From positions 61,752,001 through 61,816,000 of the forward strand of contig NC_058377.1 of NCBI RefSeq assembly GCF_018350175.1: 64,000 bases of DNA, read 5' to 3'. Below are positions 1 to 64,000 of this stretch, one piece after another. Position 1 is the first letter of the stretch. Every line of letters starts with the position of its first letter. The notes below the pieces were generated by a model. It saw only the letters and a list, made by a program, of their open reading frames with translations, ran no database searches and was not told where the DNA came from. A program made the translations under genes and the position numbers. Origin of the DNA: Felis catus. Taxonomy: Eukaryota.

Positions 1-152
1 AGGAGGGTGCTGTTGCCTAAAAGGACAGAGATGTAGATGAGAAAGAAGGGTGTGGAAATCCAGTGGTGAGCTGCCTCCAAGCCTGGGAAACCAGTCAACA
101 GGAAGGAACTGGAATTGCCGTTCGGTCTCTCGTCGGGTTTATCCAAAGACAT
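1..152 (-). CDS. 5' end of a class I olfactory receptor, OR51B subfamily (OR51B5-like by position and strand); runs off the window start
   Basis: Not in the ORF track. Manual minus-strand translation from ATG at 152 gives [50 protein letters not shown], with an NSS sequon, the OR51B motif [15 protein letters not shown] and TM1 GN. It is divergent to OR51B6, as OR51B5 is in human. Confidence 0.85.
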
Positions 153-1344
153 GTCTTTTTTTTCTGTTATTACCACAGAAATACAGCTCCACTTTCAAGG
201 TATCCCTCCAACTATATCGTCTCAGAATTCTTTCTTAAAGGTAATAATGACATCAATATAAGCTATTGTTTCTCAAAACATATTCTCAAAACAAGTTGTA
301 TCTTCTGTGTTCTTAACTGCATATTCCTGGGACCATCCCTTAACTACTTAATTAAATCCTTGGTGTTTCATACGGTCATCTGCATTTTAACAGTCTCCCC
401 AGGAAATGTTTAATCCATACTACATTTAGAAACCATCTATATCAACTATACAGACTTCACAGAAAAAGCCCTATTTGGTGGATTTCAAGGAACCCAACCT
501 TGACCTAACTATACTTGTCTTCATGGTGATTCCTAACTCACATTATCCTGTATATGTGTGACTTTGAATTCTCAACAAAAGTTCCAGGGGTCTAAGAGAA
601 AAAAAAGGCATGGAAAGAAAAGCTGTACCACTACCACTGTTGCTCAGGAGCAGACAGATATGAGGAAGAGGTGCTGTGCCTTCCCAATTCATGGATCTGT
701 GTTGGAAAAACAAACATTACATTTTAATTAGCCTCCCCCTGGATACTACATAACTTTTAAATATCACTACAATAGCCTAATTTTAAGTTAGATAATTATA
801 GACCCTGGAGCTGGAATAAATACTTAGGCAAGCCAAGGACATGGCTCATTGACTTTATCCTTCAGTTTGAAAAAAAAAATTATCTTATTTCCATGTAATT
901 TCCTTCTCCCTCCCCATTATTTTTCTGTAGACCCACCCTAGTAACTCCCTAAAACCTGATTTCTCCCCTTTCAAGCTCTCCATTTGTGTGAAACATCCAC
1001 CTTCTTGATCTCCTTCCTTCTATATCCAGCTGTGGGCTTCTGAACCTGTCCTACCCATAATAAATGAGAGCCCTTCTGCTGCTTAAACAGAGTTGCCTGT
1101 TAGTGGAAGGAAAAGTTATGTCCCTTAAGAAGGTTTCATTGTCTCTTCTGCTACTAGATTATGGACTACTTGAATATAGAAACTATGTTTTATTTGCCTT
1201 ACTCAACACCTAGTGAAGTACCAAACATGTTGTGTATACATACACACATATTACATACATACATCAATTATATGTAAATACATGTATACATACATACACA
1301 TATACATGCATACACATACATTTATACAATTGTGCATATATACA

Positions 1345-2250
1345 TTAATTCACCCAATATGTTTTCAGCATCCACTATGTGATAGGGATGGCATATTAAG
1401 TACTGGGATTAAATGCTAATAAGACAAAGTCATGGATTTTATAAGCCATAAATTAGGTTAGAAAATAAATAAGAAATATTTAGATAAATATAAGTGCAAT
1501 TTTAAAATAAAACAGCACTATTTAATAGAGATTGATTGGGATGATATTGCATACAGTTTATTAATTTGGATGATCTGTCTCTGAGGAGGTGACATTTGAG
1601 CTAAAACCTGAATAACAATGAAGGTTGGCCATATGAAGATCTGGAGGAAGACTCTTCTATTTAAAAGGGAAAATTAGCATGTCTGTAGCTTGGTGAGCAA
1701 ACAAGACAGAGACAATAGGTACTTTCAGAGACCCAGGTGGTGGTCAAGGGCCTTATAGATAACATAGGGCCTTATAGACAACACTGGAACTCTGTTTTAC
1801 TACAGATGTGATGAAAACACATTGGACAATGTAAAAATCACAGTGGAGGAGGGCATAGTGACATACTGAAATCTGCATTCTTAAATTATCAGTTGGAATG
1901 CTTTGTGAGGAATGGATAATCAAGCAAGATCCAAGAAAGGATAGTAGTTAGAACACTATCAAAATAATCCAAGCTGGGGATGGTGATTATGACTAGGAAA
2001 GCAGTGGAAATAAAGAAAATTTAAACAGATATAGATACATTTTTTAGGTGGTACCAAGATTTGCTGATATATTGGAAATGGGAATGAGGGAGAAACAAAA
2101 TAAGACTGGCTCATTTCTTTGTGTGTGTGATTTATGGCTTGAGCAAATGGAAGGATGGTAAGGTCATTTACTCAATGGAGTAAGTCTGAGAGACATATAT
2201 TTACTCACAAGGAAATCAAGAGTCATCAGTAAATATGGTTGAATTGGAGC
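1345..2250 (-). mobile_element. Ancient L2 LINE fragment
   Basis: L2-like phrases such as gaggaggtgacatttgagctaaaacctgaa and gatggtaaggtcatttact. Boundaries approximate. Confidence 0.6.
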
Positions 2251-4310
2251 AAATGGATGTCCTTTTTTTTTTCTTTTTACATACCAGAACAGTTTATTCA
2301 AGCTTTTTTCCTAACTTAAAAACAGATATTCTCATTCAAGTATGCTTCTTTGAAGTTATTTTGCCAGTGGAAACCACCACCCTTAAGATGTTCTCAAAGA
2401 AAACCATCCTCTTACCTTGTACCTGTACAGATGAGATTGAACTGCAAGCTTCTAGCAATGAAGTGGTGCCAGACAACTGGGCATGAGATGTTGATTTAGC
2501 CCTTTGGGGCTGACACTAAGCAACATAAAACTGGCAGAATCATTTCTCATTCTCCACACTCTGTCTTCAGGATTAAGATACATAAATTTAGAGTTTATTG
2601 AAAATATAATGAGTATTGTTTATTTTTCAGTCACTGGATACAAAGATAATCCCACATAGGTGTTCCTCTTCTTAGGTATTCTAAATACAACCTCATTCCC
2701 CTTACTTCTCTGACTCTTAAGCAATGATCTTAACCCAATGTCTTAAGGCAATTTTGTGAAGAATTCTCATTGTAAAAGAATATGTAACACAGTAATATAA
2801 ATCACAATAAAGCTACTCAAAATGGAGGAGAACCATTCTATTTTTCCAATAACCTTCAATTCAGTTTCCTCTTCTCTATTTCCAAGAATTCCATTCAGAT
2901 CTAACTTGTACTTGGTGCTATGAGAAATTCACATGTCTTCAGCTAGGAGCTTCTCTTAGTTTCTGAGAAGAACATTGAAGAATGATTCAAAAGCTGAGTA
3001 AAGACCATAGGGGAGTAAAGAGGTTATGAAAATTTGGAATAGCACTAAGAAGAAGAATATATAGTTGACTAAATTCAGGCAATCTTCTACCATTTACAGC
3101 TATAACCATTCTCTACCTCATTTCAATATAGTGTGGGATTAGAGGTGCCTCTGTGATCATCCCCTAGAAAGGACAGGAGACATGTGAGAGGGCCAACCAT
3201 ATTCATACCATGGAGCACAGCAGGTGTCTCATATGCCCAGATACCTTTCCAAGTGCTACCAAATTCACTGAGATCTGTGCACTCATAGAGAGCCATGAGC
3301 TATAAAAATCCTTTCCTTCTTCTTCCCTCTGTTTTCTCTCTAGATAAGCTTATAGAGGAGTGCCCTAGTACCCTTTCCTATATATGCTGGGTGTTTGCCC
3401 ATACTCACATGCTGCCTCGCTTGGATGTTAGGGACAAAGAACGGGGTTCTTGGGTCCTGCCTGGGGACTCAGATCACATGGCTCCTTCTCAAAGTCAGTT
3501 AAGAGATGCAGTCAGTTGAGGCTATTAATGAAGAAAGCACCTCCCCAGAGTTTTCCCTTTTCCAGCCACTGTAGCTCTTAAAAAGCATTTTCTCTATCTT
3601 AACCCCTCCTGCGAAGGAGATGGAACATTTAACTAATCTCTCCAAGGTCTTAAAGCATCTTCTCCCAATCAGGTAAGGGGTTAACAGAGCCTCAGGTGGC
3701 AGCTTTATGTGTGAGAAATCAGAGTGCTTGTCTTTGTGGCCCCAGCAGACCTTGGTATCACCTATGGGAGACCATTTATCCTCCACATCTACTTCAAAGG
3801 TCAAATCTCTCCCAGTTGATCTCAGGAGAAAACTTAATGCATTTTATTAGCCTAAGGCTTTTGAATTAATTATATTTTCTGCTTGGTTTATCTCAAAGCT
3901 AGCTTGAAAGTGGAAAATTAGGTAGACTGGAGTCAATATATAAAAGTCAGTCAGCCTCCTCTAGTAACTAACATGAATCTTCAGTCCTCATTTTTCCCTG
4001 ATTGGCTTCACATCGCCAGAATTTTTGTTTGCTGGAAATGACATGAACATACCTATAACACAGTGCATGCCTCATCACTTCAGCCCCAAGGATGATAATA
4101 TCTGTGGTTTCTCCTTTGACCATGCATGGCAGGAACCATCTTCCCTGTTACTGGTTTTAGAGGAAAAGAAACATATAGTACTCATGAACAAATTTCCTGT
4201 CCCTAAAGATCTGTTTGGGTTTCTACCATGTTTTGTTAGGATTAAAGCAATGTTTAATGCAAATCTGAGATGCAAATGACTACTCTTAGAATCATCAGCT
4301 GGCTACTAAC

Positions 4311-4710
4311 TGTGATAGGCTGAATTGTGTCAACTTGAAAATATTCGTATGTTGAAGTCCTAACTCTCAGTACCTCAGAATGTGACTGCATTTGGAGCTA
4401 TGCCTTTAGGGAGGTTATTAAGTTAAAATGAGACTGTTAGACTGGGCCCTAATGCAATCTGACTTGTGTCCTCAGAGGAAGAGAAAATTTGGGCATGGAG
4501 ACAGACAACAGAGTGCAGAGGAAAAGCCTTGTGAAGACACGGGGAGAAGATGGCCATCTACGAGGCAAGAGAGGCCTCAGATGAAACCAACCCTGCCAAT
4601 GCCTTGATCCAGGACATCGAGCTTCCAGAACTCTGAGACAATAAATTTTTGTTGTCTAAGCCATGCAGTCTGTGGTACTTGGTTATTGCAGCTCCAGAAA
4701 ACCAGGACAC
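4311..4710 (+). mobile_element. MLT1 (MaLR) solo LTR, MLT1A/B-like
   Basis: tgtgataggctgaattgtgtc...cagtacctcagaatgtgact...gaagatggccatct...aataaatttttgttgtctaagcca...gtctgtggtact. Confidence 0.85.
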
Positions 4711-4739
4711 CAGTAATGTAAACATGGACAAATTACACA

Positions 4740-5238
4740 ACCAACCTGTTTAATACTGAATGTATATTTAGGTATAAACTTAATAAAAATTATACAAGAC
4801 TGGATGCTAAAAGTTACAAAATTCCAATCAACAATATCAAAGAAGACCTGTGTGAATGGAGAGATGTACTTCATGGATCAGAAAACTCAATATAGTAAGC
4901 AGGTCAATTTTCTCTGCTTACCAATTTCCCTGCTTTCCAATTGATCCATAGGTTTAGTACGATTCCTGGCAGTCACAGCAAAGTTTTTTTTTGTTGTTGT
5001 TGTTTTTTACAGACATAGGCTTATTCCAAAATATATATGGGAGACAAGAGATATAAATAGCTAAAACAATTTTGAAAAATAATAAATGGGAAGAATAATT
5101 CTGTTCAATGTTAAGGCCTAGTATATAGCTCTTGTAATCAAGGTGGTAATGGTATTGATGGAGGTACAGCTATACAGAAATATGGAACAGAATAGGAAAC
5201 CCAGAAATCAACTGACCTAGATATACTCAAATGATTTT
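4740..5238 (+). mobile_element. Old L1 ORF2 fragment (left part of an interrupted host L1)
   Basis: A-rich L1 ORF2-like sequence that resumes collinearly after 8167. Confidence 0.7.
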
Positions 5239-5832
5239 TTAATTTTCTTTTAGTTTTTATTTGCGAAAAATTTCCCCAGCTTTATGGAAATATAACTGAC
5301 ATAACAACATTGTGTGAGTTTTAAGATATACAATGTGATAAATTATATGCATATATATTGTACAATGATTAACACAATAATGGTAATAAACACCTCCATT
5401 ACCTCACATAATTACCACTTGTGTGTGTGTGTATGTGAGATGGGAACATTTAAGATTTACTCTATCAGCAACTTTCAAGTACATAATACAGTATTGTTAA
5501 CTATAGTCACTGTGCTGTGCATTGATCCCCCAAATTTACTCATCTTAAAACTGCAAGTTAGGTCCTTGTGGTCAACATCAGCCCATTCCTGACCCTCAAC
5601 TCCCAGCCCCTATCAACCACCATTTTACTCTTTTTCTGAGTTTGATTTTTTTAGATTCCACATATAAGTGAGATCATCCAATATTTTTCTTTCTCTATTT
5701 GACCTTATCATAATTTCACTTAGCAGAATGCCTTCAAAGTATATCCATGTTGCCAGGATATCTTTTAATGACTAAATAATATTCCGTAATATGTGTATGT
5801 ATACACATAAATGTATGTGTATACAGTAGCTG

Positions 5833-6020
5833 TTAAGCAACTGACTCTTGATTTCAGCTCAGATAATGATCTCATGGTTCGTGGGTTGGAACCCCATGTC
5901 AGGCTCTACACCAACAGTATGGAGCCTTCTTTGCATTCTCTCTCTCTCCCTCTCTCTCTTGCCCCTCCCCTGAACATGCTATCTCTTTCAAAATTAATTA
6001 ATTAATTAACTTAAAAAAAA
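5833..6020 (+). mobile_element. CanSINE, 5'-truncated
   Basis: tRNA-derived body, (CT)n tract and A tail. Confidence 0.8.
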
Positions 6021-6598
6021 GAAAACCTGATATATATTTTTTTCTTTATCCATTCATCTGTTGATAGTCACTTTGGTTGTTTCCATGTCTTGGTTACTGC
6101 ATATAATGTTACAATGAACTTGGAGGTTTAGATATCTCTTGAGATAGTGATTTCATTTCCTTCAGCTATATACCCAGAAGTTAAATGCTGGATAATATGT
6201 CAGGTCTATTTTTAATTTTTTTAAAGTAACCTCCATTGTGTTTTCCATAGTGGCTGTACCAATTGACATTTCCATCAACAGCACACAAGGGTTCCCTTTT
6301 CTCCACATCTTTACCAAAATTTTTATCTCTTGTCTTCTTGATAAAAGCCATTCTAACAGGTGTAGGGAGATATCTCATTGTGGTTTTCATTTGAATTGCC
6401 CAGATGATGAGGGATGTTGGGCATATTTTCATGTACCTGTTGGCCATTTATATGTCTTCTTTGGGAAAATGTCTCTGTAGGTCTTCTGCCCATTTACTAA
6501 TTGAACTGTTTGGTTTTTTGTTTTGTTTTGCTTTGCAAAAAAACTGTTTGCTTTTTTTTGCTTTGTTTGCAACTGAGTTGTATGAGTTCTTAAAATAT

Positions 6599-6747
6599 NN
6601 NNNNNNNNNNNNNNNNNNNNNNNNNNNNNNNNNNNNNNNNNNNNNNNNNNNNNNNNNNNNNNNNNNNNNNNNNNNNNNNNNNNNNNNNNNNNNNNNNNNN
6701 NNNNNNNNNNNNNNNNNNNNNNNNNNNNNNNNNNNNNNNNNNNNNNN
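6599..6747. other. Assembly gap (others at 7411-7569, 9340-9573, 46330-46489 and 49971-50099)
   Basis: Runs of N. Confidence 1.
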
Positions 6748-7684
6748 TTTGCTTTTGTTACTCGATCTTTTGGTGTCATATCCAAAATATTGTCACTGAG
6801 AACAATGTCAAGGAGCTTTTCTCCCATGTTCTCTTTTAGCAGTTTTATGCTTTTAGGTCTTACATTTAAGTCTAATTCATTTTGAGTTACTTTGTGTGAG
6901 TGTGTAAGATGGGGATTTAACTTCATTATTTTGCATGTGATTATCAAGTAGTCCCATCACCACTTCTTGAAGAGACTTTCCACTCTCTCCATTGAATATT
7001 CTTGCCTTTCTTGTCAAATACTAGTTGGCCATATATGTGTGAGTTTATTTCTGGGCTGTTGATTCTGTTCTATTGGTCTATATGTCTGTCTTCATGCCAG
7101 TAAAACTTTTTTGATTGCCCGAGCTTTGTAATAAAGTTTGAAATCATAAAGTGTGTGATGCTTTAGGTTTTATTCTTCTTTCTCAAGATTTCTTTGGTTA
7201 TCTGGGAATTTTAGTGGTGCGACATGAGCAGTTAGGCAAGAAAACTGTTTAAAAGTCATCCAAATTAGAAAGATAAAAATAAAATTATCTCTGTTTACAG
7301 ATGATATGATCTTATATAGAGAAAATCCTAAACACTCCATTACAAAAACTATTAGAAATAATAAGCAAATTCAATCAGGTTTCAGGGTACAAAATCAACA
7401 TAATAAACTGNNNNNNNNNNNNNNNNNNNNNNNNNNNNNNNNNNNNNNNNNNNNNNNNNNNNNNNNNNNNNNNNNNNNNNNNNNNNNNNNNNNNNNNNNN
7501 NNNNNNNNNNNNNNNNNNNNNNNNNNNNNNNNNNNNNNNNNNNNNNNNNNNNNNNNNNNNNNNNNNNNNATAAACTGAATAAGATACAAATAAATGGAAG
7601 GATATTTCATGTTCATGGGTAGGAAGAATTAATATTTTTTAAATGTCCATACTGCCCAAAGGCATCAAAATTCCAATGGCATTT

Positions 7685-7921
7685 GTTTTTTCTTTTTTAG
7701 AGAGAGAGAGAACACAGCAGGGGAGAGAGGCAGAGGGAGGGAGGGAGAGGGGGAGAGAGCAAGAGAGAAAGAGAGAGAGAGAGAGATAAAGAGAGAATCT
7801 CAAGCAGGTTCCACACTCAATGAAGAGCCTGATGCAGGGCTTGATCCCAAGACGGTAGGATCATGACCTGAGTTGAAATCAAGATTCAGATGCTCAAACG
7901 ACTGAGCCACCCAAGCAACCC
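7685..7921 (-). mobile_element. CanSINE (older subfamily)
   Basis: (AG)n tract and gatcatgacctgagttgaaatcaag; flanked by TCCAATGGCATTT. Confidence 0.85.
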
Positions 7922-7934
7922 TCCAATGGCATTT

Positions 7935-8150
7935 TTTTAAATTTTTTTTCAAGTTTATTTATTTTTGGGACAGAGAGAGACAGAGCATGAACGGGGGAGG
8001 GGCAGAGAGAGAGGGAGACACAGAATCGGAAACAGGCTCCAGGCTCTGAGCCATCAGCCCAGAGCCTGACGCGGGGCTCGAACTCACAGACCGCGAGATC
8101 GTGACCTGGCTGAAGTCGGACGCTTAACCGACTGCGCCACCCAGGCGCCC
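7935..8150 (-). mobile_element. Young felid SINEC_Fc
   Basis: CpG-rich, near consensus, ends caggcgcccc; TSD CTCCAATGGCATTTTT. Confidence 0.95.
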
Positions 8151-8166
8151 CTCCAATGGCATTTTT

Positions 8167-10050
8167 GAATTGGTTTCTGACAAACTTACAAAAGTAATTC
8201 AATGGAATAATGATAGCTTCATCTAAAAATAGTGCTGGAGTAATTAGCCATCTCTGGGGAGGGGGGTGGAAGGAGAAATACTCCCACTTTATACAGAATT
8301 AACTCAAAATTAATATGGACCATAAATTTAAGTGTAAAATATGATACTCTAAAACTTTTAGAAAAATACAAGGGCAAATCTTTGGGGTCTAGGGCAAAGT
8401 GAAGAGTTATGTTTGACATGGAAAGACTTTGTTAAGAGAATGGAAAGATGAGCTACAAACTTCGAGAAAATATTTACAAACAACATATCTGACAAAGACC
8501 TAGTATATGGAATGTTTTAAGAACTCTCAAAACTTCATGGGGCGCCTGGGTGGCGCAGTGGGTTAAGCGTCTGACTTCAGCCAGGTCACGATCTCGCGGT
8601 CCGTGGGTTCGAGCCCCGCGTCGGGCTCTGGGCTGATGGCTCAGAGCCTGGAGCCTGTTTCCGATTCTGTGTCTCTCTCTCTCTCTCGGCCCCTCCCCCG
8701 TTCATGCTCTGTCTCTCTCTGTCCCAAAAATAAATTAAAAACGTTGAAAAAAAATTAAAAAAAAAAAGAACTCTCAAATATAGAAAAATCTAACAGTAAA
8801 ATCAGAAAATAAGCAGAAGACATGAACAAGCATCTCACTGAAGGGAATGCATAAATGGCATATAAATTCATGAAAAGATGCCGACATCATTAATTATTAG
8901 TAAAATGCAAAGTAGAACCACAATCAGATATTACTACAGCATTTCAGAATGGCTTACATGAAAAATGGCACCAAATGCTGTCAAAGATACAGAGGATTTG
9001 GAGCATTCAGACACTGCTGGTGGGAACAGAAAGTGGTACGGCCACTCTGGCAAACACTTAGCAGTTTCTTGTAAAACTAACCATGACTTACCTTATGGTC
9101 TAGCAGTTGTACTTTTGTGTATTCATCTCAGAAAAAATAAAAACATACACCAACCCAAAAACTTGTGCACAAATGTTTATAGCAGCTTTTTAAAAATAAT
9201 TGCTAAAAACTGCAAATAACCTAAATGCTCTCCAGTCACAGAATACTTAAACAAACTGACAAATCCATACAATGAATTGCTGCGCAGCAAAGAAAGGAAA
9301 CAAACTATTAATACATGCAACCAGTGGATACTTTTAAGANNNNNNNNNNNNNNNNNNNNNNNNNNNNNNNNNNNNNNNNNNNNNNNNNNNNNNNNNNNNN
9401 NNNNNNNNNNNNNNNNNNNNNNNNNNNNNNNNNNNNNNNNNNNNNNNNNNNNNNNNNNNNNNNNNNNNNNNNNNNNNNNNNNNNNNNNNNNNNNNNNNNN
9501 NNNNNNNNNNNNNNNNNNNNNNNNNNNNNNNNNNNNNNNNNNNNNNNNNNNNNNNNNNNNNNNNNNNNNNNNNGGGAGGGAGGACGGAGAGAGGGAGGGA
9601 AGCAAGAAAGCCAATTGAGTCTATTTATGTAATTTTCTTGAAACAACACAATTTTAGATACAGAACACAGATTAGTAGCTGGCCAAAGTTAAGAACAAGG
9701 GGAGGGAAAAAGGAAGAGAAGTGAGTATGTCTATAAAGGAGTAGCATTAGGTAGCCTCATACAGATGAGTCAGTTTGGTATTTTGGCTGTGGTGGTATTT
9801 ATAAGAATCTGCAATGTGACACAGTTGCATAAAACTGTATGCACATACATAAAAGTTGAGTGTATATAAAAATAAGTGCATATTTAAATAATCTCTGTGG
9901 ATCATACCACTGTCGATTTGTGGTTTTTGACATTATACTATATTTATGCTAGATGTTTTTATTGGAGAAAACTGGGTAAAACTTCCACAGGATCTCCCGA
10001 TATATATTTTTGCAACTTCTTATGAGTTAATAAGTATTTAAAAATAAAAA
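8167..10050 (+). mobile_element. Old L1 ORF2 3' end and 3'UTR (right part of the host L1)
   Basis: ORF 8965-9219 resembles the L1 ORF2 C-terminus. Contains a SINE and an N gap. Confidence 0.7.
8539..8768 (+). mobile_element. Young felid SINEC_Fc
   Basis: ggggcgcctgggtggcgcag...(CT)n...A tail; flanking repeat AAGAACTCTCAAA. Confidence 0.95.
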
Positions 10051-10331
10051 GATAAGAAAACAAATACCCTTAAATATAAGGTTTGTTTTGTTTGTTTTAA
10101 TGTTGAACTTGCAATGAAACACTCTACGTATATACTCCTGTGAAACTTAAGAACCCACACGTGCTGCTGGGAGCTGGTGGACCCTTGGAGATATTCCTTC
10201 AATACCTGGATAATATGCTCCAACTGTCCATTGGTCTGGGAGTGGTGGAAACAGTGATTAGACTAGGAGATATAAATCTGAAAATTTTTGGGAAATGACC
10301 TCCAAATATAGGGTATCAATAAGGAAGCTGT

Positions 10332-10742
10332 TGTAGACATGTTGCTCTGCAGGCTAGATTCCCCTTCAAGGAAAGACTTGCTGTCCAGCCCTGGGAGAGG
10401 GGTCACCAGACAGTCTCCAACTCTCAGCTTCTACAGGGTCTCTCAGCTTCAGGGTGCCATTTTGCCAAAGGTCATGACCTTATTTCTTAGGTGACAAAGT
10501 GAAGAGAGGTCTTAAAAGCCTGGCCATTTCAACCCCCACACGAGGTAATACTGTTGGGTAACAAATACTTGCGCCACAGTTTCTTGCTATGTTGGCTGAC
10601 ACTTTGTCAACCCATACTTCAGTTCCATTTCTTCCTCCGACAAATTCTGTCTCTTCCTTTCTTTCCAAAGCCTAACCTCTAATAACCAAACTTCACCCCC
10701 AACTCAGCTTTGTATCTGCTTCTGGAGAACCCACCCCGTGAC
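10332..10742 (+). mobile_element. Ancient ERVL-type solo LTR (LTR16-like)
   Basis: TG...CA termini, with agattccccttcaagga and 3' ctgcttctggagaaccca...gtgaca. Confidence 0.55.
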
Positions 10743-10989
10743 AGGAACATACTCAGCCTTCAGGTGTCTTGACAATCTGTGAAAGTATAAATTTCACTGC
10801 CCCACAAGAATGTAAGTGTTCTGGATAGAGAGCTACTGGAGGTGATAATCATGACTTTCTGCTGACAAAACCACGCTGTGACTATGTGAAAGGGTGCAAG
10901 AGGGTACCTCAAACTACAGGTCTTTCTGGGATCAGAACAGAATGTGGCCTAAACAAAGGCACAAAATTAATATGGACACCAAAATGGTT

Positions 10990-12090
10990 CTTGATCCCAA
11001 CTTTATACCATAGAAAAAATTCAGTTTGTGGTAAACTTAAAACAAAGCTATTGTAAAACAACAGAGGGATTTTTATTCACCAATTTGGGATTTAAATCTT
11101 CTTACATATTACACACAAATAAGAACCATAAATAAATCTGCATTAAAAATAACTTATTTTGTGAAAAAATTATAATAAAGAGAATTTTAAAAACGAGCTG
11201 TAGAGTAGCAGAGATATTTGCCATACTTATATTTGATACAAGACTCATATCAATAATTTATGACTAACACCTGAAAATCAATAAGAAAATGATAGCCCTC
11301 TTTTTAGAACGGGCAAAAGACTAAAACAGGTCCTTCACAAGAGGCAACTGACCAATAAATATATAAAAATGCATGGACATTATTGATCCTCAGGGAAGTG
11401 CGAATTAAAACCACAGTGAGATACCACAATACACTCAGTAGACTGACTTACAAAAACCCTGAAAATACCCAGTGTGATTAAAGATGTGAACCAGTTGAGA
11501 CTCATGAACTGCTAGTGGAATATAAAAATATGTAATCGCTTCAGAAAATACCTGGCAGAATCTATAACCATTGGTGAACATAGTCTTTCCAAAGACTTGT
11601 ATCCCTAATTAGTCTAACAGAAATTCATATGTACGTGTGCACAACGATCAATTGAACATGTACCAGAATGATCAGAGTAGTGTATCTGCAATAGCCAAGC
11701 TATCACTATTCTATTTTACTATTAAGAGTAGAAAAGTAAATATGGGCTATATACGTACAATGGGGTGCTATACAGAAATAAAAATGAACATTCTACTGCT
11801 CCATGCAAACACATGGATATTTCTCACAAACCTAATGAGGAGGATAGATGCCAAACACAAGGAGCACACAGAGTATGATTCCACTTACATAAAGGTTACA
11901 ACTGGGTAAAATAATCAAGTAGTTGGACTGCATAAGGGCACAAAAGGGGCTTTGCTGTGCTGGTAAAGGTGTGTTTCTCGTTATGGGTGGTAATTACCAT
12001 GGTGAATTTACTTTGCAACGAATTCATTGAGTTAGACCTTTATACTTCAGCTATATTTCTTGATGTAAATTTACTTCAATAAGTTTTTTA
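10990..12090 (+). mobile_element. Ancient L1 (L1ME-like) 3' fragment
   Basis: aattaaaaccacagtgagatacca and gagtatgattccacttacataaagg motifs. Confidence 0.7.
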
Positions 12091-12609
12091 CTAAAACAAA
12101 TGCTCATTGAATTATTTTCTGATTGTCTATTTAGGTTTATACATTTTCCCCAATACTGTTTTCATTGTAGCAATAATTACATGATCAAATAAATGTAAGT
12201 TAGTCTGTAATTAAATTAAATTGAATCTCATAATTTGCTTAATAAAAAAAAAGAATACATCTGTGCGTTTATCTGTATATCCTCTATACATCTATGACTA
12301 AAATCTAACACAGTGAATTTTTTAAAACTTTTTTCTAAGTAGAATGGTGTGTGTTGAGTTTGTGGTTTTAATTTGGAAATGAGAATTACTCTTCATCAGG
12401 GACACATCATTAAATTGCCTGTGACATCATCTACCTCCAGTAGCAGAAACTGGGGAATATGACATTGATTCTATAGTATAATCACTTGGATACCGATGTA
12501 CCATTAAATTGCAAAGATGAAATTTACTTCTCAAATAATTCACTGTTCAGTGGGGGAATCTAATCCAAAATATAAATAATTAAAATAAGTATAATTATGA
12601 CAGAGGTAG

Positions 12610-12830
12610 TAATAGCTGACATTGACTGAGTGCTTATTATATGTCAAGTACTATTCTAAGTGATTTATATTTAGACCTCACAATAACTTTATGCAATGGT
12701 GATTATCATTACATGCATTTTAGAGATATGGAACATAAGGTGCACTGCCGTTAATTTCTCAAAGTGTCAAAGCAGCACAGCAAGAGTCAGAGTCACAGTG
12801 TAAACCAAGTGCTCAAGTTCCAGCATTCAA
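12610..12830 (-). mobile_element. MIR fragment
   Basis: aatagctgacattgactgagtgctta...ctcacaataac...cattttagagat. Confidence 0.6.
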
Positions 12831-12834
12831 GATG

Positions 12835-13015
12835 TTTTAAAATATATATTTATTTATTTATTTTGAGAGAGAGAGAGCAGCAGAGAGGCAGAGGGAGAGA
12901 ATCCATGCTGTCAGCACAGAACTCAACATGGGGCTTGATCCCATGACTGCAAGATCATGACCTGAGCCCAGATCAAGAATCAGGCACTAAACCACCTGAG
13001 CCACCGAGGTGCCCC
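12835..13015 (-). mobile_element. CanSINE
   Basis: Ends gagccaccgaggtgcccc. Confidence 0.85.
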
Positions 13016-16000
13016 GGCATTCATGCTTTTAATCGCATGTATACTGTATTGCCACTTTTTGCATGAGAAAAGACGTTAAGACTTTTGGCTTCCAGATAAT
13101 TGGCATTATGGTTCCTGTCCTCCATATCTGAACTCATAATTTGATTACAAGTGACTCCCATCCTTGTTTTGTCTTCTTATGGGGAACATGGGGATGGAGG
13201 ATGTAGATGGAGGGAAAAGAGGAAATCGGGGACTGGAGAGGGCAGCTCCCTTCTCTGAGATGGGGCTCTGGGCCAGACATCAAGATTAGGGGAAAGGCAA
13301 CGAGATGGGAAGAACTCTCACTTCACCAAAGGGACGGCCTGCTCTCCTCTAGTTTGAACTCATTCCTCATTTCAGGGAGAAGGGTTGGGAGTTCCCACAT
13401 ACAAGTGGGTAAAATGCTTTCTCAAGAACTCTGTTTCAGTCCGCATTCCTAGCTGGTCTGCTTGTCCTTCCATATGCCTACACGTATAAACAACCAATCA
13501 CTCTCCTAGCAACGGAGGTTAAGTAAAAGCCAGGACATAGACAGAGACCTTAGGGACTGCTGTTCAAACCCCCAGATCCCCCACGTCAAGGATTCAAATA
13601 AAGATAAAAAAAGATGAAAAAAGGGAGGCACAAAGGGAAGGAGGGGTGCAGAGAGGGAGGAACAATGAGTGACCTAAATCAGGAATGGACCCTGAAGACC
13701 AGCTTCTGAAGTCAATGTTCCTACCTGCCAGAATTTTGTGCAGACCATGAAAAGAATGGCATTATGACTAAATCCTTAATAAGGCTCAGGGTTGCAGATT
13801 CATGCCTATGGAATGAAGAATGAAAGAAAAAAATTCAGGTCAGTGAGGGTATGTAATGAATTTTCTCTCTGACATCTCACTGCAGGTATCAAAGTAGAGA
13901 GGACAGGAAATAGGGAGCTGATTTCTTGGCAAAGAGAACCTGATAGTATTCTCTGTCAAGGATATGTGGAGAAGAGACACGGGTCTTTAAGACTCTCCAA
14001 CATCTATAAAATCTGATTTCTTTAAGGATTACCTCCTCAGATGTATCTAAGAAGGCCAAGAATCCAGACAGATTATGGAACACATGAGGCAAAGAAGACT
14101 TATGGGAACAAACCAAATGGTAGGTGTAAGCTTGGGGATAAATTACGCATTTCTAATTCTTGTTCTCCCCATGCCTGCACCTGTAGCCTCTCTGGCCTCT
14201 GTTCTAGCCCTGTGATTTTCTGCATGGACTTTTCCCCTACAAATCCAGAAAACTGACGGGGTTAGAATCTCTTGAAAAGTGTGAGAAAGGGTAGCTTTGT
14301 AATTATAAGAGCTTCAGACACTTCCTGGAGAATAGTCCCTACCATGCAAGACTGTTAAACCAAGTCAAAGTTAATCTTGGATGGAGTGTGGGAAGTGTGT
14401 GCCATTAGATTAGAGACGGCTGTTTGCATAGCTGTGTATCTTCAGCACCTGGAAAAGTCCAGTGCAATAGGCATTCAATTGAGGATAGGGTACAGTTTTT
14501 TCTCTTCATATCCCTTATAACACAACCCTGAGGTCATCTCGCTGGGGATACACAACGATGTATTCAGAATCAATCAACCACTTAGGAGGGCGTACCAAGC
14601 AATCCACATGCTTTGATGATTTGATACCCTGCTCAAAATCAGGCATGTAAGATGGTCAGAAAATCAATTTGTTTGTGTCAGCAAACCAATCATTCAGTGA
14701 CTAGAAAAGAAAACAAATCATGTGCAAGGCATTCTGCTGAGAAGTATGTATTGAGAATGGAGCCCTGCAGATAGAATAAATAGAAGAATGGATTATAAAT
14801 GTGAACTATTCAGAAAAGAATGGTAACAGAGAAAGGTTAGGAGATTTTAAAAAAAGGAGGAGAGATTAAGTATTTATGGTACAGGAAGTGTCAGGAAAAG
14901 GGGAGGAAAAGAGTCTAAGGGAAATTGAGGGAGCATGTGAAAGATAAAAATCTGAGCAGGATCTCTGGGGTGTCTTACAGAGCCCACAGTTCATGTATCA
15001 GGGTTTGAGACTTTGGGAATTAGCTTCTCATCAAGGAAAACCCAGGTCCACTCTAAGATTCTGGGAGATGATAGGTGGCTGCAGGGATGAGGCAAAAGTC
15101 TAAGATTTTTAACCCCCCAACATTTACAGATAACCTCGTGTCCAACAAAAATAACTCTGAGCAAATTAAGTAAAAATGTTCAGATTTTCAGTATGAATAC
15201 ATAGTAGAGAGTCAGTAAGCTTGGTTGTACCCGAAATTACTACATAGATTTCACCATTCCTAGAGTCTTTCTAATTAATCCACAGTGCATAAACAGGACT
15301 GTGCCACTGGCTGACTGTATCACCTTGGACACAACCAATATGACTGTAGACTGGGGAAAGAGACTGCTATAAAGATTCTACTCCCCCACTGCCCCCAAAA
15401 TGAGGCACATGTAGTGTCCTAGTGTCTTGATACATAACGGAAACTCAGCAATGATGTATTGCTTACATTCCCTTTTTGAAGCTATCTCCCCTGTCTGGTG
15501 CCCCCACTTCTGCTTCTTTAACATCACATAAGCTGAGTATTGTCCAAGCCTTTCACTCACAGGCAGCAGTCGGCTATTCCTCCTCCTCCCCCTATGAAGA
15601 CAGAGTTGCTTTTCCCTCAACCTACTCCAGTCCCTGGGCTCCAGGCTTTCGCAACTTGCAGAAGTCCCCACCCTCACTCACCACCCTCCTTCTCTCCTCT
15701 CTCTCTCCACCCCAAACACCATCTTTTATCTACTGTTCAAGTGAACTCTAGTTTAGTATTTTCAGATACAGCCATACCCAGCCTCCTCAAAACCCCCATC
15801 ATCTTATATTGGTTCCCCAGGCTTAAGAAACTTGACACGTCTCAGAGTAAGTGGATAATCAGAGTAAGTGGATAATCATGGTGTGTAGCCACCAGGAAGA
15901 GAGTGAAGAGGCTCTTCTCCATAAAAATAACACCAGAACTTCAAAAGTGAAGAACAATTTACCCCTTGCAAAGCACTTTCTTACTGGCAATCCCATTCCA

Positions 16001-16060
16001 TTTTCACAACCTGTGTCAAGAGCATCACTGGGCAAGACAGAAATTGCCAGTACCATTTAA

Positions 16061-16274
16061 TTTTTTTTTAACATTTATTTATTTTTGAGACAGAGAGAGA
16101 CAGAGCATGAACGGGGGAGGGTCAGAGAGAGAGAGGGAGACACAGAATCCAAAACAGGCTCCAGGCTCTGAGCGGTCAGCACAGAGCCCAATGCGGGGTT
16201 TGAACTCACGGACCGCAAGATCATGACCTGAGCTGAAGTAGGACGCTTAACCGACTGAGCCACCCAGGCGCCCC
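16061..16274 (-). mobile_element. CanSINE with 15-bp TSD
   Basis: TSD GCCAGTAC(C/T)ATTTAA at 16046-16060 and 16275-16289. Confidence 0.95.
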
Positions 16275-17579
16275 GCCAGTACTATTTAAAGATCATGAAA
16301 CCACAGCCCAAGATTAAATAACTTTCCCAATATTATTATTGTTACAAAGTAGCAGAACTGGAATAACAAATGCTTCCGGAGGTAAAAACTCAATAATCTT
16401 ATACACCTTTTTTCATGGGCAAAAAGATGTCCTAGGATTCATATATCAAATTCACAGCAAGATGTTCTTTTCAAAGCATGTGAGATACACAGTCCCTACC
16501 AACCAGAGTAGAAGGTGGCTCTCCTTTTCTCTGAATGATGCCACCAATGCATGTTTGTTTGTTTTTTTACTCCTAGAGTTTGGCTACGTATACCAGGTGA
16601 TGCCTGAAATTTGAATGTCACAGAGCCTTCTCACTTTTGTTAAATCTCATCACACTCCACAGTTTGTAAAAAATTTTCTTCTTGAACTTGCCTAGATAAC
16701 GGATTTCTATCTTTGTACCTCCAGATAGGTGATATGTTAACAGTAATCTGTGCTGTTAACAAATAGTGCTCTCAAATGTTTGTCATTAAATCCCCTTTTT
16801 ATTGCTCATTTTTGTATCTACACTATAAAATTTTAAATTCTTTGAGGCACATCACATCAATAACCAAAGAATTATGATGTTAAGCAACATGGATTTTGAT
16901 GTCTATGTGTTGTGGAGATAAACACATATAATTTGCTCATATCATTTTTGTGATAAATGTGATATATGATATCATATCATTTTTCAAAAGTCTCTAGAGC
17001 TTCAGGTTTTTTCCTCCAGACATAATGAGTATTGATCATTCCCTCAAATCAACTAAGTCTATTTGATTGACTGATTGATTGATTGATTGATTATTTATTT
17101 GTTTGTTTTGCTATTGATGTTCATACTTGCTCTTCTTGGCATTAATTCTCCTCTGATCTTTCAGGTTTCATACTTTCTGAGAAATATCACAAGTGAAGAT
17201 AAAGAGCACATTGAAAAATACACTGTAAGTTCCAACACTATCATAGCACTATTCAAATATACTGATGTCTTCTTGCATTCTGCCTTTATTTTCTCGGTTA
17301 TATAATTTATAAGGACATCAACTAGGTCTATTCTGTCGACATTGCTGTATTTCCTGTATGTTGTACAGTAGCAATGAATAATACATAGAGTTCCTTATAC
17401 ACTCTATTTTCCCATACCTAGAAATCTCCAAATAATGACTAAATTATCATCCTTGCTATCACTGGAAGTCAAGACTGATAAACATCTTATGAACAGGTAG
17501 CACACTCAAGGGCAACTTCTACAGAAGAGCTTCTACTGCATTACCTGAAGGGAGTATTTTCTTCTTTGCAAGGCTTGCA

Positions 17580-18518
17580 ATGTGGCTCAACACCACCACT
17601 TCCCTGTTTCTGCTTACTGGTTTCCCAGGCATGGAGAAGGCACACCACTGGATTTCCATACCATTATTAGGGGTTTACGTCTCCATACTTCTTGGTAATG
17701 GCACTCTTCTCTTTCTTATCAGGGATGATCATAACCTTCACGAGCCCATGTACTATTTCTTAGCTATGCTGGCAGCCACAGACCTTGGAGTGACTTTGAC
17801 CACGATGCCCACAGTTCTGGGCGTTCTATGGTTGAATCACAGAGAGATTGGCCATCAGGCCTGCTTCTCTCAGGCCTACTTTATCCACACTCTTTCTATC
17901 GTAGAATCTGGTGTTTTGCTTGCCATGGCCTATGACCGCTTCATTGCCATCCGCAACCCCTTGAGATATACTTCCATCCTTACCAACACCAAGGTAATGA
18001 AGATTGGGATGGGGGTATTGACAAGGGCTGGTCTGTCAATCATGCCAATAATTATCCGCCTCCACTGGTTTCCCTATTGTCGATCCCATGTACTCTCTCA
18101 TGCTTTCTGTCTACACCAAGATGTCATCAAGTTAGCTTGTGCTGACATCACCTTCAATCGTCTCTATCCAGTTGTGGTTGTATTTGCAATGGTCTTGTTG
18201 GACTTTCTTATCATCTTTTTCTCCTACTTTTTGATCCTTAAGACTGTCATGGGCATTGCTTCTGGAGAAGAAAGGGCCAAGGCCCTCAATACGTGCATTT
18301 CTCACATCTGCTGCATCCTGGTCTTCTATGTCACTGTAGTTGGTCTAACATTTATTCATAGGTTTGGAAAGCATGCTCCTCGTGTGGTCCACATCACAAT
18401 GAGCTACATCTACTTCCTTTTCCCCCCTTTTATGAATCCTGTTATATATAGCATTAAAACCAAGCAGATCCAGAGTGGTATAATTCGTTTATTCTCTCTG
18501 CCTAACTCTAGAGCATAA
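17580..18518 (+). CDS. OR51B6: Olfactory receptor 51B6, intact single coding exon, 312 aa
   Basis: OR motifs [48 protein letters not shown]. Closely matches recalled human OR51B6 ([20 protein letters not shown], RLFSLPxSRA). A pyrimidine tract plus AG at about 17557-17572 precedes the ATG. Confidence 0.93.
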
Positions 18519-20030
18519 ATTTGACCCACTGCTCTCCAAGAATAACTCGGGGAACCTGGACGAACTGACAGCTTTGTTGTTAGGAGCAACTAGGGAAAGA
18601 CATGTCAGTGGAAACCTACCTCTCTCTGATATTCAGAATATCATTTCACATAGCCCATTTATTGCTAGATAGCAAATGGCATAATATATGTACATGATTA
18701 AGCACATCTCTCAGGTGTCCAACTGATTTATTCTTTTCAGAAGTAACTCACCCTGTTTAGTGGGCATAAGACACCTGATCACACAATTCTTGGATCTAGA
18801 CCATTGGTCTCTAAGTCAAAGCCCATTGTTTTTCCAAATGTTCTGCATGTCTTGGCTCTGATATACTTAGCAATGACACTCCTAATCTCAAACATTCATC
18901 TATTTTTTTTTTGCTAATATGGAAATAGCTGCTATTTCTAGAAAACTGCACTAAGTGAAATGATGAGCCTTACCCAATCCTCAGTTCAATATGGCAACTC
19001 TAGGGAAGCTATATGTAAGTCTGTCCAGTTAAATGTTTGATAAATATTTATTAGATGTTATTATTATTAATAACATATATGTAAACATATGTAAAAATAT
19101 AATAACACAGAGATAATTCCTAACCCAGATGAACATTATCTTGATGAGCTAGTTCTAGATACAGGGGAGTAGAGATATATATTTTCAAATAGTAAAATGG
19201 TATTAAAGTTCCAGCTTGGCAATCTACCACAGATAAGACTAGACTGAAGGAATGTTAAAAATACCAGAATTGACAAATAGTTGGTCATATGTGTGAATGG
19301 GGAGGAGGGAGGCAATGCCTGTGACAAGAAGAAAATGGTCTTTCTTGGTTCCAAATAGCTATGAAAGTTTATTTTGGTCACAGTCTAGACATGGGGAAGA
19401 GTTCATGGTCCTGTGGCCAGCTGAAGAGTAGTACACATGACTCAGGTGACAGGTTTTAAAGTGAATCAGAAAAGATGTTCTTATGAACAGAAGATTGAAT
19501 ACGAAATGCTAGGATCATACAAGGTGCCACCCAGTGACTAGTCACTTCCCTTCACATAGAGGGAGCCTATCACTGGGCTTTGTCATGCTGGCATTCAAAG
19601 TGGTCTCGGACTCCTGCCCCTACTCTTGCTCATACGAAGGTAAGAATTTTCCAGAACTCCTGGGATTTCTGAGTAGCATGGAAAAAACAAACATGAAACC
19701 AGACCTTTAGAGCAGTTTCCAGGTTCATAAATAATCTCTACCAGATCAGCTCAATGGACTGTTTCTTTGTTCATTCATTCATTCATTCATTCATTCATTT
19801 TTATTCAATTCAGCTGTGTATCTGGTCTGGATGACATTTGTCTCTCTCCTTTCATAGTTTATAGACAGTGTGCTCCAGGAGGACAATGATATTATAGGTC
19901 TTATTTCCTACTCTATTATAGAAACTGCCACATGGAAAATCCTTAATAAAATACAAGTTTTTGATCAAATGAGTAAAACTTAAAGTGACCCACGTTTCTA
20001 TGTGTCTGTTGGTTTGCTGGTTCTTCTTCT

Positions 20031-20251
20031 ATTTTTTTAATATTTATTTATTTATTTTGAGAGAGATGGTATGTGTGCATGGGAGGAGTGAGGGGCAGAG
20101 AGAGACGGAGATCGAGAATCCTAAGCAGGCTCCATGCTGTCAGCACAGGGCCCTAAACGGGGCTCAAACGTACGAACCTGAACTGTGAGATCATGACCTG
20201 AGTTGAAATCAAGAGTTGGATGCTCAGTCGATTGAGCCACCCAGGCACCCC
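20031..20251 (-). mobile_element. CanSINE
   Basis: Ends gagccacccaggcacccc. Confidence 0.9.
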
Positions 20252-22605
20252 GGCTTTTCTGATTATTTTTCTGAATCTGCATGTCCTCTGAATGTCTCTG
20301 TTATTATGCCCTGTAATGTCTTCCAATATTTGGGCATCTAAGTTGTATTCTCATGGAACACCCTCAAAAATATAAATAAGCTCACAACTCTTTATGCCAC
20401 GATGCATCCTTTCTCTGTACTCTCGGGAATCAACTCAGAGGATCTAAACTCCATCAAAGGAAATCTTTCTTGACTTTCTCTCTAGGCCCAATGATCCTGG
20501 AGCCTTCCATAGCAGACTAATATAAAGGGCATTAGGATAACAATATCTTTTAGAAAGTCTTCAAATGGCTGCATTTGATTGACACCTCCAAAAGTTTCTC
20601 TCTTCCCTTTCTGTCCTTCCTTATGTTGCAGAGATGGTATGGCGAGATCTGAGAAAGAGCTCATAAGAAATATAGGACTGGGAAGTCAGTTTCTTTTTGA
20701 TGGAGGTGAGTTCTATGAAACAGAGCAGAGTTCTGGGATCACAATGGTCCCAGTTGAACACCTGGGCCAAGGGAGTTAGGGTAGGGAAATTTTCCTAATA
20801 GAGCAATTTAATGCCCTACTCTGGTCCTTTTATCCACATATGTTTCACTGTAAAGGCAAAGTCCTGGGAGTTCTCCAAAAAAAAAAAAAAAAAAAAGCAA
20901 AAAGTCCATCCTCTCTAACTTTTCTTCCCTACTAGTATGTGATGCTTAAAATTAATCACCTTTCTGGTGACAAGGCTAGACCCAAACAAGGATACAGCTT
21001 GAGACCTTGGGGCACCACTGTTCCAAAGCTCCAAAGCTGGGAGAACAAAGAAGGGAAGAGGCATAAATGGGCCTTGGGGAGGATCTTCTGAAACAAATGC
21101 TCCTTGAAGCTTGGCTTCTGGGTATGATCTAAAGAGGAGGTGTTGAAGCCAAGACTTTGGCCAGGCTTAGGGGTCTAGGGTCACATCTATGGCACCGATG
21201 AACAAAAAACTCATGAACAGGTCAATAAGAAGCTCCAGTGTTTCTTGTCCTGGAAGGCTCAGCATAGGGAACAAGTCATGGGTAGGGTATAGAGAGTTGG
21301 TTTAATGAAACTTACAGAGAAAAGCAGCAATATGTCAGTCAAGACGTGATGAGGCATAAGAATGTATCCCAAAGACTCCCCTCAAAACTGGGCTCCCAAA
21401 TAATCTTTTCTTACAGATTTTTGGAATAGAGGAAAGCCAAAATCTGTCTTCCTTACTAGGCAGATGTAATTGGGAAGAAAAAAGCAAAAGACCTGTGGGA
21501 ATAGAGGCAGATAGCTCTAGAATAATTCAGGACTCTGGGATAGATTATCTATTTCCCTTGTTGCTCTCTTCAGCTATTTTTATGAACTTCCTCTTGACCC
21601 CTGTCAGTGCCACCAGGTATTTACCACCACCCACCACCCCGCCACCCAAAGCCTAAATCAGGTTGAGGAGGGGAGGCACTATAATGACCATGGGTATAGA
21701 CTAACAGAACAAAAAAAAAAAACAAAAAAACAAAAAAACTTGCCAAATAGACCAGCCTCAGATTAAAGCAGAGGCAGACTTTACAGAATCTGACATTAGA
21801 CACTTTACTTTAAATTGCTGCGTATTCCCAGAAGTGGGCCTATTGTCCATCAGGAGCTAAGTGTGCACATTCTGTAACTAAAGGCAGAGTAGAGCTTCTT
21901 TGTTCATTCCCTTCTTTATGAGCTATAGGCACTGTAGATTTGCAGGATCTCAAACCCCACACAGATAGAGAGCTATAGTGGATCTGGTGCTGGGGTAGGG
22001 GAAGGTGGTCACCATTTTTATCAGCAAGGGATGCTGGTAAAAAGGGAAAAAAGCTGGATGATTTGGGTAGAAAGCCATTCAGAGCCAGTATTCACTGGTA
22101 TGAAAGTCAAGAATTTCAGTTCATGGCTTGGGAAAATAGAACTATTATGCACTGAGCCATATAATGAGAATTTGGTGATTAATTTGCATCTACTATTGCA
22201 CACCATGTATGAGAACAGATGGTATCGCTCGGTCCAAATTACATTGTCAGACAGTAGAGAGGATGGGATGTCAGAAAATCGGATGATAAGAAGAAAGGTT
22301 ACAAAGCAGACAGGGATTGGGGAAATGAAACAAAAGGGAGAAGGATCCAAAAGCAAGGCAAATGTGAAGTCTGTTATGTGAATGTCTGGGTGGTGTTCCT
22401 CCGTGAGAAGTCACATGAGAGAAGAGAGACTCAGAGTGTCTTCTTGAAGCCGCCACATTTTTGGATTAGAATGATTAGTTTGGGGAAACAGTTTTTCATC
22501 AATCCAAGATCTTAAGGGCTCCCCAGGAGTGGACACCCCTGTGAGTTGATGTATAAACTTTTCAAGGTCATGAGGCAAGAGTTGTCGAGTTACAGTTCTT
22601 TGCAG

Positions 22606-22994
22606 TGTTAAAAATGATTAAAGAAGACCATGTAGGGGACACAAACAAACTTTATTTAACACATCACGAAGTGGAGTCTCTACCTGGAGAACTGCAATAT
22701 GGGAGGGGAGGTGGGAAAGCAGAAGTGTTTTATAGGATGAAGAATAAAGAACAAAGAATAAGGAAGAGACAAATACCTTGAGAAAATATCTTGTCTGCAG
22801 TCACCTAGGCAGCCTTGTGTGGGGTGAGAAAGCTCAGAGTTGGCTTGGAGTTTGGGGCCTGCCTGACTGGATACACTGCATGTATGGTCAAGTGCAGTGT
22901 TTACAGGGACTGAAAGTTGTCTAAGTTTGGTGTTACTGATGTGGCACCACTGGGCAGGAGAGCTCCATTTTGTGCCTGGAAAATTATTTCAACA
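22606..22994 (-). mobile_element. Solo ERV1-type LTR, 389 bp
   Basis: TGTTAAAAAT...ATTTCAACA inverted termini, 4-bp flanks GCAG/GCAC, and a minus-strand AATAAA near 22650. Confidence 0.65.
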
Positions 22995-24387
22995 GCACGA
23001 AACTATGTCATTGAGTACATATCCTAATTACCAATTAAGTGAAAAATGGGGAAAGTAAGATGTTTGTGGACATTCTATTAAAAAATAGGCACACTGGCCA
23101 CACATCCAGGCCACGTCTGCTGTATAATAGGTAGGAAGCAGTTATGCTCTCCAGCTGGGTCTTCCCCCGCTGTCTGGCTCCCCCACCCATCTGGGTCTCA
23201 CTCAGCATGTCAGAGGAAAGAGACCTGGCTAGACTTGTGACAATAGGCAACTCAGACCCATCCCTGCCAAAACCAAGTTTCTTTTTTTGTGTTTTGGTTT
23301 TCACATTCTGCTTCTCCCAGCTCTACCGGGACGATGTTCGCCTCACCCCCACTCCCATGTGAAGCCCAAGGTTGCAGGCTTCCCTCAGCCTAGTTGGTGC
23401 TTACCAAAGTGCCCTTCCCCTTTTCCCACCCACCCCCCATCCTGTCCCAGACACCAGGAACCTTCACTAGCCTCTAACTATTCTCAGTCACTGTCATCTT
23501 AAGGCTTCTTAAATCCCTATTATCTTATACCTCTTCTCCAAATGTTTTGAGCAAATTGGAATGACTCAGCATACCTGAGTGTGAGTGATGCTGGCCTTCC
23601 TCAGCCAAACAAATTCAGAACGGCCTTCTGATTAAGCGTATCCCAAACCCATCACAGAGGCACAGTGTCGTCGCCCCACTTACAAAGTCCACTCCCGGAT
23701 GATACTGCATTAAGTCCTCACAGGTCAAGGGACACTTAATTCTCATTTATTTTTCAGAGGAGGATCACAGGCTGAGGGAGTAGAAGGGGTCTACCCAAAT
23801 TACATGGCTAAAGATTGGAGGAGCTGGAATGTCAGCTAAGGAATTACCTGAAAGTGAGTCTGGAGGTCTCAGAGGCTTCATACAAATATGAGATGAACTC
23901 ACTCTAGAATATTCTTCTTAATGCTCATGGTGATATACTGGTATTTACCCATGTCCTAGCTTATCCCAACACTGATAGAAGTATTTACAAAGCATAGATG
24001 CTTAAATGTTTTTGAGCTTTACTTTGTGGCAAGAAGGCCACCAGGGTAGCCCTTTGGTATGACTTTTTGAAACCAATAAAACCTCTACAGTCTAATCATT
24101 TGTTACTCCCATCTTGAGTTCTCTTACTGCATTGAGCACAAATTATTTCTTCAAGCCCATTCTTGCCTCAGGAATTTCTCCTCTGCTTTTCCCTCAGGGT
24201 GAAAATACCCTTCCTTTTTACCTGATTCCCATGTACCTGTCAGATGTTACATGCTCTGGGAAGCTTTCTTTGACCATGCCCAAACCTTGCCAGATTTAAT
24301 AAAGTAAGCCATGCTCCCACAGAGTTCTGTAAATCTTCTATTATAATTTTCATATTGCTGTTATTCCTCTTTCATTCTCTGAATCTA

Positions 24388-24645
24388 TTTTTTAATATAA
24401 TTTGTTGTCAAATTTGCTTATATATAACACCCAGTGCTCATCCCCATAAGTGCCCTCCTCCATGCCCATCATCCATTTTCCCCTCTCCCCCACCCCTCTA
24501 TCTACCCTCAGTTTGTTCTTTGTATTTAAGAGTCTCTAATGGTTTGCCTGCCTCCCTCTCTGTTTGTAGCTATTTTCCCCCTTCCCCTCCCCCATGGTCT
24601 TCTGTTAAGTTTCTCAAGATCCACATATGAGTGAAAACATATGAC
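24388..24645 (-). mobile_element. Severely 5'-truncated carnivore/felid L1 3'UTR insertion
   Basis: ataacacccagtgctcatccc...ccacatatgagtgaaaacatatg; perfect TSD CTCTGAATCTA at 24377-24387 and 24646-24656. Confidence 0.85.
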
Positions 24646-24947
24646 CTCTGAATCTACTTCAAGCTATAAGGACAAGAACCAGTTCTATCTCATAAACTAC
24701 TATATCCATGCTGCCTAGTACATTGCCTGGCACATATGTTAAACACTGATTTGCAGTTGTTGATCGGATTACTTTTTCCCCCCTATCTCTAAGGCTTTCC
24801 TAAGAAAGAATGTTTTATTTCTCTGGAGTCACTACAGTTTAGGGAAGAGCTACAGGAAGTAAAAAAGTAGAAGTGGCTAAAGAAGAATGTCTGAAGACCT
24901 AACGTGGTCTTTCCTAAACAGAAGATTCACCTACTGTAATGCCCATT

Positions 24948-25880
24948 ATGGAGCTCAACACCAGTGCCCCACCCTTTCTGCTGACCGGCTTCGTGGGCCT
25001 GGAAAAGGCTCACCACTGGATCTCTATCCCGTTATCTGTCATCTAGATTGCCATACTTCATGGCAATGGCATTCTCCTATTTCTCATCAGGGTTGACCAT
25101 AACCTCCACGAGCCCATGTACTATTTCTTAGCCATGCTGGCAACCACAGACCTTGGGATGACCCTGGTTACAATGCCTACAGGGCTGTGTGTGATGTGGA
25201 CAAATCATAGGGAAATCAGCCATGGTTCCTGCTTTTGCCAAGCCTGCTTCATCCACACTTTCTCTGTCATACAGTCTGGGATTTTGCTTGCCAAGGCCTA
25301 TGATCAGTTTGTTGCCATCCACAACCCACTGAGATATACTTCCATTCTTACCAACACCCAAATGATAAAGATTGGAGTGGGGGTTTTCATGAAGGGATTT
25401 ACAGTCATCTTGCCTCCAATATTCCCTCTCGATTGGTTTTCCTATTGCAGGTCCCAGTTCTTCTCTCATGCATTCTGCCTCCACCAGGATGTCATCAAAT
25501 TAGCCTGTGCTGACATCACCTTCAATTGCCTATATCCTATTGTGATGGTATTTTCTATGGTCCTAATGGACTGCCTGATAATCTTTTGCTTCTATATTTT
25601 GATTCTCAAAACTGTCATGAGTATTGCATCTGGAGAGGAGGGGTCCAAGGCACTCAACAAATGTGCCTCCCACATCTGCTGTATCTTGGTCTTCTATGTC
25701 ACTGTTTTGGTTTGACATTCATCTACCGATTTGGGAAGAAATGGTCCCCATCTAGTACACATCACAAATAGCTACATCTACTTCCTTTCCCTTCTTTTAT
25801 GAACCCTGTCATCTGTAGTATTAAAACTAAGCAGATTCGCAATAGTATTCTCCAGTTCCCATCAAGAACATGGTATTTAC
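24948..25880 (+). pseudogene. OR51B-subfamily pseudogene (paralog of OR51B6/B5)
   Basis: ATG 24948 gives [32 protein letters not shown], then an in-frame TAG at 25044-25046. The frame continues into ORF 25116-25715 with MAYDR degraded to KAYDQ. One-base frameshifts relative to OR51B6 occur near 25706, 25740 and 25788. A residual MNPVICSIKTKQIR follows. The 3' end is approximate. Confidence 0.92.
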
Positions 25881-27828
25881 TTTCTCCTGTCTGGAAAAGG
25901 ACTGAGAGACTAAAAACATAATAATTTGACAGTCATAAATTTCTAAGGAAGACATTAAAATAAATGTACAAATCCCAGAAAAAAGGATTTCAGATACAAC
26001 TGTTTTTTTCTGCCACTCCCTTTTTTTTTTCCCCTTGAGGATGAAATGAAATAAGTCATGTAAAACACCAAACACAGAGCAAGGTGCTTAGCATAGGCTC
26101 AATTGATATTCATTTTGTACTTAACACTCATTCAACTTGCAGCAGCTCTGATGTGACTCTGGGTTCATGGACTCTGAGTGGCATGGTCCAACAAATTGAA
26201 CACAGATTCCGTTCTTGGTTGTTTTTTCATATGGGCTGGACATCCTTGCAACCTTGCAACCAGTAACTTTTATCTGTTGTGTCCCATGTTGTGCACCACC
26301 TGCCTTTTCTAGAACTTGTCATCAGTGAAGCAGAGTCTTTCTGAGCTAATTTCCAAATGGTTGCTATTGAACACAGTACGCCAAGAAGGCAACTGCACAA
26401 GTAAAATAGGAATGCTCTATTTTTACGTAGTGAAGTGAATTCACATCAGCAAGTAAATCAATTCCTGATCTAGGGGAAGAAGTTTTATTACGATGATCCC
26501 GACAAAAGGAAAAGGTGCTAGTCAGAAATTATATATAATCAGAGCCTCAAGAGGAAATTAATTCAGAGTAGAACTAGACTTGATTGGTGCTTGGTATGTA
26601 TTCCTTACGTGTGCAAAACCAAGGTAACAAAGGGTAGGTTATATGTGTGCAATTATGTAGGAAGAAAGACAAAGAGGAAACACATGTGTTAGGAGCAGGA
26701 GAAGGCCTGGGCTGTTGAAAAGGGTTTCATGGCAGGCTGTAGGGATGTTTCACGCACATATCGGGTAAGGAGGGATTCAGATAAGGTCTCATTCTTAATG
26801 GTGGCAGGAAGGGTAGTTATAGATTCAATATAAGAAGAGGAAGGAATACATTTGCCAGAGTTCAAGCCTTATACAGGCAACCTGTATAGAGTAAGATTAT
26901 TTCCCTAAAGACTGATGAAATCAGGGCCAAATATAAATGAACTTCTGTCTTCTGCACATTCCCTTGCCCTTGATTGCCAAAGAAGAACTTCCCAGAATCT
27001 CTGTAATTTTGGGTAATATGGAGGCAAGCCAAATGTGCAAATGTGGGACTCTGGCAAATGTTCTGGTGCAATTTACAAGCTATGTAATGTGCCATGTGTG
27101 TGCATCAGGCACATGGATGAGCATACCTTCATATTTAGGAGCACCTGCCACACTTGAAATTTCCTCCTTCTTCCTCCTCCCTTACTGGACTATGAAAACC
27201 ACTATAACCTAGCTTTAAGCACAATGCTTTGAGTAGAGTAGGAGCTTAATAAAATGTTCTTTATTAAATTGAATAATAAACGAGGAGTGGATGATGTTCC
27301 TGTGTCTATTTTTTTTTAATCCTGCATCATTATATATAGATAGTTTACATGTAGAGGTAGAGATAGAAGTCTCTGTATTTGGGGCATCCCACTAAGCTGT
27401 TTGCACACCACTATGTGACAAGAGACTCCCAAAAGTGAATAATCAAAGTCTCCTGTGTACAAGGTCTGCCCGTTCCTTCCCGGGCACATAGTCTGAGTAC
27501 ACTGAGGCCAACCTCATAAGACACCTTTCTCAACTTCCCTAACTTTCCATTGATGAATTTTCTTTTGAATGTAGATATATGAAATGTTGATTTTTAGTGA
27601 ACAATTTTCAATCATTGGGGTGTCCATGTTTTCCTAAGAGCTGCAGGATACCCAAGGAGAGAAAAAAGAGAAAAAAAATACAGAAGAGGAGTCTATAAGG
27701 GGGTTTCTCAAGTTATGGCTGGTTCTTCACCTCCTTGTCATAGCAGCCTACTCAAAACCAATTACAAAAATAATGTATTTTTAATAACCTTGAATTCCAG
27801 CCATAGTTGATTGCATCTGACAAGGAAT

Positions 27829-28040
27829 TTTTTTTTTCTTTTTATTCTTTGAAGGAGAGAAAGAGTGAGCAGAGGAGGGAAAGCAAGAGAGGGAGAGAGG
27901 GAGACAGAGAAAATCCCAAGGAGGTCTGCATTATCAGCGCAGAGCCCAATGTGGGGCTTGAACTCACAAAGCATGAGATCATGACCTGAGCCGAAATCAA
28001 GAGTCAGACACTTAACCAACTGAGCCACGCAGGTGCCCCA
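27829..28040 (-). mobile_element. CanSINE
   Basis: Ends gagccacgcaggtgcccc. Confidence 0.9.
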
Positions 28041-29747
28041 GAACATTTCTTTTGTATCTGGGAAGGAGTTATATAGACATTTAGATCATTAGTGCCAGGA
28101 ACTGAGCCACAACTGAAAATAAAGTCTTTACTATGTATCAGAAGTCCATGGAAGTATCTAGCTAACTGAAGGACTGGTGGTCACTGAGTAACAGGTTCTG
28201 TGCCTTGAGAGCAGTGTTATTAGAGTATCATTGGTGTTTACCAGCTATGGAAACCATGAAATTAGAGCGTAGGGTAATGCCAAAGACAAAACTATGCCAG
28301 GCTGGTTGTCAGCATTATCTTACCCACCCACCCACCCCCCGCCTTGGGGAATAAGGAAGAATAAGATCAAGCATGTGGTAGAAAATACCGTGAAGAGATG
28401 CATTTAGAGAGAGAGAACAACCCAGTATTCTGCAGTACCAGTCAGCAAATTTCTTCTCCTTTATACACAGCCATGGATATGGTTTTACTACCCCAAAGAA
28501 GTTCTCCCATAAAGAATATTCACACATTAAAACATAGTGAGATACACACGTCACCCTGTCGCCTGACAGGGCTCTAGGTGTGACGGACTACTGTCTTCAC
28601 ACTATTCTGGGTACATTAAGGCACTGGTGAGGCTGAACATTGAAATAAAATGCACTCATGTGAATTTAACACAACCTGATACATTATGCAGTAATGTTTT
28701 TAAAAATCTTTAGATAGAACCTTTGAGTATCAGGGTTTGGTGCAGATATCACCTCCACTTCAAACGACATTCTCAACAGTGTCATAGATGTCATTCATCT
28801 AACGTCATATAATGTCATACCTACTGGCTTGAAGGCAGGATGAAGATTATGTCCCTAGCCATTCTTAGAGGGTCTCTGCCTGCCTCTCAGGGGATATGAA
28901 AGCCTGACTGTGGCCAGAGAGGCACGACTGTAAGCTGGAGAGGGGGGCCCAGGCTCATCAATAGCACTGGGAATCACACACAGTGAAGCACCAGTAAGTG
29001 CCAGTTAGAGAGGGACTTAGGGTCAGTCAACCAGCCATGGAGGAGCCAAGCAATCAGTTATTTGTGAGGGCTAGCTGGTGACGCAAGGGCCCCTGAGTGA
29101 CACACGTTGCTCGTCCAGCTCTATGCTTAGGATCGAGTGACTTAGAGGTGAGCCTAAGTGGACAAGATGAGGAGAGACAAGCCTCCAGTAGGAAGAGAAG
29201 GTCGGTGGAACAGATAGGAAAGAAAATGAGTGAAAGACAGGTAGAAGACAAATGAGAGAGGGCCAGAGAGACAGGGGTGAGGGTCAGAAAGGGAACCCAA
29301 GGGGAGGTCTCAAAGGAAACCAGGGTGTTCCCCTGGGACCCTAGTTCAGGGAAATCATTCTTCATCAGTGACTCATCCTTACCTGTCCCCAGGCAGGAGT
29401 CCCCATGCATGCAGGGTTGAGAGGTCTGAGGTGGGGGTACTATCTGAGCCATGAGACAACAGGAATCAATTGCTCAGCCCCTCCCTGGACTTGGAGTCTT
29501 ATCTCTCAGGCACAAGCCTTCTGCTCTCCAACATTCCCCTCCCAAGCTTTGCAAATACTGCCTCCTGCCCCTATAGTGAAAGACCCAGGATACAGTCTCT
29601 AGGAATGGGGCAAGGGGCTATCCCTCAAGGCTCCTTACAGTTCAGATGGAAGAGAAGCTCTGTCACATGCACCTTGCAAAGTCACATAACCCTGAGTCTT
29701 AGTTATTTCACTGTTAGGTAGAATAAAACCATTTTCAACACACAGTG

Positions 29748-30181
29748 TTTTTTTTTTAATTTTTTTAATGTTTATTTATTTTTGAGAGAGAAAGAGAGAA
29801 TGAAAGCAGGGAGGGGCAGAGAGAGAGGGAGACACAGAATCCAAAGCAGGCTCCAGGCTCTGAGCTGTCAGCATGGAGCCCAATGCGGGGCTTGAACTCA
29901 TGAACCCTAAGATCATGACCCAAGCTGAAGTTGGACACTTAACCAACTGAACCATACAGGTGCCCTGATTTTTTTTTAAACATTTATTCATTTTTGAGAG
30001 ACAGAGAGACAGAGCATGAATGAGGAAGGGGCAGAGCGAGAGGGAGACACAAAATCAGAAGTGGAGTCCAGGCTCTGACCTGTCAGCACGGAGCCTGACA
30101 CGGGGCTCAAACTTAGGAACCATGAGATCATGACCTGAGTGGAAGTCAGACACTTAACCGACTAAGCCACCCAGAGGCCCC
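29748..30181 (-). mobile_element. Two tandem CanSINEs (about 29748-29965 and 29969-30181)
   Basis: Two complete bodies, head to tail. Confidence 0.9.
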
Positions 30182-31244
30182 TCGACAGAGGTTTTTGAAG
30201 TTACAATGAAAAAAAATTCTTCTGACATCCTGGTACATCAGAATAGAGACACTGACACACTATATGCATTTAAACATATGTAAGCATTCTGCCATCTTGA
30301 CAAAGACAAGGCATTTCCCAGTCCTTACTCAGCAGTTAGAAAGAAGTCACATTTCCCAAAGTTTTACTTCACCAAGGAGAAACTGCCCCTCTTTCAATTA
30401 CACCTCACAAGTAACCCAAGCTTCACTTGGGCCCTTTGCTCCCAAGGGAGCCCCCAGCTCACTCACAGCTCCCATGGCTCTCCAAAGGGAGGTCTGGAAT
30501 CGCATTGGTACATAATCTGCATGTCCAGAATAGTGGACTAAGCATTACAATTATTGTAAATTTCACGTGTGTAATAAACACAATAAAAACTACAGATGTT
30601 GGGAAAGCTCTTGGCTTTCCAGTTATATCCTGCTCACTTTTTTCAACATGTTCAATGGCAAGAATTTGTTCTTAGCTACATTATTTTCATCAGGGACCAA
30701 AACCAATGATATAAACCTTTTATGAAAACATTCAGGTGAGAAGAAATTGTAAATGACTCATTCCACCAAAGCCTAAGAGAGTCTTTCAGGAGCATTGATC
30801 ATATTATCACTTCCCAAACAATGTGATCCAGGGAGATGAGATTTAGTTGTAAAGAATCTTTTTACCCAGACAGAGCAGAAGATGATAAAGCCAGAAGCAG
30901 TGAAAAACATGTCTGACAGAGGACTCTATGGTTACAATCAGGGAAGACATGAACTCATGTTAACTGATAAATAAAAATACTATTGGTTAAATAGAATTAA
31001 GAATTTAAATATTTCATGAGTAAACTCAAGCAAAGAGAAGAAGCTAAGAATTACAGCTTTGAGGAATTTGGCAGGCAAAAATCTCATGTAAATGGGGCAG
31101 CTACATAATGGGTAGATGTTTCAGTTTAGTTTAAGTTACAAATTCAGGGAGCATAATAATATACGTACCTCAATTCCTGCTTTGTGATTCATACATGACT
31201 GGACACCCAAACCAAAAACTTTCCAAGTTTCCCAAGTTCTTTTT

Positions 31245-31445
31245 CTTTTTAATTTTTAAAAATAATTATTTTAGAGAGAGCAAGAGAGCAGGGGAGAAGG
31301 GCAGAGGGGAGAGAGAGAATCTCAAGCAGGCTCCATGCTCAGTGCAGAGCCCCATATCAGGGCTCGATCCCACGACCTTGGCATCATGATCGGAGCCAAA
31401 ATCAAGAGTCAGACACTCAACTGACTGAGCCACCCAAGTGCCTCA
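31245..31445 (-). mobile_element. CanSINE just 3' of the OR51Q1-like stop codon
   Basis: TSD CCCAAGTTCTTTTT at 31231-31244 and 31446-31459. Confidence 0.9.
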
Positions 31446-31496
31446 CCCAAGTTCTTTTTTATAAGCAATAATACCCAAAACCTACTTCTCAACGCT

Positions 31497-32444
31497 CTAG
31501 TGCAATTGTCTATGAGAAACGAGGTGAAAAATTCTTTGACGGATCTGTTTTGTTTTAATACTATAGATAATAGGGTTCATCACAGGAGGTGCTAGTAGAT
31601 AGATGTTGGCCAGGATGACATGTACAATTGGAGGGGCATGCTTGGCAAAGCGGTGAGTCATGGAAAGTCCCACCAAGGGCACATAGAGGACCAGAACAGC
31701 CAGAATGTGAGACAGACAGTTATTGAGAGCCTGGAAACTTTCACCCTGGGAGCTGATTCTCAAGACACTTCTCAGAATGAGTGCATAGGAGACCACAATG
31801 AGCAGGGGGTCCAATGTAGTAAAGACCAGAGCTATAACAAATCCATACCAATTATTGATAGTGGTATCAGCACACACCAGGCGAATCATGTCTTGATGAA
31901 GGCAGTAGGAGTGGGAGAGATGGTGGGAGCCACAAAATGGAAGCCGTTTCAGTAGGAATAATGCAGGAAGAACAGTCAGAACACAGCGGAAAATGATGGC
32001 TATCCCTATTCTTCTGATGACCCGGTTGGTAAGGATGGAGACATAATGGAGGGGGCGGCAGATGGCCACATAGCGGTCAAAGGACATGGCCAACAACACG
32101 GAAGATTCCATAAAAGAGAATCCATGGAGGAAGAAGAACTGGGCAAAACAAGCCTCAAAGCTGATCTCTGAGGCATTAAACCAGAGGAGTCCCATGACTG
32201 TAGGCAAAGTGGTGAGGGTAAGCCCCAGGTCTGTTAGAGCCAAAATAGAGAGGAACAAGTACATGGGCTCTTGTAGGGAGGGCTCTATCCTGATGACAGC
32301 CAGGATGGTGATATTGCCCACAATGGAGACCGTGTAGAGACAACAGAAGGGGATGGAAATCCAGCCATGGGAAACCTCAAAGCCAGGGATGCCCATGAGG
32401 ATGAAGAAGAAGGGGACTTGAGTGGAGTTAGTAACCCAAAACAT
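31497..32444 (-). CDS. OR51Q1-like olfactory receptor, intact, 315 aa (orthology to human OR51Q1 uncertain)
   Basis: True ATG is at 32444; the track starts at an upstream TTG. Motifs: [77 protein letters not shown], which are characteristic of OR51Q. A minus-strand acceptor CTTTTCACAG ends at 32487. Confidence 0.92.
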   Translation of the reverse strand: MFWVTNSTQVPFFFILMGIPGFEVSHGWISIPFCCLYTVSIVGNITILAVIRIEPSLQEPMYLFLSILALTDLGLTLTTLPTVMGLLWFNASEISFEACFAQFFFLHGFSFMESSVLLAMSFDRYVAICRPLHYVSILTNRVIRRIGIAIIFRCVLTVLPALFLLKRLPFCGSHHLSHSYCLHQDMIRLVCADTTINNWYGFVIALVFTTLDPLLIVVSYALILRSVLRISSQGESFQALNNCLSHILAVLVLYVPLVGLSMTHRFAKHAPPIVHVILANIYLLAPPVMNPIIYSIKTKQIRQRIFHLVSHRQLH

Positions 32445-33282
32445 GACTGGAAGAGGCAGCCTCAAGACCAGAGCTCTTTCCCAAATCTGTGAAAAGTGGA
32501 CAACATAAGGATTGAAATAAATAGTCTATGACTATCCGAAGTCACTCTGTGATAGATCATCAAGTAAGACCTGGGGAAAGAGAGCTATCTGGGCAATGAG
32601 TTTACAAATGTTTTATCAGTTTTGCTTGTTTTAGCTCTTACCTTGCCATCTCTTGTCAACCACTGAGTTGACAGCATGAAGTTCTCATTAGTTTTAACCC
32701 AAAGACTTCTTTATACATCCAGAAGGCAGTTATGCCTTTGCAGCAGAAGGTATAAGGGTACATTTTGGCCATTGGAAAGAATAACTGTGGAGAAGAGATT
32801 ACTGTAGGACACCTTTGGATGGCATGGGGCTAGGAGAAAAAAAGAGAGAGCCGAGACCAGTAAATGTAAAAAAACGATTCCATTATGCTTAGTGACTCTT
32901 TTGAACCAAGTGAACAATAAAGAGAGACCTGAACTGAGGTAACAGAGTGGGGAAAGATAATGCCTGTCTTCAGAGCCTAGGATTCCTGAGACAGAACTTT
33001 TAGAGGCCATATGGTGCAAGGACTCTGTTGGAAAGGACCTTCCATGAGCGAAATGGGTCAAACTTGGGTGCTCAGATATCTGTCAAAAGAACCTATATTA
33101 GAAGACTAGGCCTAGGAAGCACTTTCTTGGAAAGAATACAACAATAATAGTAGGAACATCTCCACAGGAACAGCCTAATAGCATTGGAATAAGGCAAAAT
33201 ACCCTCTTGGTGCATAAAGCAGTTGGATCCATTGGATCAGCCAATAGATTTCTGGGAAGCTGTTTAAGTTCATATTGATGGA

Positions 33283-33867
33283 TGTGAAAGGGAGCAGAAT
33301 CTGCCACCCCAAAATATGTCTGTTTGGCTTAACGATTATCTTGAGTTGATTATTTCTAAGAAACAGCAGACCTAGAACAAAAGCTGAGTAGATGTTACCT
33401 TTCTGATCCTTATGCTGACCAGTAAGAGACATTTGCATTTATAGGGGAGATCTGGAAGAGGAGAAGGAGTAAATCTTTGGAAATTCTTACCAATCTCTTC
33501 TCCACCACTATTCTTTCCAATGGCTATAACACACCGTTACACCTTCCTGCTGTAAAGACATACTGTTATGCATGACAACCATTCCCTTGTTTACTGTGCT
33601 TTTCCTGGGAACTTCCCACTAGAAGCTCTCCCTCCTACCCATCCAGCCCCCAACGTTTTTCTTCATCTTTATCCTAAGAAGGCATTCAAGGTGATGGTTT
33701 GGACCATTTCAAGGAGTTACTCACTTTTATTGGGTATGTCCCAGGTAGACTGGAGGTATATATGTTATTAAAATTTTAATCATTTGTCTCCAATTAATCT
33801 TTTACTATAGGGAGTCCTCAGCCAAAAACCTAGAAAGGTAAAGGAAAATTATTTTTATTCTCTTACA
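33283..33867 (+). mobile_element. MER34-like ERV1 solo LTR
   Basis: gcagaatctgccaccccaaaatatg...ttggc...gattat start and cctagaaaggtaaaggaaaa...ttaca end; similar termini to the copies at 42520 and 44314. Confidence 0.75.
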
Positions 33868-34224
33868 GTGGTTTGGATAAGCTATTTCATCTTTTTGTTG
33901 TTGTTTTGTTTTGTTTGTTTTTAACATTGCTGTATGGTGAACCTTCCTTGTGCTTTCTCTAACTTTGCTCTTGATAAACTCAAAATATCTTGCTCTTTTT
34001 GTCCACCACCAAAAAATGGAAACCATTACTTGGGAATCCTCTTGCGACTGAGGGTGATCATAGGTGTTATCTTATCCACTGGGAAGACTGACAGATTGAG
34101 GAAGCAGAAGAGAATAGGAATGGAGGAAATCCTGGGCTATGGAAACCAGAATCTCTTCCTATTGACCTATCGCTACCCTGCCTCCATAATGGCTTCAGAG
34201 CTCTGGCAGCTTTTTCAACATTCA

Positions 34225-34768
34225 TGATGAGGGAGCATAAGGCAAGCTGAAGGCAAAGTAGAAGCTAACAACAGGTTCCACACACACCCAGGTGGGATGT
34301 GTGTGACATTCCTCAGGCACTCCTGGCTGCCCAAGAACAAAGGAAAGGACAGAAAACAAATGGTTCAACTGATAGAGTCTCCATCAGTTTACAAACATCT
34401 TAGTAAATTACAAGAAAAAGGCAATCTTATCAATAGCCTAATCTCCAGGAACTCCCTACTGTCTTAATGATAATGATTTGCCAGAGGGAGAAAAAAACAA
34501 CAACCTTAGCTTAACAAAAGCTAGGCCTCCAGTAATCTGTGAGTCTTCTTTAGCATATGAAAATCGCTTTGGAAACTTCCCCTTGAATTTATCTCCCCCA
34601 GCTCCATAGTATATAACCAGGCACCCTTCACAACCCCAGTACAGCTTTTTTCTGCCCATAGGTCCTATCCCACGCTTTAATAAAATCACCCTGTGTGCAC
34701 CAAAGACATCTCAAGAATTCTTTCTTGGCTGTTGGCTCTGGACCCCACTATCACTCGGAAAGACATCA
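34225..34768 (+). mobile_element. Solo ERV LTR, 544 bp, well preserved
   Basis: TGATG...CATCA termini, flanks TTCA/TTAA, TATATAA near 34610 and AATAAA near 34679. Confidence 0.85.
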
Positions 34769-35691
34769 TTAAGAGACTCTTTTTTTGGTGCCCTTTCTCC
34801 AGAAGTAACATTACCCATAGAAATTTCCCATCAGCAATCTGTGCCCTGGCACAATACCATAATCTAGTTTTAGCTCATGTCCCTCAAGCTCCAGGAGCCT
34901 CACCCTTCCTTCCTCCAGCTTGGTAGTGACATGTATCTTTATATCCATAAGTCTTCCTGCTCAGCCTCACTTTCTATCCCACCTTTCTGGTAATTCATGG
35001 CCATGTACATCACCTGTGTCTGTTAGCCAGATGCCTTGGTTTTTCCATAGAACTGCTTTCCCTGCTGAGCAGAAGCTCAGCTTTGTATAGACTTCTATAG
35101 GTCCTCCGGGAAAGAAGTAGCCCTTGGGGCTCACAAGAGTCCAAGGTACAGAAGGAAGATTTGTGTGACATAGTATGCTGTGGACCACACCTAGTTAAGG
35201 GACATGAGATGCATACACATTTCAAGCTGATTTTCCAAGAACAACCTGAGCAAACTCAAGACCAAACCGAACCAATCAAATAAACAAAAAGCTCTGTGTA
35301 GTTTCTCTAGAGATACCTGACAGAGAATTTCTGAGATTCTTTTGACAGAAATTATTGGGAGGAAATTCTTTTTATGAAGTATTTACCAAATGAAACACTG
35401 GAGCAGGAACTTTGCAGCACTCGTCTCCATTACACACTGTGGTGGGGTTTTTTTGTTTTTATTTGTTTTGTTTTGTTTTGTTTTTTGTTGTTGTTTACCG
35501 TTGATCATAAAGATAAATAAACTTAGAGCCAGAAAAGTGCAATGATAAAAGATGGAATTAAGGATGAGATAATTTAATTTATTCTCTACCAGAACAATAT
35601 TAGTATTTTTCTTTACAAAATATTTTCAAAATTTTTATATCCTTTTCCCCATTATGCTCAGTAATCCTTCCTTTTTTTAAAAGAAGCACAT

Positions 35692-35912
35692 GGGGCGCCT
35701 GGGTGGCTCAGTGGGTTAAGCGTCCGACTTCGACTCAGGTCACGATCTCGCGGTCCATGAGTTCGAGCCCCAGGTCGGGCTCTGGGCTGACGGCTCAGAG
35801 CCTGGAGCCTGCTTCCGATTCTGTGTCTCCCTCTCTCTCTGCCCCTCCCCTGTTCATGTTCTGTCTCTCTCTGTCTCAAAAATAAATAAACGTTAAAAAA
35901 ACATTAAAAAAA
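35692..35912 (+). mobile_element. Felid SINEC with TSD
   Basis: TSD TAAAAGAAGCACA at 35678-35690 and 35913-35925. Confidence 0.95.
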
Positions 35913-36799
35913 TAAAAGAAGCACAAATATTGCATTTTCCTCCCTAAGTGGTTGTAAGTTAAGCTATTTGGATTCAAACCCTAATTTTAATACTCACGAA
36001 TTGTGTGACTCTGGTCTGGTGACTTAAACTTTCTTTGTACTTTTAGTACGTCAAGGATAATAATCCTGTTTGGGAAAGTGCTGAAGACACTTCTTGGTAC
36101 TTATCAAGGCCTAAATAATCATTAGCTATAAATACTAATTGTACTAATAGCAGACTGCTATAATAGTCATTGTTATATTATTACTATTATTATTACTAAT
36201 ATTATTATCATTAACATTATTATTAGTCTCCCTACTTTCAAGGATGCAGTTATTTTAACTATTTTCTTCAATCTGTCCTTTTTCCTAATCTGCAGGCATG
36301 GCACCAAGATCTTGATAAGAAAATTAGATTATTAGGAATGTGTTCTTGTTAGCAACTTAAACGTTGTTCGAGGATCCTCATGTTTGTTCTCAGAAATGTT
36401 GGCAAACCTATCTTATTTAACTCTTTAATGCCAGGAACATTGTTGTATCTTGGTAACGCATAAACCAAAATGACACACTTTTCCCAGAAAGAGTAGACAA
36501 AACACTAAGGCGTAAGAAGGAAGCCAAAGGAAATGTGTTATCAGTACTTTTAAGCAAAGGGAGCAAAGAAAGATGAGATATATATTTTTAATGATATTTC
36601 AAATCCATAGTATTACTTCAAAATAAGCTCTCTCCCAACAGATACTACGAAAGACTGAAAAATACACATTTTGACTAGTATGCCATTGACTTGCATTTTA
36701 GAAAAGAGGTGAGCTCTGACACTAAACCTCTTTATTCAAATTCGGACTCTCATCCACCAGCTAGAGATCTTGAGCTATTTAGTGAAACACACTGTCCTT

Positions 36800-37359
36800 C
36801 CACACCCCAACTCTCAAGTGTTTCCCAAACTGTTGAAGAATTTTACTCTTCCACAAGCAACATCTGGGAGTTCCAAGTGTTCCACATCCATAACAACATA
36901 TGGTACTATCTGTTGTCTTAACTGTAGTCATCCTGGTGTCTAGAAGTCATTTTATGGTGGTTTAAATTGGCGTTTCCTTAATGACTAATAATTTGATCAT
37001 CTTTTCATATGCTTCTTAGACATTAGCATATCTTCTGTGAAAATACTTACATTAAAAGTTTGCCTGCTTTCATTGGACTGTCTTCTCATTATTGAGGTAT
37101 AAGAATTCTGTATTCAATCTGGATCCAAGCCTTTTTCAAATGTACATAATTTTTTTTTTTCAATCTCTGGATTGACTTTATTTCCTTAACAGAGTCTTGT
37201 GAAGGGCAGACTTTGTTAATTTTAATGAAGTTTAATTTATTAATTCATTTTTTTTCTTAAAATAGATCATAAAGATTTTTTTCCTATATTTTCTCCTCGA
37301 TGTTTTACAGTTTGGATATATTTTTATTATGTACACCTAGGTCTTTGCTGTGTTAAATG

Positions 37360-37394
<35 letters not shown>

Positions 37395-39150
37395 TTTACA
37401 CCAAACCAGACTTCTCTATAGGAAAGACCGCATGTTTGAATCCTTTGACCACACGTTAGGAAAAGGTGACCTTGACACTAGGTATTCTTTTTTTTTTTTT
37501 TTTAATTTTTTTTTTCAACGTTTTTATTTATTTTTCGGACAGAGAGAGACAGAGCATGAACGGGGGAGGGGCAGAGAGAGAGGGAGACACAGAATTGGAA
37601 ACAGGCTCCAGGCTCTGAGCCATCAGCCCAGAGCCTGACGCGGGGCTCGAACTCCCGGAATGGGAGATCGTGACCTGGCTGAAGTCGGACGCTCAACCGA
37701 CTGGCCACCCAGGCGCCCCTAAATGAACTTTTGTGTAAGGTATGAGATAAGGTGAAAGCTAATTTTATTTTTGTATAAATATACAGATGGACCAGCACCA
37801 TTTATTGAAAATATTATTTTTTCTTACAAAAATAGTTGGTGACTTTGTCAAATATCAATAATTGAGTTATGTGAAGATCTCTTTGTGAACTCTCTCATCT
37901 GTTTTATTGATGTGCTTGTCTCTCATTATGATTATTTGGCACTATTTTACTGAAGATTTACAGTAAGTATTGAAATTAGGTAGTATATAAGCTGTACAAA
38001 ACTGTTCTTTATTTGTAAGGTGTTTAGCTAATCCAGATCTTTTGCATTTCTATAAAAAAATGTGAAAAATCTATGGAATTCTACAAAAAAATGCTAAGAA
38101 TTTTTTCCCCCTACCTTCCAAATGAATGTGCTAAGGTCTTATTCTTTTTTTTTTTTATTGTTACTGGATTCACTTACTATTATTTTGTTAAGACCTTAAA
38201 AACAAACAAACAAAAACAAACAAACAAACAAACATGGATGGAAACTGTTCATGGATGGAAAATATAAGGTAGTAATTTTCTTTCCTCAGCAAAGTCTTTG
38301 CACTGTTTTAGAATCAGAAATGTGTTGACCCAGTGTTGGTATGTTTCTTTTTTATCTATGATAATGTAATTTCATGTATAGCCTAATTTAATCTTTGTAC
38401 CACTGTTCAGATATGTTTTACCTCTACTTACATGATAATTACACAATATTTTGTTATTATTTTGGTTTAATATCAATTGTGTTTTAAGGAATTCAATAGA
38501 GAGAAAACAGTCTTAATCTCAAGTGTTATTTAGCCTAAAAATGTTTATTTTACATTAGGTTTTGAGGTAAATTTTCACTAAAAATCTACATGAAGAGATT
38601 TTATTTCCACCACATCACAAATGAAATCACACATTTTTTCCTTTGACCCCTGTTGTTTCTGAAGAAAAGTCGTACGACATTCTTTTCATAGTTTCTTTGT
38701 ATGCAACGTGTGTTTTTTAATATTCATTCACCTGTATGTTTTCTTTAATTGACCTTGCTCCATATTTGCTGAGCATCTGAATTCATGGGTATCCTTTATG
38801 TTATAATATTTAAAAACTTCAGGCAATAATTCTTCAAAAATTTTTTATCTTTTTTTCCTCTCTTCTTCCCTTCTAATACACCAATTGCACATGTGGTCGA
38901 CATCTTGATCTACCATCTCTGGGAGTCTTTTAATTAAAAAAAAAAATCTTTTTGTTTCATTCAGTGCTTCTGTTTGGATAATTAATATTGATGCATCTTT
39001 GAGTTCAGTTACCCTTTCTCCTATGCTGTCCAATCTGCTCTGGATCCCATCCAATAATATTTTGATTTTAGTATTTTATTTTTCTCTAGTTGGATTCTCA
39101 TTTATTTTTTTCATACTTTCCAAATATTTCCTGAAATTTCTAATCTCATC
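36800..39150 (-). mobile_element. Degraded old L1 fragments, antisense
   Basis: T-rich L1-like phrases such as ccagcaccattttattgaaa. ORF 38845-39054 resembles the L1 ORF1 coiled coil (MDGIQSRLDSIGERVTELKD). Confidence 0.65.
37363..37719 (-). mobile_element. Young SINEC_Fc with a 97-bp 3' transduction and a second poly(A) tail
   Basis: TSD TAAATGAACTTTT at 37354-37366 and 37720-37732 brackets T28, unique sequence 37391-37487, a T-tail and the SINE body. Confidence 0.88.
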
Positions 39151-39259
39151 CACATCTAAATTCCTCATCTTGTCTTATCCAAAGTGGAGGTACATTGGGA
39201 AAAAGACAAACAGGGTTAGCTTAATGGAAGATGAAGGGTAAATTTCAGTCAAACTTTTT

Positions 39260-39479
39260 TTTTTTAATTTTTTTTTCAACGTTTATTTATTTTTGGGACA
39301 GAGAGAGACAGAGCATGAACGGGGGAGGGGCAGAGAGAGAGGGAGACACAGAATCGGAAACAGGCTCCAGGCTCTGAGCCATCAGCCCAGAGCCCGACGC
39401 GGGGCTCGAACTCATGGACCGCGAGATTGTGACCTGGCTGAAGTCGGACGCTTAACCGACTGCGCCAGCCAGGCGCCCC
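39260..39479 (-). mobile_element. Young SINEC_Fc with TSD
   Basis: TSD TCAGTCAAACTTTTT at 39245-39259 and 39480-39494. Confidence 0.95.
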
Positions 39480-40480
39480 TCAGTCAAACTTTTTGAGAGA
39501 ACACTTCTAGGCTAGGAGAAAACCCAAGAATATTCCTCAAATACCATTCAAAATGACTCTCTTCTGGGTTGAAGCTGGAGGCAGAGAGCACAACTGGATA
39601 TAGCCCGTCAAAACTGAAAAGAACAGATGGTCACCATTCCAAGATTCTATTGGAGGCCACTTGTGGCATCTCTTTTCTCTGTTGTCCTTTGGTATCTACA
39701 GAATAAATAGGTTTTGAAAGGTCTTGTGTCTCCTCTCCTATTCTGGTTGTTGGAAGGAGAGGATATTCTTTATGGACTGGAATTACAAGTAGAGAGATGT
39801 GGGTAGACCAGAAACCAGAGAAGGCTTGGTCTGACCATCTACTACTAGGAAGCTCTCATAAGAACTGTCAGTCTGCTGAGTAGTTCAAAGAAGGCCACTC
39901 TCTTGTTTCCACAGCTTTGCTTTATACTGAATGTGTCTAAACAGGGATGATGTAACAAAAATACCTCTGTAGACTTTGAGGCTCATGAGAGTAGAGACCC
40001 TACCATTTATCCACTGCTCTCTCCTAAAGCCTTGTGCCTGGCACATAGTAGGTTCTTAATAAATATTTGGAGGATAAATGCATAATTATGGGTCTCTGTG
40101 AATGTCTCTACGGAAGCCTGCATGTTTCTGGGTGTATGAATGTGCTCTGTTCAACTTCCTTAGTTTGACTAAAGAGATACTTTTATTCTCCGACTTTGAC
40201 AACTAGTATGCTTCTTGGAGCATATCAGGCACCTTCCCTGAAGTGAGTACTCAAGGTCACAGGTCAGTGGTGATGGTTGTTACTAAGCGATGAGTAAAGT
40301 TTCTTGGGATCAGAGTCCATGTGAAGCTGCTGGCAGAGGCCAGCTGAAGAAATCGGAGCAGAGGGGTCCTGGATAAAGGCAGGGCCTCAATAAGCAGTAT
40401 GCTGTTACTTTGAAATCAGCCAAGAAGTTGAGCCTCAAAAGTGGGAGGAGGGGTAATGCAAAGCCTATTAGACAATACTG

Positions 40481-40617
40481 TGATAATGTGTGCTTACAAA
40501 GAAGCAAAGCAACAGCCCGGTCCGTTGTCACCAGTAGATAGTCCACCTCCTTCCTCATTTGCCTACTAGTAACCATCCCACTGACTACATAGCATAAAAC
40601 CTGCATGACATAGATAA
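40481..40617 (+). promoter_or_regulatory. GATA-site cluster with a half-E-box/GATA composite (candidate erythroid element)
   Basis: TGATAA at 40481, AGATAG at 40536, and CTG-N8-AGATAA at 40601-40617. Confidence 0.4.
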
Positions 40618-40776
40618 GAAAATTTAGCCCTTAGCCTTCCTCATTGCTGTGAATGAGGAAACACAGAGACAGCAAGAGTTTGACTCTTTCTCAGTCTCCA
40701 TAAGAAAGTATATGTAGAGCAGTTCGCGTTAATTCAGGATACGAAGAGCTACTTTATTTTTTTCAGAAATTATCAT

Positions 40777-40970
40777 GGGCCCCTGGGTGGCTCAGTTGGT
40801 TAAGCATCTGACTTAGGCTCAGATCATGATCTCATGGTTCACGAGTCTGAGCCCCATATTGGGCTTTCTGCTGTCAGTGCAGAGCCTGCTTCAGATCCTC
40901 TGTCCCCTCACTCTTTGCCCTTCCCCTGCTCTCTCTCTCTCCCTCAAAAAATAAACATTTAAAAAGAAAA
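40777..40970 (+). mobile_element. CanSINE with TSD
   Basis: TSD AGAAATTATCA at 40765-40775 and 40971-40981. Confidence 0.92.
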
Positions 40971-41044
40971 AGAAATTATCACTTTGTTGTTACACATTAT
41001 TGTCACAACAGCTGCCAAAATGATGTATACTATAAACATTTTAC

Positions 41045-41410
41045 TTGCTAAAAAACAAAATTATAAACCTGAGTGATTTTGAAGATCTAATTAGCTTTAT
41101 TAAATAATTCATGAACCCAGCAGCACCCCTTCCAGCAAGTAGAGGGGAGCTCCTAGGATGTGAATAAAATGGAAGGTTTTTATAGGAAGGAGAGTGGGGC
41201 AAGAAAGTTGTAAGCAAAAGAAAAGAAAGAATTATTCCAGGCAAGGCCATTTTCCCTTAGGAGGAAGAGTAGAGGGTCTCCTCACACAGCTGACCTCAGC
41301 TTCCTTTGGGGAATTGGGAGTACCATGTGACAGACTTCTTGGTGCCCATTAGAAAATTCCTGACTGACCTGTCAAGACTACATTTCTGGGGGAGACTGAA
41401 ATTGATATTG
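41045..41410 (-). mobile_element. Probable ERV1 LTR fragment
   Basis: Antisense poly(A) signal (ctttatt) and antisense TATA (ttttatagg) in LTR-like spacing. Confidence 0.5.
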
Positions 41411-42519
41411 TTTTTTCCAAACAGTCCAAGCCACTGGACTGTTTTCCAATGAGGATGAACTCATTCTCTTGGAAGTTGGCATGAAGAAATGCAAGTTCTT
41501 AGGACTTTGAAATTCAGTCACATCACTTCATTTAATGCCAGCCATGTGACCAAAAGCAAGTGATTTAATCTTTTCCAGCTTCACTGTCTTTAGCACACTA
41601 AAAAGAAAACCAGAGGCCCAAAGTGGCATCGCCAAGGTTAAGGCCCTAAGTCAGCAAACCAGGGCCAAGATTCCTTTTTGCCCCTAGCAAAGTGTCAGCA
41701 TGAAGGCAGCTGAGCTACTAGACGGAGGTCACTCTGCCTATTTCAAGGACTTGTCAATGGGCTGTAGGCAGTAAGGGAATTTTCATTTGCCTTTGTTTCC
41801 CACATCACCATGGCAAGCCCTTAAACCCCTTACCGTTGTTCTTGGATAGCCAGGAGTGTCCCAGGAGTATAACACATTCCACCTGGCAGGGAGAAGGGAG
41901 TGCTAGCTTGTACTTAACCCCTGAGCTTGCCTTATGCTCTCTCATTAGAGTGGCCTAGAGAAAAGTTTGGGAAATGTCAGGCTTGTTTTGGTGAGGCAGG
42001 TGTTTGAGTTACCTGAGCTAGATGGGCTATGAGCGGAGACAGACAAAACAAACAAACAAACAAACAAAAATACCAGGTAGACCTTAACCCAAGCTAGGGG
42101 TGAGGGTAGAAGGATTGATTTTTGGCTTTTCAAAAGGGGTCTCACCAAAAATTTGTCACAGTGAAGATGAAAATTCGTTCTTCTTTGGAATGACTGGTGA
42201 GAGGCACGATATGAGGAAAGAAGAACTTACTAAAAAGATTGCTACAGGAAGATGTGGAGCCTTCGTCTATGAAAACATTCTAGACTTTCTATGCTTGCAT
42301 AGATGCAGACATCCAGGGAGGCAAGGCAATGGGAAATATAGATTCCAACAAGAAGCTTTCTCATGGGCTCAGACCAGACTGCAGGATCCCTTTGACAATC
42401 CCAACATGCATAGGTCTTTCCAGCCTGGAAAGCCCTTACCAATCACATACCAAAAAATGTTTATCTAAGGAGGGCCTTGCTCACCAGGCCTGGACCTTGG
42501 ATCAGAAAAAGGTGTGCTT

Positions 42520-43058
42520 TGTGGGGTCAGAAAAATAATTTTCTTTCTACCCTTCTAGGTTCATGGCTGGGACCACCTCCTTCCCCCATGATAAAAGGCA
42601 GATTAACTACAGAAAAACAAACAAGTTTAATAACATGCATACCTCCTGTATACATGGAAAGTACCCAGGAAAACTCCCCAAAATGTCCCAAGCCACCATT
42701 TAAAATCCCAGATCCATCTAAAGACAACAGATGTTGGGAGGTGGGAAGCCAGTTATGGGAGGCTAGTGGAAAAGCACAGCGATCAAGGGTAAGTTTGTTA
42801 TGCAGATTTAGGTCTTTGCCTTCCCCAACGACCAGTTTCCTGAGGTTTAGTCCTTTTCCTCATCCTGGTAATGGAGGGAGACATCCTTACAAATGGAGAT
42901 TTCCTTACAAATGTAAATGCCTCTTACAAAAGGGTAACTTCTGCTTGGTTGGTTTTCAGAGCTCCCTTGAGCCTTGCTGTTTCTTAAAAATGATCAGCCT
43001 AAAATAATCCTTATGCCAAAGAGGAATATTTTGGAGCCACAAATTCTGCTCCCCTTCA
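42520..43058 (-). mobile_element. MER34-like solo LTR
   Basis: Reverse complement starts tgaaggggagcagaatttg...ccaaaatattcctctttggcataaggattatttt; TG...CA termini. It accounts for the 176-aa ORF. Confidence 0.8.
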
Positions 43059-43482
43059 GGCTACAGCCATTTTCTGCAACAGAGACCCCTCCCCCAACCC
43101 AAGTGAGTCTGAGTCTGGAGAAACCAAAAACCTTGAGAAAGGATTTCCTTTAGTTCTGTGTCTGGTCTGACTGGGGATTCAAAGCTTGGTCAATGTAACT
43201 GGAACTAAAGGCACTCAGACACATCTGCATCCTATGAGGTTATCTTTAATATCTGAGAAAGTAGAGAAAATATATCTCTCCATTACTTTCACGATTTTAT
43301 GTGGGTTATAGGGTTTGGGTATGTCTGTTGTCTGTATGCATGAGACAGAGGAGGAATGCACCAGCTGGCATTTCTTAGAACTTTGTGGGAGATCAACAGG
43401 ATGTGGGAAAATGAAGTTGGAAGATGTATTTTCTTAACCTGTTGGGAAAGGAAGGTTTGAATTTAAACCCATTTGGGGTTGA

Positions 43483-43501
43483 AGGCTCCCCCTGGTGGTT
43501 G
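43483..43501 (-). promoter_or_regulatory. CTCF core motif; candidate ortholog of beta-globin distal HS-111 (human) / HS-62.5 (mouse)
   Basis: Minus strand reads CAACCACCAGGGGGAGCCT versus consensus TGGCCACCAGGGGGCGCTA. It lies in apparently unique sequence about 10.7 kb upstream of the OR51M1 CDS. Orthology is inferred from synteny only. Confidence 0.7.
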
Positions 43502-43755
43502 TATTGGAAAATCACAAGATGCATATTGACCTGGCTGTTCTACAGTAATCTCATACCCCGCCAAGCCTGACTCAGTTAGCTAGGTATTGATACTGGGTAG
43601 AACCTCCCCTAAATATAACTGGGATCCCGAAAAGCATGCTAGGATCCAATATATCCCTGTCTCTCCCACAGGCTTTCTCAATCTCTGGTACAGAGTAGGC
43701 TTACTTGTTCTCCTTGTGGATAGGGAATGAGCTAAGACAGTCATATTCTCACATA

Positions 43756-43861
43756 CACACAGCTGTCTCTGCCTGTATCTTTCACACATGCACACACATA
43801 CACACACACACAGCTGTCTCTGTATCTTTCACACATGCACACACATACACACACACACACA
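43756..43861. repeat. Two-copy tandem duplication (about 50 bp) with (CA)n
   Basis: cacacagctgtctctg(cctg)tatctttcacacatgcacacacatacacacacac occurs twice. Confidence 0.9.
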
Positions 43862-43978
43862 GGCACATGTGAAAATAATATTATATGCACTGAAAGCCAC
43901 ACTAGCACACATACAAATAGGTACACTCTTACATTGATACTTTTAGTAATGGATTTAGATACTCTAGTAAGGGATTCT

Positions 43979-44193
43979 TTTTTTTTTTAAGTTTATTTAT
44001 TTATTTTGAGAGACAGACAGACAGAGTGAGCAGGGGAGGTGCAGAGAGAGAGGGAGAGAGAAGGAATCTCAAGCAGACTCTCTGTTGTCAGTGTGGAGCC
44101 AAATATGGGGCTCAAACTCACAAACTGTGAGAACATGACCTGAGCCGAAACCAAGAGTCAGCCTCTTAACCTACTGAGCCACCCAGGTGCCCC
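43979..44193 (-). mobile_element. CanSINE
   Basis: Flanked by ATACT(C/T)TAGTAA(G/T)GGATTCT repeats. Confidence 0.9.
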
Positions 44194-44313
44194 AATACTT
44201 TAGTAATGGATTCTAATACATTCAAGATTAGACTCATACCAACATATTGATATACCACGTCCCTAAGAATCACCTACCTACATTCACTTCACTTTATATT
44301 CATAAGATTTCAT

Positions 44314-45093
44314 TGTTGGCGAGGGGAAAAATTTTACTCTACTATTCAAGATTCTTCTAGCTAGTCTAAGAATTAAACTGACATGAGACAGATTAATCAT
44401 TAATAAATCATGAAACAGAATAAATTCAAATTTAACTACATATATACGGGGGCTCCATAAGCATAAAAGGTCCATAGAGAGTCAGTCAAGCTATTGAGGA
44501 CTATACCATCAAGAACTATGGAGAAGGGGACAGGGATTTGGGACTTTAAAGGAGAGATAATTCACAAGAAGATGAAAAGAGTAAAAATTTGGTAAACAAA
44601 TGTTTGCTGGGCCTCAGAGAAACAATGAGACAGAATAATTTTAACAAGCAGATTTTGCTAGGTTCCTCCCTGTCTACCACACCTAGTTCATATTATACTG
44701 TAGTTGTCTATGGTAATAGTTCTCTTCCTGGAACAGGTGTCCTATCTAAATTCTTTTAGGCAGTCAATGGGAAGCAAAAAGAAACCTTAGCCTTCTGTTT
44801 CTTAAAAATAATTAGCCTAGGGGCGCCTGGGTGGCGCAGTCGGTTAAGCGTCCGACTTCAGCCAGGTCACGATCTCGCGGTCCGTGAGTTCGAGCCCCGT
44901 GTCAGGCTCTGGGCTGATGGCTCAGAGCCTGGAGCCTATTTCCGATTCTGTGTCTCCCTCTCTCTCTGCCCCTTCCCCGTTCATGCTCTGTCTCTCTCTG
45001 TCCCAAATATAAAAAAAAATAATAATAATTAGCCTAAAATAATCCACATGCCAAAGAGACACATTTTGGGGCAGCAAATTTTGCCTCCCTACA
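44314..45093 (-). mobile_element. MER34-like solo LTR interrupted by a young SINEC_Fc (44820-45023, +)
   Basis: TG...CA termini and flanks TCAT/CCAT. The SINE TSD AATAATTAGCCTA is at 44807-44819 and 45024-45036. Confidence 0.8.
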
Positions 45094-46763
45094 CCATCAT
45101 TACCCAAGGGGACAGAGATGTGCCCAAGAACTATTCCTTTGTTGTTCGGTGCCACCAGCCTTCAGAAACAAATTCTGCCTTCCCAGCCTGGGACAAACTG
45201 TTCAGTAAACTGTGTTTAACACAATCTGTTTTCTTTACCAAATACGATCTTCATAAAGAGAAAACTATGTCATGTCAACTTATGTATCTGCAAGGCCTTG
45301 CTCAGGGTTTTTCAGAGCAGACACTTAATAGATGCATAGCAAACGAAAATTGATAAGAATGGTTAATGTCATTTCAATCTTCATTCTAAAGGATTTTTCT
45401 GTGATATAAAAAAATAAAACAAAAAGACCTAAGAACATTTTGTATTTCTTAAAATGACAATTCCTTGGGCGCTAGTCCTTCATTTACTGTATAATTCAGA
45501 GAAGCAGAGTAGAAAGCTATTATATAGATGCTAGCAAGAAATATAAGGCAAATAGTATTGCAAGCCTCCAGATAAGTGGAAGGTTATCCATCCACTCCAT
45601 AGTATCATTTAGCCACGTGAAGAGCTAGGAGTTATTCTCACCTAGCACCGTGCACCAAACAATGTCTGTTGCCAGTGCAGATTTTAAATACTTTATACAT
45701 ATTGCTAATAATATCTTCCATAAAAAAATACAAGGTCATTCCTTGCTTTGTTAAACTCAATCATCAATATGCATACAGTCTTCCAGACTCTTATCTCTGC
45801 CTACATCTACTGTCTCATTCTAAGGCATTACTTCTCTCAAATTTTATATTTGAGTATTGGAGAATTTTATGGTTCTCAGAAAAATTTCCTCACCTCTATG
45901 CCTTAGCGTATACCCCTCCTTCCTGCCATTCCTTTGCTATAAAGTCCTGTCTCATGATTAATTCTTGCTTAGTCTTCATAGCTCAGTTTGAGTACCTTCC
46001 CTGTGCCTCCCAGTTGGGCTAGTTGCTATGCACCCAAACTCCCATAATTGCTACGTCCATGTCTTTGGTTGTCCATATGATTGTTGTATCATTTCATATG
46101 TCATAGAGGCCCCCAAATAATAGCAATAGTTGCTGCTGATGGTAATAACAGAAGCAATTGTTCCCTAACTTGGCTCCCTCTAGGACATGACCAAAATTAT
46201 GTTCTCAATAAAGGCAGAATATTCTCAATTTTTTCTGATACGAATTTTATTTCCTACAAACCTAATTGAGGATTTTCAACTCTCTCCCTCTGTTGCCTGA
46301 GCCAGAACTCTCTTCATCAACTACAATTTNNNNNNNNNNNNNNNNNNNNNNNNNNNNNNNNNNNNNNNNNNNNNNNNNNNNNNNNNNNNNNNNNNNNNNN
46401 NNNNNNNNNNNNNNNNNNNNNNNNNNNNNNNNNNNNNNNNNNNNNNNNNNNNNNNNNNNNNNNNNNNNNNNNNNNNNNNNNNNNNNNNNTCAAAAGATGA
46501 CCTGCTCTCTGCATCCTGTCCTGTCACCCTAACTCTGCCTGCCTACAGTCTGTCCATAATTACTGGCTATTTACCTCGTCTGAGGTGATGCCATCTTCTA
46601 TCTAGGTGTATTCTGATCACACTGGCATGTCATAAACTTCAGGGGTCTCTGTCCTCACTTTGGGTCTATATGTCCCATTTGGGGGGTTCACATTCATGCA
46701 AACCTGATCAACTATCTCCTGCTTATGATTACATTATTATAATACCTTGTGAATGCCAATCTC

Positions 46764-46776
<13 letters not shown>

Positions 46777-46802
<26 letters not shown>
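46777..46802. repeat. (GT)n microsatellite (core of the tract; start approximate)
   Basis: Perfect GT repeat. Confidence 0.9.
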
Positions 46803-46803
<1 letters not shown>

Positions 46804-48827
46804 CCACGGGAAGAGAAGTGTGCATACGACCTGACCACATCAATCAATTCAGGTTTTGTAGCTTGGACTGAGGAAGAAACACAAACTGACTTTTCTGAGA
46901 CGATGGTATTTGTTACCAGAAAAGGGAAGAAGGCAAGAAGAGAGGGAACGTTGGGGAAAAGACTCCTTGCGTCAGGGCTTGTTGAAGTAGGGTCCGCATA
47001 TTCAGATTTGAGTGGAGAGCCTCAGGAAAGCCTGAGAAACAGGCTGGAGCATGCATTTGGGATGGGAGTGTGTATGGAAGGTTTTCCTCTGGCCAGCCTC
47101 TAGGCTCAAAGGTGCAGTGTCTGGCAGAGACAAAGAGTGAAGGAATGATCTCATCAAAGGAAATAGGTAAGTGGGCCTGAAAATGACTTCGAGAATGGGA
47201 GGACATGGGGGTGCTGGGGGCTCTGGTGCTTCCAGGAAGGTGAGCAATGTGAGCCAATGTGGCAGCTGCGTGGGTGGCCTTCATACACCACGTCCGGCCT
47301 CTCTGGCAAACTGTGGGACCATTCTGATGAACACAGGGAGGGATCAAATGAGGTAGCAGGTGGCCGGGATCAGTTTCTTCATAAAGCAGGAAAAGGGGAT
47401 GAAGCTGTACCATTTTTCTGCCAGCGGAGATCCAGCAGCCTGGAGATTAAGTCCTATAAAGTGAGGGCTCTTCAGCCTCAGGTGAACTCATGGAAGGAGA
47501 GAGGGATGTAGAGGGGAGAGGAGTCGCGTCGGCTCTTGCCCACAGGGCTTCCAGCCCTGGGGACTCTTTGTTTGTCCTCAGCTTCTCCCAGCTGGTGCCA
47601 TGGTGCTTCACATGCACAGGGAAAGAAGGAGGATAAATCCTTCCCTGGCAGTACAGCCTGAGGCCTCACACTGATGCTGTTGCCATACTGCCTACCCGCT
47701 TCCTCTCCCGGTACAGATCACCTGAGCTTCACTTTTTTAAAACGAGCATCTGCAGGTTAGTCTCCACTGCTGCCCTAAGCCAGGGTTTCAGTGGGGGTGA
47801 GGGTCATATGAGAAGAAAGAGAGAATGCAAGGAGTCAGGGATGTAGAGTTGTCCAGGAAAGCAGAGACCCTGGGAAAATGTGGCCTAAATTTTAATTCCA
47901 GCTCCTGCACCTAATCCTTGAATGACCTTAGACAAGTATATTCAGCACACTGGGCCTTAGTGTTTTGCATTTGTAAAATGAAGTCTTGGATTCCATGATC
48001 TCCCAGAAACTCTTCCACTCCTGACACTAGTAAAAGCCTTTGCAAAGAACCAGGGCCAGAGAAAGGAACAGAGACTGCCCTCTCTAGAGAAAAGGAAAGC
48101 CCATCTACAATAAATATTATGTTACTGAGGCCACGAGAAAGGGCTGCCTGGCTCCCTAGATGTGCCCAGGCCAGGCCCTTCTTGGTTTATTTCTGGAAAT
48201 CATGGATATCATAAACCCTCCGGTCTCCACAGACTCCTCCCTGTCTTCTCATCAACCAAGCATCCATTAGCTTCTTCAGTTCAGATTTTATACATTTTGT
48301 ACATGTGTGCCGATTGAAGTACATTTTGTGTGCCGGACCAGTGAACATGGCAAGAAGGATCTTGCCCCTAGTCTTTTCTATTAACACAGACACCCTTATG
48401 GCTTCCCCAGTATCCAGAATACGTCCACTCCCCTCCAAAGTCCTCATCCACCCTGGTCACAAAAGGCACGTTGACACATTGAATTTGACCCTTGTGGGAA
48501 TGCTCAAAAGTGAGGTATCTTCAAAAATAAGGTCCAAGTCCATCTGGGTATTCTCCTACTCATAAGAAACAGTAGCCTCTACCACTAACTCAGTTTTTTT
48601 AAATAGCAAATATTAGGTTGAAACAAAAGAATATTTCGAACACAAAGGTAAGGTGGAGATCAACCTGTTCATTGCATAGTGAAAAATCTCTTTTCAGGAA
48701 TTTCTTCTTTCGGTCTCTGCTGTGAATACTATAGTTACATTGTCAGTAGCCACGGCTGTATGCTGACAGATGGGCTTCCTGGGTTCTTTTGTTTGTTGTT
48801 GTTTCTGTTTTTGTCTTTTAAAACCTT

Positions 48828-49346
48828 AGTTACTCCAAAACCTTTATCAGACACATGGTTCTGTTTTGGGGTGGGGGTGGCCTCAATCTCCAGAGTGGCT
48901 CTGACGTTACCCCTTTCACGGAGGACAAAGCAGGATTTCTCTTCCCCAGCGAAGGGATGCAGGCTGGATGCCAAAGCCAGAGTGGGGAGGCAGCCTCAGG
49001 CCTCTGAGTGTTCACCTCAGATGGGAAGATTTGGCCCACTCCAAAGGAGGATCAAAGTTTGGGCTCTGGTTTCTCCTCACTCTGGAAGAGGGTGGGGTGA
49101 GTCTCAGAGGAAGCAAGTGGCCACCTCTCTATCTGGTTCAGGGAGCTGGGACAGAAGCCAAGAGGGGCTTATCTGTTTCCTCAGGACAGAAGTCCTACCA
49201 GTTCTTTTGAGTAGGCTGGGGATGGGGATGGGGTTGGCTCTCTGGCCTGGGTCTTTTCAGGCCAAGATGGAAATGGGGGCCACTTTAGGAAGGTGGCAAT
49301 TTGGGGAGATTTTTTTAAAGGAGAAACACCTGTTTCTCTCTTAACA
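48828..49346. mobile_element. Possible LTR-derived segment
   Basis: GC-richer block with GTTAC...TTAACA ends; family not recognised. Confidence 0.3.
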
Positions 49347-49689
49347 TGGACAATTATCTTTCATTTTCAGAGAAACTCCTCAGAACTTCCTTTCCAGGAG
49401 AAATAACCCCAGCCCTATCATTGTCTATAGACCTCCTTTCTCCCAGAGCCTCCTTCCTGTCCTTATCATTCTGAAGTCAGTGAAAATAGCACTCAACACC
49501 AAACTCCAGGCACAGCTAATCAGGACAAGCAGTGAGCACTCAATTCATTCACTTATTCATTTAGTTTTTTACGCAAAAGCATATATCAGTGCCTACTATG
49601 TGTTAGGCACTGTTCTGCACTCCTGGGGCCTTTCTTAGAGTTCCACTCTCATCAGTATAAAAAGTGAGTCATAAATTCTAAACACACAC

Positions 49690-50500
49690 ACAAACAGCAC
49701 ACATATAAGGAGTATATATAAGATACAAATAACATATTTCATATATAGGGTATATAAGAAATACGTGTATGTAGGTGTAAGTATAAATATCTGTAAGTAT
49801 AATTATATATAAAGAATATATCTATGAAGAAAATATATCATATTATATGAAGTATGTATAGGTAAATATACTTATTTTTGTTATAGTATACATATATGTA
49901 TTTGTAATTATTACTTATGTGTAACATAAGTAGATACTATATATAAGTATAAATAAGTGTATCTATATACNNNNNNNNNNNNNNNNNNNNNNNNNNNNNN
50001 NNNNNNNNNNNNNNNNNNNNNNNNNNNNNNNNNNNNNNNNNNNNNNNNNNNNNNNNNNNNNNNNNNNNNNNNNNNNNNNNNNNNNNNNNNNNNNNNNNNT
50101 ACACTTAAAAAATTTCTTTAACATTTAATTATTTTTGAGAGAGCATGAGCGGGGATGGGGAAGGGACTAAGAGAGGAGACAGAATCCAAAGCAGGCTCCA
50201 GGCTCAGAGCTGTCAGCACAGAGCCCGATGTGGGGCTCAAACCCATGAAACCATAAGCTGAAGTTGAATGCTTAACTGACTGAGCCACTCAGGTGCCCCT
50301 GTTATTTATAGTATACATATTTGTAATTGTATATACTTATATATAACATATAAGTAGATATTACATATAGTATAAATAAGTGTATTTATAAGCATGTATA
50401 TACTTATCTTTAATATATATGTATATATAAAGGATATATAAGGATAAGTATAAATAAGTGTGTGTATATATATGTATGTATATATATATATAAAGGAAGT
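49690..50500. repeat. TA-rich low-complexity region with a degenerate repeat of about 95 bp and an N gap
   Basis: 49872-49970 resembles 50301-50393 (tatagtatacatat...ttgtaatt...ataagtagata...gtataaataagtgtat). Confidence 0.75.
50105..50299 (-). mobile_element. CanSINE in an AT-rich low-complexity tract
   Basis: Ends gagccactcaggtgcccc. Confidence 0.88.
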
Positions 50501-50520
50501 ATGTGTGTGATTTACACTTT

Positions 50521-50921
50521 TTTAAATGTTTATTTATATATTTTTAAGAGAGAGAGAGAGAGAGAGAGAAGGGCACAGAGAGAGCAAAGAGAATTCCAAG
50601 CAGCCTCCACTCTGCCAGCACAGAGTCCAGGCGGGCTCAATCTCATGAACCATGATCATGAGATCATGACCTGAGATGAAATTAGTAAGACTCTGTCACT
50701 CGGGGCACCTGGGTGTCTCAGTTAGTTGAGCATCCAACTCTGGATTTCGGCTCAGGTCATGACCTCCTGGTTCAAGAGCAGTTCATGAGATCATGCTCTG
50801 GATCAGGCTGTGCACTGATGTGAGGAGCCTGCTTGGGATTTTCTCTCCCCCTCTCGCTGCCCCTACCTCCCCCCTCAAAATAAATAAATAAACCTAAAAA
50901 AATAGGGCACCCAGGTGCCCC
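50521..50921. mobile_element. Minus-strand CanSINE with a plus-strand CanSINE (50702-50903) nested in its head
   Basis: Outer TSD TGTGATTTACACTTT at 50506-50520 and 50922-50936. Confidence 0.85.
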
Positions 50922-51130
50922 TGTGATTTACACTTTCAGTACTGTAGCAAAGGTATTATGTCAGTACCGAGAAAGATTTGCCTAACTCTACACAAGAAAG
51001 TCAAGAGAGATTTGTCAGAGAAAATGATATTTGTGCTGTTTTGAAGAATCAGCCAATGTTCACTGGTCATAAAAACAAGATTTTTTTTCAGGAAAGCAAG
51101 ATATACAGCAATGTAAATAATATCAACAAG

Positions 51131-51340
51131 AGGGGTGCCTGGGTGGCTCAGTCAATTGAGCTTTGACTCTGGCTTAGGTCCTGATCTCACCATTGGTGGG
51201 TTCAAGCCCCGTGTCAGGTTCTGTGCTGACAGCTCAGGGTCTGGTGCCTGCTTCGGATTCTCTGTCTCCCTCTCTCTCTCTGCTCCTCTCCTCGTGCTCT
51301 GTCTCTCTCTCAAAAATAAATAAACATTAAAAAATTTTTT
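51131..51340 (+). mobile_element. CanSINE
   Basis: Starts ggggtgcctgggtggctcagtc; degenerate TSD TAAATAAT..CAAC.AGA. Confidence 0.9.
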
Positions 51341-51759
51341 TAAATAATGCAACTAGAAAAATACATATAGGGAATTGTAGAGAATTGTAGAAAGAGTTGC
51401 ATGGATTTGTCAACTGCAAGAGAAAAAATGTCGGTTGAGAAAGATGCCGAAGCCAGAAGGACCCGGCTATGGAATATTCTAACATATTCAGAACACACAT
51501 CTTGGAATTCGGCAGACAGGGGCTCAGATGCTCACTCAGACATTAGCTCACCTGGAAGCCTTGGAGAAGTCATTTACCTTTGCTCTAGTTCCTTGCTCTG
51601 TGTAGTGGGGACAGAACATTTCATGGTTATGAGAAATGTATGTGATGATGCTAAGTCTCCCCCAGAGTCTGGCTGGGGCACAGACTCACCAAACCGCAGC
51701 CCTCGCCATAGCTCTTCACAAGTGTGAACCGCATTCTGGTGAAAGGGGGCTGGGAAGAA

Positions 51760-54000
51760 CTGGGAACAGTGCAGAAGCTCAGAGAGTTAGCATTCTCTGA
51801 ACAAGCCCCAGGACCGCAGCAGGGAATGGATCAAGGGGAGTCGGTGTTAAGCGTGCAAGTTAAGCGACAGAGAGGTCAGGTGAGCAGGTGAGGTGAGAAC
51901 TAAGAACTATGTCAGTGAGCACAGGCGTGGAGACAAAGCAACAGACTGCTGGGATATTTAGGAGGTAAAAATTACTTAACTTAGTTAGAAAAATAGATCT
52001 GGGAAGAAGCAAAGGGCCAAGGAAAGGATACATTCCAAAATGTTGTCTTGGATGATTAGAAAGTGTTAAACAATATTGTCAAAAATGCATAAATGGGAGG
52101 AGAATCACGTGTGGAGAGGGTAGAGGATGGGCTCAAGATTAGATGTATTGGATTTAACTGGCATCCATTTTGAGACTAGCAGGAAGGCAGAAGTTCGAGC
52201 CTGATGCCTAGCAGAGCTGTCCGGACTAGAGATAAATAGTTAGGGGTATCAGTCTATAAGTAAAATAATAATAGCTTACATAACGAATGAGAAAGTATTT
52301 AACATCAGGAGCCTGAGTAACATGAACAAATGAACATTTGTGCAATGGATGGGAGGGACTGAACAGGAGCTGTCATAAAAATTAGAAGAGAACCAGCAGA
52401 TCCTGTCATCAAGAATTCCAAGAGGGAGCCTTTAAAAGAAGAAATAGCTCTAGAGGTCAGGTGTGACTAAGCTGCCATTGAATTCCACCCCTAGAGGTCG
52501 TTGGTGAGTTTTAAAAGCTTTGCTTTAGCTAAATTAAAAAAAAAAAAAAAAAAAAGCCATTGGACGGTTGGTTGAGTCGTGAACTTAGGGGTGAAGCAAT
52601 GGAGAGGATACACGTGGATAATCCTTTCACCCCTTGTCAAAGTGATGAAAGGCTGGCATTGGTCTTCTAGAACATGTTTCCTTCTCACCACCTCCTCTGC
52701 ACTCTTTCCACTGGTTGGCAGCATGCACCATCATCGCTAACCCCTCCTGGTTGCATCCACAGCCCTTTCCAGTCCCATTTTATTGGCTAAAATTTTAGCA
52801 CTGACTCACTTTGCTCTTTCCACTACTGATCCAGACTAAATTCTTATGGTTCCAATATTCCCTCCCCTAATCCAATCAGCAGCCACACTTTCAGCGCCCT
52901 GACCTCCTCTTAACAAGGATTGTGTCCTTTACCTTAAATTGGCATCTCAACCCCATCCCACACTCTAGATCGCCGGTCCTTTTTCACCATCTCTCACTCC
53001 TTCATGTCTTCACTTTTCATTTTACGCAGTGCAGTGTCCACAGCACATCATCATAATTACTCTTTTGATAGACCCTGAACTGTCATCATACAAGCCTACC
53101 CTAACTTCAACTCTCCACATACTTCTCTTCTGCATTTGAGCAGATAAACACAGTGGTCAAAAACACACAAGAATGCTGACCAGTTCCACTTTGAATTTAT
53201 GAACAACCAATGGGTCTCATCTCTGCCTGGAATCCTACACTGCCTCCTTCATCTGAAAACTAGAATCAGATTTGATTCCCAACCACTCCATGGAAATGCT
53301 CTCTCACAATCAACCATGACTTCCTCGTCCCTAAATCCTCTGGTCACTTCTCAGTCCTTATTACCTTGACCCCTTAGTGATATTATATTTAATTGATTAA
53401 TCCCTCATGAAACTTACACCCAAAACCACCATCTCCTGTTTTTTGCCTGATGCAACTGGGATTTTATTTTCCCTCAGAATATTTTAGAGAAGTCTCTCTT
53501 CTCTACTTCTAAATGCCAGATTTGCCCAGGGCTCAATACTAGAAACTTCTCTCTACACTCACTTCTTAGGTTTTGTCCAGCCTATTTACTAATATCTCTC
53601 AAATATATGTCTCTTCCTCAACTTATTTCTGAAGTCTACATTTCCTATACTGAGTTAATGAAAACATAACAAATGAAAACCCTACTGGGGGAAGTGATTA
53701 TAAGTTGAATTTTTGACATGCTTTTGAAACAACTAGATGTAGATGCTCACTCAACATGCTGCTAGATAGGAGCCTAGAAATAAAAAATAAAAAATATCAG
53801 GTTATATATTTGATATTTATCAATGTATGGATAGTAAATAAAATCATGTGAGTGATGATATTGCCAGGAGAAACAATAGAGTATGGCCAGAAAATTGCTC
53901 AGAATAGGAATGGTTATATTTCAAGCATGAGCAATGAAGAGAAGCCAGCAAAGGAGGCTGAGAAGGAATAGAAATTGCAGAAATACTGAAGAAAATCTGG
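51760..54000. mobile_element. Mosaic of ancient L2 fragments in both orientations
   Basis: L2-like phrases ctaaatcctctggtcacttctcagtcctta, aagttgaatttttgacatg and gccagcaaaggaggctgagaagga. Confidence 0.55.
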
Positions 54001-54173
54001 TGAAGGCGGTGCTAGCAAAGACTAAAGGTAGTAGAATGGTAGAATTGATAATAGTGAACTAGATGATAGCAAAGAAGATGATGGTCATGATTCTCCTTCT
54101 GTGTGATTGTTAGTGAGACCAGAAGAACTAATAACCAGAAATATCCATTTATTTTCAGCTCCATCCCTGAGGA

Positions 54174-55160
54174 ATGATAGCTCTCTTCAGTCCTCAATTC
54201 ATGCTCTTATCCAACATTACTCAGTTTAGTCCCATGTTCTACCTCACTGGCTTTCCTGGATTGGACACCATCGAACACTGGATTTTCATCCCCTTTTTCC
54301 TTATGTACCTTGTGGCCATCTCGGGCAATTGTTTCATTCTGATAGTTATTAAGACCAACCCTCGTCTGCACAGACCCATGTACTATCTACTCTCTTTTCT
54401 GGCCTTCACTGACCTGGGACTGTCAGTGTCTACCTTGCCCACCACTATGGGAATCTTTTGGTTCAAATCTCATGGTATCTACTTTGTGGCTTGTCAGATC
54501 CAGATGTTCTGTATCCACTCATTTTCCTTCATGGAGTCCTCAGTGCTCCTTATTATGTCCTTTGACCGCTTTTTGGCTATCTGCCACCCCCTTAGGTACT
54601 CGGTCATTATCACTAGCCAGCGAGTGATCAGGGCAGGTCTGGCTGTCATCTTCCGGGGACCTGTGGCCCTAGTTCCCCTTGTCCTCCTCCTGAAGTCTTT
54701 TCCCTACTGTGGGCCTCGAGTCCTTTCCCATTCTTTCTGCCTACACCAGGAAGTGATACACTTGGCCTGCACAGATACCACCTTCAACAACCTGTATGGG
54801 CTGGCAGTGGTGGTGTTCACTATGATGCTGGACCTGGTGCTCATTGCACTGTCTTATGGGGTCATCCTGCACACCGTGGCAAGACTGGCCTCCCAAGAGG
54901 AGCAGCTCCGAGCCTTCCAAACATGTACCTCACACCTCTGTGCTGTACTGATATTCTTTGTGCCTATGGTGGGGCTGTCCCTCGTGCACCGCTTTGGGAA
55001 GCACGTCCCACTTGCTGTCCACCTTCTCATGGCCAATGTCTATCTCTTTGTGCCTCCTATGCTTAATCCAATCATATACAGTATTAAGACCAAGGAGATC
55101 CGCCACATTATCAGCAAACTCCTCGGTCTTAAGAACGTCAGTACTAAGTCTTGGAGCTAA
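54174..55160 (+). CDS. OR51M1: Olfactory receptor 51M1, intact, 328 aa (alternative start Met at 54201)
   Basis: [16 protein letters not shown]-terminus, [43 protein letters not shown] and [16 protein letters not shown] match recalled human OR51M1. Acceptor-like TTTATTTTCAG ends at 54158. Confidence 0.93.
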
Positions 55161-56705
55161 AGATTCCAGAGGGTACCCAGGAGAAGTTCCCAAATCAGGC
55201 CAAAGATTTACAGCATTGAGAACCTACCATCACCCTACATGTTCCCCAAGTTTTTTTCCACTGCCCTAATTAAAATACGTATAGATTTCTTTCCTGAGTT
55301 ATGGGTTACGAGTGCTGATGTTCTCTTGCTTAAATTATAATTCCTCCTACGTATGAGACCTTGCTGTTTTGATAGCACCGAAAATGGCCCAGAAGAAGAT
55401 TCTGTTGAGGGTCATCAGCAATGTACAAATATTAAAACAAAAATGAAATGGAACAAAAATGAAAAAGGAAAAGTACATTAAAAAGCATCCAGAACAGAAC
55501 CTGGTAAAGAAGAGATAAATTAACTTCAAGAAATGTACCTTTCATTAATGGTTCCTTGGGACTGCTTCCCTCTTCTCTACCTGGTCAAAGTCCTTCTCTT
55601 CACTTTCTATCCTGGTTAAGCCATGTCCTTTGGACTCTTTAGTCACATTGGAAGAATCAGAACTTGTCACTCTTCCCTAATGGCTGATTTAGGTAAAACA
55701 CCTCCAAATTTTTCTGTGGATGTGCTCCCTCCTGGTCCCGTTCATCTAGTAAAAGCCCTTGACCCCACTCCTGACTCTTTACATCTCTGATTTTACCTTT
55801 CCTGTGGACTTACTGTCAGGAATCAGAAGTCAGTGTTTGCTCCTAAGCACTTCGGTTGTGAGATCTTGCACAATGACATGACATGCGGCAGAATTTCAAT
55901 GAAGGAAAATAGCGCAAACGTTTGTAAGTCATGATCCCATCGCTCAGGAGACTGTGAACCTAAAACTGGCAGAGAAGATTGCCCATACCGTTGACTAAAT
56001 GAAATTCATGTTGGAGTCTCAGCATTGGGGTTGCTTCCTCCTGGACATTTCCCTGAGGGCCCTCTCTCCAACATCAAAGTAGATGCTCCGTGTGTCTGCT
56101 CCTTTAGAACCCTGCATTTCCCAGCGTAACATCTATCACATAATAATGTGCTGCTTCATGCTCCAGCTTAGTTCCTCCTCCTCCTCCTCCCCCAATCTCT
56201 CTTTTTCTTTTTTTTCTTTTTTTTTTTTTTTGTCTTTTTCCAGAATGGATTTCTAAATTAAGCTCCTTGGAGGAATTATGCATGTCTTGTTAACCAGTAC
56301 ATCTCCATAAATACAATGAATGGCAGAGAACAGATGCTCAATGAATAAATGCTATTAATTTTTGGATACATAAATGCATAAATAGAGATTCGAAACTGAG
56401 AAAGAGAACTTCTTTTCTAGGGAAACTTTTTCTCTTCACACCCGGAAAGACCAGGAGGATTCCCTTATGATGGCATTTATCAAAGGGTGCTCCTCATCAG
56501 TATCCTAGCTCTGCTTCACTCAATTCAGGCCCTCTGGGCCTCCAGCCTCCTATGCCACAGGTTACCATGACCTGGAAGTGCTTACTGAGAGTTATTCTTC
56601 ACAGTCCTGAAGCATGGAAAACCTTGTATATAGTCCACCACCCCTCCTTCCTGATCTGCCTGAACAGAAACCTTGCTGAGTCTGTTTAATAAACTAAATT
56701 CTCTT

Positions 56706-57365
56706 GGGGTGCCTGGGTGGCTCAGTTGGTTAAGTGTCCGACTTTGGTTCAGGTCATGATCTCATGGTGGTGGGTTTGAGCCCTGTGTTGGGCTCTGTGC
56801 TGACAGCTCAGAGCCTGGAGCCTGCTTCAGTTTCTGTGTCTCCCTCTCTCTGCCCCTCCTCCACTTGCTCTCTCTCTCTCTCTCTCTCAAAAATAAACAT
56901 TAAAGCGTTGCCTGGGTGGCTCAGTCGGTTGAGCTTCCAACTTCAGGCCAGGTCATGATCTCGTGGTTCACGAGATCAAGCCCTACGGGTGGATTCTGTG
57001 CTGAACTTGCTATGGATTCTGCGTCTCCCTCTCTCCCATCTCTCTCTGCCCCTCCCCAGCTCACACCCTGTCTCTCTCTCTTTCTCAAAAACAAATAAAA
57101 ACTTTAAAAAAAATAAAATAAAGGGGCGCCTGGGTGGCTTGGTCGGTTAAGCGTCCGACTTCGGCTCAGGTCATGATCTCACAGTCCGTGAGTTCGAGCC
57201 CCGCGTCGGGCTCTGTGCTGACAGCTCAGAGCCTGGAGTCTGTTTCAGATTCTGTGTCTCCCTCTCTCTCTGCCCCTCCCCTGTTCATGCTCTGTCTCTC
57301 TCCATCTCGAAAATAAATAAACGTTTAAAAAATTTAAAAAAATAAATAAAATAAATATTTAAAAA
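56706..57365 (+). mobile_element. Three head-to-tail CanSINEs (starts near 56706, 56906 and 57123)
   Basis: Each begins at the A tail of the previous one; outer flanks TAAACTAAATT / TAAACTCAATT. Confidence 0.92.
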
Positions 57366-57690
57366 AATTATAAACTCAATTTTCTCTTTCTTTCCATGGA
57401 CTTAGGAGTCTAGAGTTTCCCATATCCTTGCCTCCACACAAGGTAATTTTTCCTGCCCTTATATTACAGAGTCCCCCACCTCTTCACTTTTTTTTTCTTT
57501 AGTTTATACCATTCATTTGGATGGTACACACATGGTTGATATCTGTCAGACTGGTTTCTGATTAAAATTTTGGCTTTTTTTTTTTGTTTCTGTTTGCTTG
57601 GCCAAAATGGGAGAAAGGGTGATAACAGCAGACCAGACAAAGACCCTCAGATATGATGGCACTTGAAAAAGTTAACATTAAAAAAGGTTG

Positions 57691-57880
57691 GGGGGAACCT
57701 GGGTAGGTCAGTCAGTTAAGCATCTGACTCTTGATTTTGGCTCAGGTCATGATCTCACGGTTCGTTAGATCGAGCCCCGTGTCGGGCTCTGAGCTAACAG
57801 TGCAGAACCTACTTGAAATTCACTCCTTCTCTCTCTGCCCTTCCTCCCAAAATAAATAAATAAACACTTGAAAAAATGTT
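57691..57880 (+). mobile_element. CanSINE
   Basis: ggggaacctgggtaggtcagtc...aaaataaataaataaac. Confidence 0.88.
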
Positions 57881-58318
57881 AAAATGTAAAAATAGGTAAA
57901 TTTTGGTTATTTAATAAGCAGTGCTAGCCAAATTTGTTATCCATGTGGAAGATACAATTTGATCTTTACCTTATAATACACATAAAAAATGTATCCAATT
58001 AAAGATATAAATGTTAAAAGGAAAATTTGAGGCTTTTTAAAAGAAAATACAAGAGAACAGAGAAGTAGATACACATATATAGATAGACAAAAAATGAAAA
58101 TAGAGTAAAACAGAATATACCAGAAACAAAGAGACAACACAAACCAGACTAGGAGATTCATCTGCAGTGTATATCTATATGAGCAACTGATGCTTAAGGT
58201 TCAGAATATATAAAGAATCTATATAAATTAGCAAAAATTTTAAAAGACAGAAAATCCAATAAGAAATTAAACAAAGATATGAATAGGCAATGCACATACA
58301 CAAAAAATGAGTAGGACA

Positions 58319-58520
58319 GGGGCGCCTGGGTAGTTCAGTCTATTAAGCGTCTGACATCAGCTAGATCATGTACTTTTGCTTTTGGAGTTCAAACCCCACA
58401 TCAGGCTTTCTGCTGTCATAGCAGAGCCTCAAGCCTGCTTCCAGTCTTGAATCCTTCTCTCTCTGCCACTCCCTCACTTGTGCTTTCTCTCTCTTAAAAA
58501 TAAATAAACATTAAAAAAAA
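58319..58520 (+). mobile_element. CanSINE within an old L1 fragment (about 57900-58680)
   Basis: ggggcgcctgggtagttcagtc...A tail. Confidence 0.85.
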
Positions 58521-58759
58521 ACGAATATGCCAAAAAACATCTGAAAACATGTTCATCTTCATAAGAAATTTGAAAAATAAAATAAATAACAAAAACACCA
58601 TATTTTATCAAAAACGTTAGCAAAATAGTAAATAAATACAAACTTTAATTTTCATATATTGCTGAGAGAGAGGGGATCCTTAAAGGTATAATGAGTGTTA
58701 AGGGTGCTGGATTTCTAAAGGGAAGTTTGACCAAAGTTCTCCTAGAACCCAATATCAAT

Positions 58760-58803
58760 TTTTTTTGTTTATTTATTCATTTTGAGAAAAAGAGCCAGGC
58801 AAG

Positions 58804-58837
<34 letters not shown>

Positions 58838-58957
58838 CCCAAGCAGGCTCCACACTGTCAGCACAGAGCCTTACTCAGGGGCTGAGTTCACGAACTGAGA
58901 TCATGACCTGAGCTGAAACCGAGTCAGACGCTTAACCGACTGAGCCACCCAGAAGCC
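58760..58957 (-). mobile_element. CanSINE
   Basis: (AG)n tract and gacgcttaaccgactgagccaccc. Confidence 0.88.
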
Positions 58958-61900
58958 ACTCTAATCTCAATGTATAATGGAAAATGACAATCTCCTTTAT
59001 ACATACATTTTTGCTAAATGTTTGAAACGGGCATTAACATCTGGGGGAAAATACACCAACATCCGAAGTTCAACTCAGTGTCCACAGGTGTCATGCAGTG
59101 AACTTCTATCTCAACTTCTCTTCTTCAGTTCCAATGTGTTTAACTCAGTTCTGCTTTGTCTGGTCACCCCACGGCCGTCTCCTGAATCTCTACTAGCCTG
59201 TTTTCTGATCTCCCAAACTCCCTCAGTTTCTTGTTCGACACTAGATTTATTTGACTTTAGTAAGGCCATGTCTCACTCAGTCCCTCCATCTTCTCCAAGT
59301 CTCTCAGTTCACTGCCGGCTTCATATATATCTGCATCTAATCTACCCACATATCAGTGCATTTCCACACTAGTTACACAAAACTCTTCTCTCTTGTTAAA
59401 CCAGCAACACAAAAAGTACATTTTACGAACAACTTTTAAAAGTCCTATAAAAATGGGTCATGGTGGATTTTCAAGCCAAATCTTTTTTTTTTCTTGTTGG
59501 TCAGAAAATTAGCCAATGAACCAGCCATCTACAAATAAATAACCAAAACTCATTATTTCAGCAATTTTAAATCCTCTTTACAACTGGGTCTGGAAATGCC
59601 CACTCTCTGCCTGCTCTCTCCAGTCCTCGCAGGCTGGTAAGCCTTATTCACCCCCCTTTTCTGATCAATCTCCTGTTCCCCTGCCCCCAACCCAACCTGA
59701 AACCTTTTCTCACAAGAGCTTAACCCCTGGATTCCGTCATCTCCTTTTATTAAACACTGCTGATGTTTTATGGCTACCATCAACTCTGTGCCCTGCTCCT
59801 TACTTGTTATCTGCATGTTTATAAAAGTGATAGCTGATGATCATAGTAGATTGATATATTATTTCTCCAGGAGACAATTGTCCTATAAAGTGTTATAAAA
59901 ATAATTGTTACAGTTGTTATAAAAATAGCTAACCCTTTTATAAGGATGCACTTTTTATAAGCCAGACATTTCTGTACACAAATTACATATATCAATTATT
60001 TTATTCATGCAGTAGATGTTTATTATTATTATTATGTTAATTTAAAATAGGTACTGACTCTATGACACTACTTGTTTCCCTTAAGGGTCCCTGGACACTG
60101 AGAAAGGGTGACAAAATTACCTGGGCACTTGCTCCTCAGGGAACCAAGTCCCTCTCCATCAGGAAAGATAACTATTAATAGATATTTGAGGATGATCTGA
60201 ATTTCAATGATCCCTTCTGAAGATTCCTGAGAGAGGAGGCAGAAAGCATGGGCATGCCGACAGTCATTGGTTGTTAAAGGCTCACATTCAATACTCACAG
60301 CCACTCTGAGGTGAGTATTAACATTTCTATTTTTAAAAATAAAGAAAAGAGCTTCATGAAGCTTCAGTAGGTAAAGTTGCCCTGTGCATAGAATTCACCT
60401 CCATTTCTGTCCACTCCCAAGGATGTAGTATTTACTGTACCATATTCTCCTCTCTCTGCTGACTTATTGTGTCCTATTACAATGGATTTGGAGTAAAAAA
60501 AAAACCCTTTCCTCCTCAAACCTGAAATATTCTTGTCACATGAATCTGAAACTGAGAGGTATCGTTGCCTTTTTAAGATCATTTTGAAAGAGATCCAAGC
60601 CTTGCTTGGCTGGGGAGACTTTGGAGGTCGAGGACAAAAAGGATGCAAAGAAGCAAAAGGGATAAAGACAGACACACAGACATACAGAATGGAAAGAGAA
60701 GACTGAAGATAACAGGAGAGTAAAGAACCTGCTTGCAGGTGTCCCTCGAGATTTGTGCCTTCTTATATCAGGTCACCAGGGTGGCATCAACTAGAAATAG
60801 GGAGCCATGGGACCAAGGGTACAGTGAGGCCACAGGCATGACAAACAGCTGCTCAACCCTGAGGCAGACCAACTGTGGTCCTTTGAGTAGGTAAGAAAGA
60901 CATGTTGGGCTTTTGGAGGAGAAGGGAGAACATCTGTTCCCCACAGCTAGTGGGGAACAGAAGTGTCCTCCAAGTCCCTTAGCCGTGGGGAGTTCTGCCA
61001 AGTGTGATCATGTCTTGAGGTCAATGACTTGTCTCTGAATGTCCCTACCTGAAGTTTCAGCTTAGAATTCTGCAGTTTCTTCTAAGCTAATTCTTGCTGA
61101 GTCACCCACATCAGACCACAGCAGGTGTACAGGGATCCTATGTGCAGATAGGCTATGGGCTTTTCTTGTTTCATTTTTCCCTTTCATATTTTCATGAAAT
61201 TACAATTTATGAAAACAAGCAATGATTTTAACATGCTAGGCACATCCACGGTTTCCTTCTCTCTGTGTTTTCTCTTAGTCCTAGTTAAAGTACAGTCCTG
61301 TGCACCTGCCACCACAGTCACGGTTTCCCACATCACATCCCCTCAACCCTTCCAGTTAGCGCAGAAAAATTCTAATTCCTCAGGTCTCAGCTGAAACATC
61401 ACTTCCTAAGAAAAGCTTTTCCCTGATTTTTATAATAAGTTAGATTTTTCCCTCTAGGTCCCTCCCACTGTATCCTGAACTCCTCCTCCCCCCCCAACCT
61501 TTCTTTCTTTTTCTTTTTTCGTAGCACTTTCTTTTTCTTTTTTCGTAGATTAGAGAGGGTGCTTTGGGTATGTGATGACTGAGCCTGCATATATATGGGA
61601 GAGGATGAGTTCTTTGACCCGTGGTTGAAAGGTGCAGAGATTTTCAGAGTAGGACCAGGACTCTGTGTCTCCGGGGTCCTGTGTGGCGCTCAGCATGAAG
61701 GAGAGCTGGTTGCTTACACGTGCGTATCCTCTCTGCAGTCTGCTGAGGAGTGGAAGGGGTAAGCTAAATAGTAGTTTCTGACAACAACTGGGAAGGCTTT
61801 TTCTTTGTTAATAACAATGGAATTGTACAATTGGGAATGAAGATAAAACCTGGAACCAAGATAGAGACGATAGAGTGCATCCAGAAAGGGCTCTTTAAAT

Positions 61901-62014
61901 GGAAGACTTGGTTGCATTATGTGTGGAGACTCAAGCCTGTAAAGGCTGAATGCCATATTTCTTCCATTTATTCTGCTTTTTGATTCAGAAGAGCTGCTTT
62001 GCCATTTCTTATTT

Positions 62015-62243
62015 AAAAATGTTTTAATGTTTTTTAGTTAATTTTTGAGGGAGAAAGAGAGAGAGAAGGAATGCGGGGGGGGGGGGGGAGGTGCAGAGAG
62101 AGAGGGAGACACAGAATCTGAAGCAGGCTCCAGCCTCTGAGCTGTCAGTACAGAGCCAGATGCGGAGCTCGAACCCACAAACTGTGAGCTCATGACCTCA
62201 GCCAAAGTCAGATGCTTAACAGACTAAGCCACCCAGGACCCCC
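62015..62243 (-). mobile_element. CanSINE with TSD and an internal poly-G tract
   Basis: TSD TGCCATTTCTTATTT at 62000-62014 and 62244-62258. Confidence 0.92.
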
Positions 62244-62610
62244 TGCCATTTCTTATTTTAAAAACTTGTTCTAAATCCAGTTGTCTAATGGGATCTATAT
62301 GAAGTTGGCTGTCTGTGTGTGCTTGTCCCAAAGAATACTGTATAACTGGTGTGTTTGTAATAGCTAACCACCTCTGTAAGCTAATGATATTAGTTTAATA
62401 AGTCACTCATTTATATCTTAATTTTTAGTCATGTCGCTTCTTGACTGGGTATCACCTCAGCCTGCAGAGAAGGACTAAAGAATAACCAGCATGTAAGAGT
62501 GAGGTCCCTCTAAGTTCAGCAATGGCTGAGTAGAGAATTCTCATCAGGAAAGATGCAAAACAAGATTTCAGCAAGTGTGGAAATATGTGCAAATGCAAGT
62601 ATGTGAGCAA

Positions 62611-62635
62611 GTGTGTGTGTGTGTGTGTGTGTGTG
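62611..62635. repeat. (GT)n microsatellite
   Basis: Perfect GT repeat. Confidence 0.9.
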
Positions 62636-63729
62636 CATGTGCACACGTATATGCATAGGGGTGAGTGGGGGGTAAATTAATTTAAAATACTTCCAGAGGT
62701 CCTTCCTGCCCTGTCAGTCCAGGATTCTACTGTGATTCCTGTGCCATCCCAGATGATGTTGACCTTAAAATGTACCCAGTTTAGGGAAGTGGTTTTCTCC
62801 TTCCCTCTGCTGCCTTCCTTCCCTGCCCAGAGGAACCTTCCTTGAAAGTCTCTTTAGGTTCCCTGGGTTGTTGTTGCAGTGGAATCATGGGTGTGTCTGA
62901 GCCAGAAAGAAGGTCCAACGGATCAGGTAGGTCATCTTCTAGAACTGTGAGCCAAGAGATTATTTCTATCATCGTGACAGAATTATTTCCATCTGTATAT
63001 CATCATGACAGACTATTTTCATGAGCTTTAAAGTCTGTATACAAATCCATCAGCCTTTGTTCTTGCCTCATTCTGACCTTTACACATCATCCTTTAAGTT
63101 GCTACCTAGTCATTTTAAAGCACAGAACATCTAAACCCAGTGTGGATCCAGATTCTATTCTTTTTTAGTTAATTTTTGAATCATTTGCTCCAGGCTGTGG
63201 TCACTGCCACTTCTTAACCTTGCTTTGAACCTCGATCACTCATGTATCTATATTCATTCAACAGGCATTTCTGGGTGTTTTTATTTACTGTGCTTTTTGC
63301 CTTATATCCATATTTATCAAAAATATCTTTGTTCACCACTTCCTGACATTAGTCCACACCTTACCCTGAGACTGCCTCCACACACATGCTTGTCTCCCTA
63401 GCAGCCAGGGTCAGGCATCTCCACACCAAGACAAGAGAGTCGTTTCTCCTTTAGCAGACCCAAAAGGAAGTACAATTTAGAGGGATAATTTTCTATCAGC
63501 CTCGAGTTTTTCTCTGATGGAGACTGTAACCCCTTTAATACTGGGAATTTTCTGACTGTGGCCATCTGTCAATTTTCAGGAAAGAGATCATTGGCAACCT
63601 AAATCTGTGAGCTTTGTTTTCTTCTTCCCTTCCCTCAGTGTCCAGGGGTCTTTCTCCATTATAATGTGACCTCACTAGCTTTTTTCTAATTTTTAAGGTA
63701 GCACTGATCCCACAGGATGAGATCTCAAC

Positions 63730-64000
63730 ATGAAGAACTCTAATAGCTCTTTGGAGTTCTTACCTACAACGTTCATTCTGATTGGCATCCCAGGGCTGGA
63801 GGCAGAGCACCTCTGGATATCCATCCCCTTCTGCCTGATGTACATTATCATCTTCCTTGGGAATGGCACCATCCTTCATGTCATCAGAACAGACACTGCC
63901 CTACACCAGCCCATGTACCTCCTTCTTGCCATGTTGGCACTGGCTGAGGTTGGTGTCTCTGCATCTACTCTGCCTACGGTGCTAGGCATCTTCCTTTTTG
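63730..64000 (+). CDS. OR51J1: Olfactory receptor 51J1, 5' part (truncated by the window end; intactness unknown)
   Basis: Manual translation MKNSNSSLEFLPTTFILIGIPGLEAEHLWISIPFCLMYIIIFLGNGTILHVIRTDTALHQPMYLLLAMLALAEVGVSASTLPTVLGIFLF matches the recalled human OR51J1 N-terminus, including LAEV in TM2. It follows OR51M1 as in human. Confidence 0.88.
   Translation, partial: MKNSNSSLEFLPTTFILIGIPGLEAEHLWISIPFCLMYIIIFLGNGTILHVIRTDTALHQPMYLLLAMLALAEVGVSASTLPTVLGIFLF

What the first reader, a model, noticed from the sequence alone, without database searches (positions are those of the whole stretch)
37354..37732. CanSINE-mediated 3' transduction of 97 bp of foreign DNA
Seen, in element (minus) orientation: TSD, full young SINEC_Fc with AATAAA and A tail, 97 bp of non-SINE sequence (GAATACCTAGTGTCAAGG...GGTGTAAACTTT), A28, TSD. 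One 13-bp TSD encloses everything, and the host L1 is continuous outside it. The extra segment ends in TTT just before the second poly(A). Known: CanSINEs are AATAAA-bearing Pol III elements whose transcripts can be polyadenylated after terminating at a T run. Inference: the transcript read through the source element's flank (including an internal T4), terminated, was polyadenylated and retrotransposed. Transductions are well known for L1 and SVA and much less reported for tRNA SINEs. The tag should identify the active source locus.
Basis: partly seen in the sequence, partly recalled or inferred. Interest (0 to 1): 0.7.

Follow-up and report, generated by a model that had tools for sequence, protein, structure and literature searches.

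The report
Cat SINE with 97-base hitchhiker
A cat-family jumping repeat sits inside one insertion scar together with 97 unrelated bases and a second poly(A) tail, likely picked up from the DNA beside its parent copy; the parent was not found, but such tags would let one trace which parent copies are active.

Summary
The anatomy is confirmed. One perfect 13-bp TSD encloses a full felid CanSINE, its A10-TT-A16 tail, 97 bp of non-SINE DNA ending in TTT, and A28, inside a decayed L1 ORF2. Contigs from 4 of 4 public runs indirectly show the filled allele.

Best reading (0.55): Pol III read through a terminator-less source SINE, stopped in a T run, and the RNA was polyadenylated via the SINE's own AATAAA and retrotransposed. 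The tag has no poly(A) signal of its own, and mouse B2 transcripts are polyadenylated up to 97 bp past the element (PMC12101331).

Against: two terminators inside the tag (TTTT, TCTTT), a 126-nt distance beyond the documented range, and no donor (no cat genome available). Any SINE 3' transduction: about 0.67.

The scan noted similar, unverified cases before (39 and 47 bp in this genome, others elsewhere). A survey of 118,489 AluY confirmed none. Verdict: a good candidate, unproven.

The parts
37720..37732 (-). 5' copy of the 13-bp target site duplication; the + strand reads TTTT/G at 37729-37733, an L1 endonuclease-like nick site
37516..37719 (-). Full-length felid CanSINE body: tRNA-like head (box A about 37707-37697 with a 1-nt deletion; box B about 37654-37644), TC-rich motif (about 37594-37537), AATAAA twice, only a TT terminator rudiment (37518-37517)
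   Evidence: box positions read from the sequence using recalled box consensus
37523..37532 (-). Two overlapping AATAAA polyadenylation signals, 136 and 132 nt from the end of the tag
37488..37515 (-). First A tail, A10-TT-A16, the same module layout as in three peer copies (A8-9, TT/TTT, A7-11)
37391..37487 (-). 97-bp non-SINE tag, 41% GC, single copy in the window, none of 18 poly(A)-signal hexamers; internal TTTT (37464-37461) and TCTTT (37427-37423); ends in TTT (37393-37391)
37363..37390 (-). Second poly(A), a pure A28, the longest A/T homopolymer in the window; its last 4 A overlap the TSD
37354..37366 (-). 3' copy of the target site duplication
37270..37780 (-). Host: decayed L1 ORF2 fragment in the same orientation, collinear across the insertion (approximate aligned span)

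Best explanation
One 13-bp target site duplication encloses a full felid CanSINE, its A tail, 97 unrelated bases ending in TTT and a pure A28; this is likely a single L1-made insertion of a Pol III transcript that probably ran past its terminator-less source SINE into flanking DNA and was likely polyadenylated there using the SINE's own AATAAA. Shown by the sequence: the anatomy, no T4 or TCTTT terminator in the SINE, no poly(A) signal in the tag. Inferred: (1) Pol III started at +1 of a source copy elsewhere; (2) it passed a TTTT and a TCTTT in the flank; (3) it stopped in a longer T run, leaving UUU; (4) AAUAAA plus the TC motif directed a new poly(A); (5) L1 ORF2p primed on that tail and copied the whole RNA, old tail and flank included. 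The insertion is most likely inert; its use is as a barcode of the source locus.
For: The 5' junction falls exactly on SINE +1. The SINE and 6 of 7 other window copies have no T4 or TCTTT in their first 215 nt (the seventh has one TTTT in its body), so read-through into the flank is the default. The tag has none of 18 poly(A)-signal hexamers, so it does not look like a Pol II 3' end (hexamer list recalled). It ends in TTT, seen at 5.2% of random non-A positions and before 0 of 29 A-runs of 8 or more outside SINE tails. In B2 constructs TTTT stops 65% and TCTTT 50% of transcripts (PMC8466645 section 2.4), so about 17% would pass both if those rates carry over. Mouse B2 transcripts ending at flank terminators 28-97 bp downstream are polyadenylated (PMC12101331 passages). 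Dog Can_b2 copies capture terminators from their TSD and pass them on shortened (PMC9599045 section 3.4). Weak hint that the SINE's odd bases are inherited from a source lineage: in run X1 an exact 59-nt contig, every 31-mer of which carries 3-5 of them, has 12 times the depth of the unique flank (385.2 against 32.2).
Against: No donor and no empty site were seen. Two terminators must be passed. The end lies 126 nt beyond the TT rudiment and 132-136 nt beyond AATAAA, past the 97-bp maximum in B2; efficiency already fell 2.6-fold with about 25 extra nt in HeLa cells. A systematic search confirmed no transduction among 118,489 human AluY, although 633 had a distant TSD. The SINE body is about twice as diverged as its peers while A28 is pure, which also fits an older SINE plus a newer nested insertion. 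In 7 of 7 other young copies examined the TSD abuts the A tail with no tag.
Confidence: 0.55

Rival explanations
1. Nested second insertion: the SINE came first, and a 5'-truncated poly(A) retrocopy (the tag) later inserted at the TT/AAAA inside its tail. Its TSD would be all A (the A16, repeated inside A28) and so invisible.
For: TT followed by A16 is a consensus L1 endonuclease site and a normal TSD length. It explains a diverged SINE body next to a pure A28. SINE tails in this window do host other insertions (tandem copies at 29748-30181 and 56706-57351).
Against: The tag has no poly(A) signal and ends in TTT. Peer copies have only A7-11 in this position. The SINE's odd bases seem shared with other copies, so they need not reflect age at this site.
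Confidence: 0.13
2. Chimera: L1 reverse transcriptase copied the last 97 nt of an unrelated polyadenylated RNA and then switched to (or the RNA was ligated to) a full-length SINE RNA, in one event.
For: 452 TSD-bounded Alu/LINE-1 chimeras with a mostly full-length, sense Alu at the 5' end are described (PMC13174262 passages). The geometry is the same.
Against: The 3' partner here has no poly(A) signal, no Rfam match and no window L1 match; the TTT end is unexplained.
Confidence: 0.13
3. Still a SINE 3' transduction, but without polyadenylation: the source flank holds a genomic A tract after the tag, and ORF2p primed on it (T-minus route).
For: It avoids polyadenylation 130 nt from AATAAA. T-minus retroposition of Can copies is documented. 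A-runs of 15 or more outside SINE tails occur 3 times in the window.
Against: 0 of 29 such runs of 8 or more are preceded by TTT (9 of 122 at 6 or more). It still needs read-through of TTTT and TCTTT.
Confidence: 0.12
4. A Pol II transcript (L1 read-through or host gene) running through a SINE and its flank was 5'-truncated at the SINE start (orphan transduction).
For: Orphan and parentless L1 transductions are known in carnivores (PMC13141329, PMC13103737 passages).
Against: Truncation would have to fall exactly on SINE +1, and the nearest AATAAA is 132 nt from the poly(A), against 10-40 nt in mRNA.
Confidence: 0.04
5. Assembly artefact joining two loci at homopolymers.
For: No listed contig spans the whole stretch, and the tool skipped 37353-37520 as repeat.
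Against: A perfect TSD with a collinear host on both sides.
Confidence: 0.03

Closest known systems
L1 and SVA 3' transduction (canine data: PMC13141329, PMC13103737, PMC13756887; passages read)
   Same: Element, flank tag and new poly(A) inside one TSD; the tag is a barcode of the source.
   Different: The element is a Pol III tRNA SINE; the end point would be set by a T-run terminator, not by a downstream Pol II poly(A) signal. In the passages read, those papers searched only LINE-1 for transductions.
T+ retroposition of dog Can_b2 with terminator capture from the TSD (Kosushkin 2022, PMC9599045; section 3.4 and passages)
   Same: Rudimentary TT terminator, a new terminator taken from beyond the old tail, a daughter with a shortened T run and a long poly(A).
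   Different: There the capture reaches only into the TSD; here 97 bp are carried, past two terminators, in a felid subfamily.
Mouse B2 category C transcripts (PMC12101331; passages)
   Same: Pol III read-through to a flank terminator followed by polyadenylation.
   Different: Shown for RNA only, up to 97 bp; here it is a genomic copy and 126 nt.
Alu 3' transduction (Halabian et al., bioRxiv 10.1101/2024.04.29.591526; parts 1-2 of 3 read)
   Same: The same search image: distant 3' TSD, more than 70 nt of extra DNA.
   Different: No AluY case was confirmed and traced candidates were decayed A tails; this tag is complex sequence, and the SINE carries AATAAA. One short Alu-monomer case (Kojima) and AluSx-WaluSat (Hoyt) are known to me only as cited there.
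Alu/LINE-1 and small-RNA/LINE-1 chimeras (PMC13174262; passages)
   Same: Full-length sense SINE 5' of a second poly(A)-ended segment in one TSD.
   Different: The 3' partner here is not a recognisable L1 end.

Membership tests
Felid CanSINE, subfamily II (IIB / SINEC_Fc1-like) | tRNA-derived head with boxes A and B, T at position 3 of box B | tested here: met
   92-93% identical to window copies that ARAGORN calls tRNA-like; box B has the T described for cats. Box A has a 1-nt deletion and ARAGORN does not call this copy.
Felid CanSINE, subfamily II (IIB / SINEC_Fc1-like) | TC-rich motif, AATAAA repeats, A tail | tested here: met
Felid CanSINE, subfamily II (IIB / SINEC_Fc1-like) | Subtype diagnostics (T indel in the tRNA region, G in box A) and match to the Repbase consensus | tested here: inconclusive
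   It lacks the extra T, like the four least diverged copies; the box A site is deleted; the paper's Figure 3 and the consensus library were not available.
L1-mediated (TPRT) insertion | TSD of about 7-20 bp and 3' poly(A) | tested here: met
   13/13 TSD and A28
L1-mediated (TPRT) insertion | Endonuclease site 5'-TTTT/AA | tested here: inconclusive
   TTTT/G: the four T match, the following bases do not (consensus)
L1-mediated (TPRT) insertion | Empty allele with a single target copy | not testable with these tools
   No other felid genome; 4 of 4 laid runs look filled. Surrogate: collinear host L1, weak.
3' transduction (criteria of Halabian et al.) | More than 70 nt of non-satellite, non-element DNA between element and poly(A), inside the TSD | tested here: met
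   97 bp, no window or Rfam match; no repeat library was available
3' transduction (criteria of Halabian et al.) | Source locus with the tag directly 3' of a same-subfamily element, followed by T4 or longer | not testable with these tools
   searches gave no donor
T+ (polyadenylation-dependent) SINE retroposition | AATAAA plus TC motif, and a shortened T run directly before the poly(A) | tested here: met
T+ (polyadenylation-dependent) SINE retroposition | The end point is the first effective terminator and lies within the documented distance (up to 97 bp) | tested here: not met
   TTTT and TCTTT lie upstream; the distance is 126 nt. This lowers the T+ claim but does not exclude it, since both terminators are leaky.

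The most novel reading that the evidence does not exclude
Young cat CanSINEs keep a poly(A) signal but have lost their terminator, so they routinely read into their flanks, are polyadenylated there and carry flank tags of about 100 bp to new sites. SINE 3' transduction would then be a recurrent class in felids, unlike Alu, and the tags would give the first genome-wide map of active SINE source loci and parent-daughter lineages in a mammal.
Probability: 0.35. Interest if true: 0.7.

Novelty: new variant of a known kind. Interest (0 to 1): 0.42.

Why it matters
Which few SINE copies are the active sources is a long-standing open question, because SINE daughters normally carry no trace of their parent. 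A confirmed transduction names the parent directly. It would also turn the T+ polyadenylation model into a testable genomic prediction: SINEs with AATAAA should transduce flanks and Alu should not, which fits the negative AluY survey. The insertion itself lies in a dead L1 between olfactory receptor genes and shows no sign of function.

Tried and rejected
Donor search: no own genome; 0 exact matches for two tag patterns in metagenome contigs and for one of them in bacterial genomes and viral contigs. These collections are not expected to hold cat DNA, so the blanks mean nothing. No look-alike in the scan's index. Read laying could not show the tag: the tool skipped 37353-37520 as repeat, so its zero depth there is no finding; the right flank beyond 37747 also has no cover, possibly through a filter. 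Share of words (0.90-0.94 in 20 runs) cannot tell filled from empty alleles; it only suggests that the tag exists in those runs (tag words are 6-10% of the query). Tag as a small RNA: 7 Rfam matches at E 0.45-7.5, all far below gathering. Tag as an mRNA end: no signal hexamer. Tag as an old MIR fragment: two motifs (37474-37466 and 37443-37434) resemble, from memory, an antisense MIR core; no second copy in the window at up to 2+2 mismatches (6 hits at 2+3, not examined or controlled), and no repeat library was available, so this is untested. Protein-level continuity of the host L1: flanks alone gave no ORF2p hit; against the paralog the best frames reached 12, 65 and 133 of 1000 shuffles among six frames tried, so it is inconclusive. 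A recalled precedent in Helicoverpa SINEs was not borne out: PMC3272025 has 0 occurrences of 'transduc'. PMC12941198, PMC8010984, PMC11240701 and PMC6466679 gave no SINE transduction case in the passages shown.

Full report
Observation. On the minus strand: TSD 37732-37720, a full CanSINE from 37719, AATAAA twice (37532-37523), a TT terminator rudiment, A10-TT-A16, a 97-bp tag (37487-37391) ending in TTT, A28, and TSD 37366-37354. The TSD copies are identical. An exact 13-mer recurs at this range at 67 of 57,910 window positions, and the 9 non-A bases have p about 8e-6 per position. No TSD follows the first tail. A28 is the longest A/T run in the window. The tag is single-copy in the window and matches no Rfam family.

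Context. The window is a mammalian olfactory receptor cluster (4 of 4 frames tested hit Pfam 7tm_4) with felid-type CanSINEs. The host is a decayed L1 ORF2. The flanks, joined in silico with one TSD copy, align collinearly with a single 2-nt gap at the junction to a paralog at 6750-7010, which matches human ORF2p 942-1005 at E 1e-7. This support is weak: 17 of 500 shuffles reach the score, and protein tests of the flanks alone were inconclusive. The target reads TTTT/G against the consensus TTTT/AA.

The SINE. It groups with the four least diverged window copies but differs from their majority at 9 of 196 columns, against 1, 4, 4 and 7 for those peers, and it has a 1-nt deletion in box A. It keeps 11 CpG against 13-14. 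The name SINEC_Fc could not be checked against a repeat library; the features fit subfamily II of PMC4084570 (passages). It has no T4 or TCTTT in its first 215 nt, nor do 6 of the 7 other copies tested. In 7 of 7 other young copies the TSD abuts the tail (one TSD read by eye, one with a mismatch).

Public reads. 24 runs were listed and 4 were laid. The tool skipped 37353-37520, so the tag could not be read. In 4 of 4 runs one contig of about 1.5 kb covers the left flank to 37352 and has 30 more letters. An empty allele would put 29 of those letters on 37720-37748, yet depth at 37748-37771 is 0, while joints with sides of 20 letters were laid. A heterozygote should break 14 letters past 37352. 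A filled allele would break in the T run after about 10 specific bases, as seen. I infer that these samples carry the insertion on both chromosomes; this is indirect and assumes 31-letter graph words. X15 and X20 have the same depths and are probably one data set, and may include the window's source, which leaves 2 independent runs. In X1 an exact 59-nt contig over 37631-37689, each 31-mer of which holds 3-5 of the copy's odd bases, has depth 385.2 against 32.2 for the flank; X15 lists relatives with 1-2 other letters at 101.8 and 125.9 against 38.9. This hints at a small lineage sharing those bases, but contig depth is a poor copy number and the table is cut. The donor was not found.

Mechanism. 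Shown: the start at SINE +1, no terminator in the SINE, none of 18 recalled poly(A)-signal hexamers in the tag, and a TTT end that occurs at 5.2% of random positions and before 0 of 29 long A-runs. From papers: Can transcripts are polyadenylated through AATAAA and the TC motif (PMC9599045 passages); Can_b2 copies with TT rudiments capture terminators in their TSD (section 3.4); TTTT stops 65% and TCTTT 50% of B2 transcripts, and termination leaves 2-4 U (PMC8466645 section 2.4); B2 transcripts ending 28-97 bp into the flank are polyadenylated in mouse cells (PMC12101331 passages). Inferred: read-through of both internal terminators (about 17% if B2 rates apply in other flanks), termination, polyadenylation and L1 insertion. 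I put this at 0.55.

Against it. The end is 126 nt past the rudiment, beyond the 97-bp maximum, and efficiency fell 2.6-fold with about 25 extra nt (PMC10572872 passages). The AluY survey confirmed no transduction among 118,489 copies. One enclosing TSD does not exclude a second retrocopy nested at TT/A16 with an all-A TSD (0.13), which would also explain a diverged body beside a pure A28. A SINE/RNA chimera has precedent in 452 Alu/LINE-1 cases (0.13). A templated A tract at the donor (0.12) would still be a SINE transduction. Orphan Pol II transduction (0.04) and misassembly (0.03) are unlikely.

Novelty. 3' transduction is well known for L1 and SVA, and each step proposed here is published for RNA or for TSD-length captures. 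In ten searches of the held library and the passages read I found no donor-confirmed transduction of this size by a mammalian tRNA SINE. That is limited: subscription journals are missing, most papers were read only as passages, no supplements were opened (Figure S6 of PMC12101331 and Figure S7 of PMC9599045 bear on distance and capture), and two listings with the phrase 'SINE-mediated' transduction or 3' (bioRxiv 10.1101/150482, PMC7643367) were not read. The scan's own notes list similar unverified cases: 39 and 47 bp in this genome and 170 and about 790 bp in other genomes. They are leads, not evidence.

Verdict. A real, clean structure and a good candidate for SINE-driven 3' transduction, not proven without the donor. 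New variant of a known kind; interest 0.42. If cat SINEs do this routinely (0.35), the tags would map active SINE sources (0.7).

Noticed in passing
window 8519-8780 (+): A young CanSINE has about 7 extra bases between its 5' TSD copy and the SINE start; possibly an upstream start, untemplated bases or a tiny 5' transduction.
   Followed up: no
window 29748-30181 (-) and 56706-57351 (+): Head-to-tail CanSINE arrays of two and three copies; the three-copy array ends in a younger copy with its own short TSD.
   Followed up: no
window 17493-18518, 25047-25715, 31497-32525, 54171-55160: Olfactory receptor genes (Pfam 7tm_4); the frame at 25047 is only 222 aa and may be a pseudogene.
   Followed up: partly
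window 37467-37475 (-): The tag holds a 9-mer that matches, from memory, the extended nuclear-receptor half site of the ERR/NR5A type; it overlaps the motif that resembles an old MIR, and may be chance.
   Followed up: no
window 37631-37689: A cluster of unusual SINE bases just upstream of box B appears at about 12 times single-copy depth in one run, hinting at a small CanSINE sub-lineage.
   Followed up: partly
window 6599-6747, 7411-7569, 9340-9573, 46330-46489, 49971-50099: Five runs of N; the first two fall in L1-like frames.
   Followed up: no
window 8544, 35697, 39390, 57128: ARAGORN calls four CanSINE heads as tRNA-Ala or tRNA-Arg genes; these are SINE copies, not tRNA genes.
   Followed up: yes

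Follow-up and report, generated by a model that had tools for sequence, protein, structure and literature searches.

A predicted felid ortholog of the human C7/CTCF-110 boundary site among cat olfactory receptor genes

Does the olfactory receptor (OR) cluster of the domestic cat hold the counterpart of the distal CTCF site that lies at the upstream edge of the human beta-globin domain? The initial annotation of 64,000 nucleotides of Felis catus DNA (assembly GCF_018350175.1, contig NC_058377.1, positions 61,752,001 to 61,816,000 of the forward strand; the whole stretch is hereafter the window) had proposed that it does, pointing to a CTCF motif as the felid ortholog of the anchor that in human and mouse lies between OR51B6 and OR51M1. 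The human site HS-110 is located between these two genes, at a distance of 110 kb upstream of HBE1 (PMC3857487). Five CTCF sites frame the human locus (+145, 3'HS1, HS5, -100 and -110), the two upstream ones ~10 kb apart, and the TAD is bounded at +145 on one side and at -100/110 on the other (PMC5647940). These sites are named C3 to C7 in PMC11698014, which assigns the TAD boundaries to C3 and C7, whose motifs are convergent, and in its primer table has C5, C6 and C7 on the LCR side. From the numbering and the distance, we infer that C7, CTCF-110 and HS-110/111 are the same human element.

The motif in the cat DNA is present as claimed. On the minus strand at 43485-43498, CCACCAGGGGGAGC agrees with the 14-base CTCF consensus at 13 of 14 positions, the one off-consensus base being an A in place of C. 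Just one other stretch of the window matches the consensus with three or fewer mismatches (40777-40790, with three). We scanned the window with a CTCF matrix after JASPAR MA0139.1, and the 19-mer that contains the core (43483-43501, minus strand) ranked first at 20.0 bits (p ~1.2 x 10^-7), ~7 bits ahead of a runner-up at 12.6 bits. The ranking was unaltered under a larger pseudocount. By the same matrix, 0.015 sites with such a score are expected per window. No CpG was found within 43470-43520. On the minus strand, the sequence 5' of the core bears a likeness to the upstream module recognized by zinc fingers 9-11 of CTCF, but the likeness was too loose for the module to be counted. Three middling CTCF-like scores (10.4-12.6 bits), each in the chance range, cluster within 270 bases at 52485-52753, 1.4 kb upstream of OR51M1. 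The segment 43150-43740 is also contained in four ChIP-Seq runs of one study (shares of 0.98, 0.96, 0.38 and 0.38); the targets of these runs are not given, hence they provide no evidence of occupancy.

Published oligonucleotides for human C7 allowed a direct comparison with the cat DNA. The CRISPR guide used to cut the human C7 motif (Table S1 of PMC11698014) has a single match in the window within three mismatches, on the plus strand at 43476-43495, where 18 of the 20 bases agree; in shuffled sequence, the search returned any match in 1 of 100 trials. The 11 core bases under the guide are all identical in cat and human, including the off-consensus A, and agreement extends to 7 of the 9 bases outside the core. 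An SpCas9 target requires an NGG PAM. Directly after the cat match, at the place where the human target needs this triplet, the sequence reads TGG, extending the matched feature to 43476-43498. An unrelated CTCF site is expected to agree with the guide at 9.3 of 20 bases and would reach 18/20 or better with a chance of 3.1 x 10^-6, and the agreement of the outer bases (7/9) has a chance of 6.7 x 10^-4; both are rough figures from a model that combines this CTCF matrix with random flank and assumes independent positions. When set by eye in the register of the C7 guide, the C4 and C5 guides of PMC11698014 gave 8/20 and 10/20, respectively.

We also compared four ChIP primers, two for C7 and two for C6, from the larger table of the same source (PMC11698014). 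One C7 primer has a weak match (15/24) at 43453-43476, adjoining the guide match and on the same (plus) strand. As 23 of ~128,000 positions match this primer as well or better (~0.02 within 100 bases), the match counts by its position alone. The second C7 primer was not found near the motif in the expected orientation (best match 14/25, on the wrong strand; gapped rank 283 of 1276). Homology to human C7 rests on ~45 bases of published oligos. Within them, the complete identity of the core bases, set against neighbouring primer sites that are ~60% identical or unrecognisable, suggests constraint on the motif.

The flanking genes place the motif in the same interval as the human element. We looked up three ORFs by exact sequence and took the gene names from the listed members of the matching clusters. 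OR51B6 (17580-18518) and OR51M1 (54174-55160), both on the plus strand, flank the CTCF motif, which lies 25.0 kb past the former and 10.7 kb before the latter. An intact OR51Q1-like gene (31497-32444, minus strand) is located between OR51B6 and the CTCF site, and the named members listed for its cluster are all felids. A shorter form of the OR51M1 ORF, when used as the query, was absent from the protein collection. The window as a whole is a mammalian olfactory receptor cluster, interrupted by N gaps at 6599-6747, 7411-7569, 9340-9573, 46330-46489 and 49971-50099. It also includes a broken OR51B-like gene (~24948-25864, plus strand), which shares 69% identity with dog OR51B6 across 279 residues and changes frame near 25709-25784. 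At the window end another OR gene begins (63730-63999, plus strand), possibly OR51J1-like. Downstream of the OR51Q1-like gene are two O/E (EBF)-type palindromes, at 29329-29338 and 30440-30449. Between the CTCF site and OR51M1, the DNA is richer in G+C at 46900-48000, and the stretch 47001-48000 is the highest kilobase of the window (0.51).

At its low end, the window cuts into a gene on the minus strand and contains its 5' part (3-152), which is 98% identical to an OR51B5-like protein of Panthera pardus; others among its 34 matches are named OR51B5 or OR51B2-like. The human order is given as OR51M1, HS-111, two other gene models, OR51B5, OR51B2 and OR51V1 in a figure legend of PMC2926601. Read against this order, the OR51B5-like gene indicates that the globin genes lie toward lower coordinates. 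The minus-strand motif would then face the globin cluster, as had been claimed, provided that synteny holds across to the cluster itself, which is outside the window. The syntenic interval and the 18/20 match to the guide together make it very likely, as far as sequence can tell, that the cat motif is the felid ortholog of human C7/CTCF-110.

A chance or repeat-derived CTCF motif, specific to carnivores and unrelated to the human site, would have to account for the same data. Motifs of this strength are not beyond the reach of chance, as 4 of 200 block-wise dinucleotide shuffles of the window (~2%) attained 20.0 bits, and repeats are present on both sides of the motif. To the left is an interspersed repeat (42531-43058, plus strand) with relatives at 33285-33856 (60%) and 45020-45093 (80% over 74 bases); to the right is the end of a related, SINE-interrupted copy (44785-45093, plus strand). 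These repeats are putative LTRs by resemblance. The description of the motif as lying between two LTRs was right in that related repeats occur on both sides, yet the motif is separated from the right-hand copy by a CA tract and a SINE, and the LTR label is itself tentative. The motif-bearing segment between them (43060-43740) has no relatives elsewhere in the window save two matches of 17-19 bases at an E value of 0.44, and in this within-window sense it is the unique sequence that the initial annotation had taken it for. The absence of relatives speaks against a repeat origin. Further, the motif sits outside the repeats recognised by within-window comparison and is shared with human, as the guide match indicates, which argues in the same direction. 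With 18 of 20 bases in common with the human C7 guide, flank included, and in a syntenic interval, an unrelated carnivore motif is scarcely credible, and we retain orthology to C7.

Two short words near the motif raise a different alternative, in which GATA1 and NF-E2/AP-1 bound beside CTCF would make the site a composite erythroid enhancer and insulator, and the anchor itself erythroid-specific. Both words are where they had been reported, within 250 bases of the motif: a GATA word (TTATCT, 43240-43245, minus strand) and an AP-1 heptamer (TGACTCA, 43568-43574). The joint presence of the two has some weight, as only 118 of 2000 shuffles of 43200-43600 contained both, and HS-110 has been described as an erythroid-specific DNase site (PMC3857487). 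Taken singly, however, the GATA word is at chance level, with WGATAR present in 1471 of the 2000 shuffles, and the AP-1 site is weak (169 of 2000). Searches of 43200-43600 with motif patterns found no TAL1-GATA composite, GATA cluster or full MARE. The two full TGCTGASTCA words of the window, which read as MARE-type TGCTGAGTCA, are located elsewhere, at 23562 and 61095; for this reason, we do not accept the earlier reading of TGACTCA at 43568-43574 as MARE-like. Neither word was retained as a part of the element. In mouse, furthermore, the TAL1-bound HS-60 is a site separate from the CTCF site HS-62 beside it (PMC4815170). We consider a composite erythroid element very improbable.

By the loop-extrusion rule, the orientation of a CTCF motif decides which cohesin is stopped, and convergent sites pair. 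Applied to the cat locus, the rule leads us to predict, with good confidence, that the ortholog of C7/CTCF-110 binds CTCF and stops cohesin extrusion where the beta-globin domain ends on its upstream side. Extrapolating from the human work, CTCF and cohesin would occupy the cat site in most cell types, and the motif, facing the globin genes, would halt cohesin arriving from the globin side. The cat site would pair with sites of opposite orientation on the downstream side of the cluster, having C3/CTCF+145 as its TAD partner and contacting 3'HS1/C4 more weakly. Such pairing would close a domain in which the LCR lies together with the globin genes and the OR51B genes, with OR51M1 and the DNA beyond it outside; the OR51Q1-like gene at 31497-32444 would fall inside the globin domain by this boundary. 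The erythroid character of the contacts would come from GATA1 at the LCR and not from the lone GATA word beside the motif.

Several features of the human locus inform this prediction. C7 binds CTCF and SMC3 and pairs with C3 in human-chromosome hybrid cells (PMC11698014), and C3 and C7 are described as the more strongly occupied sites (bioRxiv 2020.05.14.095547). CTCF binds in nearly the same way throughout the TAD whatever the lineage, but the sub-TAD contacts are a feature of erythroid cells (PMC5647940); sub-TAD and inner contacts depend on GATA1, whereas the C3-C7 contact is independent of GATA1 at the LCR (bioRxiv 2020.05.14.095547). In human, the motifs of the upstream sites are in convergent orientation with those of 3'HS1 and 3'-OR52A5, which are forward sites (PMC8500713). 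The contact between 3'HS1 and the upstream sites was detected by Capture-C (PMC5647940), yet it was not called a loop in Hi-C of HUDEP-2 cells (q above 0.25; PMC8500713). The initial annotation had cast the cat motif as a globin chromatin-hub anchor convergent with 3'HS1. The orientation agrees with this, by synteny, but 3'HS1 as the main partner is not supported by the human data, where C7 pairs with C3 and the loop between 3'HS1 and the upstream sites goes uncalled in HUDEP-2 Hi-C.

Deletion of C3 plus C7 abolishes the TAD, weakens the inner sub-TAD and lowers beta-globin RNA by ~80%, and the same source states that losing one boundary site leaves transcription unaffected in human hybrid cells (PMC11698014). 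Likewise, the contacts of mouse HS-62.5 are CTCF-dependent, yet the site is dispensable for globin transcription, as cited in PMC2243019. Because the C3-C7 contact is GATA1-independent, single losses are silent and mouse HS-62.5 is dispensable, the cat site is likely a constitutive, partly redundant structural boundary of the domain rather than an enhancer. The silence of the single-site deletions in human and mouse also means that selection for a globin role may be weak. It is conceivable, then, that the C7 ortholog persists in felids by ancestry, unbound or anchoring no globin loop, or bounds only the OR cluster; in human, the border of a lamina domain (PMC3857487) and that of an A/B compartment (PMC5647940) also fall in this region. 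Against this reading are the 11 identical core bases of 11 under the guide next to primer sites that are ~60% identical or unrecognisable, and a motif score far above background, and we regard it as improbable. Base-for-base conservation in spite of silent single deletions fits a structural role that is redundant but selected.

Human C7 has a neighbour, C6, and we searched the cat window for the corresponding second anchor. No CTCF motif above 9.3 bits was found in 20000-43400, a stretch free of N gaps, with either of two pseudocounts. Both human C6 ChIP primers gave noise-level matches in the window, including a 16/25 match at 43304 that was one of 11 equals. With nothing above 9.3 bits in 20000-43400, a felid C6 may be absent or weak, although a weak C6-like site below this score could still be bound. 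At ~2.9 kb from the CTCF motif, toward the globin genes, 40481-40618 contains three GATA words in 140 bases, one of them in a half-E-box/GATA composite (CTG-N8-AGATAAG). This stretch is a possible counterpart of mouse HS-60.7. We treat it as a lead only, since the window has five composites of this type against 3.75 expected and at least 12 GATA clusters of 150 bases that are equally dense. These observations could be joined in a scheme in which C7 is the single ancestral upstream anchor of the beta-globin domain in placental mammals and felids have no C6 but retain an HS-60.7-like element at 40481-40618, pushed off by repeat insertions. We hold the scheme to be doubtful; if true, the cat locus would offer a natural case of a boundary with one anchor where human has two.

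For human, published work already covers the element, where it lies, which sites it pairs with and what follows from its deletion, and the cat site is likely a felid copy of this known boundary element rather than something new. We found no felid description of the site in the literature searched, which leaves out most subscription papers; genome-browser alignments would show the felid site. Its interest lies in the conservation: no chromatin domain of mammals is better studied, and its upstream boundary appears to have been preserved to the base in primates and carnivores alike, within a fast-changing olfactory receptor cluster. The coordinates 43483-43501 also provide a precise reference point for Hi-C or CUT&RUN in cat.

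Compared to known systems, the cat site most closely invites comparison with human C7/CTCF-110 (one of the 5'-OR51B5-CBSs; HS-110, HS-111), with which it shares the OR51B6-OR51M1 interval, 18 of 20 bases under the guide, the off-consensus core base and, by synteny, an orientation toward the globin side. Unlike human C7, the cat site has repeat insertions on both sides and is separated from OR51B6 by an OR51Q1-like gene and an OR51B-like pseudogene. Nor did the cat window yield, as in human, a second strong motif to match C6/CTCF-100. C6 is also in the OR51B6-OR51M1 interval and a member of the same convergent set as C7 (PMC11698014); the cat motif matches C7 instead. Mouse HS-62.5 (near Olfr65) is likewise a CTCF site far upstream that is embedded in olfactory receptor genes, the cat one being a prediction. 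HS-62.5 is the putative mouse ortholog of human HS-111; the papers searched yielded no sequence of the mouse site. Studies by Splinter and by Bender, both from 2006, are reportedly the origin of the findings that its contacts depend on CTCF and that the site is dispensable. Mouse HS-62.5 contacts HS5 and 3'HS1 (PMC2243019, PMC4815170). It has, in addition, a TAL1-bound neighbour, HS-60.7, and the mouse locus carries a further site, HS-85.5.
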